Assembly: GCA_048013815.1 (NCBI GenBank)
Contig: CM106586.1
Span: 3,100,001 to 3,164,000 of the forward strand
Direction: 5' to 3'
Origin: Setoptus koraiensis
Taxonomy: Eukaryota > Animalia > Arthropoda
DNA: 64,000 nt
In this document: piece by piece, positions 1-64,000 of the stretch
Numbering within the stretch: the first letter of the stretch is position 1
Layout of the letters: each line of letters begins with the position of its first letter
Position numbers and translations under genes: made by a program
Notes under the pieces: model-generated
Told to the model about the DNA's origin: nothing
Database searches by the model: none
What the model saw: only the letters and a program-made list of their open reading frames with translations

Positions 1-206
1 CTAAAGTTGTGCTCATCTCTCGATTCTTGGTGTTGTGGTTGAGGTTTGTCATGCCTTTCAGATTCGACATTTTCTTGTGATTTCTGTCGAATGGTTGACG
101 AGCGACGTAATAATCTATTGCTCGATATTGAACTATTGGTCAGGTTGACCCGACTTGTGTTATCTCTATCATTCGAACCTTGGTTATGTATCTTGAGCCC
201 AGACAT
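1..206 (-). CDS. Possible 5' part of an unidentified coding region running off the left edge
   Basis: ATG at 206-204 opens a stop-free frame to position 1 (MSGLKIHNQGSNDRDNTSRVNLTNSSISSNRLLRRSSTIRQKSQENVESERH...). No recognisable domain. Confidence 0.4.
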   Translation of the reverse strand, partial: MSGLKIHNQGSNDRDNTSRVNLTNSSISSNRLLRRSSTIRQKSQENVESERHDKPQPQHQESRDEHNF

Positions 207-727
207 CAAGTCCTACATCGTCCTCGTTCATTTATTGATAATTTAATAGCTTTAATATAAGCTTGACAATCAATTCATGAGTTATAATAATAAAAGTGAG
301 GAATTGCAACTGCCAGCGGGCACACAACCAATACATCGTTAGCAACTTTTTGATTGCTCTCGTTAGCTGGTCGTTTTTTGTTTCGCATTCGGTTACCATA
401 GTGATGCCGGATATTCACGCATACATGTCAATGATTGCTTCTCGTACGCACACAAATTACGTAAAAAGCGTAGTATTGTATTGATAGAAAAATACACAAA
501 TAAAACACAATGTCATAATGATTTTATTCGTTATTTTGAAAAAGCATTGAAAAAGCTAATATTAAAAATGTACAAATATGTAAATATATTGTTTCTTAAC
601 GCTCTGCTTTCTCAATACCGGACATAGAACAAACTTCAAAAAGGAAAGTTTGTCGCTGCCATTGAATGAATTTCGTCCTTACTTCGCCATCGTGAATCAT
701 ATGAAACTGCCATAATGTATTGTATTA

Positions 728-2557
728 TCAAGGGTAGCACACACATCTTGGTTGCGTCACAAATTTCGGCTTGTAATTATATGGTGTATAAAGCGACTGT
801 TGAGGACTGTTCGATTTGATGTTGTATTGTCTGGCCTGTTCTCGTTTTACTTCGTGCTCCGTCTTACCATCATTTTCAAGGATAACCGATTTCGATTCGA
901 AGCGAGCCACATGTTGTTCACGATGCTCTTTTTTTAAACCTTGCTCGTTGTCTCGCGTTTGGCCAAATTGCGAATTGTCATCCTGAGATAATTGTTGTTG
1001 TTGTGCTTGCTGATTAAACTGTTCATCAGCATTATTTTGTTTTTGCTGGACCTCCACTTGTTGTGGATTCTCCTCAAAACGCACTTGATTCTGTGAAAAC
1101 TCTACAGGCACAAAAATCTGCTGAGCTTGTTCCTCAACTCTAACCTGTTGTGGTTGGTTTAGTTGCTCTTGTTTTACTACTTGCTGCTGTTGTGTCGAAG
1201 TTTTCGAAGATGATGATTGGAATGAGGATTTTCTCTGCGTGAATTGTTGTCGTTGCCTAAATGGGGCACCATTGGTAAAAGACTTTACTGCAGACGTAGA
1301 TGTTGTTTGCTTTGTTGATTGTTGTTGAGGTGATACGACTCTCGAAACAGTTTTTTGGGCGAACGCTGGTTGCTTACGACCAAAATCTACTTGATCTTGT
1401 TGTCTGTCAAAGTTGGCGTTTGAACCACTCTGTTGGCTGCTTTCTTCGAAGGCCTGGTTGTTTTGTTCCTGCTGAAATCCTTTTGCTGCTTGCTGGGGTG
1501 ATACAACTCTTGAAACAGTTTTTTGGGCGAACGCTGGTTGCTTACGACCAAAATCTACTTGATCTTGTTGTCTGTCAAAGTTGGCGTTTGAACCACTCTG
1601 TTGGCTGCTTTCTTCGAAGGCTTGATTGCTTTGTTCCTGCTGAAATCCTTTTGCTGCTTGCTGGGGTGATACGACTCTTGAAACAGTTTTTTGGGCGAAC
1701 GCTGGTTGCTTACGACCAAAATCTACTTGATCTTGTTGTCTGTCAAAGTTGGCGTTTGAACCACTCTGTTGGCTGCTTTCTTCGAAGGCTTGATTGCTTT
1801 GTTCTTGCTGAAATCCTTTTGCTGCTTGCTGGGGTGATACAACTCTTGAAACAGTTTTCTGGGCGAACGCTGGTTGCTTACGACTAAAATCTACTTGATC
1901 TTGTTGTCTGTCATAGTTGGCGTTTGAGCCAATCTTTTGGGTGTTCTCCTCAAAGACTTGGCTGTTTTGTTCCCGTTGAAATTCTTTTGTTGCTTGTTGA
2001 GCTGGTGCTTGTCGCTGTTTACCGGGTGATGCCACCAAAACACGCCTGACTTTACCTTTGAATGGCGGTGGACTCTGAGGACGGCTAAAAGAATTGGTCT
2101 TGCCTGGCTCAGTTACTTCAACACTTTGGTCTTGGAATCTAACACCGGTATCTTTACTTGCTTGAAACGAGCGAGACGGCTGAAACACAGTCGGACCAGC
2201 GAAAAAAGCTTGAGCGTTTTCATCTGTTTGTACAGATTTTGCAAATGACGCTCCAGACTCTTTTACCAACTGACCGGGACTTTTAACACTATGTACAGGA
2301 GCAACTAGTCTCACTTTGGACGCTTGGCCGTTGTTTACATCGAAGTAAAAATTGGACGCCTCATCTCCAGGCTGGGGCACCAAATGGGGCACATTATATA
2401 GTTCCGAATCTTGATATGGATTGCTTACAAGAGGCTGATGAGTTCCATAATCTTCGGCCAAGACGACACCTAGTAGGGCGCTAATCCAAATTAGCTGATG
2501 GACGCTGAAAAACTTCTGTTGGGTCTGTAGTGTTTTATTTTTTGAGAGAGAATTCAT
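728..2557 (-). CDS. Secreted Gln-rich protein with internal 56-aa tandem repeats
   Basis: 609-aa ORF with hydrophobic signal-like segment LIWISALLGVVLA|ED, four 168-bp repeats and C-terminal PRCVCYP. The true start is probably on a short upstream exon spliced to an AG near 2500. Confidence 0.8.
   Translation of the reverse strand: MNSLSKNKTLQTQQKFFSVHQLIWISALLGVVLAEDYGTHQPLVSNPYQDSELYNVPHLVPQPGDEASNFYFDVNNGQASKVRLVAPVHSVKSPGQLVKESGASFAKSVQTDENAQAFFAGPTVFQPSRSFQASKDTGVRFQDQSVEVTEPGKTNSFSRPQSPPPFKGKVRRVLVASPGKQRQAPAQQATKEFQREQNSQVFEENTQKIGSNANYDRQQDQVDFSRKQPAFAQKTVSRVVSPQQAAKGFQQEQSNQAFEESSQQSGSNANFDRQQDQVDFGRKQPAFAQKTVSRVVSPQQAAKGFQQEQSNQAFEESSQQSGSNANFDRQQDQVDFGRKQPAFAQKTVSRVVSPQQAAKGFQQEQNNQAFEESSQQSGSNANFDRQQDQVDFGRKQPAFAQKTVSRVVSPQQQSTKQTTSTSAVKSFTNGAPFRQRQQFTQRKSSFQSSSSKTSTQQQQVVKQEQLNQPQQVRVEEQAQQIFVPVEFSQNQVRFEENPQQVEVQQKQNNADEQFNQQAQQQQLSQDDNSQFGQTRDNEQGLKKEHREQHVARFESKSVILENDGKTEHEVKREQARQYNIKSNSPQQSLYTPYNYKPKFVTQPRCVCYP
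1329..2000. repeat. Coding tandem repeat, 168-bp unit x4
   Basis: AAACAGTTTT recurs at 1345, 1513, 1681 and 1849 (period 168). The unit at 1833-2000 is the most diverged. Confidence 0.95.
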
Positions 2558-3756
2558 TTATTCATTAGAGAGATACCGGATATTGATATAATCACCTTGA
2601 ACGTACATCATCATCGATACTAACCATTTTTATGTCTACTCTAATATACCTAAGTTAGTTTGACTCTATTTTTGAATTTCAGGTGATCAAATAGGAATGC
2701 AGAGAACTTGATACAAGATTCTCTAAATTGGGTCTGAGCGCTGAGAAATGGTGATTTGAAAAGAAAAAAGAAATTCAACATGCAACAAATGATGCACAAA
2801 AGTTCGCCACAAGTAAAGTAAAAACTAATGTAATGCTAGAGGAACTTTCACGATTATGGTAATTGACTGATTTGATTAGTGGTTGCAAAAGCAATTACAA
2901 TCAGTGAGCTAAGAATAAAGTGATCAATAGAATGAAACGCACGTTTAGCCAATTATGAGTTCAGGGCAGGTCTTTAATTATGTGATGAGATAAAGAGAGA
3001 TAGAAAGAAGCCAGTCACATCGGTTGTAATGACACGACTAGCGCGATTAGGTAATACATAGTAACAATCAACTTTTGTCTTTTTTACAGCCACAACCAAC
3101 ATGTGGAAATAGAATAGTTATAACTAGTTTCGCTTTTAGAATCCATTGAAAGTGTGATATATCGATGATACTCATAAGTAGGAGTAATTGAGTCGCGACT
3201 GGCAGTAGTTTCATTAAAGGTAGGATGGAAGTTGACATGAGTAATGAATAAAAAGTAATGTATAATAAAACAAGAAGAAAAAGAAGGATGTCATCGCTAA
3301 TTTAAAACAGCCTGGCAGCAGCAGTAGCTACATTGCACTCCTTATTATATCCTATTCACTAGTTCCTCTGATCAGCTTGTATTTGTGGCGATAGGCCGTG
3401 ATTCAAGGGTTGAATTAAAAATTAACTATACTATTTTTCAAGTATCAATAATAAGTTGTTTAGTTGTGGTTGCTTAGTTTTGATTTGTTGGACGTTGTTT
3501 AATTTTGCTATCAACGGGGAATGTCACTGTGTACGAGACACTGTGTATGAGGAATTAAAAAAGTTAGACACCCACGCTCGTGAATCAGTTGGATAAGTGT
3601 TAGTGGTGAACATTATTTAATGATATTCAAAAAAAAAAACCATTTTTGAGCATTGGAGAAATTTTAAGTTTCGCTTGAATTTCTTTTCTACTCTCTTAAC
3701 TAGTTGTTGCGTGAGTTTCCATGGGGTGATATGATCATTATGTATTATGTGTGGAA

Positions 3757-4533
3757 TCATATTTTTGGCGAACACGATGATGATATGACCTTGAGTAAAT
3801 AAATGAGATATGTGTATTGGTCCGGTCTTGGATTATGAATCTTGTACGACATCTTAGATTTCAATTTTATCGTTTGACCTTTATGATATGGCTGACACTT
3901 GTCTTCGTAATGAAAGATTGCTTTTCCATACAAAATATGAAATTGTATCTCTACACCGGCTGGACAAACCTGTTCCTCCTTGAAGCCATTGGGCAATATT
4001 CGCATGAGGGCAACATAGTAGCTATCTTTGGTCAATGTAACTTGTTGAGGTTGTCTGTTGTCTTGTAGAGCTTGCAGAGCTTGCATCACATGATAGGGTG
4101 GCTGGCTGTTATCGACAATGATAGTTTTAGTTGTCGATTGTGTCGTCTCGTCTTCATCTGGAGAGTTCGACGATGGGGACGATGGTGGCGACCAAGAATA
4201 GCGCTGCGATGTTGGCGACAATGTGCCTCGCAATGATGGCATGTCATCTGCGGCGGAACTGCGATTGTTCCATTTTCCTATGATGGCCACCTCAACGTGA
4301 TCACTGTTGCACCCTCGCTGTTGGTGCTTCTTCCATTGAGATCGTCCGCATAATTTTAACAAATCCTGGCGTTCTCTCTCATATTCGTCAGAGAGTTTAT
4401 TGCGTATTTTGAATGTAGTGAATGCCTCCTCGTCGTATTTGTCCCTTACGGTATCGCCAAACACATTGTACCAGTTGTCTAATTGTGGGCACGACGAATC
4501 CGATTGTGACGACGACGCCGACGCTGATTGCAT
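3757..4533 (-). CDS. 258-aa protein with C-terminal cupin resembling CENP-C/Mif2
   Basis: C-terminal YYVALMRILPNGFKEEQ...IQFHILYG...KGQTIKLKSKMSYKIHN...YLIYLLK follows the spacing of the CENP-C cupin (P..K.Q, F.V..G, G, Y.I.N, LLF). Upstream exons are possible. Confidence 0.55.
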   Translation of the reverse strand: MQSASASSSQSDSSCPQLDNWYNVFGDTVRDKYDEEAFTTFKIRNKLSDEYERERQDLLKLCGRSQWKKHQQRGCNSDHVEVAIIGKWNNRSSAADDMPSLRGTLSPTSQRYSWSPPSSPSSNSPDEDETTQSTTKTIIVDNSQPPYHVMQALQALQDNRQPQQVTLTKDSYYVALMRILPNGFKEEQVCPAGVEIQFHILYGKAIFHYEDKCQPYHKGQTIKLKSKMSYKIHNPRPDQYTYLIYLLKVISSSCSPKI

Positions 4534-5916
4534 TTCGGAAATATTTGTTTACTAATGATATTGAGGGGGATATCGTAGTGAATATTGTAGTGAAATGTTG
4601 TAAGGATATTGTTTGTTAGTTTATATGAGAATTGTCGTCCAGGCGACATCGATGGGCGACCTGTGTTTGCCGATACGATATATTGTGACTACGTGATCGG
4701 TGGTTGGCCTGTTTTTGTTGTTGCTGTTGTGTTATTTGTGCACCGTCTCGGTGGCTTTGCACCAAATTCAACAGTGAAAGTGATAATAGTAGTAACAATT
4801 AAACAAAAACAACGTGGTAATGGAATTTATTGTATTGCCCATTATAATATTGCAAATAAACTGATGAATGTCCAATAGATGATGGTCGTTGGCCTCGTGG
4901 TGCGCGTCGGCGACGCCGGCCTTGGGCGAGACGACCGAGATGAAACGGTGCAACAACAGATTTTGTATACGGTGAGCCAATTACATGGGCACATTTGTGA
5001 CGAGTCGGCGGCCACGCCGGCCAGCAAGACATTAGCACGCACCAAGGAACATGTGGAGACTTGTTGCTTGCATCAGGCGCACCACTGGTGCAGCGTCGCA
5101 AGTGCTGCCGTGAATCTGTGCACCAACGCAACATGGTGCGCAAAAGCGCTGGTCATGATCGTCACATGTTTGAGTGTATCAGTTTAATTCATGCTACAAC
5201 AGCGTAGTATTCATGCCAATGGGATTCGTACCCACGGGATAAATCGGTCACCGGCTAAACACGCGTCGGTCACCGCTCTGCCCATCTGCCAGAATATCCC
5301 GTCCGCGCGCGGTTGTCCGCACGCAGCTGCTGCTGCGTTGGGACGTGCGTGCTCTTCACCATCAAAGCAAACTTCAACGGACTTTTGCGCTCGTGTTTTG
5401 TTGTTGTTGTTGTTGTAGTCTCATTTGGCGGTTTTATCGCTTGAGCAGCTCTCTGTGCCACCGCTTGCACACTCCAATCTCAGAATTGTATTTGTGCAAA
5501 ATGCAAGTTTGTGCCTGAATTGTACTCTTAGCCCCCCAATTGAAATATGCACTATTAATTCTATGAATAGTTGAATTATATCCACACGTGGAGGGGGGTA
5601 CAAACACGCATTTGCCAGTGCAATTTCAAGAATTAGGCCCCGTTAACTATCTTTCTGTCCGTTCGACCAGTTAAACGTCTGGTTGCCGTGTGCAACATCT
5701 GTGCGGGGAGCACGCGCACAGGAGCGCAATTGTGCGTGTGCACAGAAAGAACTGAGTTTGTCTCCGGTGTATTAGATGAACTCACACACATACTCAAACG
5801 ACCGGAGGATCGGACCTATAGCCATCGACTACTATTTCATCACAGACAATCCGTCCATTTTATTCCATCTCTTATCTTATACATATTATTATCTATTATT
5901 CCAACCACTGGTCACA

Positions 5917-6918
5917 ATGATTTCCGAGGAGATCGATGAGAACGATGTGGCGCTTCCAAGAACCTCGACAAGAATTTTAAGACCAATGACGCCCACCGAT
6001 GCGGACAGTAAAATCAAAAATGATAGCTTTCATACTTGCAAGACAACTGTTGGTTCGCCGAGCAAAACCGCAACTAGGCGAACATTAAGAGAGACGCCTC
6101 AGAGAAAGGCCTACCAAAACGGCCAGACACCGTTCAGGGAGTCAGCATCAGGACGAAAGCTATTCAATAAACGGAAACACAAATCTCAAAATTCATCGCG
6201 TAGCTCACACAATGACACATTCTCTCTTGGCATTGAACACTTCTCGTTCGATCCTGACTCACTCGAAGCCATAAGATGCTCGTCTGTTTCAACAGTCTCA
6301 ACATTCATTTTAGAGGAGCAAGCGGCTGCCGCAGCTGCAGCCACAGTCTCAGAGCATGACGACAGATTGGGCTCACCCGATTTTACGAGATCACTATCCC
6401 CTAATAGACCGAATGAATCTCTAGATAAAATCAACGGTCCGATGCTCATTGTTCAAGATCCTGTACCAAAAGAGATGCCGAAAGAAACTGTACCGACAGA
6501 AATTCTACCGAAAGAAATTATACCGACAGAAGTGGCTAAAGAACAAAAAGAAGTACCAAAACAATCTAAGGAAGTAACAAAGGCACCAAAGGAAATCAAA
6601 CCCAAAAAGAACCAACCGCCTGTTTTCCAGGCCCCCCGTCCTGTCCGTGCCACTGCACGTCCAACCGTCCGAGCAACTGTAATGCGACCCACCAACCAAA
6701 CAGTCGCCTTGCGACCCAATATCCCAAGGCGGCCACTATCAACTCCTTCCACGCGACGTCAAGTCGAAGCTTACAAATCCATGGCGCAGCTCGAAAGAGA
6801 ATTCGAACGTTCATTGAGGACCAAAGAACCAGGAAGTGCTTTCTCAGGGCAGTTCATGAATCAATCTACCAGATTCAACATGTCGACCAGACTCGCATCA
6901 AGTGCACGAAAATTGTAA
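5917..6918 (+). CDS. Hypothetical basic Pro/Thr/Lys-rich protein (weak TPX2-like motif)
   Basis: Long single ORF; likely ATG at 5917 (MISEEIDEND). Contains a KE-rich low-complexity stretch and YKSMAQLEREFERSLR near the C-terminus. Confidence 0.7.
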   Translation: MISEEIDENDVALPRTSTRILRPMTPTDADSKIKNDSFHTCKTTVGSPSKTATRRTLRETPQRKAYQNGQTPFRESASGRKLFNKRKHKSQNSSRSSHNDTFSLGIEHFSFDPDSLEAIRCSSVSTVSTFILEEQAAAAAAATVSEHDDRLGSPDFTRSLSPNRPNESLDKINGPMLIVQDPVPKEMPKETVPTEILPKEIIPTEVAKEQKEVPKQSKEVTKAPKEIKPKKNQPPVFQAPRPVRATARPTVRATVMRPTNQTVALRPNIPRRPLSTPSTRRQVEAYKSMAQLEREFERSLRTKEPGSAFSGQFMNQSTRFNMSTRLASSARKL

Positions 6919-7131
6919 AAAAACTCGAAAATATCAAATGAACCTTGAATGAAACATATTTTAAATTTATTCATCCGATTGATTATCGACTATAGCTGAA
7001 CAGAATAAGTAATGGGAGTTCTAATTCAGACAGTTTCAAATTCAACAATGATACAATAGTTTTATTCTTATTTCTTAGCTCGAATCCGATCAGTATCGTA
7101 ACATCGTATATATATTTATATTAATTGAGTA

Positions 7132-8412
<1,281 letters not shown>

Positions 8413-11200
8413 TTAAATTAATTTAAAGCTAATGCGGTTGCATATGACTTAGAAGGGGAATGTAATAATAAATAAATATAACACTGATAAAGCCGCCTGA
8501 CGTGGATCAATATCCTTGAGTGTGTTGACCACGACGTTGCCTCTTTTATTAATTAGATTAGCTTGATTTGTTGGTAGTGCTCGAGTAGTAAACATGTTTT
8601 GCCTATTGTTACTATCATCCTTTGTATATATGTTAAGACATATATTTCAATCGGTCAATAAATAGCAGTATTTGTGATCGATATCAGTGTCATTAAATTA
8701 AATAAATAACAACAATAAATATTAATAATAATATCAATGGTCACTAATATCAGCAGTCCATTAGCTCATTGAGATATTGTAGCGAATATGATAGAGATAG
8801 TTGGCCATTGTGCAACATCCAGACAGTCCAGAGATACAAACAACACGGAAACATTCAATATGGATGCACTTGGCCACTACTAGCTAACCAATTGTATGCT
8901 AGCTACGAAGGCAAAATCTTACCGAAGAATCGCAGCGTATTCTTTTCCCCCCTGTAGCAGAGCCATGTTAACATACCTCGAGAATTTACTATGTTTTCCC
9001 CTTTTCTCTGCGACGACGCATGTGCCATTGGAATGAGTTGGCAAGGCCAGACACCGTAGGAGCTGCAGCAGCAGCAGCGGCAGCAAACAGAGAATGGAGA
9101 CACACAGAGAAAGAATCGCTTGGCTTGTTACGTAACTATATGAACGAACGACAACATTACATCATAATAGTTAACTCTTCATGACATTACAGTGTATTGT
9201 GTGCTGGTGTGCAGCACTATTACAGTCGACAGTTTATTACAGTGTGCTGTTGTTGGCTAACGTTACGTATGTACAGCTGTGCAGTCATAGTATAATGAAT
9301 CAAGCATTATTGATAAGCGGACCCCAACGGGCTTACCTGTACAGAATTCGTCATAGTAGATGGCAGATACGATAAGCAAACAGTTGTAGCTGATAACCCG
9401 CAGCGTCTGATTCGCCGAGCAGGTTTCCTTGGGGTAGCGGGGTGCACAACAACGATAATAATTATAATCAGACCAACAATAGGTAAGGACTGGCACTAGT
9501 TCATTAACGGGCGAGTGGATCTTTCTTTGTTGTTGCAACAAGTTGAAAAAATGAGTTAGATTATCATTTTTGGCCACAGCGACAGTGTTGTTGGCGATTG
9601 TATTGGCACCGATATTGTCGTTGACCAATGTTGCGCCACACTGCACAAACACACATTGTTTGCACTAACAAACAAACAAACGAAACATGCGTACGAGCTC
9701 GCGGAAAATCGATCGATCTGTCAATCTATCACGAAAAACGGTATTTATCTCCACACTAGTTTCGTCGTGTCTCGTGCCGTGAGTCACGCCTCTCTACCCG
9801 CGTGGTTTGCATATGCTTCATTGTCTTACTAGTCGTGTTAGACATTTCAAAAAATAGCATTCGATACCGGAATACAAGACTCAAGTGGTTACACCATCAT
9901 TTCATGGTTTTAAAGTAGGCGAAGCGTGCGTCTTACGCAACATAAGGTCGGTCCCCGTGATGAGACGTGTCCCTCCTTTACTTCCAGACACTGTGTGCAG
10001 TTCGTTACACTAGAGTGGAGCTTATCCAGCGATAGAATAATAATAGCATAGTAGTACAGTTGTACACATGTACAGTTGTATTAACACAAATACGACACGG
10101 AACAAAATTGAGATTCTAACACGTTGTATAACGTAATGTAATCCAGATAACGGTAGTCGTGCACATATACGAGAATACATCGAATCTAACATCAGTTGCA
10201 TCGGAGAACGACAAGGAACGAAATAATAATATTGAGATTGGCAATTAGTTGAGGCCTATTAAGCAATAGTTTAGCTATCTATACATTAGATTTACACATT
10301 CGAATGAGAATAAATCGTGTGTACCCGATAGCTTTGCACTGACAGATGTACAGTACTTCAGCTATGACTCGGATTTTGTGCGGATTGTGTGTTCAATAAA
10401 GAACAAAAATAATCACGCAACAACAGCAACGATGTTTACATATGTTCTTATGCGCTATTTCGTACAACGAGCTTTGGTCAACATCATCGACAAACACACA
10501 AGATTCAATAGTTGTCGTCGCTGTTTTCTTTCTTATCGCCTCCCCCTCCCCACTCTCTGTAATGCTGTATGAATATCAGTATTTTTGTCAAGCCATTTAC
10601 ATAATTATCGTTACCATCACTAATAACTATTAGCACCAATATTACTATTACTATTACTATTATTATCATCATTATTATTATTATCGTTATTATTATTAAT
10701 ATATTGAGTTTATTTATTTAATCGCCACTCTACTTACATTGACACTAATACTGAGATAGCCATTACTATAACTATTGTTACTCACTGTAAAAGAAGAAAA
10801 TCTCTATCAATGATAATACAAAGAATCTATATTGTAACACACTTATCGCTTGTACTGGAGTAAGCACGTTGTCTTGTTTGTTTGGAATTTTGGACGCAAC
10901 AACCATTGGACTTAAATGAAATAGACCAGTCGATCGAATCATCCAACTTTTAGATAGGATTCATCACAAACAATAATGAGATAACAAAACAATTCTCAGC
11001 CAACCTAACTAAACGCACATAAATTATTATTACAACTGATCAACATTACCTATTTCTATCACTAAGAATCAAATCATCTATAAACACAATTATTATTATT
11101 GAAACTCACTAACGGACAATTATTATCAACTATTACTATTGTTATTTAATTTGATTCATTAACACCAAGCCGGCATTAAGCACACCAAAAAAGAGCAATC

Positions 11201-12547
11201 ATGGGGGTAACAATGAGCGAACCAATGACTGACAAGGCAACTGAACGCGTCAAAGACGATCGTTTCACAGTTGGGGCCTCTAGTATGCAAGGATGGAGAA
11301 TGTCGATGGAGGACTCTCATACCATGTTTCTCGAGTTGCCCGGTGATAAATCGGCAGCTTATTTTGCCGTCTTTGACGGCCACGGAGGCAGTAAAGTCTC
11401 TATGTACGCGTCAGAGAACTTACATCGCCATATTGTAGATAATGATTATTACGCCAAAGGCGACTACGTGAAAGCCCTCGAAGAGGGTTTCCTATCGATG
11501 GACAGGGAATTGTATGAAGTTTACGATACTAGTGCAAAATTAGCTGGTAGCACAGCTATCTGTTTGTTGATAGTTAAAAACAAGATTTATTGCGCCAATG
11601 TTGGCGATTCGCGTGCCGTAGCAAGCATAAATGCCACATGTGTAGCCATGTCCTTGGACCATAAACCTGACAACAATATTGAATATCGTAGAATTGCAGC
11701 CGCTGGAGGTTATATTGAGGCCAATAGAGTTAATGGTAATTTAGCATTGTCGCGTGCATTGGGCGACTTTCACTATAAATGCAATGAACTATTGCCAGCT
11801 CAACTACAAATTGTCAGCCCATTCCCTGATATCAAAATGGTGGAATTGAACGACGATCTAGATTTTATACTATTAGCTTGTGATGGTATTTGGGACGTTC
11901 TCACTAGCGAGGAAGTGGTAGAATTTGTTGCAACAAGACTAGAAGAAGAGATAGAGCCTGGCCTCATTTGCGAGCAACTAATGACTAGATGCCTTGCTCC
12001 GGACTGTGATCTACTAGTTGGATGTGACAACATGACAGTTGTCCTTTTGTGCCACACAAGAGGTCTAGCTTTTCCAGACTACTGTGAGAACATCTGGAAT
12101 AGATTCTCTGGAAAGATTTCTGAGCCAATTACTATTGGCCAAACCGAACAGAGCGACCAGAGTTCTGAGGACTATCATGAGGTGCCCCAAGAAGCAGAAG
12201 CTGTCCAGTCGTCGGGTTCACCAGTCCAGACATCGGATTCAGTAGATAAATCGGATTCAGTCAGCCTAGCATCTGATTCAGCTCAGGTGTCGGAGAGCAC
12301 CGTTCAAGACACTGAAACAAATCAAAGATCTGATGCAAACCAAGCAGCGGAAATAAATGAGTCGTTGGACACAGATCAAGCTAGTGGCTCGAGTACGAAT
12401 GGAACAACTAGTCAACAACAGTTAGAGACGAATGAGCAGCAACAACAACAGCAACAGGATGATGTAGAACATAAGAAAGTAGTGGATCGTTGCGAAGATG
12501 TTTGTTTAATGTCTAATGGGAGCAAGCAAAATAAAGAGATAATTTGA
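11201..12547 (+). CDS. Protein phosphatase 2C (PPM family, Ptc2/3-like)
   Basis: MG start, SMQGWRMSMEDSH, FAVFDGHGG, GSTA, ANVGDSRAV, DHKP, RVNGNLALSRALGD, ACDGIWDV, GCDNMTV, then an acidic Q/S-rich tail. Intronless. Confidence 0.96.
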   Translation: MGVTMSEPMTDKATERVKDDRFTVGASSMQGWRMSMEDSHTMFLELPGDKSAAYFAVFDGHGGSKVSMYASENLHRHIVDNDYYAKGDYVKALEEGFLSMDRELYEVYDTSAKLAGSTAICLLIVKNKIYCANVGDSRAVASINATCVAMSLDHKPDNNIEYRRIAAAGGYIEANRVNGNLALSRALGDFHYKCNELLPAQLQIVSPFPDIKMVELNDDLDFILLACDGIWDVLTSEEVVEFVATRLEEEIEPGLICEQLMTRCLAPDCDLLVGCDNMTVVLLCHTRGLAFPDYCENIWNRFSGKISEPITIGQTEQSDQSSEDYHEVPQEAEAVQSSGSPVQTSDSVDKSDSVSLASDSAQVSESTVQDTETNQRSDANQAAEINESLDTDQASGSSTNGTTSQQQLETNEQQQQQQQDDVEHKKVVDRCEDVCLMSNGSKQNKEII

Positions 12548-13207
12548 GACACATTTGAGGTAAAGTGGCCACCGATTTTGAGCACGTAAAATGATGCGCC
12601 AAATTCAAATGTGCTCAACTTTTTCTGGCCACGCGCATGCCTCTAGACGACCGATATCTGAGGCGCGAAAGTGTTATATATGTCGGTTAGACAAGTAGCT
12701 TGATGTTAGTTGTTTGAACGTTTAATATGATTAAGCAAGCCGGCTAAAGGTTATTTGTATGATGCAAGCTATACCAACTGTAATTATTTTCAACAGATTG
12801 AATGTAATTTTATCTCCTCAAGTAGTGAAAACCAAAAGATTGTATCAAGACAAATCATTATCAAGAGATCTATCTAGTGCTTAAGCTCTGATCAATGAAA
12901 AGAACGGGAAATAATCAGTAAGATTAGTTTTATGTCAATTCAAGATCATTACCATTGTCGTCTTGATCAAGGCCACTAGAATAATAAATAATAAATGTTA
13001 CTGATAAACAAGTACATTCAAGCAAACATACACAGTGTCTAGCAGTTTTTCTCACTTTGTTGAACTTGCGCGTTTGTAGTGAACAATGACTATCGAGTTT
13101 CAAACGTGGAAATGATAACTATTCTACAATAAAGAAGCAAAAATTAAGGTTTTACAAGAGGACAAATAGCAATAATAATCAAGTTAACATTTGACAAACG
13201 ACACAAG

Positions 13208-16200
13208 ATGGAAGCGGAAGAATTCAAAAAGTAAATATCTTGCAGAGAGCCCGACTAGAGGCCATGACTAATCACATTGACAATGAATTGATCTGAGAAC
13301 GGCACTAACTTGAGATTGTTCTGTGAATTTCTTGCCCAATTTTCGCATCCAAACAACAACAGAGCGGCCGTTGAAATGATAGATTTTATCGTCGACTATG
13401 TAGACAATATTCGCGACAGGCCTGTATTGCCGTCTGTAGAACCCGGATACCTGAACGAGCTTATACCAGACTGTCCACCGGAAGAGGGCCAGCAATGGTC
13501 GGAGATACTTCCAGACGTGGAGAAGTATATCATGCCCGGGGTAAGTAGACTAGTCAGACGAACGGGCGCTATAGTTGATTGCACATAGTGCTTATAGAGA
13601 GAAAGAGAGAGAGAGAGAGAGCGAGATGAATAATGGCAAGATAATAATTCAGGTTATTTGTGGTGTGGCTATGGCTCTATAAAATACTTATGGTGGCGCA
13701 AGTGTCCTTATAAAGAGCAGCACTTGGCAAGAGAACGGAATAATCATGAATCAATTTTAGAGAGCGCCACCTATAATAGATGGGCGGCTTATCTAATCTG
13801 GCGATCTGATTATACATGGCTATCGCTTTTTGAGCGCTCACATGCACTATATGACTATCACGATACATATCATCATAATTATCATCGCCATTGCGAGCAG
13901 AGGCATTTATTATCATTATATCCAGCGCAATATAATGAGTAGTGTGCGCTAGTTAAATGTGCGAAGAGATAAGAATATGCCGAGATAAAAATGCTCCTTC
14001 CGACGCTCCTTATGTGACAACTAGAGGCTTTAGTGTATGTCAAGAGATAGCGATCTGTCTAAGATTTTGGGATCTGTTATGGTTCATTCATTCAGACTGT
14101 CCAATGTTTGGCTTGTCAACGCAACAACACGTAAAAGCGACGATAAATCCATTGGTTACTCCGTTGGTTGGTCTATTGGAAATCTCTTTTCATTGGTGGC
14201 CAATTGATGACGCACAATGCTCTCGATGTCACTGTCATTCATATCCAATGAATTGAGTGAGGCTACCCACTAAGTTATGGTAGCAATCAATCAATTTTGA
14301 CTAACGCGAGCCACCAGCTAGCCCGGTGATCTGCCAGAGATTGAATGTCAACGCGAGGGCCGCTTGATTTTTCGCATCACGGATTAGATTGTTGTGTAAG
14401 AGTGCTGTCAGTGCTCGGTCAGTGTTCGTTCCATCTAATTTCACCTATATATCGTTACATGATGACCATGGTACGCTCCGATTGCTTTAGTGGGGTTGGC
14501 CCCATTTGCTGATCGGAACACCAGTCCGAATAGTTGACCACTAGTGCGACTTGCAGTGCATCACTAATCGGAATGTCATTGTTGCGTATAACACGGAGGG
14601 ATAATAATGTAAAGTCTGGATAGAGGCTCAGCTGGCACGTGCCGACTGAAGAAGCCAAATGCTGGCCGACATCAATACTAGCCGCCGTTGTTCCATTTAA
14701 TTATAAAGAACGTGTTTCGCTCTGCTGACCATTGTGCAATTGAGCGTGGCGGGGCCAACTTGATTTAATTGGCTGTTATTATCACTGTCGTGGCGCCTAG
14801 CGCGTCTCTGTCATCAGGTACCGATGAGTTCCATCGACATATGAATTGTCAGCTATGCACACCAATCAATTATATTATCGTGTCACACAACTCATAATGG
14901 CGATCATGATTAACATTCCCTTCAACAATCCCAAATTACCCCTGCAAACATGTCTATATTTATCAGATGACTCATTGGCACTCGCCCAGGTTCCATGCAT
15001 ATTTTCCCACCGCCCAATCTTATCCCGCGATTCTCGGTGACATGCTCACCGGAGCTCTCGGTTGCATAGGCTTCAGTTGGGTAAGTTGGCAGCCGCTTAG
15101 ATTTGTCGTTGACACTGGACATTACATATGAAATATCTCTATTTTGGGCCATTTTTCCACTGTCCATTGTATCTCATTTATAGATAGCCAGTCCGGCTTG
15201 CACCGAGCTAGAAATGAAAGTAATGAATTGGTTGGCCGACATGATTGGCCTGCCGAGCGATTTCAAGTTCAATGCCAGCGCAAACTGCAAGGGCGGAGGA
15301 GTGATACAGGGCACCGCCAGTGAGGCCACTTTAGTTGCTTTGTTGGGAGCCAAGGCAAGAAGTGGCAATCTAGAGAAGAAGCTGAACGGCGATTGGGGCG
15401 CGCCAGTGGTCAAAAGTGCACCAAAGGTCGACTCAAACAATAACGACACAAAGCCAACAGATATAAACAACAATGACACGGCAATGTCGCCAAATCAAAA
15501 CAATGAATTCGCAATTGGCAACAATGAAACAACAACAGCAACACCATTGACGGATCGTTTAGTTGGCTACTGTTCGGAGCTGGCCCACTCATCAGTGGAA
15601 AGAGCGGGCCTATTGGCGGGCGTGAAAATCGTCTCTATTCCGTCGGATGACAATTGTCGATTGCGAGGCCAACAATTACGCAAACAAATCGAAGAAGACA
15701 AAAGTAAGGGTCTAGTTCCGTTTTTCGCTGTGTGCACTCTGGGCACAACCAGTGTATGCACCTTCGACGATCTCAACGAGATGGGCCAAGTGTGCCAACA
15801 ATACGGCCTCTGGCTTCACGTGGACGCAGCCTACGCAGGAAGTGCTTTTGTCTGTCCGGAGTTTCGTCACCTGATGGCCGGCGTTGAGGTAAGTTTAATC
15901 TTCAAATTGTTATGGTTACTATGGCTACGTTTGTCTCATGCGTATCAGTGATGAATGATACTTATCATTGACGCGATTTAGTCTGGCTCGATGCACGAAA
16001 TATTTGATATTGGATATCAGATGGCGACACTCGTCGGCTGGTCGACAATTTCGACAATAATCGACATTGGGCTGCATTAGCCGGCCAGATAATCGCAGCA
16101 ACGACATCGACATTTTATGCTGTCGAGATTTGATACGTCGAGCATGACTCGATGCTGCTTTAATCAATCGATTACTTATCATAATAAAACATTATAAATA

Positions 16201-17388
16201 CTGAATCAAACAACGAACAATCAGCTATGCGATTCGTTCAATTTCAATCCCCACAAATGGCTGTTGGTAAATTTCGACTGTTCGGCATTCTGGATAAAAG
16301 ACAGTAGCTACATGGTGGACGCCTTCAATGTGGATCCATTGTATCTCAAATACGAACAACAGGGTCGGATACCCGACTATAGGGTAAGTAGATCAGCTCG
16401 CCAGATAAATAATGGGCACAATAGTAGAGACCTTAGTTTATCATATCACTTTACTGATTGCATAATATCTCAAACGTGCACTTTCGAGCAGCATTGGCAG
16501 ATCCCTCTGGGCAGGTAAGTTGGCGAAGAATTCTTCGCTGAGAGACACGTAATTTATTCAGATTATCACACCATTACAACTGGTCGTTTTGGCCACCATA
16601 CTGACACTTATTCTGTTGTTGCCAATGTTGTTTTGCCACCAAACAATTGCAGAAGATTCCGATCGTTGAAGATATGGTTCGTTGTCAGATCTTACGGTAT
16701 TGCTGGTCTTCAGCAATACATTAGAAAAGTAAGTGGCCGCCCCAGATTCATTGTGCACACAATTCCCACGTCAAAGCGCATGTGATTTACTCATGAGAAT
16801 ATATCTCAATTCATCTTATCTATTGTTGCTGTTTCTTTCATCGTCATTGGTGATCCCATTGTCAAAAATGGCAACAAACTCCATTTTCAATCTAATCCAA
16901 CCAACTAATTACTCTGCACTCTAAACAGCACATCGAGCTTGCAAAATACTTCGAGAGTCTGCTGTCAACCGACGATCGATTTACTGTCACTCATCCGGTT
17001 GTAATGGGATTGGTTTGTTTTCGCTTAAAGGTGAGCGTCTTGACGTTTTATCTAGCACGTGTATGCGTGCTCTCCCCATGTCGCACTAATCAATTTCTAT
17101 GATTAAATGAATAACTTATCTCTAATAATCATCTTCATAATGGTATGCAAACCATTGATGCAGCACTCCGATGAGTATTCCGAGCTACTGGTCAAAAAGA
17201 TAAATGAGAACAAAATCATTCATTTGTGTCCGTCAGAAGTTAAAAAACGTTACATAATCAGGTTTGCCATTTGTGCTAAATCTACCAACAAGCAAGACAT
17301 TGATTTCTCTTGGGCTCAAATATTGCGTCTGACAGATGAGCTCTTTAACGAACGTGCACACCAATTAAAGTCAATCAATAATGGCTAA
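13208..17388 (+). CDS. Ddc: Aromatic L-amino acid (DOPA) decarboxylase; exons 13208-13230, 13363-13540, 14967-15080, 15184-15888, 16225-16383, 16492-16514, 16653-16728, 16929-17030, 17164-17388
   Basis: Exons join in frame at GT-AG sites. Motifs [47 protein letters not shown] (PLP lysine) and [12 protein letters not shown]; Gly at this last position is typical of DDC, whereas HDC and TDC have Ser. Confidence 0.95.
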
Positions 17389-18667
17389 TTAACTCGTCAT
17401 ACTACTAATTGCTGGCAATAGTAATGCTCGCTTTATTTGTGTGACGCAAATTGTGTCTCACTACACTAAACCGAAAACAAACTGCTACAGACAAAAAAAA
17501 ATATATTATCAAACTACAAAGGACAGAAGAGCACAAATTCTCACAACGTCATGATATAAATGAACAAATAAAGTTCACGAAAATGGTCGCGCCATTGACA
17601 AACCATTTATTTATCTATCCTGATTGATTCAATGGGATTGCAATTAAATGGAGGGCGGTCTCTCTCACTCTTGATCGCTCTCAATCAATTATCTATCTGT
17701 GCTATCCCTTGGCAACCATACAGCAGCAAGAGTAATCAATCACTCTACGATTGAGAACACTTTTGGTATATTTCTTGTATCCGTCTATTTGTATTTTTGC
17801 AAAAGATATGAGCAGCTCCAGATGGATAGATTCTGATTGCTTTATACACCAACTATAATGGTTTTTCATTTGATTTGTCACAAACACAATGAGACGATTT
17901 GTTCCGGTCGCTCTGGCAAGCTGATTGACACTTGCAATATGTGTGCAAAACAAAGATCCGTTAGATGATTTGGCGATTACCACTTTTTGGGCCTATAAAT
18001 ATTCTAGGCATTCAGTTTGTTTGTCGTTTCTGATGAATTCCCCTCCATATGGTGTGAAGTGCATCCTTGGTGCGGAAACAATGGCAGCAATTTACAATTG
18101 ACAATTGTCAATTTGCGATGAGACCCAATTCTTTTTGAAACAACTCATAATTGACATTCAGCTGACACATGAGAGAGCATAGCGACAGACCAAATGAATT
18201 GATACAATTCAACGATTCAAGTGTCTGATATTATTGTCTCGCTAAAAATAGATTATATTCGCCAATCACTGTAGAAGTAAAATCAACAACTAACCGACCA
18301 TACATCTCATCTAGTCTGAAAGAGCTTTTTTTTGATACAACGATGACTCATTAAATACTATTTACCAGCGATAATAGAAAATATAATGATGAATGTCAAC
18401 AAAATATCACGTGATACAAATTGACACTCATCATTAGGCAATTATTTCGATGATTAGTTAATAATTGCACTTGATTGTCAGCAATGAGAATTGTTGTTGC
18501 TGTTGTGGTTGTGGTTGTTGTCGACTATACAAGTGTATCACAAGTGCCGGGCTGCACGTATGATGTAACAGTCACGAGTGGTTATTATTCATTGTGTGTT
18601 TGAATTAAGGGACACTGAATAATAACAAATTGATACATAGACAATTCATACAAAGTATATTCTTTTT

Positions 18668-18672
<5 letters not shown>

Positions 18673-18750
<78 letters not shown>
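18673..18750. repeat. (TC)39 microsatellite
   Basis: Perfect dinucleotide run. Confidence 0.97.
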
Positions 18751-18753
<3 letters not shown>

Positions 18754-19375
18754 GGCACACTTGACTCAGAGTTACGGGGGTTATTTCCGTGATTGACGCT
18801 CACAATTCTTCTCGGGGCAACATCTTGCTGAGGCCATCATCTGCACCATCATAACCATCATGAGCATTAATAATATTATCATAATCATCACTAACATCAT
18901 CATCACCATTGGCAGTAGTGGCATTAGAGGCAGGTTACGTCAGCGGCTAACAACGAATTTGATGTGAAAATAGACAGCTGATAGGAGGCGAATCAAATTT
19001 TGGCGAGGCACAATTGACAAACAGACTCGGTGCTCTCGATAGTGTTAACATACGCTAATTGGTCTATGCTGATGATTGTCTCCTTGCCAGTAAATTGTTG
19101 ATTGTTGTTGTTATTTAATCAAGTGTTTGCACATGGTTTTCCCATTTAAATTTAGTGTTGTTTGTTTTTCTCTGGTGGTTGCCATGCAAAAACAGCGCTG
19201 ACTCACGATGCTCGGGGTGTCCCTTTAAGCGTTGTGTCCGTGCTGTTATCTTGCTGGCTAGCTAGCTTGCCAGTGATGATGAGAAACTCGTCGCGAGATG
19301 AGGCATTTGATATTGAATATTGAATTGAAATAATTGAATAACGACGAGCGTGCATGCATCGGACCAGAAAACTTT

Positions 19376-19470
19376 AGATATTCACGGTAAAGATATCCGC
19401 GGTAAAGATATCCATGGTAAGGATATCCGCAAAATTGATATCCACAGTAGAGATATTCATCGTGAAGATA
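19376..19470. repeat. 15-bp-period minisatellite, about 6 units, GATATC core
   Basis: agatattcacggtaa / agatatccgcggtaa / agatatccatggtaa / ggatatccgcaaaat / tgatatccacagtag / agatattcatcgtga. Confidence 0.9.
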
Positions 19471-20141
19471 ATTGATGTCGCTAGTAGATAGAGGGCACTT
19501 AGAATAACCTAATTACAGCAATCATCATGTCACACAATTAACCGGCATTTAGTCTTGCTGTCATTTACATGTATCTATGCAAGTCATCTAGTGACTAGCT
19601 AGTTAACTTGCCAGACAACTGAGCAGCTCGATAAGTCGAGCTGGAGCTTGGTGCGCCACCAATAATACCTTGACATAAACGGCAAGCAGCGCCTACTGAA
19701 CTATAGAGTGACATACACAGATTAATACGAGATATAATACAGCGAGACAAGATAATTTTGTGGGTGCCAGAGATGTTGCGCATGCGTTTCCGCCTGTCAC
19801 TATCGCTTTTGTCTGCAGTGTCGTATCCCAAAACAGATAGGCTGGATAAGAGCGGCCCTAAGTGGCGATAATAATTATCAATTATTGCTAGTATACCATT
19901 GGTAGTGTAGCAAATATTGTGATATAAATTAGCGCCGCAACTCACATCTACTACAACTCAGATCCGTGACACACACACACACACACACAACAAGAAACGT
20001 TTATTATACAAGTTTATAAGTTCAACGAGGGGCCCACAATTTAATTTATCCACTGATAATAAATAAAGATATTAATCGCGGCATAACACATCATTCGCTA
20101 TTAGCAGCATTGCAGCCAAGCCAATTCACAACAGCTTAGTA

Positions 20142-21336
20142 ATGAACGGAAATACGAGCAACATCTCAGTTGCGGCCTCGCTGGTCAACGAAACCAATGG
20201 CACATGCGACCAGGATCAAACCTTAAAAGTGTGCCGTCTCAAGCAAGTAAATGGCGTCTCAACCACAACAACAACGCCAGAAATCGCTGCCAGCAACGAC
20301 AACGAAATGATCAGAAGCACCAGCAGTGTCAGCGTAATTGGCTTGCCAAAATTAAACGAGATGACCCTGTCATACAAGAGCCTATTGTCGGCCGTGGGCG
20401 AGGATATCACTCGCGAGGGCCTCCTAAAGACGCCCGAGCGAGCCGCAAAGGCGCTCCAATTTTTCACCACCGGCTACCACCAGGACATCAGGGGTAAGTG
20501 AGCATTTCGCTGATTGATCGCTCGATCAGATAAAAGTTTCCAATTTCACCGGCCAACTAGCTATCTCATCGACTAACAACTGGCAATTTCACCGGCCAAC
20601 AATTTCATCAACTGACAATTTTATTAATCAAAAATTCACGCAATATGACGCTGGCACCCAACGGTTGGGTGAACAGAGGTGCTCAATGACGCCGTTTTCA
20701 CCGAGGATCACGACGAAATGGTCATCGTGAAAGACATTGAAATGTTCTCATTGTGCGAACATCATCTAGTACCCTTCTTGGGCAAAGTAAGTGGCCACTG
20801 TGTCGCCATCTAGCCAGCTCTACAATTAGATGATTAGTTACAGTGATAGCTAATGTTATAATATCTCATTTGTTGCCACACCAAACAATCCGTAGGTGTC
20901 CATCGGTTATCTGCCAAACAACAAAATATTGGGCCTCAGTAAGCTAGCCAGAATAGTTGAGGTGTTCAGTCGGCGCTTGCAAGGTAAGCTGCACAACAAT
21001 TGTACAATATTCTGAATGTTCTACTCGTGTAATGTGGTCGCTAATTGGATTCGTTTTCGGTCTCTCCATCTATCCATTTGTGTCCAGTTCAAGAGCGTCT
21101 CACCAAACAAATCGCCCAAGCCATGATAGACGCTGTAGAGCCTCAGGGAGTGGGAGTGGTAATCGAGGCCAGGTGAGTGCCGGCAGCAACACGCTGCTCA
21201 TAGTAAATATATTATCTCTAGCTAAATCAATTCGCTAATTAACTAATTAATTATTGTATGTATTATTCATGATCCAGACACATGTGCATGGTGATGCGCG
21301 GAGTGCAAAAGATAAACGCCAACACCATCACAAGTT
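20142..21336 (+). CDS. GCH1: GTP cyclohydrolase I (3' end lost in gap); exons 20142-20493, 20677-20786, 20896-20983, 21088-21172, 21278->21336
   Basis: [66 protein letters not shown] and [11 protein letters not shown], joined in frame by GT-AG introns. Confidence 0.96.
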
Positions 21337-21836
21337 NNNNNNNNNNNNNNNNNNNNNNNNNNNNNNNNNNNNNNNNNNNNNNNNNNNNNNNNNNNNNNNN
21401 NNNNNNNNNNNNNNNNNNNNNNNNNNNNNNNNNNNNNNNNNNNNNNNNNNNNNNNNNNNNNNNNNNNNNNNNNNNNNNNNNNNNNNNNNNNNNNNNNNNN
21501 NNNNNNNNNNNNNNNNNNNNNNNNNNNNNNNNNNNNNNNNNNNNNNNNNNNNNNNNNNNNNNNNNNNNNNNNNNNNNNNNNNNNNNNNNNNNNNNNNNNN
21601 NNNNNNNNNNNNNNNNNNNNNNNNNNNNNNNNNNNNNNNNNNNNNNNNNNNNNNNNNNNNNNNNNNNNNNNNNNNNNNNNNNNNNNNNNNNNNNNNNNNN
21701 NNNNNNNNNNNNNNNNNNNNNNNNNNNNNNNNNNNNNNNNNNNNNNNNNNNNNNNNNNNNNNNNNNNNNNNNNNNNNNNNNNNNNNNNNNNNNNNNNNNN
21801 NNNNNNNNNNNNNNNNNNNNNNNNNNNNNNNNNNNN
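21337..21836. other. Assembly gap (500 N)
   Basis: Run of N. ORF-track entries that span it are artefacts. Confidence 1.
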
Positions 21837-24800
21837 GCAGCAGCAGCAGCAAGTTTAGATATATATGAATCTCAAGTTGCTAAAATATTAAATAATGTAT
21901 TAAACAGTTCAATTCAGTCAGGTTAGGCAACAGTCGGGCCGGGCTAGCGAGCAAACAAATGCAAAGAGTTTATTATAGAGAGTTGGTAGATAACAGGATA
22001 ACAGAGTAAGTGACATCAGTTGACCCCTTTCATGTATGTGTGTTATAAGTGAGTAAACTTTGTATACACACATGATATATTAATACACATATAAATAACA
22101 TATAGATAAATATTGTCGTGTTGTTTTATCCCTTGCGTTAATTTCTTATCATGGCACCCACTTACTGTGTGACCATTAAATGACGACGATGATCTGTGTG
22201 TACCCACTGCTCGATTGCGCGGTGCTGGTACGGGCACAACGCCAGCAACGCCAACAACCGCAACCACAATGAGTGCTTATTTGCGTTGGCAAGATCGAGT
22301 GACAACAAGTTGTTGCTGAATTATTATATGTGAACGTCGAATCTCGTCTCGCCAACGCGACAACAAAGCGGGCCACATATCGCAAGCGACACAGCGCGAT
22401 GTTATGTAATGGCAGCGCCACAAGACAAACAATCAGCGTAACGTTACAAGTTGCAGCAGAAACGACAAAGTGCTTTTACGATGACTTTATTTTATTTATG
22501 TGTATCGTCATTAGTGATATTAATATCATTTTTGTTAATCACATACATTTATACCTACACGCCAATCGGGTATGACACGCTGGCCATGACGAAACGGATT
22601 ATGTAGTTACGAGGCGAGCCTGCCAAAGTGTTAATTACAATTGCCGCCAACTAATCCCATCATTGATCAGCATGCGCGTTGCGTGTGTCTGCAGTTGTCA
22701 GTTGTTGCTGCTGCAATTGTTGTTGTGGTTGCTGTTGTTGTTGCCGTTGTTGCCGTTGTTGTGGTTGCAGTTGCTGTTGCTGTTGCTGTTGTGGTTGCTG
22801 GCAGCGCCGGTGAGCTCCGGCGAGTGTCGAGCCGCAGATCAAATCACTAATCATAATCCGCTGGCTAATGCAATGCGAGCTGCACGAGCCGCCAGTGAGG
22901 CGAACCGACAACGCGAAGCTTCTTTTAAAACCACTCGTTGTTGCGGTTGCTGTTGTGGTTGTTGTTGTTGTTGCCTCGAATATTGTTAACATTCGAGGCA
23001 CACACTGGTGTCATGTTAGCCTGTTGGTGTGCCGGCGCGGCATTGATTTTGTAATTGACGAAAGTTGGTTGCGAGTGAGCAACAACAACAGCAACAGCAA
23101 CAACAACAACAACAACAACACACATACTACAACATAATATATATTGTGTGTCACTAACACGCTAAGGCAACCATGTGATATCAGCTGACAATATCGAACA
23201 ATTTATGTGAGCTCATATTCGAGCATCCTCTCAATTATCTGCCGCCGTCTCGCTTGCCAATAATTATAATTCGGCAAGCTTGGCAAGATTGTGAGCGCGC
23301 AGGTAAGCGCGCCTACCTGTGCTAGGCGCTATGCTTAAGTTGCGTAACATTAACAACCACAACAGCAACAACAACAACAACAAGTTTACAGCCGATAGCA
23401 GCGCGCTGATAAAAAGCGTTCAGTTGCCCACTGACAATGTGAGATCACTTTTACTACTTGGCTCAACTGCGATTCTTGCTCTTCACTTGTAGCCGCTCAC
23501 TTGTAACCGCTTATCAACTTGGTGTGGGCGCTTCCGTGTGCCGGCTCGCCTTTCCACTGTCGACTGTCGGCTACAATTATCATAAATAAATCATAAATGA
23601 AAACCATAGAGAGCGCCATTAGTGACAACTGAACTTAGTCTGGCCTTACTCTCTCGTCAGTTCACCGGTTTACACAGCCAGCCAACACAGGCCACCAAAG
23701 AGCGAGTTGTCCGAGCGATGATGCAATTAAGATTATTATTATTCATTGGGTGTAAATCATCGTCGCAACAACAAGTGTCACCGTTGGGTCTAACAACCAG
23801 ACAGTTGTAAAAAACACAACTGCCTGCCCGATGATGATAATTGATCATATGATAATTGTTGATCTATATGTCGCGTCCACCTACTCATCACTCACATCGG
23901 CGCCTGAGCTGACTCGAGCCAGACATGTCTGGCCCTTTCTGTGTCTTGTCATAGCGAGATTTCGTTTATCCGGTGCTGTGGCCGGCTAACACACACACAA
24001 TCTTATTACATCATATATCATGATAGAGACGCGTCCGAGCGGCATGATCTCAATCGATCACTATCCATGCATATTGCTGCTCGATTAAACGGCATCCGAT
24101 TGGGGCCACAGTTGCCTATCGCACAAACTAGACACATATCCATGTTCACCGACAACCGCTATCGAGTCGCTGTTATTTTGAAAAAATTCAACAAAACATG
24201 AGATATTCATCGGCAGTTGACAGTTGAATATTTATACCGGTTTCACCTGAGTCACTGTCATCATGATTCTGGTCCTGCAATAATTCACTTTGCTGCCTAT
24301 ACTGGCCATCGTATTGATTGTGAGATTGAGGCATGTTGTGCACCTCTGGTTGCCGTTGCTTGTGCATCCGCACATGCCACTAAATCACTCCGAAATTTTG
24401 AGTCCGAATGGGTTTATTTGGGTCGCATTTATATTTATATTTTTGAACGTTGCGAAAAATATGAATGGTCAAAGTTGCCTGAAAAAGTTCGCATGGGCTC
24501 CAATCTCTGGAATCGCTCCATCTTTTGCCCATCATGAGTGGACAAAATCACTGCCACTCGCAGTGTATCGAAGTGTTTTCGCGAAATCCGTTGAAAATGT
24601 CAGTTTAGCTAAAAGAATGAAAGCTAGTTGATTGAAACGTCTACGGAATGCACGCCTATGTAGTCTCCGGAAATGAAATGCCCCGTGATAGGGACATTTC
24701 TGTCCAGACTCTGGCCACACTCACTGGCTCGAAGATGGCCATTTGTCTGCAAGTGATCACAATAGTCACAATCGGCAAGGCATACGGTTGGATATCGATG

Positions 24801-27800
24801 TGCGGCCAAGTGGCGCCACTTGTCAGTTGTGGGTGATATATTTGATTATTAATTTATTTATCCGGCATTTAGTCTAGTCATTTATTATAGTCATTTGGTT
24901 TGAGCGCGGTTGTTGTATTGTATTGCGGAGCGGCGTCGATTGGGCAAAGCCACGAGCCACATTCGAGCATTCGTCAGTATAATGAAAGTTTTGTATGATA
25001 GTGTCAAGAGTATAACTTACTTTATAGCGACACAAAATCGCTGATTACTGATTATTGATTATCACGGTCATCTATGGTCGCTGTGTTGTTGTTTGTGTGT
25101 CGCCCACTTGTTGTTGTATCACACAAAGCTGATAGAAATGCTGCTACTTATATGGATATGCGATATCGACACAATCATCATTTACAAACTGTTATATCGG
25201 CCTCTAGTGGAGTTGTTTGTAAAACTGTATTAATTCTGATGTGCATTATATTGTGTATATATATTGATATATATATATTTATATATATTTTGTGTACTAT
25301 ATGTATTTAATAACTAGAGCTTGTTTGCGATAAGGCACACAGTGCGAAGGGAATAGTTTGGTGCAATCTGCAACAAAAACATACACATTTCCATATGTTG
25401 CACTGTGAGATTGCTGCTGTTATCTCTGTTATAACACTGGAAAATTATTTATTAATTATCTCCATTGTTGTCTGTCTCGCTCCCACAATGTCCGATGTCC
25501 AAGCGGGCCAATTGATTTCGCCCTATTATTATGAGATACGATGGTCCAATCAAGTGTCACGCCACAGCGTCTGGCCTCGCGCCGGGCGTTTTGTTTCGGT
25601 TTTGTTGCCGCGGTGAAGCGATAGACGACTAGACTGGCCGACACTGGGGCCGACACTGTTCCGACTGACAGTCGACACACCAATATGTTGCATCATTGTG
25701 GGGGCCACAGTGTTGGCGCGAACAGTGAATGAAATATATCACTGACAATTGATTGCGAGTGAATGTATCACTGACGAATGTGAGTAAATGTATCACGTTG
25801 TAGATGTTTGTGCCGAGCGAGGAGCCAACGACGGAACTGGGCATGGACCGGAATAGCTTGTCAGCTTGATTCACGATTGCCAATCAGCATTAAACACTTG
25901 TCAGAAACTAATTAGTGGACCAATTAGCGCGTTGGGCTCGAGGCTGCCGCACAAGTCGCTCGCACGCCCGGATATTCGTGAACGCCTTGAAGTGGTGATT
26001 TACGCACGCTTAACTTTGTGTCGTCAATGTCGTTGGGCCTACCAATTGATTTGACTCGTCTCGCCCGATCGTCTGACAAGTGTCAGTGTGAGATCGCTTA
26101 TCGCTGTTAATTTTCAAGTTTCAACAAATGGTCTGAGCGTCCGCTGACTGGCGACGCGCACTTGAAAACCATTGACACGGGCGCTAGGTGCGTCACAACG
26201 TCAACAACATTATATTCATTGGGAAGATTTGGCCACGGCGATGGGTGCACATGATAGCCGATGATGATTGAATTCTTTCTTAAATCGCATCATTTACATT
26301 CCAGTATTTGCACGCAAAAACGCTGCAAATTGCAGAATTTACAGGAGACGAGATGAATTTCAGCCAGAGAGAGTGAGTCCATCTAATGCGCAAACATTAT
26401 GTTGTGACGCTCGCAAAAAGATTAGATTGCATAAAGTGTGTTTGCCGAGACGATCGGTGTCGCGTTTCCAGCTTTCGCCGTGTCATATGAAGGCATACGA
26501 ATGGCCAAAGCCCGTCGGAGATACAAGCCAGAGATACAAACAAAGCGCGAATACAAACATAGAGGCAACTTTGGCGAAACTTTCTCAGCGCTTATCTCTC
26601 TGCTGCACACAATCTAATGTTATACTAAATATCGTTTTATATAAATAGATCTGGTTCCGACACAACTGTTCGCACGAACGCAAACGCTGGCTGGGAAATT
26701 ATTGTTTCGTTATCGTCTCTGGCGGGTTTGTGAGTATTTACATTTTGCATTTTGTTCTCATAGGCTGCTCATACGCCAGTCGCCTGTATTGTTGCTATGT
26801 AACGACGCGACGCTAGTGAAGTCTTGGCAAGCTCGCCGAGATAAAACAGATTTGGGCTGTGGTGAGTCGTATAGTGAGCGATATTCAAGGCGATAAACGA
26901 GTGCGATTAGATGGCACCAAATGATAGCCAACAATCAAGACTAAACAAACAACAATTGTTGCGCTCTCTAGCGGGCGGTGGCCACTCGTCAAAAAGTCAT
27001 CTCTTTATATACCATTACAGCTCCATTACAGTAAATAATAATAATACCAACAATAATCGTTTTATCAATCGATCTAATTCAACTCAACGCCCATATAGTG
27101 AACAGAGCACGCGCCTGACAAATGGCAAGCTCACACTCACAACAACCAATTGTCAAACAACAACAATTAATTAGTTTAGTCATGATATTATTCGTTGTGG
27201 GCCGCTATGCCGACATTTTGTGAGCTCGGCAGCGATTCAATGACGAGAGTCAATCAATAATCGACGACGGTGATGATAGAAAGGCAACAAAGTGGCCAAT
27301 TACATTACAACAAACTTCACGCATTAATGCGCGCCTCTGCACGCCATTCACACGGCTCGAAGCGCACTAATTCATGCACTATATCCATCGACGCCAGTAG
27401 TTAGCGCTCGAGATTGCACAATTAGGGCGCGCATTGACAAGCGTCAGAGCGTGCTCGAGCGCACGCAATAGTTGCCAAAATGTGCATGCGTTGTCAGTGG
27501 TTGTCGCTACTAGCGACTCGCTAGGCAGTGATGGCCGACTGCGGGCTGCCAGTCCATTTTGGGAGAATGGCGCAGTCGGCAGCTCTGTGCAGCAGCCGTC
27601 TACCACAGACTCTGTGCCACAGAGGGCAGCTCTGTGCGGCAACTGCGAGCTGCGACTGCAGTCCATCAATCGGACTGCCGGTCGCGACCGCAGCTCAGCC
27701 AGCGGACCTTGAGTTGCGACTGGCAGCTCCGAGCCGCAGTCCGCAGTTGCGCCTCAGAGCTGTTGCACGAGCCAGGTATACCCACCTTTTACTTGAGGCA

Positions 27801-28025
27801 CAGCACGAAATTTGAGCTGGCCGGCGCACGAGCCAGCTCTGCAAGCTGAACCGACTGGATGGCACAGCGCTCAAAAAACGAAAAGTCGCGATCGCCATCA
27901 CTGTCGCTAGGGTACGAGGCTCGAGGCAAGCTTCGCGCCCCAGCGACAACCATCGATGGCACAGTAAGCAAGTGAGCTCCTATGGTAGCCAGCCCATCGA
28001 TGTTTGCCGGTACCCCGAGTGCCCG

Positions 28026-28081
28026 GCGACACCCGACGAGCGACACCCGACGAGCGACACCCGACGAGCGGCACCCGACGG
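28026..28081. repeat. 14-bp minisatellite x4 (gcgacacccgacga)
   Basis: Direct tandem copies are visible. Confidence 0.9.
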
Positions 28082-31000
28082 GAGCTGGGGGTTGTTGCGC
28101 AACGGCGCCACCAATACGGTCTACACGTATCGATAACAAGTGGCGAAAAGTTCATTTCCTGATCAGTGATCACCTTCATATCGGCATATCTCGTCAGCAG
28201 CCCAAACAGGCCAGTTAGTTGTGTGTGTATGTGTGTAACTGCAAATGGCAAAGCGGCGAGCTAGCGACAGTAGTAATTGGCATTCTGCAACAAACAACAA
28301 GTGAATTGTTGTTGCCTGTTGTTGTGAGCGTCGATAGTTACACAACGGCAGCAGCAGCAGCAGCGGCGGCGGCACCCTCAACAACAACAACAACAACAAA
28401 ACAAAAATAATTGCGTCAGACGAGAGAGACAGAGAGAGAGAATAGGCAAAAGATGATTATCAAGCCGCTTTATCGCAGCTTGACACTGTTGCGCACGCAA
28501 GCACATACATGTAGAGCTCATTGACCCGACCGATCACCCTAACGATGATGATGGTGCTCAGTCATCATTGTGACCGTATGATAGTCGGAGTCGTAATGAG
28601 TGCTAATTTATTATTATTATTATTCAATCGACTGATACAAGCGCCCGATACAGCAGCATTAAATTATTATTCAATTAAAACTTATCATCCCATGCCATTG
28701 TGTGCTGACAATTGTGCTGCGAGTGTGTGGTCTTGAAATGGTTGTGAATTTGAAATTTGCCACTCAACACCGGCAATTTATTAGCATGTCATGTGCCCAT
28801 TGCGCTGATACACACGCCAGGTGATAGTCGGATAGCCGATATAGGCCTGGCTAACAGTACATGCGAGATCGGCGGATTGGGTCGGAACGAGTTGCAAGTT
28901 GCAGCCTGTCAGCCGCTGAACGGTTGACATTGTTTCGTTTTGCTGCCCTGTTGTTTGTACAGACATATTGTACAAATCGTATGTTCGTTGTCTCTCTGTA
29001 TGTTTGTTTGTTATTGCTGAAATTTACTTTGTGCCAAACACACGCACAGGTAGTTACACAGGTTGTCTAGTTGTGCGGTTGATACAGTTGGCGAGCTACA
29101 CACACAACGACGACAACAACAAATACTCAAAGATAAAGAGGATATTTATCAAAGAGTTAATATCGTCGGCTTCATCCACTGACAATCGCAATGATTCAAC
29201 CAGCGGGCTCTGCTCGTCGTGCATTGCGACCTAGTTGAGATACCATTGTAAGTTACAATCTGTAACCAAGCAACGAGTGTGTGCGTTCATCGCCATGCGA
29301 GCGGAATATTCGAGAAAAAGACGAGTGGCGAGGCCTTGCCGTTTGATATCACCAAGATAATTAATTAATATCAGTGATAATGAAACTGATTTGCCATCGC
29401 ACACACACACACACACACACAATGCCTTTGTTTGTTGTCGGCTGGTTTAACTGTTACTCCAACCACTTACAGTTAAATCAGTCGGTTGCCTTGTGCTGGC
29501 ACGAGCTGGCCGGCCGGTCGCTGTAATCAATGGCAGGATGTTTGTTTATCATTGGCGCCGATGATAATAACCCAATAACTCGCTACTTTGTTCACCTCTC
29601 TATGTGGCAACTGTTCTCTATGCGCCTCCTTTGTTCATGTTGCCTTTGTTTGCTGCCGATTGTTGGTTCCACTGTGCGCCGCCAGGCCAACAATCCAGTT
29701 ACGTAACGCCAGCACCGGCTTTGGCCAAGTCGCTCAAAGGTTAGCTACCTCTTGGCAAATGAGCCACAACAACGCCTATACCTGGCAAGTGAGTGTTGCC
29801 TATACCCGGTATAACGTCGGTTAGTATACCGACGCAATTTTATGCATGAGTCGGCCGGTGTGAGTAGGTACGAGCCGGCGAGTGGCTCGCTGTCGACAAT
29901 AACAAGAGAAAGTCACCGGCAACAGGTGAAGCTGTGTTATCTGTTCTAATCTATTATGCTATTATGCTATGGTATCATCATCTATTTGAATTGTGAGTGG
30001 TGATAGTGGCTGGTTTTGGCGCTTGCTGTTTGCATCGGCACTCGGCGAACAGTGGCAACAGTGTGCGAGTTTGTTGTTGCAGCCAAGAGAGCACCGGCAG
30101 CAACAACAAACAACTCTCACTTGTTTTATGCTTGATTTCATCATTATCATCGCTTGCACTTTTACAATTGCTATCATTATAATTTTAATCATTTATTATC
30201 GCTAATGATGAACAACAGCAGCAACAGCAGCGACAAGTGTGCAGCCGCTGCAACTAGATGCAACAGCGTGAAATATAATAAAATGTATATATATTCTCTC
30301 ATACTCTTTTCGTATATCATCAGCTTGTGCGACTTGCAGCTCGTGACTCGTAAACTTGTCGCCTTAGCTAGCTGACTAATCAGCCAGAGTTTTGTCTGAA
30401 CAACAACAACAACAACAACACTGGTGATATCGCTAAAGAGACAGCATGACAGAAAGAGAGAGAGAGAGATCAACTTTGGTGTAAACTTTAATATTAACAC
30501 CGGCAACCCGATCATGAGTGTTGTTGATTCAAAAACAATGCACACAAATGTTGATGATCGGCCTATAATAATAATTATCAACATGGTCGCAATATCGTTG
30601 CAACTCGCAACAAAGACACAATTGCGACTCTCTTTATATAATAACCAAATAACAAAATACTAACTAATTGTATCATTGGATGGTGCCAAATGAGCTTGAC
30701 GGTGTCAGATAAATATAGACTTTGTTTGATATCTAGCCGGCTGTTTATTGTGGCAAAACAAAGTCTTGTCCCTTTCCTTCCTGACTGCCTAATCGCCTTG
30801 ACAAGTGCGGCCCAAGCGGACGTTTCCAAGACTATCTAGTCACACTGCTGAAACATGCACTGATTGACGCTCGCTATGCGTGAGTCAAACGGCACCTGGC
30901 GAATATCTGCACTCGGCTGCCTGGCTGAAAGTGGCGCGAAAGCAGTTGCGGCAACGGCCGTCAGGCGTGTCTTCTATTCTATTAGTGATTCCAGCAGCAC

Positions 31001-31842
31001 AATACAATGTAATTTTAAGCAGGTATGCGGAGTGCGAGAGAGAAAGAGGGAGAGAGAGAGAGAGAGAGAGAGCATCCAAATTGAATTTAATACCATTAAC
31101 GCGCTGGCTGGTGGCACTCGCAGATTGATACATTAGTGTATTTATAAATAGCTGGATATCTATCGATGCCCATAAATATATATAAAGTGAGTATTATCAC
31201 CACAAAATGAGCAATGAGATAGTCAGTGAGCAATATTCAGCTCTCACAGTCGACTAGCTTGTTGGGCAAATACAAATAATATAAATAATAATAATAATAT
31301 AAATAAACAAATGATGCGCACAAATGGCCAGAGATAGAATCTGCCTCTCTACAGTGCATTAGTGTACGCTCAACTAATGTAGCCAAATAATATATATAAC
31401 TAATATCGACGACGACGGTGACGATCAGTTCAGTTGATTGGCTATGAGTAGTTGTGGCAGCAGCAGCAGCAGCTACTCATACAATTATTTGAAAACTTGT
31501 CAGCGACACGACAAGACACAACAAGACAGACATTTTCAGCAGGCAGTCAGTCATTCAGGCAGGCAGCTAGAGAGAAAGACACAAACATAGAGACTCGCTC
31601 ACTAATAAACGACGACAAAAATACTTGATCGCACATGTTAGGTGTAAGTGAGCGAGCGAGAGGCAAAAACAAAAAGCAATTATCTCGTTAGTCAGTATCA
31701 ATTCGCTTGTGGACTCGAACGGATCGCACTCACACACGACAACAAAGAGAACGGAGTGACAAACAAAGTGGATTATATAACTACATTAATTAGAAGCTAC
31801 CAACAACAAGTGGCTAGACCAAAGTGGATAGATAGTGGCAGC

Positions 31843-34513
31843 ATGAATCTAGCCGTAGCTCCCAGCTTGGCACAGTCGTTAGCACCTTGCAGCAACAACA
31901 GCACTAGCGCAAGCAACAACACCGGCAATATTATTCAACAACAGCAGCAGCAACACCAACATCAACAACAACAGCCCTCGTTGTCGCCTATAGGCGTTAA
32001 ATTAAGCGCATATTATTCTAGCAAATCGGCCAATGGCAGACAGGAATTAGTAATATTGCAACAACCCGAGGAACAACACCGGGCCAGGTACGCCACCGAG
32101 GGCAGCAGGGGCGCCATTAAGGATGTCACAGGTGTCAGTCATCCTGTTGTTAAACTGACAGGCTGTTACAGTAGGCAACCCATTAAATTAGAATGTTACA
32201 TTGGGCACGACAAACACAACGGTTTGCCTCATTTGTTTTACCAGGCCTCGAAAATAAGTGGCAAAAACTCTACACAATGCACCGCTTGCAAGATAGACGG
32301 CACCTCAATTATAGTGATGAATTTGTTGCCAGAGAACGACTTTCAGGCCACAATTGATTGTGTTGGCATTTTAAAAGAACGAAATGTTGATGTTGAACAA
32401 AAGTTGCTCAATTTAAACCGTACCAACAAAATGATTGATTTTGATATATTAAGCCACCACCACCATCATCATCACCACCATCATCATCTGTTGCAACAAC
32501 AGAATCAGAACACCATTCATCAGCATACACATTTGACAAACATGATGCAATTGAATCAACATTTAACCGCAACGCATCATCATCATCATCACAACAGACA
32601 TCCTATGACAACTAGTCCTTTTTCGCGCGAATTAAGCACATTGATGGCGGCCTCAGGACAGTACAGCCAAAATCAGCAACAACAACAATCGTCCTTGTCA
32701 ATTGGGGCCCAGCAACACAATAACTCGGCCAATTCGGTCGCATCATCTAACGGATCGTCGCCAAGCTCTACAATGTCCAGTGTTTTATCAACGTCGTCGT
32801 CGACCCCGTCCTCCGCGAGCAGTATAATTGCCACCAATCAGCTGGTTCAGAGTCTTGACAATAAAATGTTGGCGCTCATGAGTCATTCGACACTCACCAC
32901 CAATGGCACTGGTCAAGGCGCGGCGCCAAATTCAAAGCAGCTTACCAACGGTGCAGCGGGCCTGAGCAGTCTAACCAACTGCAATCATCAAACCACTACA
33001 GGTAATAAGTTAGCTGCCAATAGTAACAACAACTCAACGTTACATAGTACAATCAACAATATTAGTAGTAGAAAAAAATCTGCCAAATGTCGACTGGTGT
33101 TCCGAATTAGACTACCGGAAACTGGTGAGGTTCTGCAAATTATTAGTACGCCAATTGTGTGCACGCAACCAGCTGGACCGCCAGAAATATCTAAGAGATC
33201 ACTAACAAGTGCACCTATCACATTACACAACGTACAACCGGCCTCATCTGTTGGGTCGCCGCCACCTCAATCGATGCTACTATTGCCAAATTCACCTCCC
33301 ACACCATCAACAGTGTCATCCGCGTCGCCTCCAACAACAACACCATCTATAACACAAACAACTCAGCAGCAGCAACAACCACAACAACAATTAGAACTAT
33401 TTATAATTGGCAAGAATTTCCTTAAGGATTCCAGAGTGATATTTCGTAACAATAATAGTGATTGGATTCGTATTGTAGAACCCGACAAAGAGTATCTTAA
33501 CTCTAGCCACCTAGTGTGTCATGTACCTGTTTATGATGGGCCCGAGGTCGGCCCAGATCGACCCCTTGATAGTCAACCAAGTATTATTGAGGTTGTGACG
33601 CTTGTTAGAAGTGGTGGAAAATACTCTGAACCACACACATTCACTTATATCAACACAGCCAAGCAACAATTACTGCAACAACAACAGCAACAACAACAAC
33701 TCCAACAACAACTACAGCGATTACAAATTCAACAACAACAACAGGAGCATCAGACTCAACAGCAACAACAACAAGAGCAACAGCAGCAACAACAACAACA
33801 ACAACAACAATTCCAACAACAACTACAGCAAATACAAATTCAACAGCAGCAACAGCAACAACAACAACAACAGCAGCAGCAGCAACAGCAGCAACAACAA
33901 CAGCAACAACAGCAACAACAACAACAACAACCACAGCAACTAGACCCCCAAGCCGCTCTGCAACTGGTCCAGCAGCAACAGCAGCAGCAACAACAGCAAC
34001 AGCAACTAGACCCCCAGACCGCTTTGCAACTGGTACACCAGCAACAGCAAATAGATCCTCAAGCCCCTTTGCAACTGGTCCAGCAGCAGCAACAGCAACT
34101 AGACCCGCAAGCCGCTCTGCAACTGGTGCAACAGCAAATAGATCCTCAAGCCGCTCTGCAACTGGTGCAGCAACAACAACAGCAGCAACAGCAACTAGAT
34201 CCTCAAGCCGCTATGCAACTGGTCCAGCAGCAACAACAGCAGCAGCAACAACAACAACAACAACAGCAGCAACAGCAACAACAGCAACAACAACAACAAT
34301 TCCAACAACAGCTACAGCAAATACAAATTCAACAGCAGCAACAACAACAGCAACAACAACAACAGCAGCAGCAACAGCAGCAGCAACAGCAGCAGCAGCA
34401 GCAGCAACAACAACAGCAACAACAACAACAGCAACAACAACAGCAACTAGACCCCCAAGCCGCTGTGCAATTGGTCCAGCAGCAACAACAACAACAACAG
34501 CAGCAGCAGCAGC

Positions 34514-34544
<31 letters not shown>

Positions 34545-36060
34545 GCAGCAGCAGCAGCAGCAACAACAACAACAACAACAACAGCAGCAACAGCAACAGC
34601 AACAGCAACAACAATTCCAACAACTACAGCAATTGCAAATTCAACAGCAGCAGCAACAACAACAACAACCACAGCAACTAGATCCCCAATCCGCTCTGCA
34701 ACTGGTCCAACAGCAGCAACAGCAATTAGACCCCCAAGCCGCTCTACAACTCGTGCAACAGCAACAACAGCAACAGCAACTTGACTCCCAAGCCGCTTTG
34801 CAACTCGTGCAACAACAGCAACAGCAACTAGACTCCCAAGCCGCTTTGCAACTCGTGCAACAACAACAACAACCACAGCAACTCGAGCCCCAAGCCGCCC
34901 TGCAACTGGTGCAACAGCAACAACAGCAGCAACAGCAACTGGACCCTCAAGCCGCTTTGCAACTGGCGCAACAGCAACAACAGCAGCAACAGCAATTGGA
35001 CCCTCAAGCCGCTCTGCAACTCGTGCAACAGCAACAACAGCAACAACAACAACCACAGCAACTAGACCCTCAAGCCGCTCTGCAACTCGTGCAGCAGCAA
35101 CAACAGCAACAACAACTAGACCCTCAAGCCGCTCTGCAACTCGTGCAACAACAACAGCAACTAGACTCCCAAGCCACCCTGCAACTGGTCCAACAGCAGC
35201 AGCAACAGCAATTGGACCCCCAAGCCGCTTTGCAACTGGCGCAACAGCAACAACAGCAGCAACAGCAACTGGACCCTCAAGCCGCTTTGCAACTGGCGCA
35301 ACAGCAACAACAGCAGCAACAGCAATTGGACCCTCAAGCCGCTCTGCAACTCGTGCAACAGCAACAACAGCAACAACAACAACCACAGCAACTAGACCCT
35401 CAAGCCGCTCTGCAACTGGTCCAGCAGCAACAGCAGCAGCAACAACAGCAACAACAACTAGACCCCCAAGCCGCTTTGCAACTGGCCCAACAGCAACAAC
35501 AACAACAACCACAGCAACTCGACCCCCAAGCCGCTCTTCAACTGGTCCAGCAGCAACAACAGCAACTAGACCCCCAAGCCGCCCTGCAACTGGTCCAGCA
35601 GCAACAACAGCAACTGGACCCCCAAGCCGCTTTGCAACTGGCGCAACAACAACAACAGCCACAGCAACTCGACCCTCAAGCCGCTCTGCAGCTGGTCCAG
35701 CAGCAGCAACAACAGCAACTGGACCCCCAAGCCGCTGTGCAATTGGTCCAGCAGCAACAACAGCAACAGCAACTGGACCCCCAAGCCGCTCTTCAACTGG
35801 CGCAACAGCAACAACAGCAACTAGACTCCCAAGCCGCTCTGCAACTAGTCCAGCAGCAGCAACAGCAACAGCAGCAGCAACTAGATCCCCAAGCCGCTTT
35901 GCAACTGGCGCAACAGCAACAACAGCAACAGCAACTTGAGTCCCAAGCCGCTTTGCAACTGGTCCAGCAGCAACAGCAGCAACAACAGCAACAAAGGCTA
36001 GATCCCCAGGCCCCTTTGCAACTGGTGTACCCCAACTTGATATTGTATGATTATGTATGA
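31843..36060 (+). CDS. NFAT5: NFAT5/TonEBP-type Rel-homology transcription factor with poly-Q repeat tail
   Basis: QPEEQHRARYATEGSRGAIKD, IDCVGILKERNVDVE, RKKSAKCRLVFR, PIVCTQPAGPPEI and IPT motif IIGKNF...SRVIF. The first in-frame ATG is at 31843; the ORF-track start at 31648 is a GTG inside a donor-like GTAAGTG, so upstream exons are likely. Confidence 0.93.
33660..36030 (+). repeat. Coding CAA/CAG poly-Q tracts interleaved with about 32 copies of LDPQAALQLV
   Basis: Counted from the translation; the DNA core is GACCC(C/T)CAAGCCGCT(C/T)TGCAACT. Confidence 0.97.
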
Positions 36061-37334
36061 GTAGTATCGAACGAATAAATCACAGTGTGTAATATATAGC
36101 ACAACATTAATCGTACATTGTGCGCTTTTGCCTATACGCTTCTTCGAAGTTCATTTTTGTTTCGCCAGGGGCGCGTAGAGCGTTTTTGGATGCATACTCA
36201 AGCATAAAGTGTTATGTTAAATGTTTATTTATTTTGATTCTATTGAGCATTTATTCTAGTAGGTGAATGTACGTGTTTTTCGACGCGAGGTGGCGCATCG
36301 GCTGTTAATATTGTGCAGAAGCCTGCAGATTTGGAGTAGGCAAGATTAACTGCCACTCTCTCATACTGCATAATAAAATCCAAGTGCGCCGCCCTGGCGG
36401 ATCAATAATAAACTTGAAGGAATTGTATTGGAAAAAGGGCACACATCACACAGAACGAACCACCAAGTACGGCGAGACAAACAGACAGACGTACAAGGGA
36501 GATAGCATTGTGTAAAGCTAGCAGCAACTAGACCGTGTGTGTTGTGCGTTCGTCAATTTTTGTTGTACATGTTCGCTTGGTTTGTGTGTCACACATTGAG
36601 CACATTGGTTTTGGAGGTGATTCTCTCCGCTGTGCCTAGGTTTCATGCACGTTAAAAGCGTGAGCAGCAGCAGCAGCAGCAGGCGTAGCGGTAGAGAGAG
36701 AGAGAGCGCATCTCGTCGTCGAACGATGAAACGAACAAACGGATAAACGACATATATATATATTCACTTGGTTTGTTTGTCTGTGCGTGTGTCTCATGTC
36801 GACTGCCTCTATGGTGTGTCCGTGTGTGTAATCGATTGTGAGAATTGACGATTTCGTTCTCCGTTTATATCGTGTATCGTCGTCACCATACGTGTAATAT
36901 AATCATCACATCAGTATTATTATTATCGTCACCATCGCTGATTTGCCGTTAAATAATCACTATTATTAGTTGAATTATCAGTATTAAAACTATTACTTTT
37001 GCCATTGTTGTTAATCTGGCCGCCAGGGATCAGTTATCATCGTACAGTGTCGTTTACGTAGGCAGTCGTTGTTTGCAGTCGTTCATCATAGGCGCTCATT
37101 TTGCTAATCCCAGCATATAGCAGCAGCGTAACCCATTTTATAATCCGTTTATCCGGTGCAAATCCGGTTGAACACAAACAAGCGGATAAAATAAACAAAT
37201 AGAGGGCACCACGTGGACCAGATCGCCAATTACTGATCGCAGCGCTTGCATTCGTATTATATTCATACTATACATTATAGCTCGCCAACAAATACACAGG
37301 TAGCGCAAGGGAGATATAGCACCAATTAGCAACA

Positions 37335-39612
37335 ATGTACCGGACAGGATTCAGGGCGCTGCTAGACGGTAACGCTGGCCCGGCCATCACTAGGCACCTG
37401 GCGTCTTGTACGCGCTGCTGCAACAATCTGCCAGCACGGCACCAGCAGAGGCCTGCACTGGCGCTCGCCAGACATTTGTCGTCGGCCTTTGTGGGCCCGA
37501 GGAAACGATTGGCGCAACAGCAACAACAACACCAACTATTAGGTCACACCAACAACAATGGGCGTCGTCTAGTCAATGCACACGTTTTACAACTGCAACA
37601 ATCACCACAATTTTGCACATCTACCACTACCACCAGTGAGTCCAATGTAGCTCAGCAACACAAACTACCAGAACATTTGACATACGTAACAACATCAGAG
37701 GATCCATCTTTCTTTCACATGGTTGAATATTTCTATCACAGAGGCTGGCAAATTGTCGAAGATAAACTTGTTGAAGAATTCAAGGGCCGCATGAGCACAG
37801 AGGAGAAACGAAAAAAAGTTAATGGTTACTTGAAAATAATCGGCCCATGCCACTCAATATTGGAGGTATCGTTCCCATTGAGACGAGACAACGGCGAATA
37901 TGTTGTTATCAACGGTTGGAGGGCCCAGCACAGTCACCATAGATTGCCCTGCAAGGGAGGTAAGTTATCAACGAGTTGTTTTGTCTTTACTGCTGCTTAG
38001 GGCCTCAATTGACTGCTGCTTCGGGCCTCAATTGACTACTGCTGTGCCACTAGGGCCACACCACTCAATTGAGCCAAACGAGCTCACAACCCCAAAACAC
38101 TGCCAACACTTTGTGCACCACCTCCTGCTGCGCCCGACGCCAGACCTTCCCATTGCGCCCCGTAGCTTTATTTACTTTTGTTTGCTATTGTCACATATGG
38201 ACTAACAAATGTCATTATTATACTCTTTGTGGCACAGGTATTCGTTACAGCTTGGATGTTAGCGCTGACGAAGTCAAAGCCCTGTCTGCTTTGATGACAT
38301 TCAAATGTGCTGTTGTCGATGTGCCCTTCGGTGGCGGCAAAGCAGGTCTCAAAATCAATCCCAGGGAATATACGGATCATGAGCTGGAGAAAATAACCAG
38401 AAATTTTGCTTTACACCTATCCAAGAAGGGCTTCTTGGGGCCAGGAGTGGATGTACCAGCTCCTGATATGGGCACAGGCGAGAGGGAAATGAGTTGGATT
38501 GCTGACACATATGCGCAAACTATAGGCCATACTGATATGAATTCACATGCTTGCGTCACAGGCAAACCTATCAATCAAGGTGGCATTCATGGCCGTATTT
38601 CGGCCACCGGACGTGGTGTCTTTCACGGAATAGATAATTTTATCAATGAGGCTACTTACATGAGCCAAATAGGAACTACGCCTGGCTGGGGTGGTAAAAC
38701 TGCAATAATTCAAGGTTTCGGTAATGTCGGTCTCCATTCTATGAGATATCTGCATCGTGCTGGCGCCAAGATAATAGGTATAACTGAGCGTGATGGTTCA
38801 ATTTATAATCCTAATGGTATTGATCCACGTGAACTTGAAGATTGGAAATCAGAGCACGAGACCATTAAGGGGTTCCCTGGAGCTGAGCCTTACGATGGAG
38901 AGAATATGTTGTACGAACCTTGTGACATATTAGTACCCGCTGCTGTTGAAAAAGTAATCAGGAAAGATAATGCCCATAAATTGCAATGTAAAATCATTGC
39001 AGAAGCGGCTAACGGACCTACAACACCGGCTGCAGATAAAATATTGATCGATCGAAACATTTTGATCATACCTGATCTGTATATAAATGCCGGTGGTGTT
39101 ACAGTTTCATATTTTGAGTGGTTGAAAAACTTGAATCACGTTAGTTATGGTAGATTGTTGTTTAAGTATGAACGAGATTCAAATTACCATCTTTTAGGTA
39201 AGTCAAATAGGTTTTTATTTTTTTTTTGCCTCTGAAGTTTAATTACTTGTTTACTATTTAAATGATAATCAATTTTTTTCTTCCTTCATTTATATAAATT
39301 GAAAAAAAAAATCTCTTTAAACAATTGAAATACACAGAGAGCGTGCAAGAGTCTTTGGAGCGCAGATTTGGCCGAGCTGGAGGACGTATACCCATAGTGC
39401 CAAGTGAATCTTTTCAGAAGAAAATATCCGGTGCCTCAGAGAAAGATATTGTACATTCAGGGCTTGATTATACAATGGAGAGATCGGCTAGACAAATTAT
39501 GCGTACTGCTACTAAATACAATCTTGGATTAGATCTGCGTACAGCTGCTTATGTCAATGCAATAGAAAAGATTTACAATACGTACAAAGAAGCCGGTCTT
39601 ACTTTTACGTAA
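37335..39612 (+). CDS. Gdh: Mitochondrial glutamate dehydrogenase; exons 37335-37959, 38238-39197, 39338-39612
   Basis: [69 protein letters not shown] and [12 protein letters not shown]. Arg-rich N-terminal leader; both introns join in frame (phase 1). Confidence 0.97.
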
Positions 39613-40181
39613 TGATAAACTGATTTTCTGATAGTCAACTAACTAAAAAAACAAAATTAAGAATAATTAAAACAATAATAAAGTAATGTTTGGTTTAATG
39701 CTGGCACAACAGAGTTCGGCAAAACAATATATATGTATATATATATCATTTTATATATATATATATAAATATATATATTTATGAATAAATGTAGTTTGTT
39801 ATAAAACTTTTTCTTTTTCTCTACAAAGGATAAAAAAATATTGGAGTGATACAACAGTAGTTAGGGTCTATATGCCTTATAGCTAGTTGTGCGGCGGCGA
39901 TACTTTTTGAGTTAAGTTATCGTCGGAGTAACACTGTTGCATAATTATGAGTGAAAATCTATATCAGATTTTTTCATTTTGTCGTTTATTTTTGTGTATG
40001 TGTGTGTGTGTGTGTGTGTGTATGAGTGTGTATGAGTGTGTGTGTGATCTAGTTATTATATATATTTATTTATATATATATTGATATATATACATATAAA
40101 TATCTATATTTTTCTTTATATGTTTATATCATTTTTTTTAAATTAATCTATTATTTTAAATTATTGCTTTGTACTCGTTGA

Positions 40182-40586
40182 TTAGTATCCTCCACTTGAA
40201 CCTCCCGAGGATCCACCGCCGTAACCTCCTGAAGATGATCCACCTCCGTAAGATGAACCACTTGATGAGGAACCACCGTATGATGAGCCACCTGATGAGC
40301 CGCCGTATGAAGATCCACCACCGTAAGATTGTCCACCTCCGTATGATGGCATGTCATAGGATTGCATGGACATTGATTTCATTGGTAATGGTATTGGGAT
40401 TGGGATGATGATTTTCTTCTTCTTCAATAGAGCCAATAATGGTAGGATTTCTTTCAATTTCTTCATCATCTTCTTTTTGCTCATGGCTTGTGTTTCTTGT
40501 ACTTGGCTGACCAATATGAGGTTCAACACTACTATGGCCAAGAATATGAGCGATTTTGTTCTTGTTGACGTTGTTAAACTAGACAT
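40182..40586 (-). CDS. Small secreted Gly/Ser/Tyr-rich protein (cuticle/cement-like)
   Basis: Signal peptide (LIFLAIVVLNLILV...TQA), then KKKMMKKLKEILPLLALLKKKKIIIPIPIPLP and a (GGS/SYGG)n tail. Confidence 0.85.
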   Translation of the reverse strand: MSSLTTSTRTKSLIFLAIVVLNLILVSQVQETQAMSKKKMMKKLKEILPLLALLKKKKIIIPIPIPLPMKSMSMQSYDMPSYGGGQSYGGGSSYGGSSGGSSYGGSSSSGSSYGGGSSSGGYGGGSSGGSSGGY

Positions 40587-43500
40587 TTTGACTTGATTTG
40601 TTTATTTGTTTGTTGTTTGGGTGCTATGTTAGCTGAGATATTGATGCTGTGAGTGTTAGTGCGTTTTTTTTTCTTGAAGTGTCTTGACTATTTGAAAACT
40701 TTTTGCTGCTCTTATTACTTGCGAAAGTTTAGAAGTAGTGGTAGTAGAGGATGTTGATGCATCGATGATGATCGTTGAATGATGACCGCAACACGAGTCA
40801 GACTTACTTTTATACTAGATCCTCTGGATGATTTTTCAATACTTTCCAATGGGCTCTCCAGGTGCTTTTCATTACTTTTGAGCCATGGAAGTTGAGCGAG
40901 AGTGTCTAGCGTATAACGGTATAACAGGCACACAATAGAAGAGAGAGAAAGAGGGGGCATAAACAACAAGCCAGGAAAGGAGGAGGCTACTGACACATTA
41001 AATAGGGCGGAGAAGGAATATATTATTTAAGCAAAGAGCGTGGCGTTGGAGGTAAGATATTAGTGGTCAACGAGTGGCGGTGGTCAGCAAGTGATTGAGT
41101 TGATCCCAAATCAAAGGTGAGTCCCTGAGCGCACACAAGCATAGCGGACAGATAACGGAAAGAGCGTAGCCGGATAGGACAAAGATTAAAGAGGCTGTGA
41201 GCTTGTGAGTCCGTGAGCTTATGAGCCGGCGAGTTGGTCAGGCTGCGAGCTTGTGAGCCAGTGTGAGCTGGCCAAATATCCAGACAGTCGGATGGGCAGT
41301 TTGCCAGCAAAAAGCGAGAGTGAGCGAGAGTTAATGATCATAATAAGTGCAGTGTCAGTGCTCACAACGAGATAAGCTCGATGAGTTGATCATCGTCGTC
41401 GCCATGGTGGCTTGAATAGTGGCTGGCTAACTAGTCAGGAATACAGTTATGGCAGGAACAGCAGCGGCAGCAGCAACAACAACAGGTGAAAGAAGAGCGC
41501 GCGGGGGAAATTGAACAGCAACAACAACAACAACAACAAGAGTAACAGCAGTCGGACGGACCAGCTTGCCATCCGTTCATTCAGTCGGGTAGAAAGAGAA
41601 AGTGAGAGAAAGCAACATTTAGTTAGTTATTATTCAATGTTGAAAGAGGTATTAGTTTTAGTATTGGTAGATGATTTGAACTAGAAATTGAAATGAGATT
41701 CACTCTCGCTCGGCCAGTCGGCTCAGTCTAGTATTCGCTGGCTGGATGGCCGACCGGCCGGCATATGGCAAACTCATCTTATTCTTAATCAAGAAAAAGA
41801 AGGAAGAAGAGAAAGTAGGTAGTAGTGGAATAAACTACTAAGCGCGCCCGACTGAGCGCGCAAGCGAGGGGACGGAAATAGTGGGAAAGTGGTAGTAATA
41901 GTCATTACCATGCTGTTGCCCGGCTGGCAAGCTCACTGGCAAGCTACTCGCAAAAGACCGTCACACACACACACACACACACATATTGACCACTGGCCGT
42001 GATAATAAGCCATAACATATAAGCTCGGAAAGTTGTTGTTGTTGCTGTTGCTGTTGTTGTTGCATGTGTGATGTGGATGAGCAGCAAAATTAGTTTATGA
42101 TTATGCAATAACAACTACCTTTATCTACAGGTATCAGGCCAACATTTTCGGCTGTGCTATGCTGTGTTGTGTTCAACGTGTTTCTTCAACGACGACGTTG
42201 AAGTTTGAGAATCGTCGAAACTATCAGCGGCAACACAGCAACAACTTATTTTCGCTGCTTATTTGGCTAAATGTTATCTCTACATCCACTGCGACTTGCA
42301 CACTACTCTTACTGCCACTAATCAATTCCGTTATATAATATATATTCTTCTTTTTCTATCCATCAGCGCTACTAACGCTAATTGTGCGTGTGTCTGGCTG
42401 GCTTTTGTGCGTTTTGTTCGCTGTTGTTGTTGTTGTTGTTGTTTGAGGAGGCCGTTAGTTTAGGCAAACGAACGAGCCAGCGAATCGGCCAGTGAATGGG
42501 CAAATGAGTAAGTGAAATGGCAAGCGAAAGGCAAAAGGTGGTCCGAAATTGCATATTAAAGAGATAACAAGCGAGCAGCGAGCGAGAGTGATTATTTGAT
42601 GAGCTTGGCATCTCTATGTCTGTCCGTCTGTCTATCTATCTGCCCAACATGTCTGCTTGGCGGCTGGCTGGCTGGTTGGCTGGCTGGCCAGTTGTAGTTG
42701 TTCATTCAAAGTTTTTCGTCTTATTCGTCTTCATCATCTCTCGCTCGGCTTGTTAATCATCGGCGCCGCCGCGGTCGTCTAACAAGTGTAAGTATATGCA
42801 CGCAACAGTATATTAATACAATCATCATCATGGAAGAGCCAGGGAAAAGGATTACGGATCTTGAATATATAAAATTGAATTAGAACATTTAATGGAGTTG
42901 CAGACGGCTGGCGCTGTGTGTGCGAGACCTGGACCTGTTATCCCAAATCATCTCCACTTATGGCACCTGATAGTGTTGCGTTTGATTTTATGATTTGGCT
43001 GCGCTCCTCCTCTGTATTATAGCGCCACTTGAGGCCGTGCAGCCGATACGCTGCTGCCAGCAGCAACACGACACTGCATCCGCGTGAGATGTGAGTTATG
43101 TCAGGCGCACACACAAATAATTCTAATGTAATAAGAAAACAACGACGACAGACAGAGAGACACAGAGACACAGAGAGACGACGACGACGATAAGTTGATT
43201 GCGCAATAATCACTATTTATGTTGCACCTGTCACTTCCAGTTGCTTGCACTTTTGCTGATAATTTTTAGCGTTAATCACTCGACAACATCCGCTCGCTGT
43301 CAGCGGACACACCCGCACACACACACACTAACAATTGTCAGCGCTCAGTTGGCTCAGCGATGATAATCCAATCTCTTATTTCGCTCGCTTGTACTCGGTA
43401 TGTAAGTGTTTATGCATTAAACGACGAACAATATATTATCGGTATTATGATTATCATGGCAGCGGCAAAATGGTCGTCATCGTGAGCCAGTGACAGTAAT

Positions 43501-44427
43501 TGGTGACACACAAACGCTGCTGGACAGACGCTGGCACAACAAACGTCATGCGTGACTAATTCGCAGTTGTCTCGGCTTATGATGTGATTAAGCCAATTAT
43601 GCAATATGCCAAGACGCATTATATTGCCAATTATTGCGGCGAGGCGACATGAGCGAAAGTGCGGCATCACTGTCGCCGTTGCTGGCGCTGGCGCTGGCCC
43701 TGGCGTGCATAAAATGGCGCTCTCAGCAGTGATTTGTTTGCTGGTCGGCTGGTCGGCCGGTCGGCCGGTCGGCAGTGTCCAGGCCGACGAGTGGCCAACA
43801 ACAATCGACCGCTGGACAGCTTTGCATGTGTCAATCAATCAATGGACAGCGCGGCCAGTTTGTTGACAGGCAGCGCATATCACAATGGCGCTAACCGCAT
43901 TGCACACAACCAATCAATTGACAACTAACACCAATGTGTGTTTATGCGTTTGTTATGCAACCAGCATGTGCGGTGACACTCGCTCGGTCGCACAACAACC
44001 GCCGACAACAAAGCGCCGACCCCGTGCGAGATAAAATAAATAAATATTAAATAAAAGAAATATTCAAATATTTGAATATTTAAATATAACTGCCGCTAAC
44101 AACACACACACACACACACACACACACACTGTTGAACAGTGACCGTTCGACAGTGACTGCTGGAATGCCAGCACAATTAGCTTGACAACTGGTGGAAGTG
44201 CATGCGCAATTGTCGCTGTTGGCTGTGGGCGAGCTGGCCGGTTGCGTCGCCAATGGCCAGCACTTGGCCTTTGACAACACTGACACTACTGCTAATAATA
44301 ATAATAAAAGCCCACTGGCCGGTGGAGTGTTTGCAGTTCGCTGGAATCACTCACTTAGAGCCAATGAGCGACAAAAACCAAAGATTTATGCGCGATAAAA
44401 ATGGGCCCTCCTCTCGCTCGCTCTGGC

Positions 44428-44494
44428 CGGCAGAGTCCGGCAGCAGAGTCCGGCAGCAGAGTCCGGCAGCAGAGTCCGGCGACACAGTCCGGCG
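44428..44494. repeat. 13-bp minisatellite (cagagtccggcag) x about 5
   Basis: Direct tandem copies are visible. Confidence 0.9.
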
Positions 44495-46769
44495 AGCCCG
44501 AGTGGGCAGTTGGTCGGCGGCAGAGTGTCGCTGAAATGGCGGGACACCGACACATTGACACGACGACATTGCCAGTTGGCCGGATCGCCGGGCCGCCAGA
44601 GTGAGAGAGCGACTCGCAAAACTGGCCAAACAGCCTGCCGGCGAGCAGCCAGCGGGATCTGATGTTATCTGCAACCTGTTGATAGCATCACAATCAAACT
44701 GATGCTTTTAATTGCTGTCGCTGCTTGGCCGGACTTGTGCGCGATGCCCAGTTATGAGTGTCGCCGCTTGTTTGTATGTGGCCGCTTATTTGTCCAACCG
44801 GCCAAAACAACGACAACGACAACGGCAACGGCAACGACAAATCAACTAATGAATGTTGAGCACATGACTCGGCATGCAGTGTCTCGATTGCAGTGTCTCG
44901 ATTGCAGTGTCTCGCTGATCTTTCATTTCCGTGTGCACATTTGCGCCTCGAGACACTGAGCGCACGACAGCGACATGCAGATGGACAAGTGATACGCACA
45001 ATGGGCCAGTGGACAGAGGTGTCCAATTGAGCGCACAGATACAGTTTGTCAGTTGATAAACATTGCGGCCAGTTAAAAATCGCCTGTCCGCCGCACATTG
45101 TTTGCCGGTATAAATAAAACAAACACAATTGGGCAGATTGTGTCCGAGTTGCCAAGTGTATAAATAATCTTATCTGATCACTTGGTTGGCGGTCGTCGAA
45201 CATTGTTGCGCCGCTCGCCGCTTGCTTGTCGCTTGTTGCTGTTGTTGTGCAACAATTCTTGTGACGCAACACAATTAACGCGACACAAGAACAACTTGCA
45301 AACAATTAGCGCCACGTCCGGCGCTGATCACGACGTTCGCGACGGCGCTCACGACGAGCGAGTCGCCACACTCGGGCACATTCGACAACATTCGAGCACA
45401 TTCGACAGAATTCTACGGTTTCGTCGACGAAACGAGCGCTGTTGGCGCGTCGAGCCGCCAGCCAATGGCTGGCTCAACGGCGCAAATGGTCGCTGGCACC
45501 GGCATTCGGTAATTGGCCATTAGACCAATGGTCCGCTCGGGCCCATGTCCAACCGACACAAGCTGGCCAACGCCGACTGTGAATGCGGCCAGTATGAATG
45601 CGCTTGCGTTGCCAGCGCGCTGCAAAGGTTGCTCGCTGGGCCGCTCGACATGGCACCGGATTGAAATTATACGCATGCAATAATGGGCTCGCTGCGTGTG
45701 CGTTTGGCAAATTAACTGTCAGACCTCTCACTCACAGCCAGTGAGCCAGCGAGCCAGTGAGCCAGCGAGAAACAAAGCAACCTGTTGGACCTGTTGGCGT
45801 TTTGCACAAGCGCAAGATTGCTTTTACTGACAACTCGCATGCGGATAATTTATTAATTGTGCCAGTGTCTTGGTGTGCGCAAAGAACAATAATAGCCGTC
45901 CGACTGTCTCCGCTTTCGTCCGCTCTCGCGCTCTCTCGCTCTGTCCGCTCGCCGGTTGTTGGCCCGTCGCTCGTTTAGCTGTCGGTTGCGTCGGTCGTCG
46001 GTTGTGTCCGCTGCGTCGGTTGTGTCCGGCTGCAGTCATTACCACCACAGTGGTCATGAGCGTGCCCGACACTGATTGCGCTACTGACCAATCGGGCCGC
46101 AATCAAGCGAACGGCGCCAATCAACAGAATAGGAGAAAGTTAATTAAACTTTGCTCTCCGCCTGATTGGCTCTCTTTTCATTAACTTGACCACCACAACA
46201 TTTCGGCCGACCGCAAGCTCGCCGCTGACCGTACGCCGCGCATGATACGCGTAGCGGTCTCGCCGTTTGTTTGTTTGTTTGTTTGTGTTTGTTTGTTTGT
46301 TTGTTTGCTTGTTTGTTTGCTTGTGTGCCGATCGGCATTAACGGCGGCCGCACGCCGAATCGCCGGTCTCAGTGCGTTGGCACGCAGTGCACATTCGATC
46401 TATCATTAGGCATCATGTAAGCGATGCTTATTATTGCATCGCGCAATCGCCAATTGGCTACCTCGTTCGCGGGCCGCCACTCGTAATGATAACAATAATG
46501 ATTATAATTAACTCTCTATTAGAGAGTCTCAAATGTATCGGCCGGCGTTGGCACCGGCGTTACTGGTATCGCCAGCAGTTGGCCAGCAATATTGATGACG
46601 AAACGCAGTGCAACATGCCCAATGTTGCGAGAGAGTTGCATTACGTAACATAACTAGCGCGTTGCTCATGACCAGTGGCTCGTTGTTTGTGACTGGTCGT
46701 GGCGCGCGCAAATCAAATAAAAGCTGGTTGCGAGCGCAACTTTTGCGACTGTTGCGACTCTCGTAACTG

Positions 46770-46866
46770 ACCAATTGTAGGCTAACCAAATGTGAGATAA
46801 ACAATTGTGGGACAACCAATTGTGAGACAACCAATTGCGAGCTAATCAATTGTGGGCCAATCAATC
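46770..46866. repeat. 15-bp-period minisatellite, about 6 units, CAATTG core
   Basis: accaattgtaggcta / accaaatgtgagata / aacaattgtgggaca / accaattgtgagaca / accaattgcgagcta / atcaattgtgggcca. Confidence 0.9.
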
Positions 46867-49825
46867 TCGTTGGCGCAAGCATAATCGATCACTCATCCGG
46901 TCGGCGGCGGCGGCGGCACAATGAATATCGATCGAGTTGACGCTCATTGTGAGTGCGATGACCGTTGGGCGGCCCCGCTCGAGGCACGCGCTACACACAC
47001 ACACAATGGATCGCCGAGAGACAAAGACAGATATGCCCAGGATATACTCTCTATAGTACTCTATAGACGCGCTCTACAGCATGCATACTATGCATTGCAT
47101 AGTAAGAAACGGCAAGCGAACAACAGGTGAACTTGTAACGGACAACGGGCATTGCAGATAACGGGCATTGCAGATAACGGGCGTTGATGATAACGAGCTG
47201 TGCAGGGAAACCAATTGATTTTGTGTCTCGCTTGTGTCGTGTTGGTACGTTGTGCACAAACAGCCAGACACTGTGTCGAGCGGACTGTGCCGACACACAA
47301 AATTGGAAGCCATTAAGAGCTGTTGGTTGGTTGTTGGTTTGGTTGGGCCATTGTCGGGCTCTGGTCAAGTCGGCGGATCGATCGGCTCGATCCGCCAAAT
47401 TCTCGCCAATCGATCATTCTTATCGCTGTCGAGTCGCTTGTTACTTGCGCGACTGGCTTGTTGGCTGCGCGACTCGTTGCGCCTGTTGGCTGCGTATTAT
47501 TGTCAATCACGCGACGAGATAAACAACAGCTGATAGGTTGCGTAACATGGGCACACAATGGACGGCGGCGAGCGAGCGTAACGCTGTTGTAACGGATTGA
47601 TAGAAACGGATTGATCACGATTCCATCGCCAGTCGCCCATCGCCAGTCGCCCAGCGTCCGTCGCCCAGCGTCCGTCGCCCGTCGCCAAGTTGGCCAACTA
47701 TCACCTTTGGCGAGACACACACACAAAGTGAGTGTGGCCAAATTGGCCAACTGGAGCTGGCGGCCGCAAACTGACCAAGATAGCCCACTCGGCGGATTAT
47801 TTGTGGCGGCCATACGGACAGCGGCGGGTATTGATCAATAATAGCGAGCGCGCACACAATGCGCTCGCCTAGCAATCATTGCAGTCACCTATTTGATAGA
47901 TTATACAGCAACAATATTGTTGTTGTTGCACTATCTATCAATGTGTCAGCTGGTGCTGGCTTGCCGGCCAGAGTCATCAGCGTGTGATGATGATAATATC
48001 AATCAATTGTGTTTGGTCGCTCACAACTTGTCGAGAGTGTTATAATTTCCACACACACACACACACACACGCGCACTAGTACATTGACCATCGGGTGAAC
48101 GATGAGCGGACGCAACAAGTGTCGACCGGCGACACCTTGACTCGGCTTGACTCGCAACTGTCGCCATTGTTCGCATGTAACAACAATGCCGGCCGCCATA
48201 AACATACGTTGCCGCCTCGACACAAATGGCCAGCGACAACAGCGACGACGGCGACCGCAACGATGGCCGGTCGGCCGCTTGTAACGGGCCGCTCGTAACG
48301 GGCCGCTCGTAACGGGCGACCGGCCATCGTTGCCGATCGTTGCCGATCGTTGGTGTCGGTGGCCCATTATGGTTCAGTGTGCGAGCGAGCCGAAAAAGAT
48401 CCGATAATTAATCAGCTGCACAGGCGGCAGTATCGGCAAATGAGCGCTCTCTTTGGTCGCAAGCTCGCCAGGGATCGCTCACGATGAGAGCGCGCGTGAG
48501 TTGATCTGGCTGACACACAAGATGTGTGCGTTGTGTAACAGTCGGCGCCAAGATGTAAGCACGATTATGAAGTGTGCAATAAACTAGTCATCATTTATCG
48601 GCTTCAACATAACTAATATTCAGCCCATTCAGCACACAAAGGCTCATCCATTGTCCGTGACTTTGGCTCTGTTAGCCGATATTTCCCTATTACCTATTAC
48701 CGTGCGTCTAACAGTTCCAACCGACTGGCAAGCTAGCGGCAACAGCAACACGCCAACAGCGACAGCGACACGCCAACAGCAACAGCGGCGGCCCAAACTG
48801 GCAACGCTTGCGCAACGTTACCAGTAAAACCATCAAAATCGATTTCCTACTTAACAGGCGACAGCGCCATATTGCCGTTCGCTTTCCTGTCTTTTTGCGC
48901 TCGCTTTGGCTGTCGCTCAGTGTGTAACCTTGGCCAGTGGCGGCGCAAAAAGAAGCGGCCAGAGCGGCGGCCCGAGCGGAGGCGAGGGCAGAGGCAAGAA
49001 AAGTGCAGAATGAGATGATTATCATGCGGACGCTCGAATCATGCAAATGCGCTCGCTACAAGACTGACGGCGGCCAGTCAGTGCATGGCGGAGCTCTATG
49101 GTGATATGGCTGCAATTGTAATTGTCGGAGTGCGCAAAAAGCGGGCCAGCGCTCGGCCGGTTTCCTCGAGCCGACCAGCCGACCAGCCGGCCATCGATAG
49201 CCATCGGTCGGGCGAGTGTTTGAATTTTGGAATTAACGGCAACAGCAACAACAACAATTAACTAGCGCTATTATGCATCTTTTTCGGTTTTGGGCTCATC
49301 CAGCGCTCAATGCCAACTCGATCCGGCCAATGCGACTCGCTCGGCCGGCAACTTCTTATTAGCCGGCTTGGCTCTCTTGGCTCGCATGAGTCTAGGGCCA
49401 AACTAGTTGCCGTTGCGTTGTATGCCGTGTCCGCTGGCCGTGTGCTGGCCGTGCCAATGCAACTCGTTTTGGCGATCAATTATTCCACTTGTGGCGTATT
49501 AATTTGTCCGTTGTTGTGTCGGCCCGCTTGCGTCGCTAACGTCACCGTTGCGCACACTGAGCCGTACAGGTGATACTAACACTAACACTATCACCTGTGT
49601 CAGTTGAGCGCGGCCAAGTTGGGCATATGCTCAACTCGGTCGCGCTCGCATTATCGCAAAACTAAACTCGACACTTACGCCATGACGATTATATGCGCTG
49701 CGCGGCCCACGCCGTTGCATTCCGATAATGTGGCCCAATAATACCGTTATGTAACCTGTAATGTGTAATATTGGGCCGACAATCCGCAATAGCGTCCGGC
49801 CAACGCACGCATGTTCGGCAGTTGG

Positions 49826-49924
49826 CGAACTGGCGAACTGGCGAATGCGCGAGTGCGCGAATATGCGAATATGCGAATATGCGAATATGCGAATATGCGA
49901 ATATGCGATCATGCGATCATGCGA
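49826..49924. repeat. 8-bp minisatellite (gcgaatat) with variants
   Basis: ggcgaact x2, gcgaatat x about 6, gcgatcat x2. Confidence 0.9.
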
Positions 49925-50397
49925 GCAGAGAAAGGAAAGTCTTTTGTTATAAATGTAAATTACCTGCCACGCTCGGCCGTGCACAGATGATGCCCAATCA
50001 ATCACGGCATCGGCAGTCGGCAGTCAAGTTGCAACCAGCAACAAGTTGGCCGCTCAATCATGCCAATAACTCAATAACATGCTGCCACCGTGTTGCTTAT
50101 GCCGTGCTGCCCCCAACCAGCAGCACATAAGCCATTCATTCCGGTCAGGGTTCGTGTTCGCGTTCGCGTTGCGTAAGATTAGTATAATCGATCGGTTTCG
50201 TTTGGACAACCGCAACATCATGTTGTAATTGTTGTTGCGAAGATGTCTTTTGTTCGCTGGCGCTCCAACTGACCACTGCAAGCAATGTTTGGCCCGCTTG
50301 ACCGATAAGCGCCGCTCGATGCTCGCCAATTGGTTTATCCTTTTTGGGCACTCCATTCCGTCGGCTGCACACATTCAAACACACACCGTCAGCAGCA

Positions 50398-50921
50398 TAT
50401 TGAAGGTTAATTTGGGCAAAGAAAAAAAGATTGATTACCACTTCCTACTCAATTCCTCCTTTCACTAAATTGAATGACCTCTCTCTCTCTCTCTCTCGCT
50501 CGTTCGCCATTTTAATATAGTGTTTGACAGTAATTAATATGTACATATATTGAATTAAGTTGTATCCATTGATCGCCGTAATGGTGTTGGTGTCAGTAGT
50601 TGTTGGTGTAAGTGTGTGTGTGTGTGTGTTGCCTTTGTTAGCGTCCGTTCGGCCATGCTGTGCTGTGTTGCATTATAATATAAAAATAATAATGTGCGCA
50701 CGATGATAGACAAGTGGAAGTCAATTTAGATTGACCCCAGCAGCAACGACATGCGAAAGTGATCGCTGATCAGATATCAACATCTCGGCTCGGCTTGTGT
50801 GAGCTCGCTGTGTTGGCGCCGGGTGGTGTCGACAACCGCAATTCGATTCTCTCGCTCACTTTAAATTGTTGCCCTCTTCTCGCCCTAACAACAACCGCAA
50901 CTATTATTCATCAAGCTAACG
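50398..50921 (+). repeat. Left arm of long inverted repeat
   Basis: Reverse complement of 51787-52302. Both arms give the same ORF start MIADQISTSRLGLCELAV in the ORF track (50759+ and 51945-). Confidence 0.97.
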
Positions 50922-51786
50922 GCTGTTGCGCTTTAGTGAAATGCGAGACTCACTTCATTTCTAATAAATCAATCTAATCTTTCTCACAACTCTAGCTGTG
51001 TGTGCAACAACAACTCACTCTTATCTGTCCAGACGCACACTTTAATTGCCTGGGCACAAGTGGGGCCGACACGATTATCGTCATCGTCATCATGTGAGCA
51101 TTAGATGAAAATATTAGACGGTGAGCAGCTAACAAATGAGTCTCATTATAGTTGCGTCAGATCAGCACACACACACACACACAGCTAACTGTGCCCGCTG
51201 TTAATATTGTCCACTTGCATCCCATTATAATGGTGGGAAGAACGTCCGGCCAATGGAAACAAAACCAGTCGGCGGCAGCCTGCTCTTGCAATGCGCAAGC
51301 GATCCCCATTAACACGGCACAATATTAATTAGATGATTATTTTCGTTGTCGTCGTTGTCATTGTTGTGCTCGTAGGCGCACTTAACAAGCGGCTCAACAT
51401 GCAACAAGTAGCAATCGTGTTTACCGCTAGAGAGCTCGTCATTATTATCAATGTTTGTTGTTTCGTTTCGCAACCGATCGAGGCTCACACTGAGCATCGT
51501 TGCGTTCGGCCACTATCTTTCTTTGCAATGTGCTGCTGCGGAGAAATATTTTGGTGTGCCCATCAGTTCGCTGTCATCACTCGGCAGCAGGGTATTTCCG
51601 GCGCTGAGGCTCACTTAATAGGAGAACAAAACTGGGCAAATTTAGACCCCGTGAGCAAAGTTGCGCCATTCACGGAGCCCACAGTGATGCTACAGTGATG
51701 AATGTGAGATTAGATCAATTCATTGCAAATTAAGCGTGTCCCACCTATCAAGCGATCTAACCAACTATGTACGAAACCGTGAAAGT

Positions 51787-52302
51787 CGTTAACTTGATAA
51801 ATAATAGCGAAACGTTGTTAGGGTGAGAAGAGGGCAACAATTTAAAGTGAGCGAGAGAATCGAATTGCGGTTGTCGACACCACCCGGCGCCAACAGCGAG
51901 CTCACACAAGCCGAGCCGAGATGTTGATATCTGATCAGCGATCACTTTCGCATGTCGTTGCTGCTGGGGTCAATCTAAATTGACTTCCACTTGTCTATCA
52001 TCGTGGGCACATTATTATTTTTATATTATAATGCAACACAGCACAGCATGGCCGAACGGACGCTAACAAAGGCAACACACACACACACACTTACACCAAC
52101 AACTACTGACACCAACACCATTACGGCGATCAATGGATACAACTTAATTCAATATATGTACATATTAATTACTGTCAAACACTATATTAAAATGGCGAAC
52201 GAGCGAGAGAGCGAGAGGTCATCCAATCGAATGAGAGGAAGAATTGAGCAGGAAGTGATAATTAATCCTTCTTTTTCTCCTTTCTCAAATTAACCTTCAA
52301 TA
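51787..52302 (-). repeat. Right arm of long inverted repeat
   Basis: Aligned by eye to 50398-50921. The core differs only by 2 substitutions, a 2-nt indel and differences in the (CT)n tract. Confidence 0.97.
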
Positions 52303-53552
52303 CATCGAAGAGTAGTAAGGCCGGTTGTTGTTATTATTGTAAACGGTCAAGTTTTGCCTCTTAATTCATTCATGCTATATTGCCCAATACCAAGATCGGA
52401 TAATTAACGGCTATTTCTCGTATAATTAGGTATGCCAACACATAGGAAACCAAACATAGTGGATGTCAATTGAAAGGAAGCCAATGAATAAGTGGTTTAT
52501 CGTTGAAGTTAGCCCACTCGAAAAAATCAAGATCCCATTTTGGAATTAATTAAATAACTCATTTATTTATATTATCCGGTATTTATATCATATATTTATA
52601 TATATACCGGTCCATGAACTGTCTTGTATATCCATATTGAATGGTGAGATGTATCGTTACAGCTACATAAGGGTGTGATATGGCCAGTGACCAATTGTAC
52701 TGCTACTTCGCCATTTGCTTAGATGATCTTCCAGGGGAATTGTTATGGTGAGTACAGCAGAGACTAATTCATCCAAAGATGATTGTTGATAACAAAATTT
52801 CTCTAACAGAGGCCGCTTACTTCAGCTAGAGAAAACAAAAATTTCCCTGAAAAAAATGTGATTCGAAGGCTCACTGGCAATTGAAGGCAACAAGATTTCA
52901 TTATAAGCAAACGAACAAAAAAGAACAATGAGAGTAACAGCAAGAGAAAAGTCTTTATCATTACATCATCTTTTATTTATTAGTACAAGCAAGTCACACA
53001 TAATACTGCGAACTACGTTGACTGATTTGCCCCAATTTTTTTCTTAATCTTTATCGCTCTATCAGTATTAATTGTAGCAGAAGCTGCAATGCGAAAGTAG
53101 TTGGCTTCCTGAAAAGGGGATTATATTATTCTCCTTGTTTATAACTTGGCCTGAAGTAGCTTATGGATTAACTGGATTATGCTATCATGATCAATTACTG
53201 TTTTCTAAAGTTGTTTTTGAAAATCATTAGCATTTAAAAAAACGAACAGCTTGAGTGAATGCTGTCATAGCAAAACCTTGATCTGATTGACCACAACTTG
53301 ATAAATTGGTAGCGTCCATTTTCTGACTGAACTATTTGAAAGACCTTGCGGAAATGCATCTTGATTCAGTTGACAAATGTCACCGCTTCTCCGTTGATGT
53401 GACATTTGTCGACGAAATCAATCCAATATCCTGAGATAAACTGACCAGCGGCGAAAGGGAACCAAGAACTATCAATTAAACGGATATGAAGCGAGAAGAA
53501 GGTTCGCTCTCAGATTTAAGATTCTCTCGCAATTGATATTAATCTACACTAG

Positions 53553-53833
53553 GTATCAGGTTCTTGTTTGGTAAGATGCGATTTGCTCAATTACGCAACA
53601 CTTCGGTGTCGCGTTATATTGGTTACAAGAGGCCTCATTTGAAAAGAAAAGTCCAACCAGGTGAAAGAGAGTTAACCTATTGGTCAAAAATAGTTCAAGT
53701 TTATGCCACCGCGCGACGATTGTGGCGCCTCGATGGCTGTATTGAAATGAGCGCTTGGCGTCTGGCTAAAAAACAAAATTGGAATTTGAAATTGGCGCTA
53801 GAACAATTGCGCAAAGTTAAACTGCCTATGTAA
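53553..53833 (+). CDS. Possible terminal exon or small ORF of an unidentified protein
   Basis: Acceptor-like ACTAG at 53548-53552, open frame to TAA at 53831-53833, ATG at 53576. The helical C-terminus IEMSAWRLAKKQNWNLKLALEQL is ELM2- or UBA-like. Confidence 0.35.
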
Positions 53834-54514
53834 CTCGTGCGTCTCGTTTGTCGCATGCGCCTTTCGCCTTTTACAACCTCGTGCTCGCTCGTGCAATCGT
53901 GTAGCAGATTTCCGCATACTGCAGTTGACGCGCCTTTCCTCCACTGGAACTGCGCCGAGGAACATGTGTGCCGAAAAGCGCACCATCTGATATAACGCTT
54001 ATCGTTGCGTTGCGTGAATATTTGTCTATCGACAGGCAATTCGATAGTCGGTGCAGCAAGATCAGTGCTGCCGACTCGCATGAATACTATCGAATGAGTT
54101 CACACGATAGCAACGATATTCGTTTGTTGAGCAACAAATTCCACATTGGACGAACTATTCCACATGTGAGAGTACATGCGCGATATCCTTTATTTATCGG
54201 ATCGTGTTCAAATAAAATTGACTACACACATTCGACACACGGTAAAACGTTTTCTCATCTTTTGTCTCGATCAAACAGTTAATAATCATTTGGCCGTTAC
54301 ACAGCTCAACTGCTCAAACTGTCCCGAATATTAATTATCACAATCGTCTGGCACCATTGCTAACATTGCCGCCACTACTATTATTGTCACTATAATCATT
54401 ATCACAACCAGCATCAATTATAAGAACACACCTAACACTAGCAGCCCTGTGGCTTGAGAATTCTTTCCGGAATAAACCAGCGCCACAGACAAACCCTTGC
54501 AAGCAACCAGCAAC

Positions 54515-57500
54515 ATGCCTGTGGGCAGCGAGCCTAGCGACCCCAGGCTCACGTCAGCCTCGGTTCTGGCCTCAGCCTCGACCTCGGCGGGATCTTCGCG
54601 CTCCTCGACATCGGCAGAGCAAAAAAATCAAACCGGCAGCGCCAATCTTTCCGTTGTAGTAAGTATACACCGAATGCCCATCGCTCACACGATTGTCCCA
54701 CACTCTTGCCCACAATAACACTAACATGCCCATCATCTTTTGCGCTCAATCAACAGGTTCCCGGTGACAACTATATCCACCGCCAGCTGCCCTTATTGTC
54801 GGACAAAGGTCGCCATGAGCTCCTCAAGATGCTCTCAAAACCAGATGAGCGTGTTAAATACGCTCTATACGTTGCCAAAACATTTCCCTCGCTACTTGTC
54901 GATCTTTTGTACCGAATCGCTGTCGATTCAACGAAGCTTGCTCAGAAAGAGGAAAACAATCCACAAAGAAACAATCCCAGCGATTCGTCAAGTGAAAATC
55001 CCAACTCCAATGTTGTTCAGAATGGCGATCAATCTAACCAAAACCGCGAGCTTTCTGTCGATGCAATCAGGAACCAATTCAAGCCATTCTTTTTGTTTTG
55101 CGAACTCATTGGCAAATGTCCTCAAATAACTAACTTCATTTATAATTATTTCGAAAAAAGTTCCTTTCAACCGTTACCTACAGACCTTTACGTTGTCTCG
55201 CTCACCACAAACCCCAAACGCATAGAACTTGTATACAAGCAACCAGGATTCGATGACAATCGCATGATTGACATACTTACATGCTATCTCACCTACTTAA
55301 CCTATGATCCAGAATTCTTCAGCACCATTTGGAACTGGTCAGAACTAGGCAAATTTCTTCTTACTCATATTAATGATGAAATTAGATACCTGTCCGCCTG
55401 TTGTTTAGCCATTATCACTAAGCCAACGAGAGAACAATATCAGAGATTCTTGAGGAAACACTCTCTGCCTACAAGTCTTCAGCATAAATTCAGCAACCTC
55501 TTTGATGATAAGTTCATTCCATTAGTCGAAACAGATCTTCAAGCAGCAAAAACACTCGCGAAGCACTACGACAGTACCACTCCGTACAATTACTGTGACA
55601 AAGAATTTGCAAACATTGCCGATGTTCTTATAATTAAGAAAAAATCACGAGATACTTTAGAAAGTAACAAAATTGAAGACTACATCAAAGTGTCTTCTTT
55701 GCTCACTCATCTGTCAACTGTTGCCTACTCGATATCTATTGGTAAACCTTGTCTCATCAGAGGGCCTGTCGGATCGGGAAAAACCGCTTTGCTTGACTAT
55801 ATTGCCTCTGAGACAAATAGACCGGAACCGCCAAGCTTCATCAGAGTTCAAGTTGGCGATCAGATTGATAGCAAACTTCTTATCGGTTCCTATGTGTGCA
55901 CCGAGCTACCTGGTCAATTTGAATGGAAGCCTGGCCCGTTAGCTTTAGCGATATCCCAAGGATTGTGGATTGTTTTTGAAGATATAGACTTTGCTTCATC
56001 TGACATGATCAACGTGATACATTCTGTGATCGAAAACAGATCTCTAGAGTCAGTTTCTAACTGCCCCATGAAATTGAATCTAGTTCATCCAGATTTCAGG
56101 ATATTTTTCACTCAAAGAGTCACTGCTTATGGGCGCATCTCTTCGGACATGATGAAGGCTGGCCTTGGGTTCATTGAGCGAATATGTAATGTGGTAGATT
56201 TACCTTCTCTGGGTGATGGTGATCTCATTGAAATCATAAACTCTAGATTTGGTCTAAATCAAATATCTGAAAAACTAGTCAAGATATATAATCTCACATC
56301 CACTTCTTTATCAGAAGCAGCTGTTGGATCGACCAGGAAAATATCTTTACGTGATTTGTTCAAACTATGCAAAAGATTACATATCAACAACTTCGCGAAG
56401 GAAGATCTTATATTATCTCAAAAGGAGTTGGAAGGTATATTCCTTGACACCATAGAGTGTTTGCTGAGGTTTCTATCACAGGAACCGCTGATTGATATTG
56501 CTTACAAGATAGCGGCTGAACTCAACCTTTCTCAACCCGAAGTTGTTAGATTATGTATTGAACGAAGCCCTGAGATCGGTGTTGGTAGTGACAAAGTCAA
56601 CATTGGTAGACTAGCATTGAAAATCAATCCAAAACAACCTAACACGCCATTTCCCATTGCCTACACCCGCCACTCCCTCTGTCTTATGGAACGTATTGCT
56701 TCGAGTGTCAAGTTCGGAGAAGCTGTTCTTCTTGTTGGTGAAACTGGAGTTGGTAAAACAACTATCGTTCAACACATGGCTCAATTGCTCAATACAAAGC
56801 TCGTTGTTATAAATCTAAGCCAGCAATCAGACTCATCAGATCTGATGGGAGGTTTCAAACCAGTCGAATTGAGTCACATCATCCAACCCATAAAAGATGA
56901 GCTAGAATCACTTTTCCATGCGACTTTCAACGCATCAGAGAATAGCAAATTTCTGGGTCATATTTCCACTTGCTCCAATAACCAGAAATGGATGCCCTTG
57001 CTACGCCTGATTCAGCAACTCTACTTTAAGGCAGTAAAGCGACAAATATCCTCTCCACTATTGAAACGCTGGTCTGATCTACAATCGAAATCCGACCAAC
57101 TGTTGAAAAGACTAAAACTCGACTCCAAGCGTTCACCCCTAGCATTATCTTTTGTGGAGGGTTCTTTGATGAGAGCCGTAAGAGAAGGCCACTGGATACT
57201 GTTAGATGAAGTCAACCTGGCTGAGGCTGAGGTTCTCCAATGCTTGGTTGCTATCTTGGATTCCATAGAAAAGCCCTACATTCACATGTGTGATCCGTGC
57301 AATGGCCCGATACGCATTAGAAAACATCCAGAATTCAGAGTGTTTGCTTGCATGAATCCATCAACAGACGTAGGAAAGCGAGATCTAACCACTGGGATAC
57401 GTAATAGGTTCACTGAGATATTTTTTGACGATATCACAAATAGAAGTGATCTCCGTTTGATTGTTAACTCCTACTTGAAAGACTCCGGAATATCATCCGC

Positions 57501-60500
57501 TCAAATGAATCAATTAGTAGAATTCTATCTTCAGGTTAGAGAAAAGAGCAGCGATCTAAGTGACACATCTGGAAACTCTCCAAATTATAGTTTGAGAAGT
57601 CTTTGCAGAGCTTTACATGTTTGCAGCGTTAACTTTTGTGGTAGCATCGAAAAGTCATTGTTTGAGGCATTACGCATAACTTTTCTCCAGCAATTGAACG
57701 AATTCTCGAAGAAGATGGTCACGACTATGATATCAGCGACTGTCTTTGCTTCTCGATCTAACGCAAGCAGTCTAATCAATTCACCCATACCTCGTCCTAA
57801 GGATAACCACACTTACATCAATGTCGAAGGATACTGGGTACAACAAGGAAGTCGCTCAATTGATACTGATCCGGGCTACATCATGACAAAATCAGTAAAG
57901 AAAAACCTCGAAAGTCTAGCTAGAATTATATCACTCGGTCAGCGTCGCCTTCCGATTTTGATCCAAGGTCAAACATCCGTTGGTAAAACTAGTTTGATAA
58001 CTTATCTGGCTAAACTCACAGGGAATCAATGTCATAGGTTAAATAACCATGAGCATACAGATCTTCAAGAATATTTAGGAGGATTTGTTATGAATGAGCA
58101 GGGATCAGTTGAGTTTCGAGATGGACTGCTGACATATGCCATGAAAAGGGGACATTGGATCATCTTAGATGAGCTGAACCTGGCACCATGCGAGCTTCTC
58201 GAAGCATTGAATCGAGTACTTGATGATAATCGAGAACTATTCATACCAGAGAACCGCAAGACAATTAAGGCGCACTCTAAATTCATGCTGTTCGCTACTC
58301 AAAATCCACCTCAAGACTATGCCGGGAGGAAAATGTTGTCACGTGCCTTTCGAAATCGATTTATAGAACTTCATTTTGATGAAATACCTCCAGATGAGCT
58401 TGAAACCATACTAGCTGAAAGGTGCGAGATGCCCCCTTCATACGCAAAGAAGATATTAGCTGTGATGAAGGAACTTCAAGTTCTCCGAAGAGAGAGCCAA
58501 TTCTTTGCAGGAAAACATGGTTTCATGACACTCCGAGATCTATTTAGGTGGGGCGAACGCTATAGAACATTCAAGCAGAGTATCGACTCTTCTCTCGACT
58601 GGCAGAAGAAACTTGCCGAGCAAGGTTTGACTTTACTGGAGGGTAGAGTGCGTACTTCTGGTGAGGCTGAGATAGTTTTAAAGACCATCGAAAAGGTCTT
58701 CGAAAGAAAATTATATCGTGATCAGCTATACCAGGTGCAAATTGATACCAAGCATCTCTCATTCAGATTCGCTCACCTCCATATGACTCGTGAGTTCAAA
58801 AGATTATACTCTCAGCTCAGTGACGCCTTAGTCCATCACGAACCAGTATTGCTATGCGGCCCGACAGGTTGCGGTAAAACTACAGCTTGTCAATTGTATG
58901 CCGATCAACAAAATACTGCCTTATACATTGTTAATTGCCATCTCAATTCAGAAGGATCTGATTTTGTTGGAAATATGCGTCCGAATAGGGATGATGAATC
59001 TGCAACAAGTGAAAGTAAGTCGCCCTTTCAATGGGTCGATGGTCCTCTAGTGAAGGCAATGAAAGAAGGTGCTTATTTCCTCATAGATGAGATATCTCTT
59101 GCCGACGATGCTGTACTTGAAAGGATCAACTCTGTACTTGAGAACGATAGGACGATAACTCTATCCGAAAAAGGATCGACAGAAAATGTTGTCGTCAAAG
59201 CTTTACCTGGTTTCAGGATCATAGCCACAATGAATCCTGGTGGCGACTATGGAAAGAAAGAGCTCTCTCCAGCTCTCCGCAATCGTTTCACGGAGATATA
59301 CTGCCACAACACAACAGATATATCTGAAATAGGCGAGGTAATCTCTCATGGACTCACTTCCCAAATAACTCAAAACAAGCTGTGCAATTCCATCATATAT
59401 GTAATGAAGGAATTCTTGAAAAATTTTTATCGAGAATTCGTAAAGAACACTACTCACATGACGTACTCGATGCGCGACATCCAAAGTTGGATAAAATTTT
59501 TGAATATAACATGCTCCGAAAATCATCCGAAGCAGTTATCCGTTCAGAAAGCTCTCTATCATGGTGCAACTCTAGTATTCATAGACTCTATTGGTACCTG
59601 CGGTTCGAATTGCCACGGAGACAATTCTAACGCAAGTAATAATTTAGAACATAGAGTAAAACAACTTTTGAAGAAGTGTATTAATAGTAGTTTGGGCACT
59701 GACCCAGTCTATATCAACGATTCTAGCGGAACTCAATCAAGGAACGCTCAAACCCCTAAACAATACGTAAACTTCGGCCAATTTTGCATTCCATCGGGCC
59801 CAAATAAATCTCAAGACTTGTCAACTGATTTTCAGTTCGAGGTTCCTACTGTTAAATCGAATGTCATACGGATAGCTAGAGCAATGCAGTTAGACCGACC
59901 CATCTTGCTTGAAGGTGATCCCGGTGTGGGTAAGACTAGTATAATAAGCGCAATTGCCAAGGTAAGCGGGAATGAACTGATACGTATCAACTTGTCGGAA
60001 CAAACAGACATCAGTGATTTGTTCGGCTCAGACTTGCCGGCGGAATCCACTGACAGCAACATCCCCAGCTTCACTTGGCGTGATGGTCCCTTCTTACAAG
60101 CGCTCAAAGAATCTAAATGGATCATGCTTGATGAAATGAATTTGGCATCTCAATCTGTGCTGGAAGGCTTGAACGCATGTTTAGATCATAGAGGCACAAT
60201 CTATATACCAGAATTGAACAAAGAGTTCAAAGTAAATCGAAAATTTACGCGGATATTCGCTTGTCAAAATCCTCACAATCAAGGATCCTCACGTAAAGGC
60301 TTACCGCAATCTTTTGTCAACCGTTTTTCAAGTATTTACATAAAGGGACATACCAGCGAAGATCTTGTTGGAATAGTTAGCCAACTCTATCGTCAACTTC
60401 CATTAGATATTGTTGACAAAATGGTCAGATTTAACACAAAAATGTCGGAACTCAGTTACGGATCATCAAATCTGGGATCATCTTGGGAATTTAATCTTCG

Positions 60501-63500
60501 AGACTTGATTTATTGGTGTGATCTCACCACCAAGTACGTGTTTCAAACTGCAGTTTCTACTCCGGACAATGTACCAATTTTTAGACCCTCAAAATTCGCT
60601 CAACTAGTTTATCTCGATCGAATGAGATACGCTTCAGATAGATTAACAGTTAATAATCTCTACAAGGAAGTCTTTGGTCACACTATACCACCTACACCGC
60701 CCATAGATATCAAAGTCGGAGATACTTCTTTAATTTTCGGTCGCGCATTTTTGAGGCGAGTCACCAAGCTCCCTCCACAGCTCTCAGAGTTAGCAATCCT
60801 CAAATTCCAAATGCCATACATTGAATCTATTGCTAAAGCAATCGAAATGGGAAAAATGCCTATCATCGTTGGGGAACGCGGTATCGGAAAGCGTTCCATG
60901 GCGAAAATTGTCGCGGGGCTAGCCGGCTATGAACTAAATATAATCAGTGCAAACTCCGAAATGGACGTTGTTGAATTACTCGGATCTTTTGAACAGAGAA
61001 ACATACAGCGAAAAGTCTCCTGTATTGTAGACGAAATACGTCAACTAGTCTACGATTACATCAACTCATACTCTGACAACAGCTCTGCCAGACTATTCAC
61101 CCAGATATTCAGTCATTGTTGGTCATTAAATTATTCAACAAGTATCAAGGAGCCCCAGTTAAGCAAAAGTGATCTTGAACAAGCTTCAGCAATCAAATTA
61201 GATATTCTGAAGGAACTTATGAGCATTATTTCAGCCGAACAGATGCCGGAAGTGGTTAGATCGAATCTAGACCGATTGAAATCATTGGTAGAGAAGCTTG
61301 TTCAAGTTTCCTCTAAAACCTGCCAATCGATTTCTTGCATTGGTGATTTTGAATGGATCGATTCTATACTAGTTAAATCTATCAAAAAAGGATCATGGTT
61401 AATGATTGAAAATGCTAATATTCTTGATTCATCTACTTTAGATAGATTGAACTCGCTCATGGAGATTAACGGCTCGCTCATCCTGAACGAAAAAGGTGCG
61501 AACTCGGATGGTCAAATCGAGTGCATTCAACCGCATCCCAACTTTCGACTTATTCTCACCATGGATCCAGCTCATGGCGAACTATCTAGAGCCATGCGTA
61601 ACCGTGCGGTTGAAATCTATGTTGAGCCAGTATACTATTTCGAAGACTTTTATCGTCTTCTTAGCAAAAATGGAATTTCACCCGTTCTGAATAGGACTTG
61701 TTTACCTACAGCTATCCGAGAAACTTGTGTGAAAATTGATCAGACTCTACTTGGTGGAGATTCTGACTGTCAGCACTTGACTAAATTCATATTACAATTT
61801 GGCGACTCTTTAGCTCAACACATATGTCAGCGGATTCCGGTTGATATCGCTCTTGGCATACTACTTCACAGATACTATTCACGTCATGGGCTTTTGCCTG
61901 ATAACTGCGAAAATCATGACATCCTCAACCAAGTTGAAGAAGCTATGGCAAAAGCTACGAAGGAAGTCTGTGTCAAAGTTGATGATCTATATAAATATAA
62001 AAACAAATGGATCGATTTCAACTACGACCTTGCTAAATATATAGGCAGTGATGCAGTACCTACTAATATCTTCAGAGATGCCAGACTGCTTGACTACTCT
62101 TATATTCATTTAGTCACCAGTGATATTATTGAGGAAGACGAGCATTTGAATTATGGCGATTTGGTCGGTCTATCAGCCGCAATAAAAATATTCATGGAAC
62201 AATCCTCATTTGATGACTTGGATGCCCGGTTCGAATACTTGAGGAATATAGGCATTCCTGAAGTTGACACAGTAATCGCATCTCACAATCGTATCTATGA
62301 AAGTTTTGTGCCTTTGTTGAAAGCAACTGCTATCAACTGGAGTCTACCTTTCGCAGCCAGCGAAATGTACATTGATCCTCGTCTTTGCTCCGAGGTTCAC
62401 CAAATTTTAATGTCCAGTAACATGGCTGAAATGATGGAACTTGAAAAATCTCACAACTGCTGGCTCATATCAAATCATTGGTTGATGCTTAGTTTACTAT
62501 TAGAATTTATAGTTGTTGAATCAGCGAAGCAAACTCTTCACCAAAGTTTGCTGAACATTTCGGATATGTATAAAAAAGGTGAAGTTGATAAGCGCGACAT
62601 GTTACGTCCGGAAATTGTGCAAACAATCTCAGGTATCTATCATTTCCTGCGAAACACTATCATCAGAAATGTCATCAATAGATATTACGACAACCAAATG
62701 GCCCCGAAAATGATGCACAGACTCTTCTGGATAAGTTACTTGTTGTGCAAGTTCACGAAGCATCATTCTAAAGCGGAATTAGTAGCTATATGTAACCAGC
62801 TACCCATGTTGTGGGCATTATCCTACCAAAAAATCATTCTACCTATCATAAGAGACTGCCAGATCCATGAAACTTTTTCCGGTTTATACAGCATCTGTGA
62901 ACAGCTCGGTCTTGATGCCTCGATGATCGAACCTATCGATAAGAAATTATTACGGGTTGCCTTTAATAGATTTGCAGCATCTTATTCCGGACAAATCGAT
63001 GAGCTTCAACGCGAGACTTCCAGATTCTACAATCAGCTTTTGCTCGATTCCACCAATCGTTCGTTCTCGTGGTCAAGTTCGGAATACCTGGATTCCATCT
63101 ACGCACAAAATGCCAAGATAGCGGAATTGCAATTCCTACCTGCATTTCACCCCGAAGACACTAAAAACTTTTGTGATGTATTGAAGAGCTCGGAAAATGT
63201 TCTCAAGTCACTCAAAGACACATACAAATCTATTTTAGAGGACCAGAAGAAGGATGGTTCCTCAGTTTTATCCTTTTCCCATTATGAGCAGAGAAGATCA
63301 CTGTCCGAGACAAAATTTGCACCCTTGTGGCAAATTCATTATATCCATCGACATGGTTGCGTCGCGTTAATTGAAGAGGATTTTGAAGACTACTTGCACG
63401 TGTTAGATAATATTATATTAGCCGTTAAAGGTCTCTACGTCAGTCCTATATATCATGCCAATATACTTAAATTTGACATCTATATGAGTCGAGATGATAG

Positions 63501-64000
63501 CGAAGACATGCAAGTAGCAAATGAAATGAGTGTTGTCAGTGCCTTCATATTGAATCATCTTCAGGAACTTGTAGTGTTCGATGCTCAAGTGAGACATTGG
63601 TTGGAATCCGTTAAAAGTGCCGAATTTTTGATGTCCGCTCCGTTAGTGCCTGAGTATTCTCCCATTCTATCAATATTGTGCGCTAGAAACTTGAATCTCA
63701 AGTACTTGAAATTCTCATCGGACGTTCAGATCACGTCACATCTTCGATTATTGAACGAACATCTATTCGGAAAATATTGGTCAATCATTAGTGAGGATAG
63801 TGACATCATTGACCTGAAACTCGCCAACAGGTGGATAATCTCTTACGAACAACAGAAGTCCACAGAAAGCATATCATTCGATTCGGACTATCCAACAGAT
63901 CACATTTTCAAGTCGTTCATAAATTCTCAAATGGAAACTTCTATTCATTTCTTCAAACATTTGGATCTCTTAAACAAGAAAAACTCTGATGCTGCCAAAG
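54515..64000 (+). CDS. MDN1: Midasin AAA-ATPase (Rea1), 5' part; exon 1 54515-54658, exon 2 54757->64000
   Basis: Six in-frame P-loops: GPVGSGKT (~55762), GETGVGKT (~56737), GQTSVGKT (~57967), GPTGCGKT (~58858), GDPGVGKT (~59914) and GERGIGKR (~60871), with W..LDE.NLA Walker B motifs. The frame was spot-checked to 64000, and the ORF track lists no closed ORF in this frame. Confidence 0.96.

Follow-up and report, generated by a model that had tools for sequence, protein, structure and literature searches.

A small non-coding palindrome upstream of an arthropod Midasin gene, with a near-identical core in decayed arms that was probably homogenised by gene conversion

The window analysed here, a 64-kb stretch of DNA taken as a whole, carries a small, single-locus, non-coding palindrome, an ordinary structural feature in kind, whose core bears a clear signature of gene conversion. 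It probably arose as an old local inverted duplication, the core of which has been homogenised, recently or recurrently, by gene conversion from arm to arm. A palindrome maintained by gene conversion had been put forward in a sequence-only reading of the same DNA, and our analysis supports that proposal: a sharply bounded core lies within older, decayed homology, there are two copies, and the hallmarks of a transposon are absent.

A repeat search and a gapped arm-to-arm alignment confirmed the inverted repeat at 50398-50937 and 51771-52302 (Table 1); all other long inverted repeats of the window are low-complexity sequence. The repeat search returned three collinear arm segments that match almost perfectly, with weaker ones outside them, and alignment of the left arm with the reverse complement of the right gave 501 identities in 545 columns. 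Faint homology between the arms (~70%) reaches further inward, to ~50980 on the left and ~51707 on the right, and past these points palindromy is absent from the spacer.

Table 1 The palindrome and the downstream gene, in window coordinates.
Feature	Position	Strand	Remarks
Left arm, decayed outer edge	50398-50490		~15% substitutions plus indels against 52212-52302; terminal (CT)n tract, 6 nt longer than that of the right arm
Left arm, near-identical core, 391 nt	50491-50881		contains (GT)n, TATAAA at 50679, and GTAAGT at 50608 after a 9-codon ATG ORF
Left arm, decayed inner edge	50882-50937		~22% substitutions; indel cluster at 50893-50898
Spacer, single copy, 0.83 kb	50938-51770		AATAAA on the + strand at 50963
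Right arm, decayed inner edge	51771-51824		from the arm alignment
Right arm, near-identical core, 387 nt	51825-52211		collapsed contig at ~2x depth in 4/4 runs
Right arm, decayed outer edge	52212-52302		from the arm alignment
Intronless Midasin (MDN1) ORF, at least 3057 codons	54829-64000	+	extends past the end of the window

Differences between the arms were counted column by column as events, giving 33 over the 545 columns: 16 in the outer edge, 3 in the core and 14 in the inner edge. Of the three core events, two are indels, of GT at 50612 and of TG at 50809, and the third is a G/C substitution at 50698/52006. Substitutions affect 1 of 387 aligned sites in the core, against 13 of ~85 in the outer edge and 11 of ~50 in the inner edge, with Jukes-Cantor distances of ~0.003, ~0.17 and ~0.26, respectively. 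Divergence is uneven along the arms far beyond chance: when the 33 events were placed at random on 545 columns, a 395-column window with four or fewer events arose in 0 of 200,000 trials. Because adjacent parts of the arms contrast 60-100-fold in divergence, a single duplication that then decayed evenly is excluded. The G+C content of the core (0.44) and of the edges (0.34-0.45) is uninformative as a trace of biased conversion. The near-perfect core and decayed edges described in the sequence-only reading were thus reproduced by alignment, and again by independent short-read assemblies. Its tally of core differences came close, although the core holds two 2-nt indels rather than one, and the second substitution that it counted, at 50882, is the core boundary.

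The reality and copy number of the arms were assessed from contigs and depths over 48800-54400 in four public runs (X1, X3, X4 and X6), which represent at least three samples. The core assembled as one collapsed contig in every run. A 1003-nt contig (50852-51854) spans the spacer and enters the core at each end, the left-flank contig reaches the (CT)n tract and stops there, at 50468, and a separate right-flank contig starts at 52182. Core depth was 114.5 in X1 (spacer and flanks 59.6), 265.5 in X3 (128-134), 228-283 in X4 (127-140) and 28.8 in X6 (13-16), a ratio of core to single-copy depth of ~2 in every run, with the spacer and both outer edges at 1x. As the depth of the core is about twice that of the spacer and of both flanks, the core is present exactly twice per genome. 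At the 50698/52006 site, X3 and X4 show the base of the left arm in their collapsed contig and X1 shows that of the right arm; the X6 contig breaks exactly at this position. The core substitution is inconsistent across samples, and the arms therefore differ at approximately the level of polymorphism.

Palindromes are a known cause of errors in long-read assembly and polishing, and an assembler could in principle have made one of the arms or the identity of the core. We regard this as extremely improbable for the present locus. In the four short-read assemblies, which are independent and come from no fewer than three samples, the core is a single contig at 2x, the two outer edges are different from one another and stand at 1x each, and the 1003-nt contig joins the spacer to the core at both ends. 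Assembly artefact was dropped as an explanation on the contig graph and depths of the four runs. The sequence-only reading had itself pointed to two ways in which it might fail, an arm created in assembly and a core belonging to a high-copy transposon family; the 2x core with its two distinct 1x outer edges in four assemblies speaks against the first, and arms at 2x with the rest at 1x against the second.

For the origin of the structure we propose that ~0.55-0.6 kb of non-coding DNA was duplicated locally, and inverted, long ago, which would have produced one locus in which two arms flank a single-copy spacer of 0.83 kb. Non-reciprocal intrachromosomal copying between the arms would then have overwritten the central 390 bp, either once recently or repeatedly. 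The ends of the arms, lying outside the conversion tracts, would have drifted apart to K ~0.17-0.26. Tracts may end at heterology in the form of indels or microsatellite length, where heteroduplex extension should halt, and an edge that escaped conversion would diverge further, so that the boundary would sharpen. One observed boundary of the core coincides with the 6-nt difference in (CT)n length at 50479-50490, the other with the indel cluster of the inner edge. Two of the differences left in the core are dinucleotide slippage indels, which belong to the fastest types of mutation, and the third is a possibly polymorphic substitution. Gene-conversion tracts in Drosophila are a few hundred bp long, and a 390-bp tract falls within that range. 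One recent conversion event and continuing conversion would both fit this single genome.

Arm-to-arm conversion that keeps the arms of palindromes >99% identical is well documented in mammals, where it is the accepted explanation (PMC8600007, PMC8327919, 10.1101/800185). The mammalian X/Y ampliconic palindromes described in these studies resemble the present locus in their inverted arms, unique spacer, converted part of >99% identity and decay outside it. They differ in size and content, with arms of 10 kb to Mb, against arms of ~0.5 kb that are gene-free here. Sex-chromosome linkage, and concerted evolution between species, would be hypothetical for the present locus. Classical palindromes are defined by gene-carrying arms of over 8-10 kb; the arms here measure ~0.54 kb and contain no ORF that matches a family. 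Arm identity is well above the expectation from the age of the duplication, taking the core (K ~0.003) against its own edges (K 0.17-0.26) in a comparison that is purely internal to the locus.

Identity of the two cores might also be explained by purifying selection rather than copying, if each arm carried non-coding DNA with a function, for example a regulatory module, a promoter plus first exon or an RNA gene of an unknown type. Each core has a TATAAA (at 50679 on the + strand and at 52020 on the - strand) and a 9-codon ATG ORF followed by GTAAGT (50581-50613 and its mirror), and in both arms these are directed into the spacer. GAGA/CT, GT and GCCAT-type motifs are present in the core as well, and a large essential gene lies downstream, all of which would suit an element of this kind. 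Mirrored motifs would, however, arise easily in GT-rich low-complexity sequence such as this, and we give them no weight. Selection would moreover have to hold 390 consecutive bases, dinucleotide repeats and AT-rich runs included, at 99.7% identity beside sequence with 15-22% divergence, which is implausible.

Searches of known families yielded nothing in support of such an element. For ten ORFs within or near the repeat, Pfam gave nothing better than E = 0.19, and a hidden coding sequence or domain was dropped on this result. The whole window gave 0 matches in Rfam at gathering thresholds and, at E ≤ 1, one chance-level match outside the repeat; with nothing credible in Rfam, a known RNA family was likewise dropped. 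We consider selection on a non-coding element very unlikely as the cause of the identical core. Conversion and very strong selection on both copies would be inseparable within one genome; we infer that the identity of the core comes from conversion rather than selection, and that the palindrome has no function of its own.

The locus resembles foldback and MITE-like transposons in that long terminal inverted repeats enclose non-coding DNA and a transposase is missing, and it could be read as the remnant of one. It differs from them in being a single locus, in lacking a target-site duplication and in having its termini least conserved. A target-site duplication was sought at the repeat ends and none was found, the flanks reading ...CAGCAGCA / TATTGAAGG... 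on one side and ...CCTTCAATA / CATCGAAG... on the other. No part of the element has a further copy in the 64-kb window except for simple repeats. All four read sets show just two copies of the arms and a single copy of the spacer and of each edge. The termini of the arms are their most diverged parts, although recognition by a transposase would conserve them. A transposon family was dropped on the 2x/1x depth, the lack of copies in the window and the lack of a target-site duplication, and we judge a transposon remnant highly improbable.

The palindrome lies 2.5 kb upstream of the first ATG of the intronless Midasin ORF, in a 14-kb stretch (~41 to 54.8 kb) that has no credible ORF. The first 40 kb of the window are gene-dense, with an Ost-alpha transporter, a PP2C, a pyridoxal decarboxylase, an NFAT-like Rel-homology gene and a glutamate dehydrogenase. 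Midasin matched unnamed proteins of ~5300 aa with E = 1e-180, and named midasins were matched as well. For region 1-600 of the protein the best match had 42% identity and was again among unnamed ~5300-aa proteins, on contigs of 18-36 kb; named midasins from a mite, a beetle and an aphid are 27-31% identical to the Midasin N-terminus, and a search with 700 aa of the N-terminus gave no match at 1e-10. The best matches of PP2C (50-63%) are also unnamed, and the nearest named one, at 55%, is from a mite. The nearest named relatives are mites, with protein identities from 30% (Midasin N-terminus) to 55% (PP2C), and with best matches of 42% for Midasin and 50-63% for PP2C no recorded sequence comes from a close relative. 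An exact protein look-up of the spacer ORF found no record of it, and metagenomes scanned with a 26-mer of the core gave no match. The contigs of the deep, even, DNA-like runs add up to only 56-74 Mb, which points to a small arthropod genome.

Several other features of the window were recorded. Just left of the palindrome, at 49841-49924, is a (GCGAATAT)n array with a word depth of 750-4000 in the DNA runs, against ~135 for single-copy sequence. This depth is far above single-copy, and the 8-mer satellite is therefore abundant elsewhere in the genome; the contigs of all runs break or vary at the array. The region 44000-50000 has a G+C content of 0.51-0.53, against ~0.40 around it, and is full of short tandem repeats with units of 7-45 nt, with no credible ORF. 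On the minus strand, 40182-40586 holds a 134-aa ORF that starts like a signal peptide, is rich in Lys in the middle and ends in a Gly/Ser/Tyr-rich tail; an identical protein for this small secreted-protein ORF is recorded from just one Logan contig, 2 kb long (L001). Dozens of degenerate repeats, ~57 nt apart and in two families (D1 and D2), make up the C-terminal tail of the NFAT-like Rel-homology gene (33680-36060, + strand). Four tandem 168-nt units, three of them 93-96% identical, lie at 1315-2118 inside a minus-strand ORF of 609 aa (728-2557), which had no match in Pfam. An assembly gap of 500 N occupies 21337-21836.

The palindrome might also be a functional hairpin-RNA (hpRNA) locus, in which a single transcript over both arms would form a ~500-bp stem and be diced to endo-siRNAs, by which a target would be silenced in trans. 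The core would then be kept identical by selection on pairing or on complementarity to the target, possibly together with conversion. If transcribed, either strand is predicted to fold with ~500 inter-arm pairs, at a predicted minimum free energy of -1132 or -1164 kcal/mol for the two strands against about -500 for shuffled sequences; the sequence-only reading had anticipated a stem of 400 bp or more from a spanning transcript, and the predicted folding agrees. The locus is intergenic and non-coding, and the length and identity of its arms resemble those of Drosophila hpRNAs, as far as these are presented in PMC8728187 from the literature cited there. As cited in that paper, Drosophila hpRNA loci (Okamura 2008, Czech 2008, Lin 2018) are comparable to the present one in being non-coding, with a near-perfect stem of a few hundred bp and a loop, and in lying outside transposons; they are different in that the stem here is unlike a copied gene fragment, the present locus is known from DNA alone and the host is not a fly.

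Other properties of the locus argue against hpRNA function. The stem consists of microsatellites and AT-rich sequence of intergenic type, not of a copied exon, and the + strand AATAAA of the spacer stands only 26 nt past the left arm. Complementary sequence was not found elsewhere in the 64-kb window, and a third near-identical copy in the genome is ruled out by the 2x depth, although a diverged target may lie elsewhere. Edge transitions, scored for a + strand transcript, were compatible with G:U pairing in 3 cases and incompatible in 7 in the outer edge, and compatible in 4 and incompatible in 2 in the inner edge; in these small numbers there is no strand-consistent G:U-compatible bias for either strand. 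A search of public runs restricted to RNA returned only runs of unknown kind, and none known to be RNA was found to contain the locus. The base rate is also low, since long inverted repeats number thousands per invertebrate genome: LIRBase holds 297,317 from 77 invertebrate genomes, and in rice only a few hundred gave hpRNAs or siRNAs (PMC8728187). LIRBase repeats resemble the present locus in having arms matched at ≥80% and a loop under 100 kb, and the locus stands out among them only in that its divergence has two tiers, with the core near-perfect and the edges decayed. Taking both sides together, we consider a functional hpRNA locus unlikely.

One of the runs could have been taken for RNA. 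X1 is of unknown kind, and its depth is uneven, ranging between 0 and 60x within 5 kb, with a peak at the repeat. Its contigs join + strand 53845 to the reverse complement of 55221-55244, 1.4 kb downstream in Midasin, at a 6-nt microhomology (CGTTTG), and a further contig joins + strand 54037 to the reverse complement of 56231-56256, 2.2 kb downstream and also in Midasin, at a 4-nt microhomology (CAAT). Together with the uneven depth, these strand-switch contigs look like amplification chimeras, though they might reflect a real structural variant. X1 was dropped as evidence of RNA: its depth is uneven, but the strand-switch chimeras at 4-6-nt microhomology led us to read it as amplified DNA.

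Two more far-reaching roles were considered. The palindrome could be a working hpRNA/endo-siRNA gene in a mite-like arthropod outside the insects, or the 0.83-kb spacer upstream of Midasin could flip back and forth by recombination. Arm-to-arm conversion would keep the stem perfect in either case, and we think it distinctly unlikely that one of them applies. Under the preferred explanation, conversion within an old inverted duplication, the locus offers a clean small-scale case in which conversion between inverted copies leaves a sharply bounded identical core within decayed homology. Should the palindrome after all be an hpRNA gene, it would be of interest as one in a lineage where such genes have not been described.
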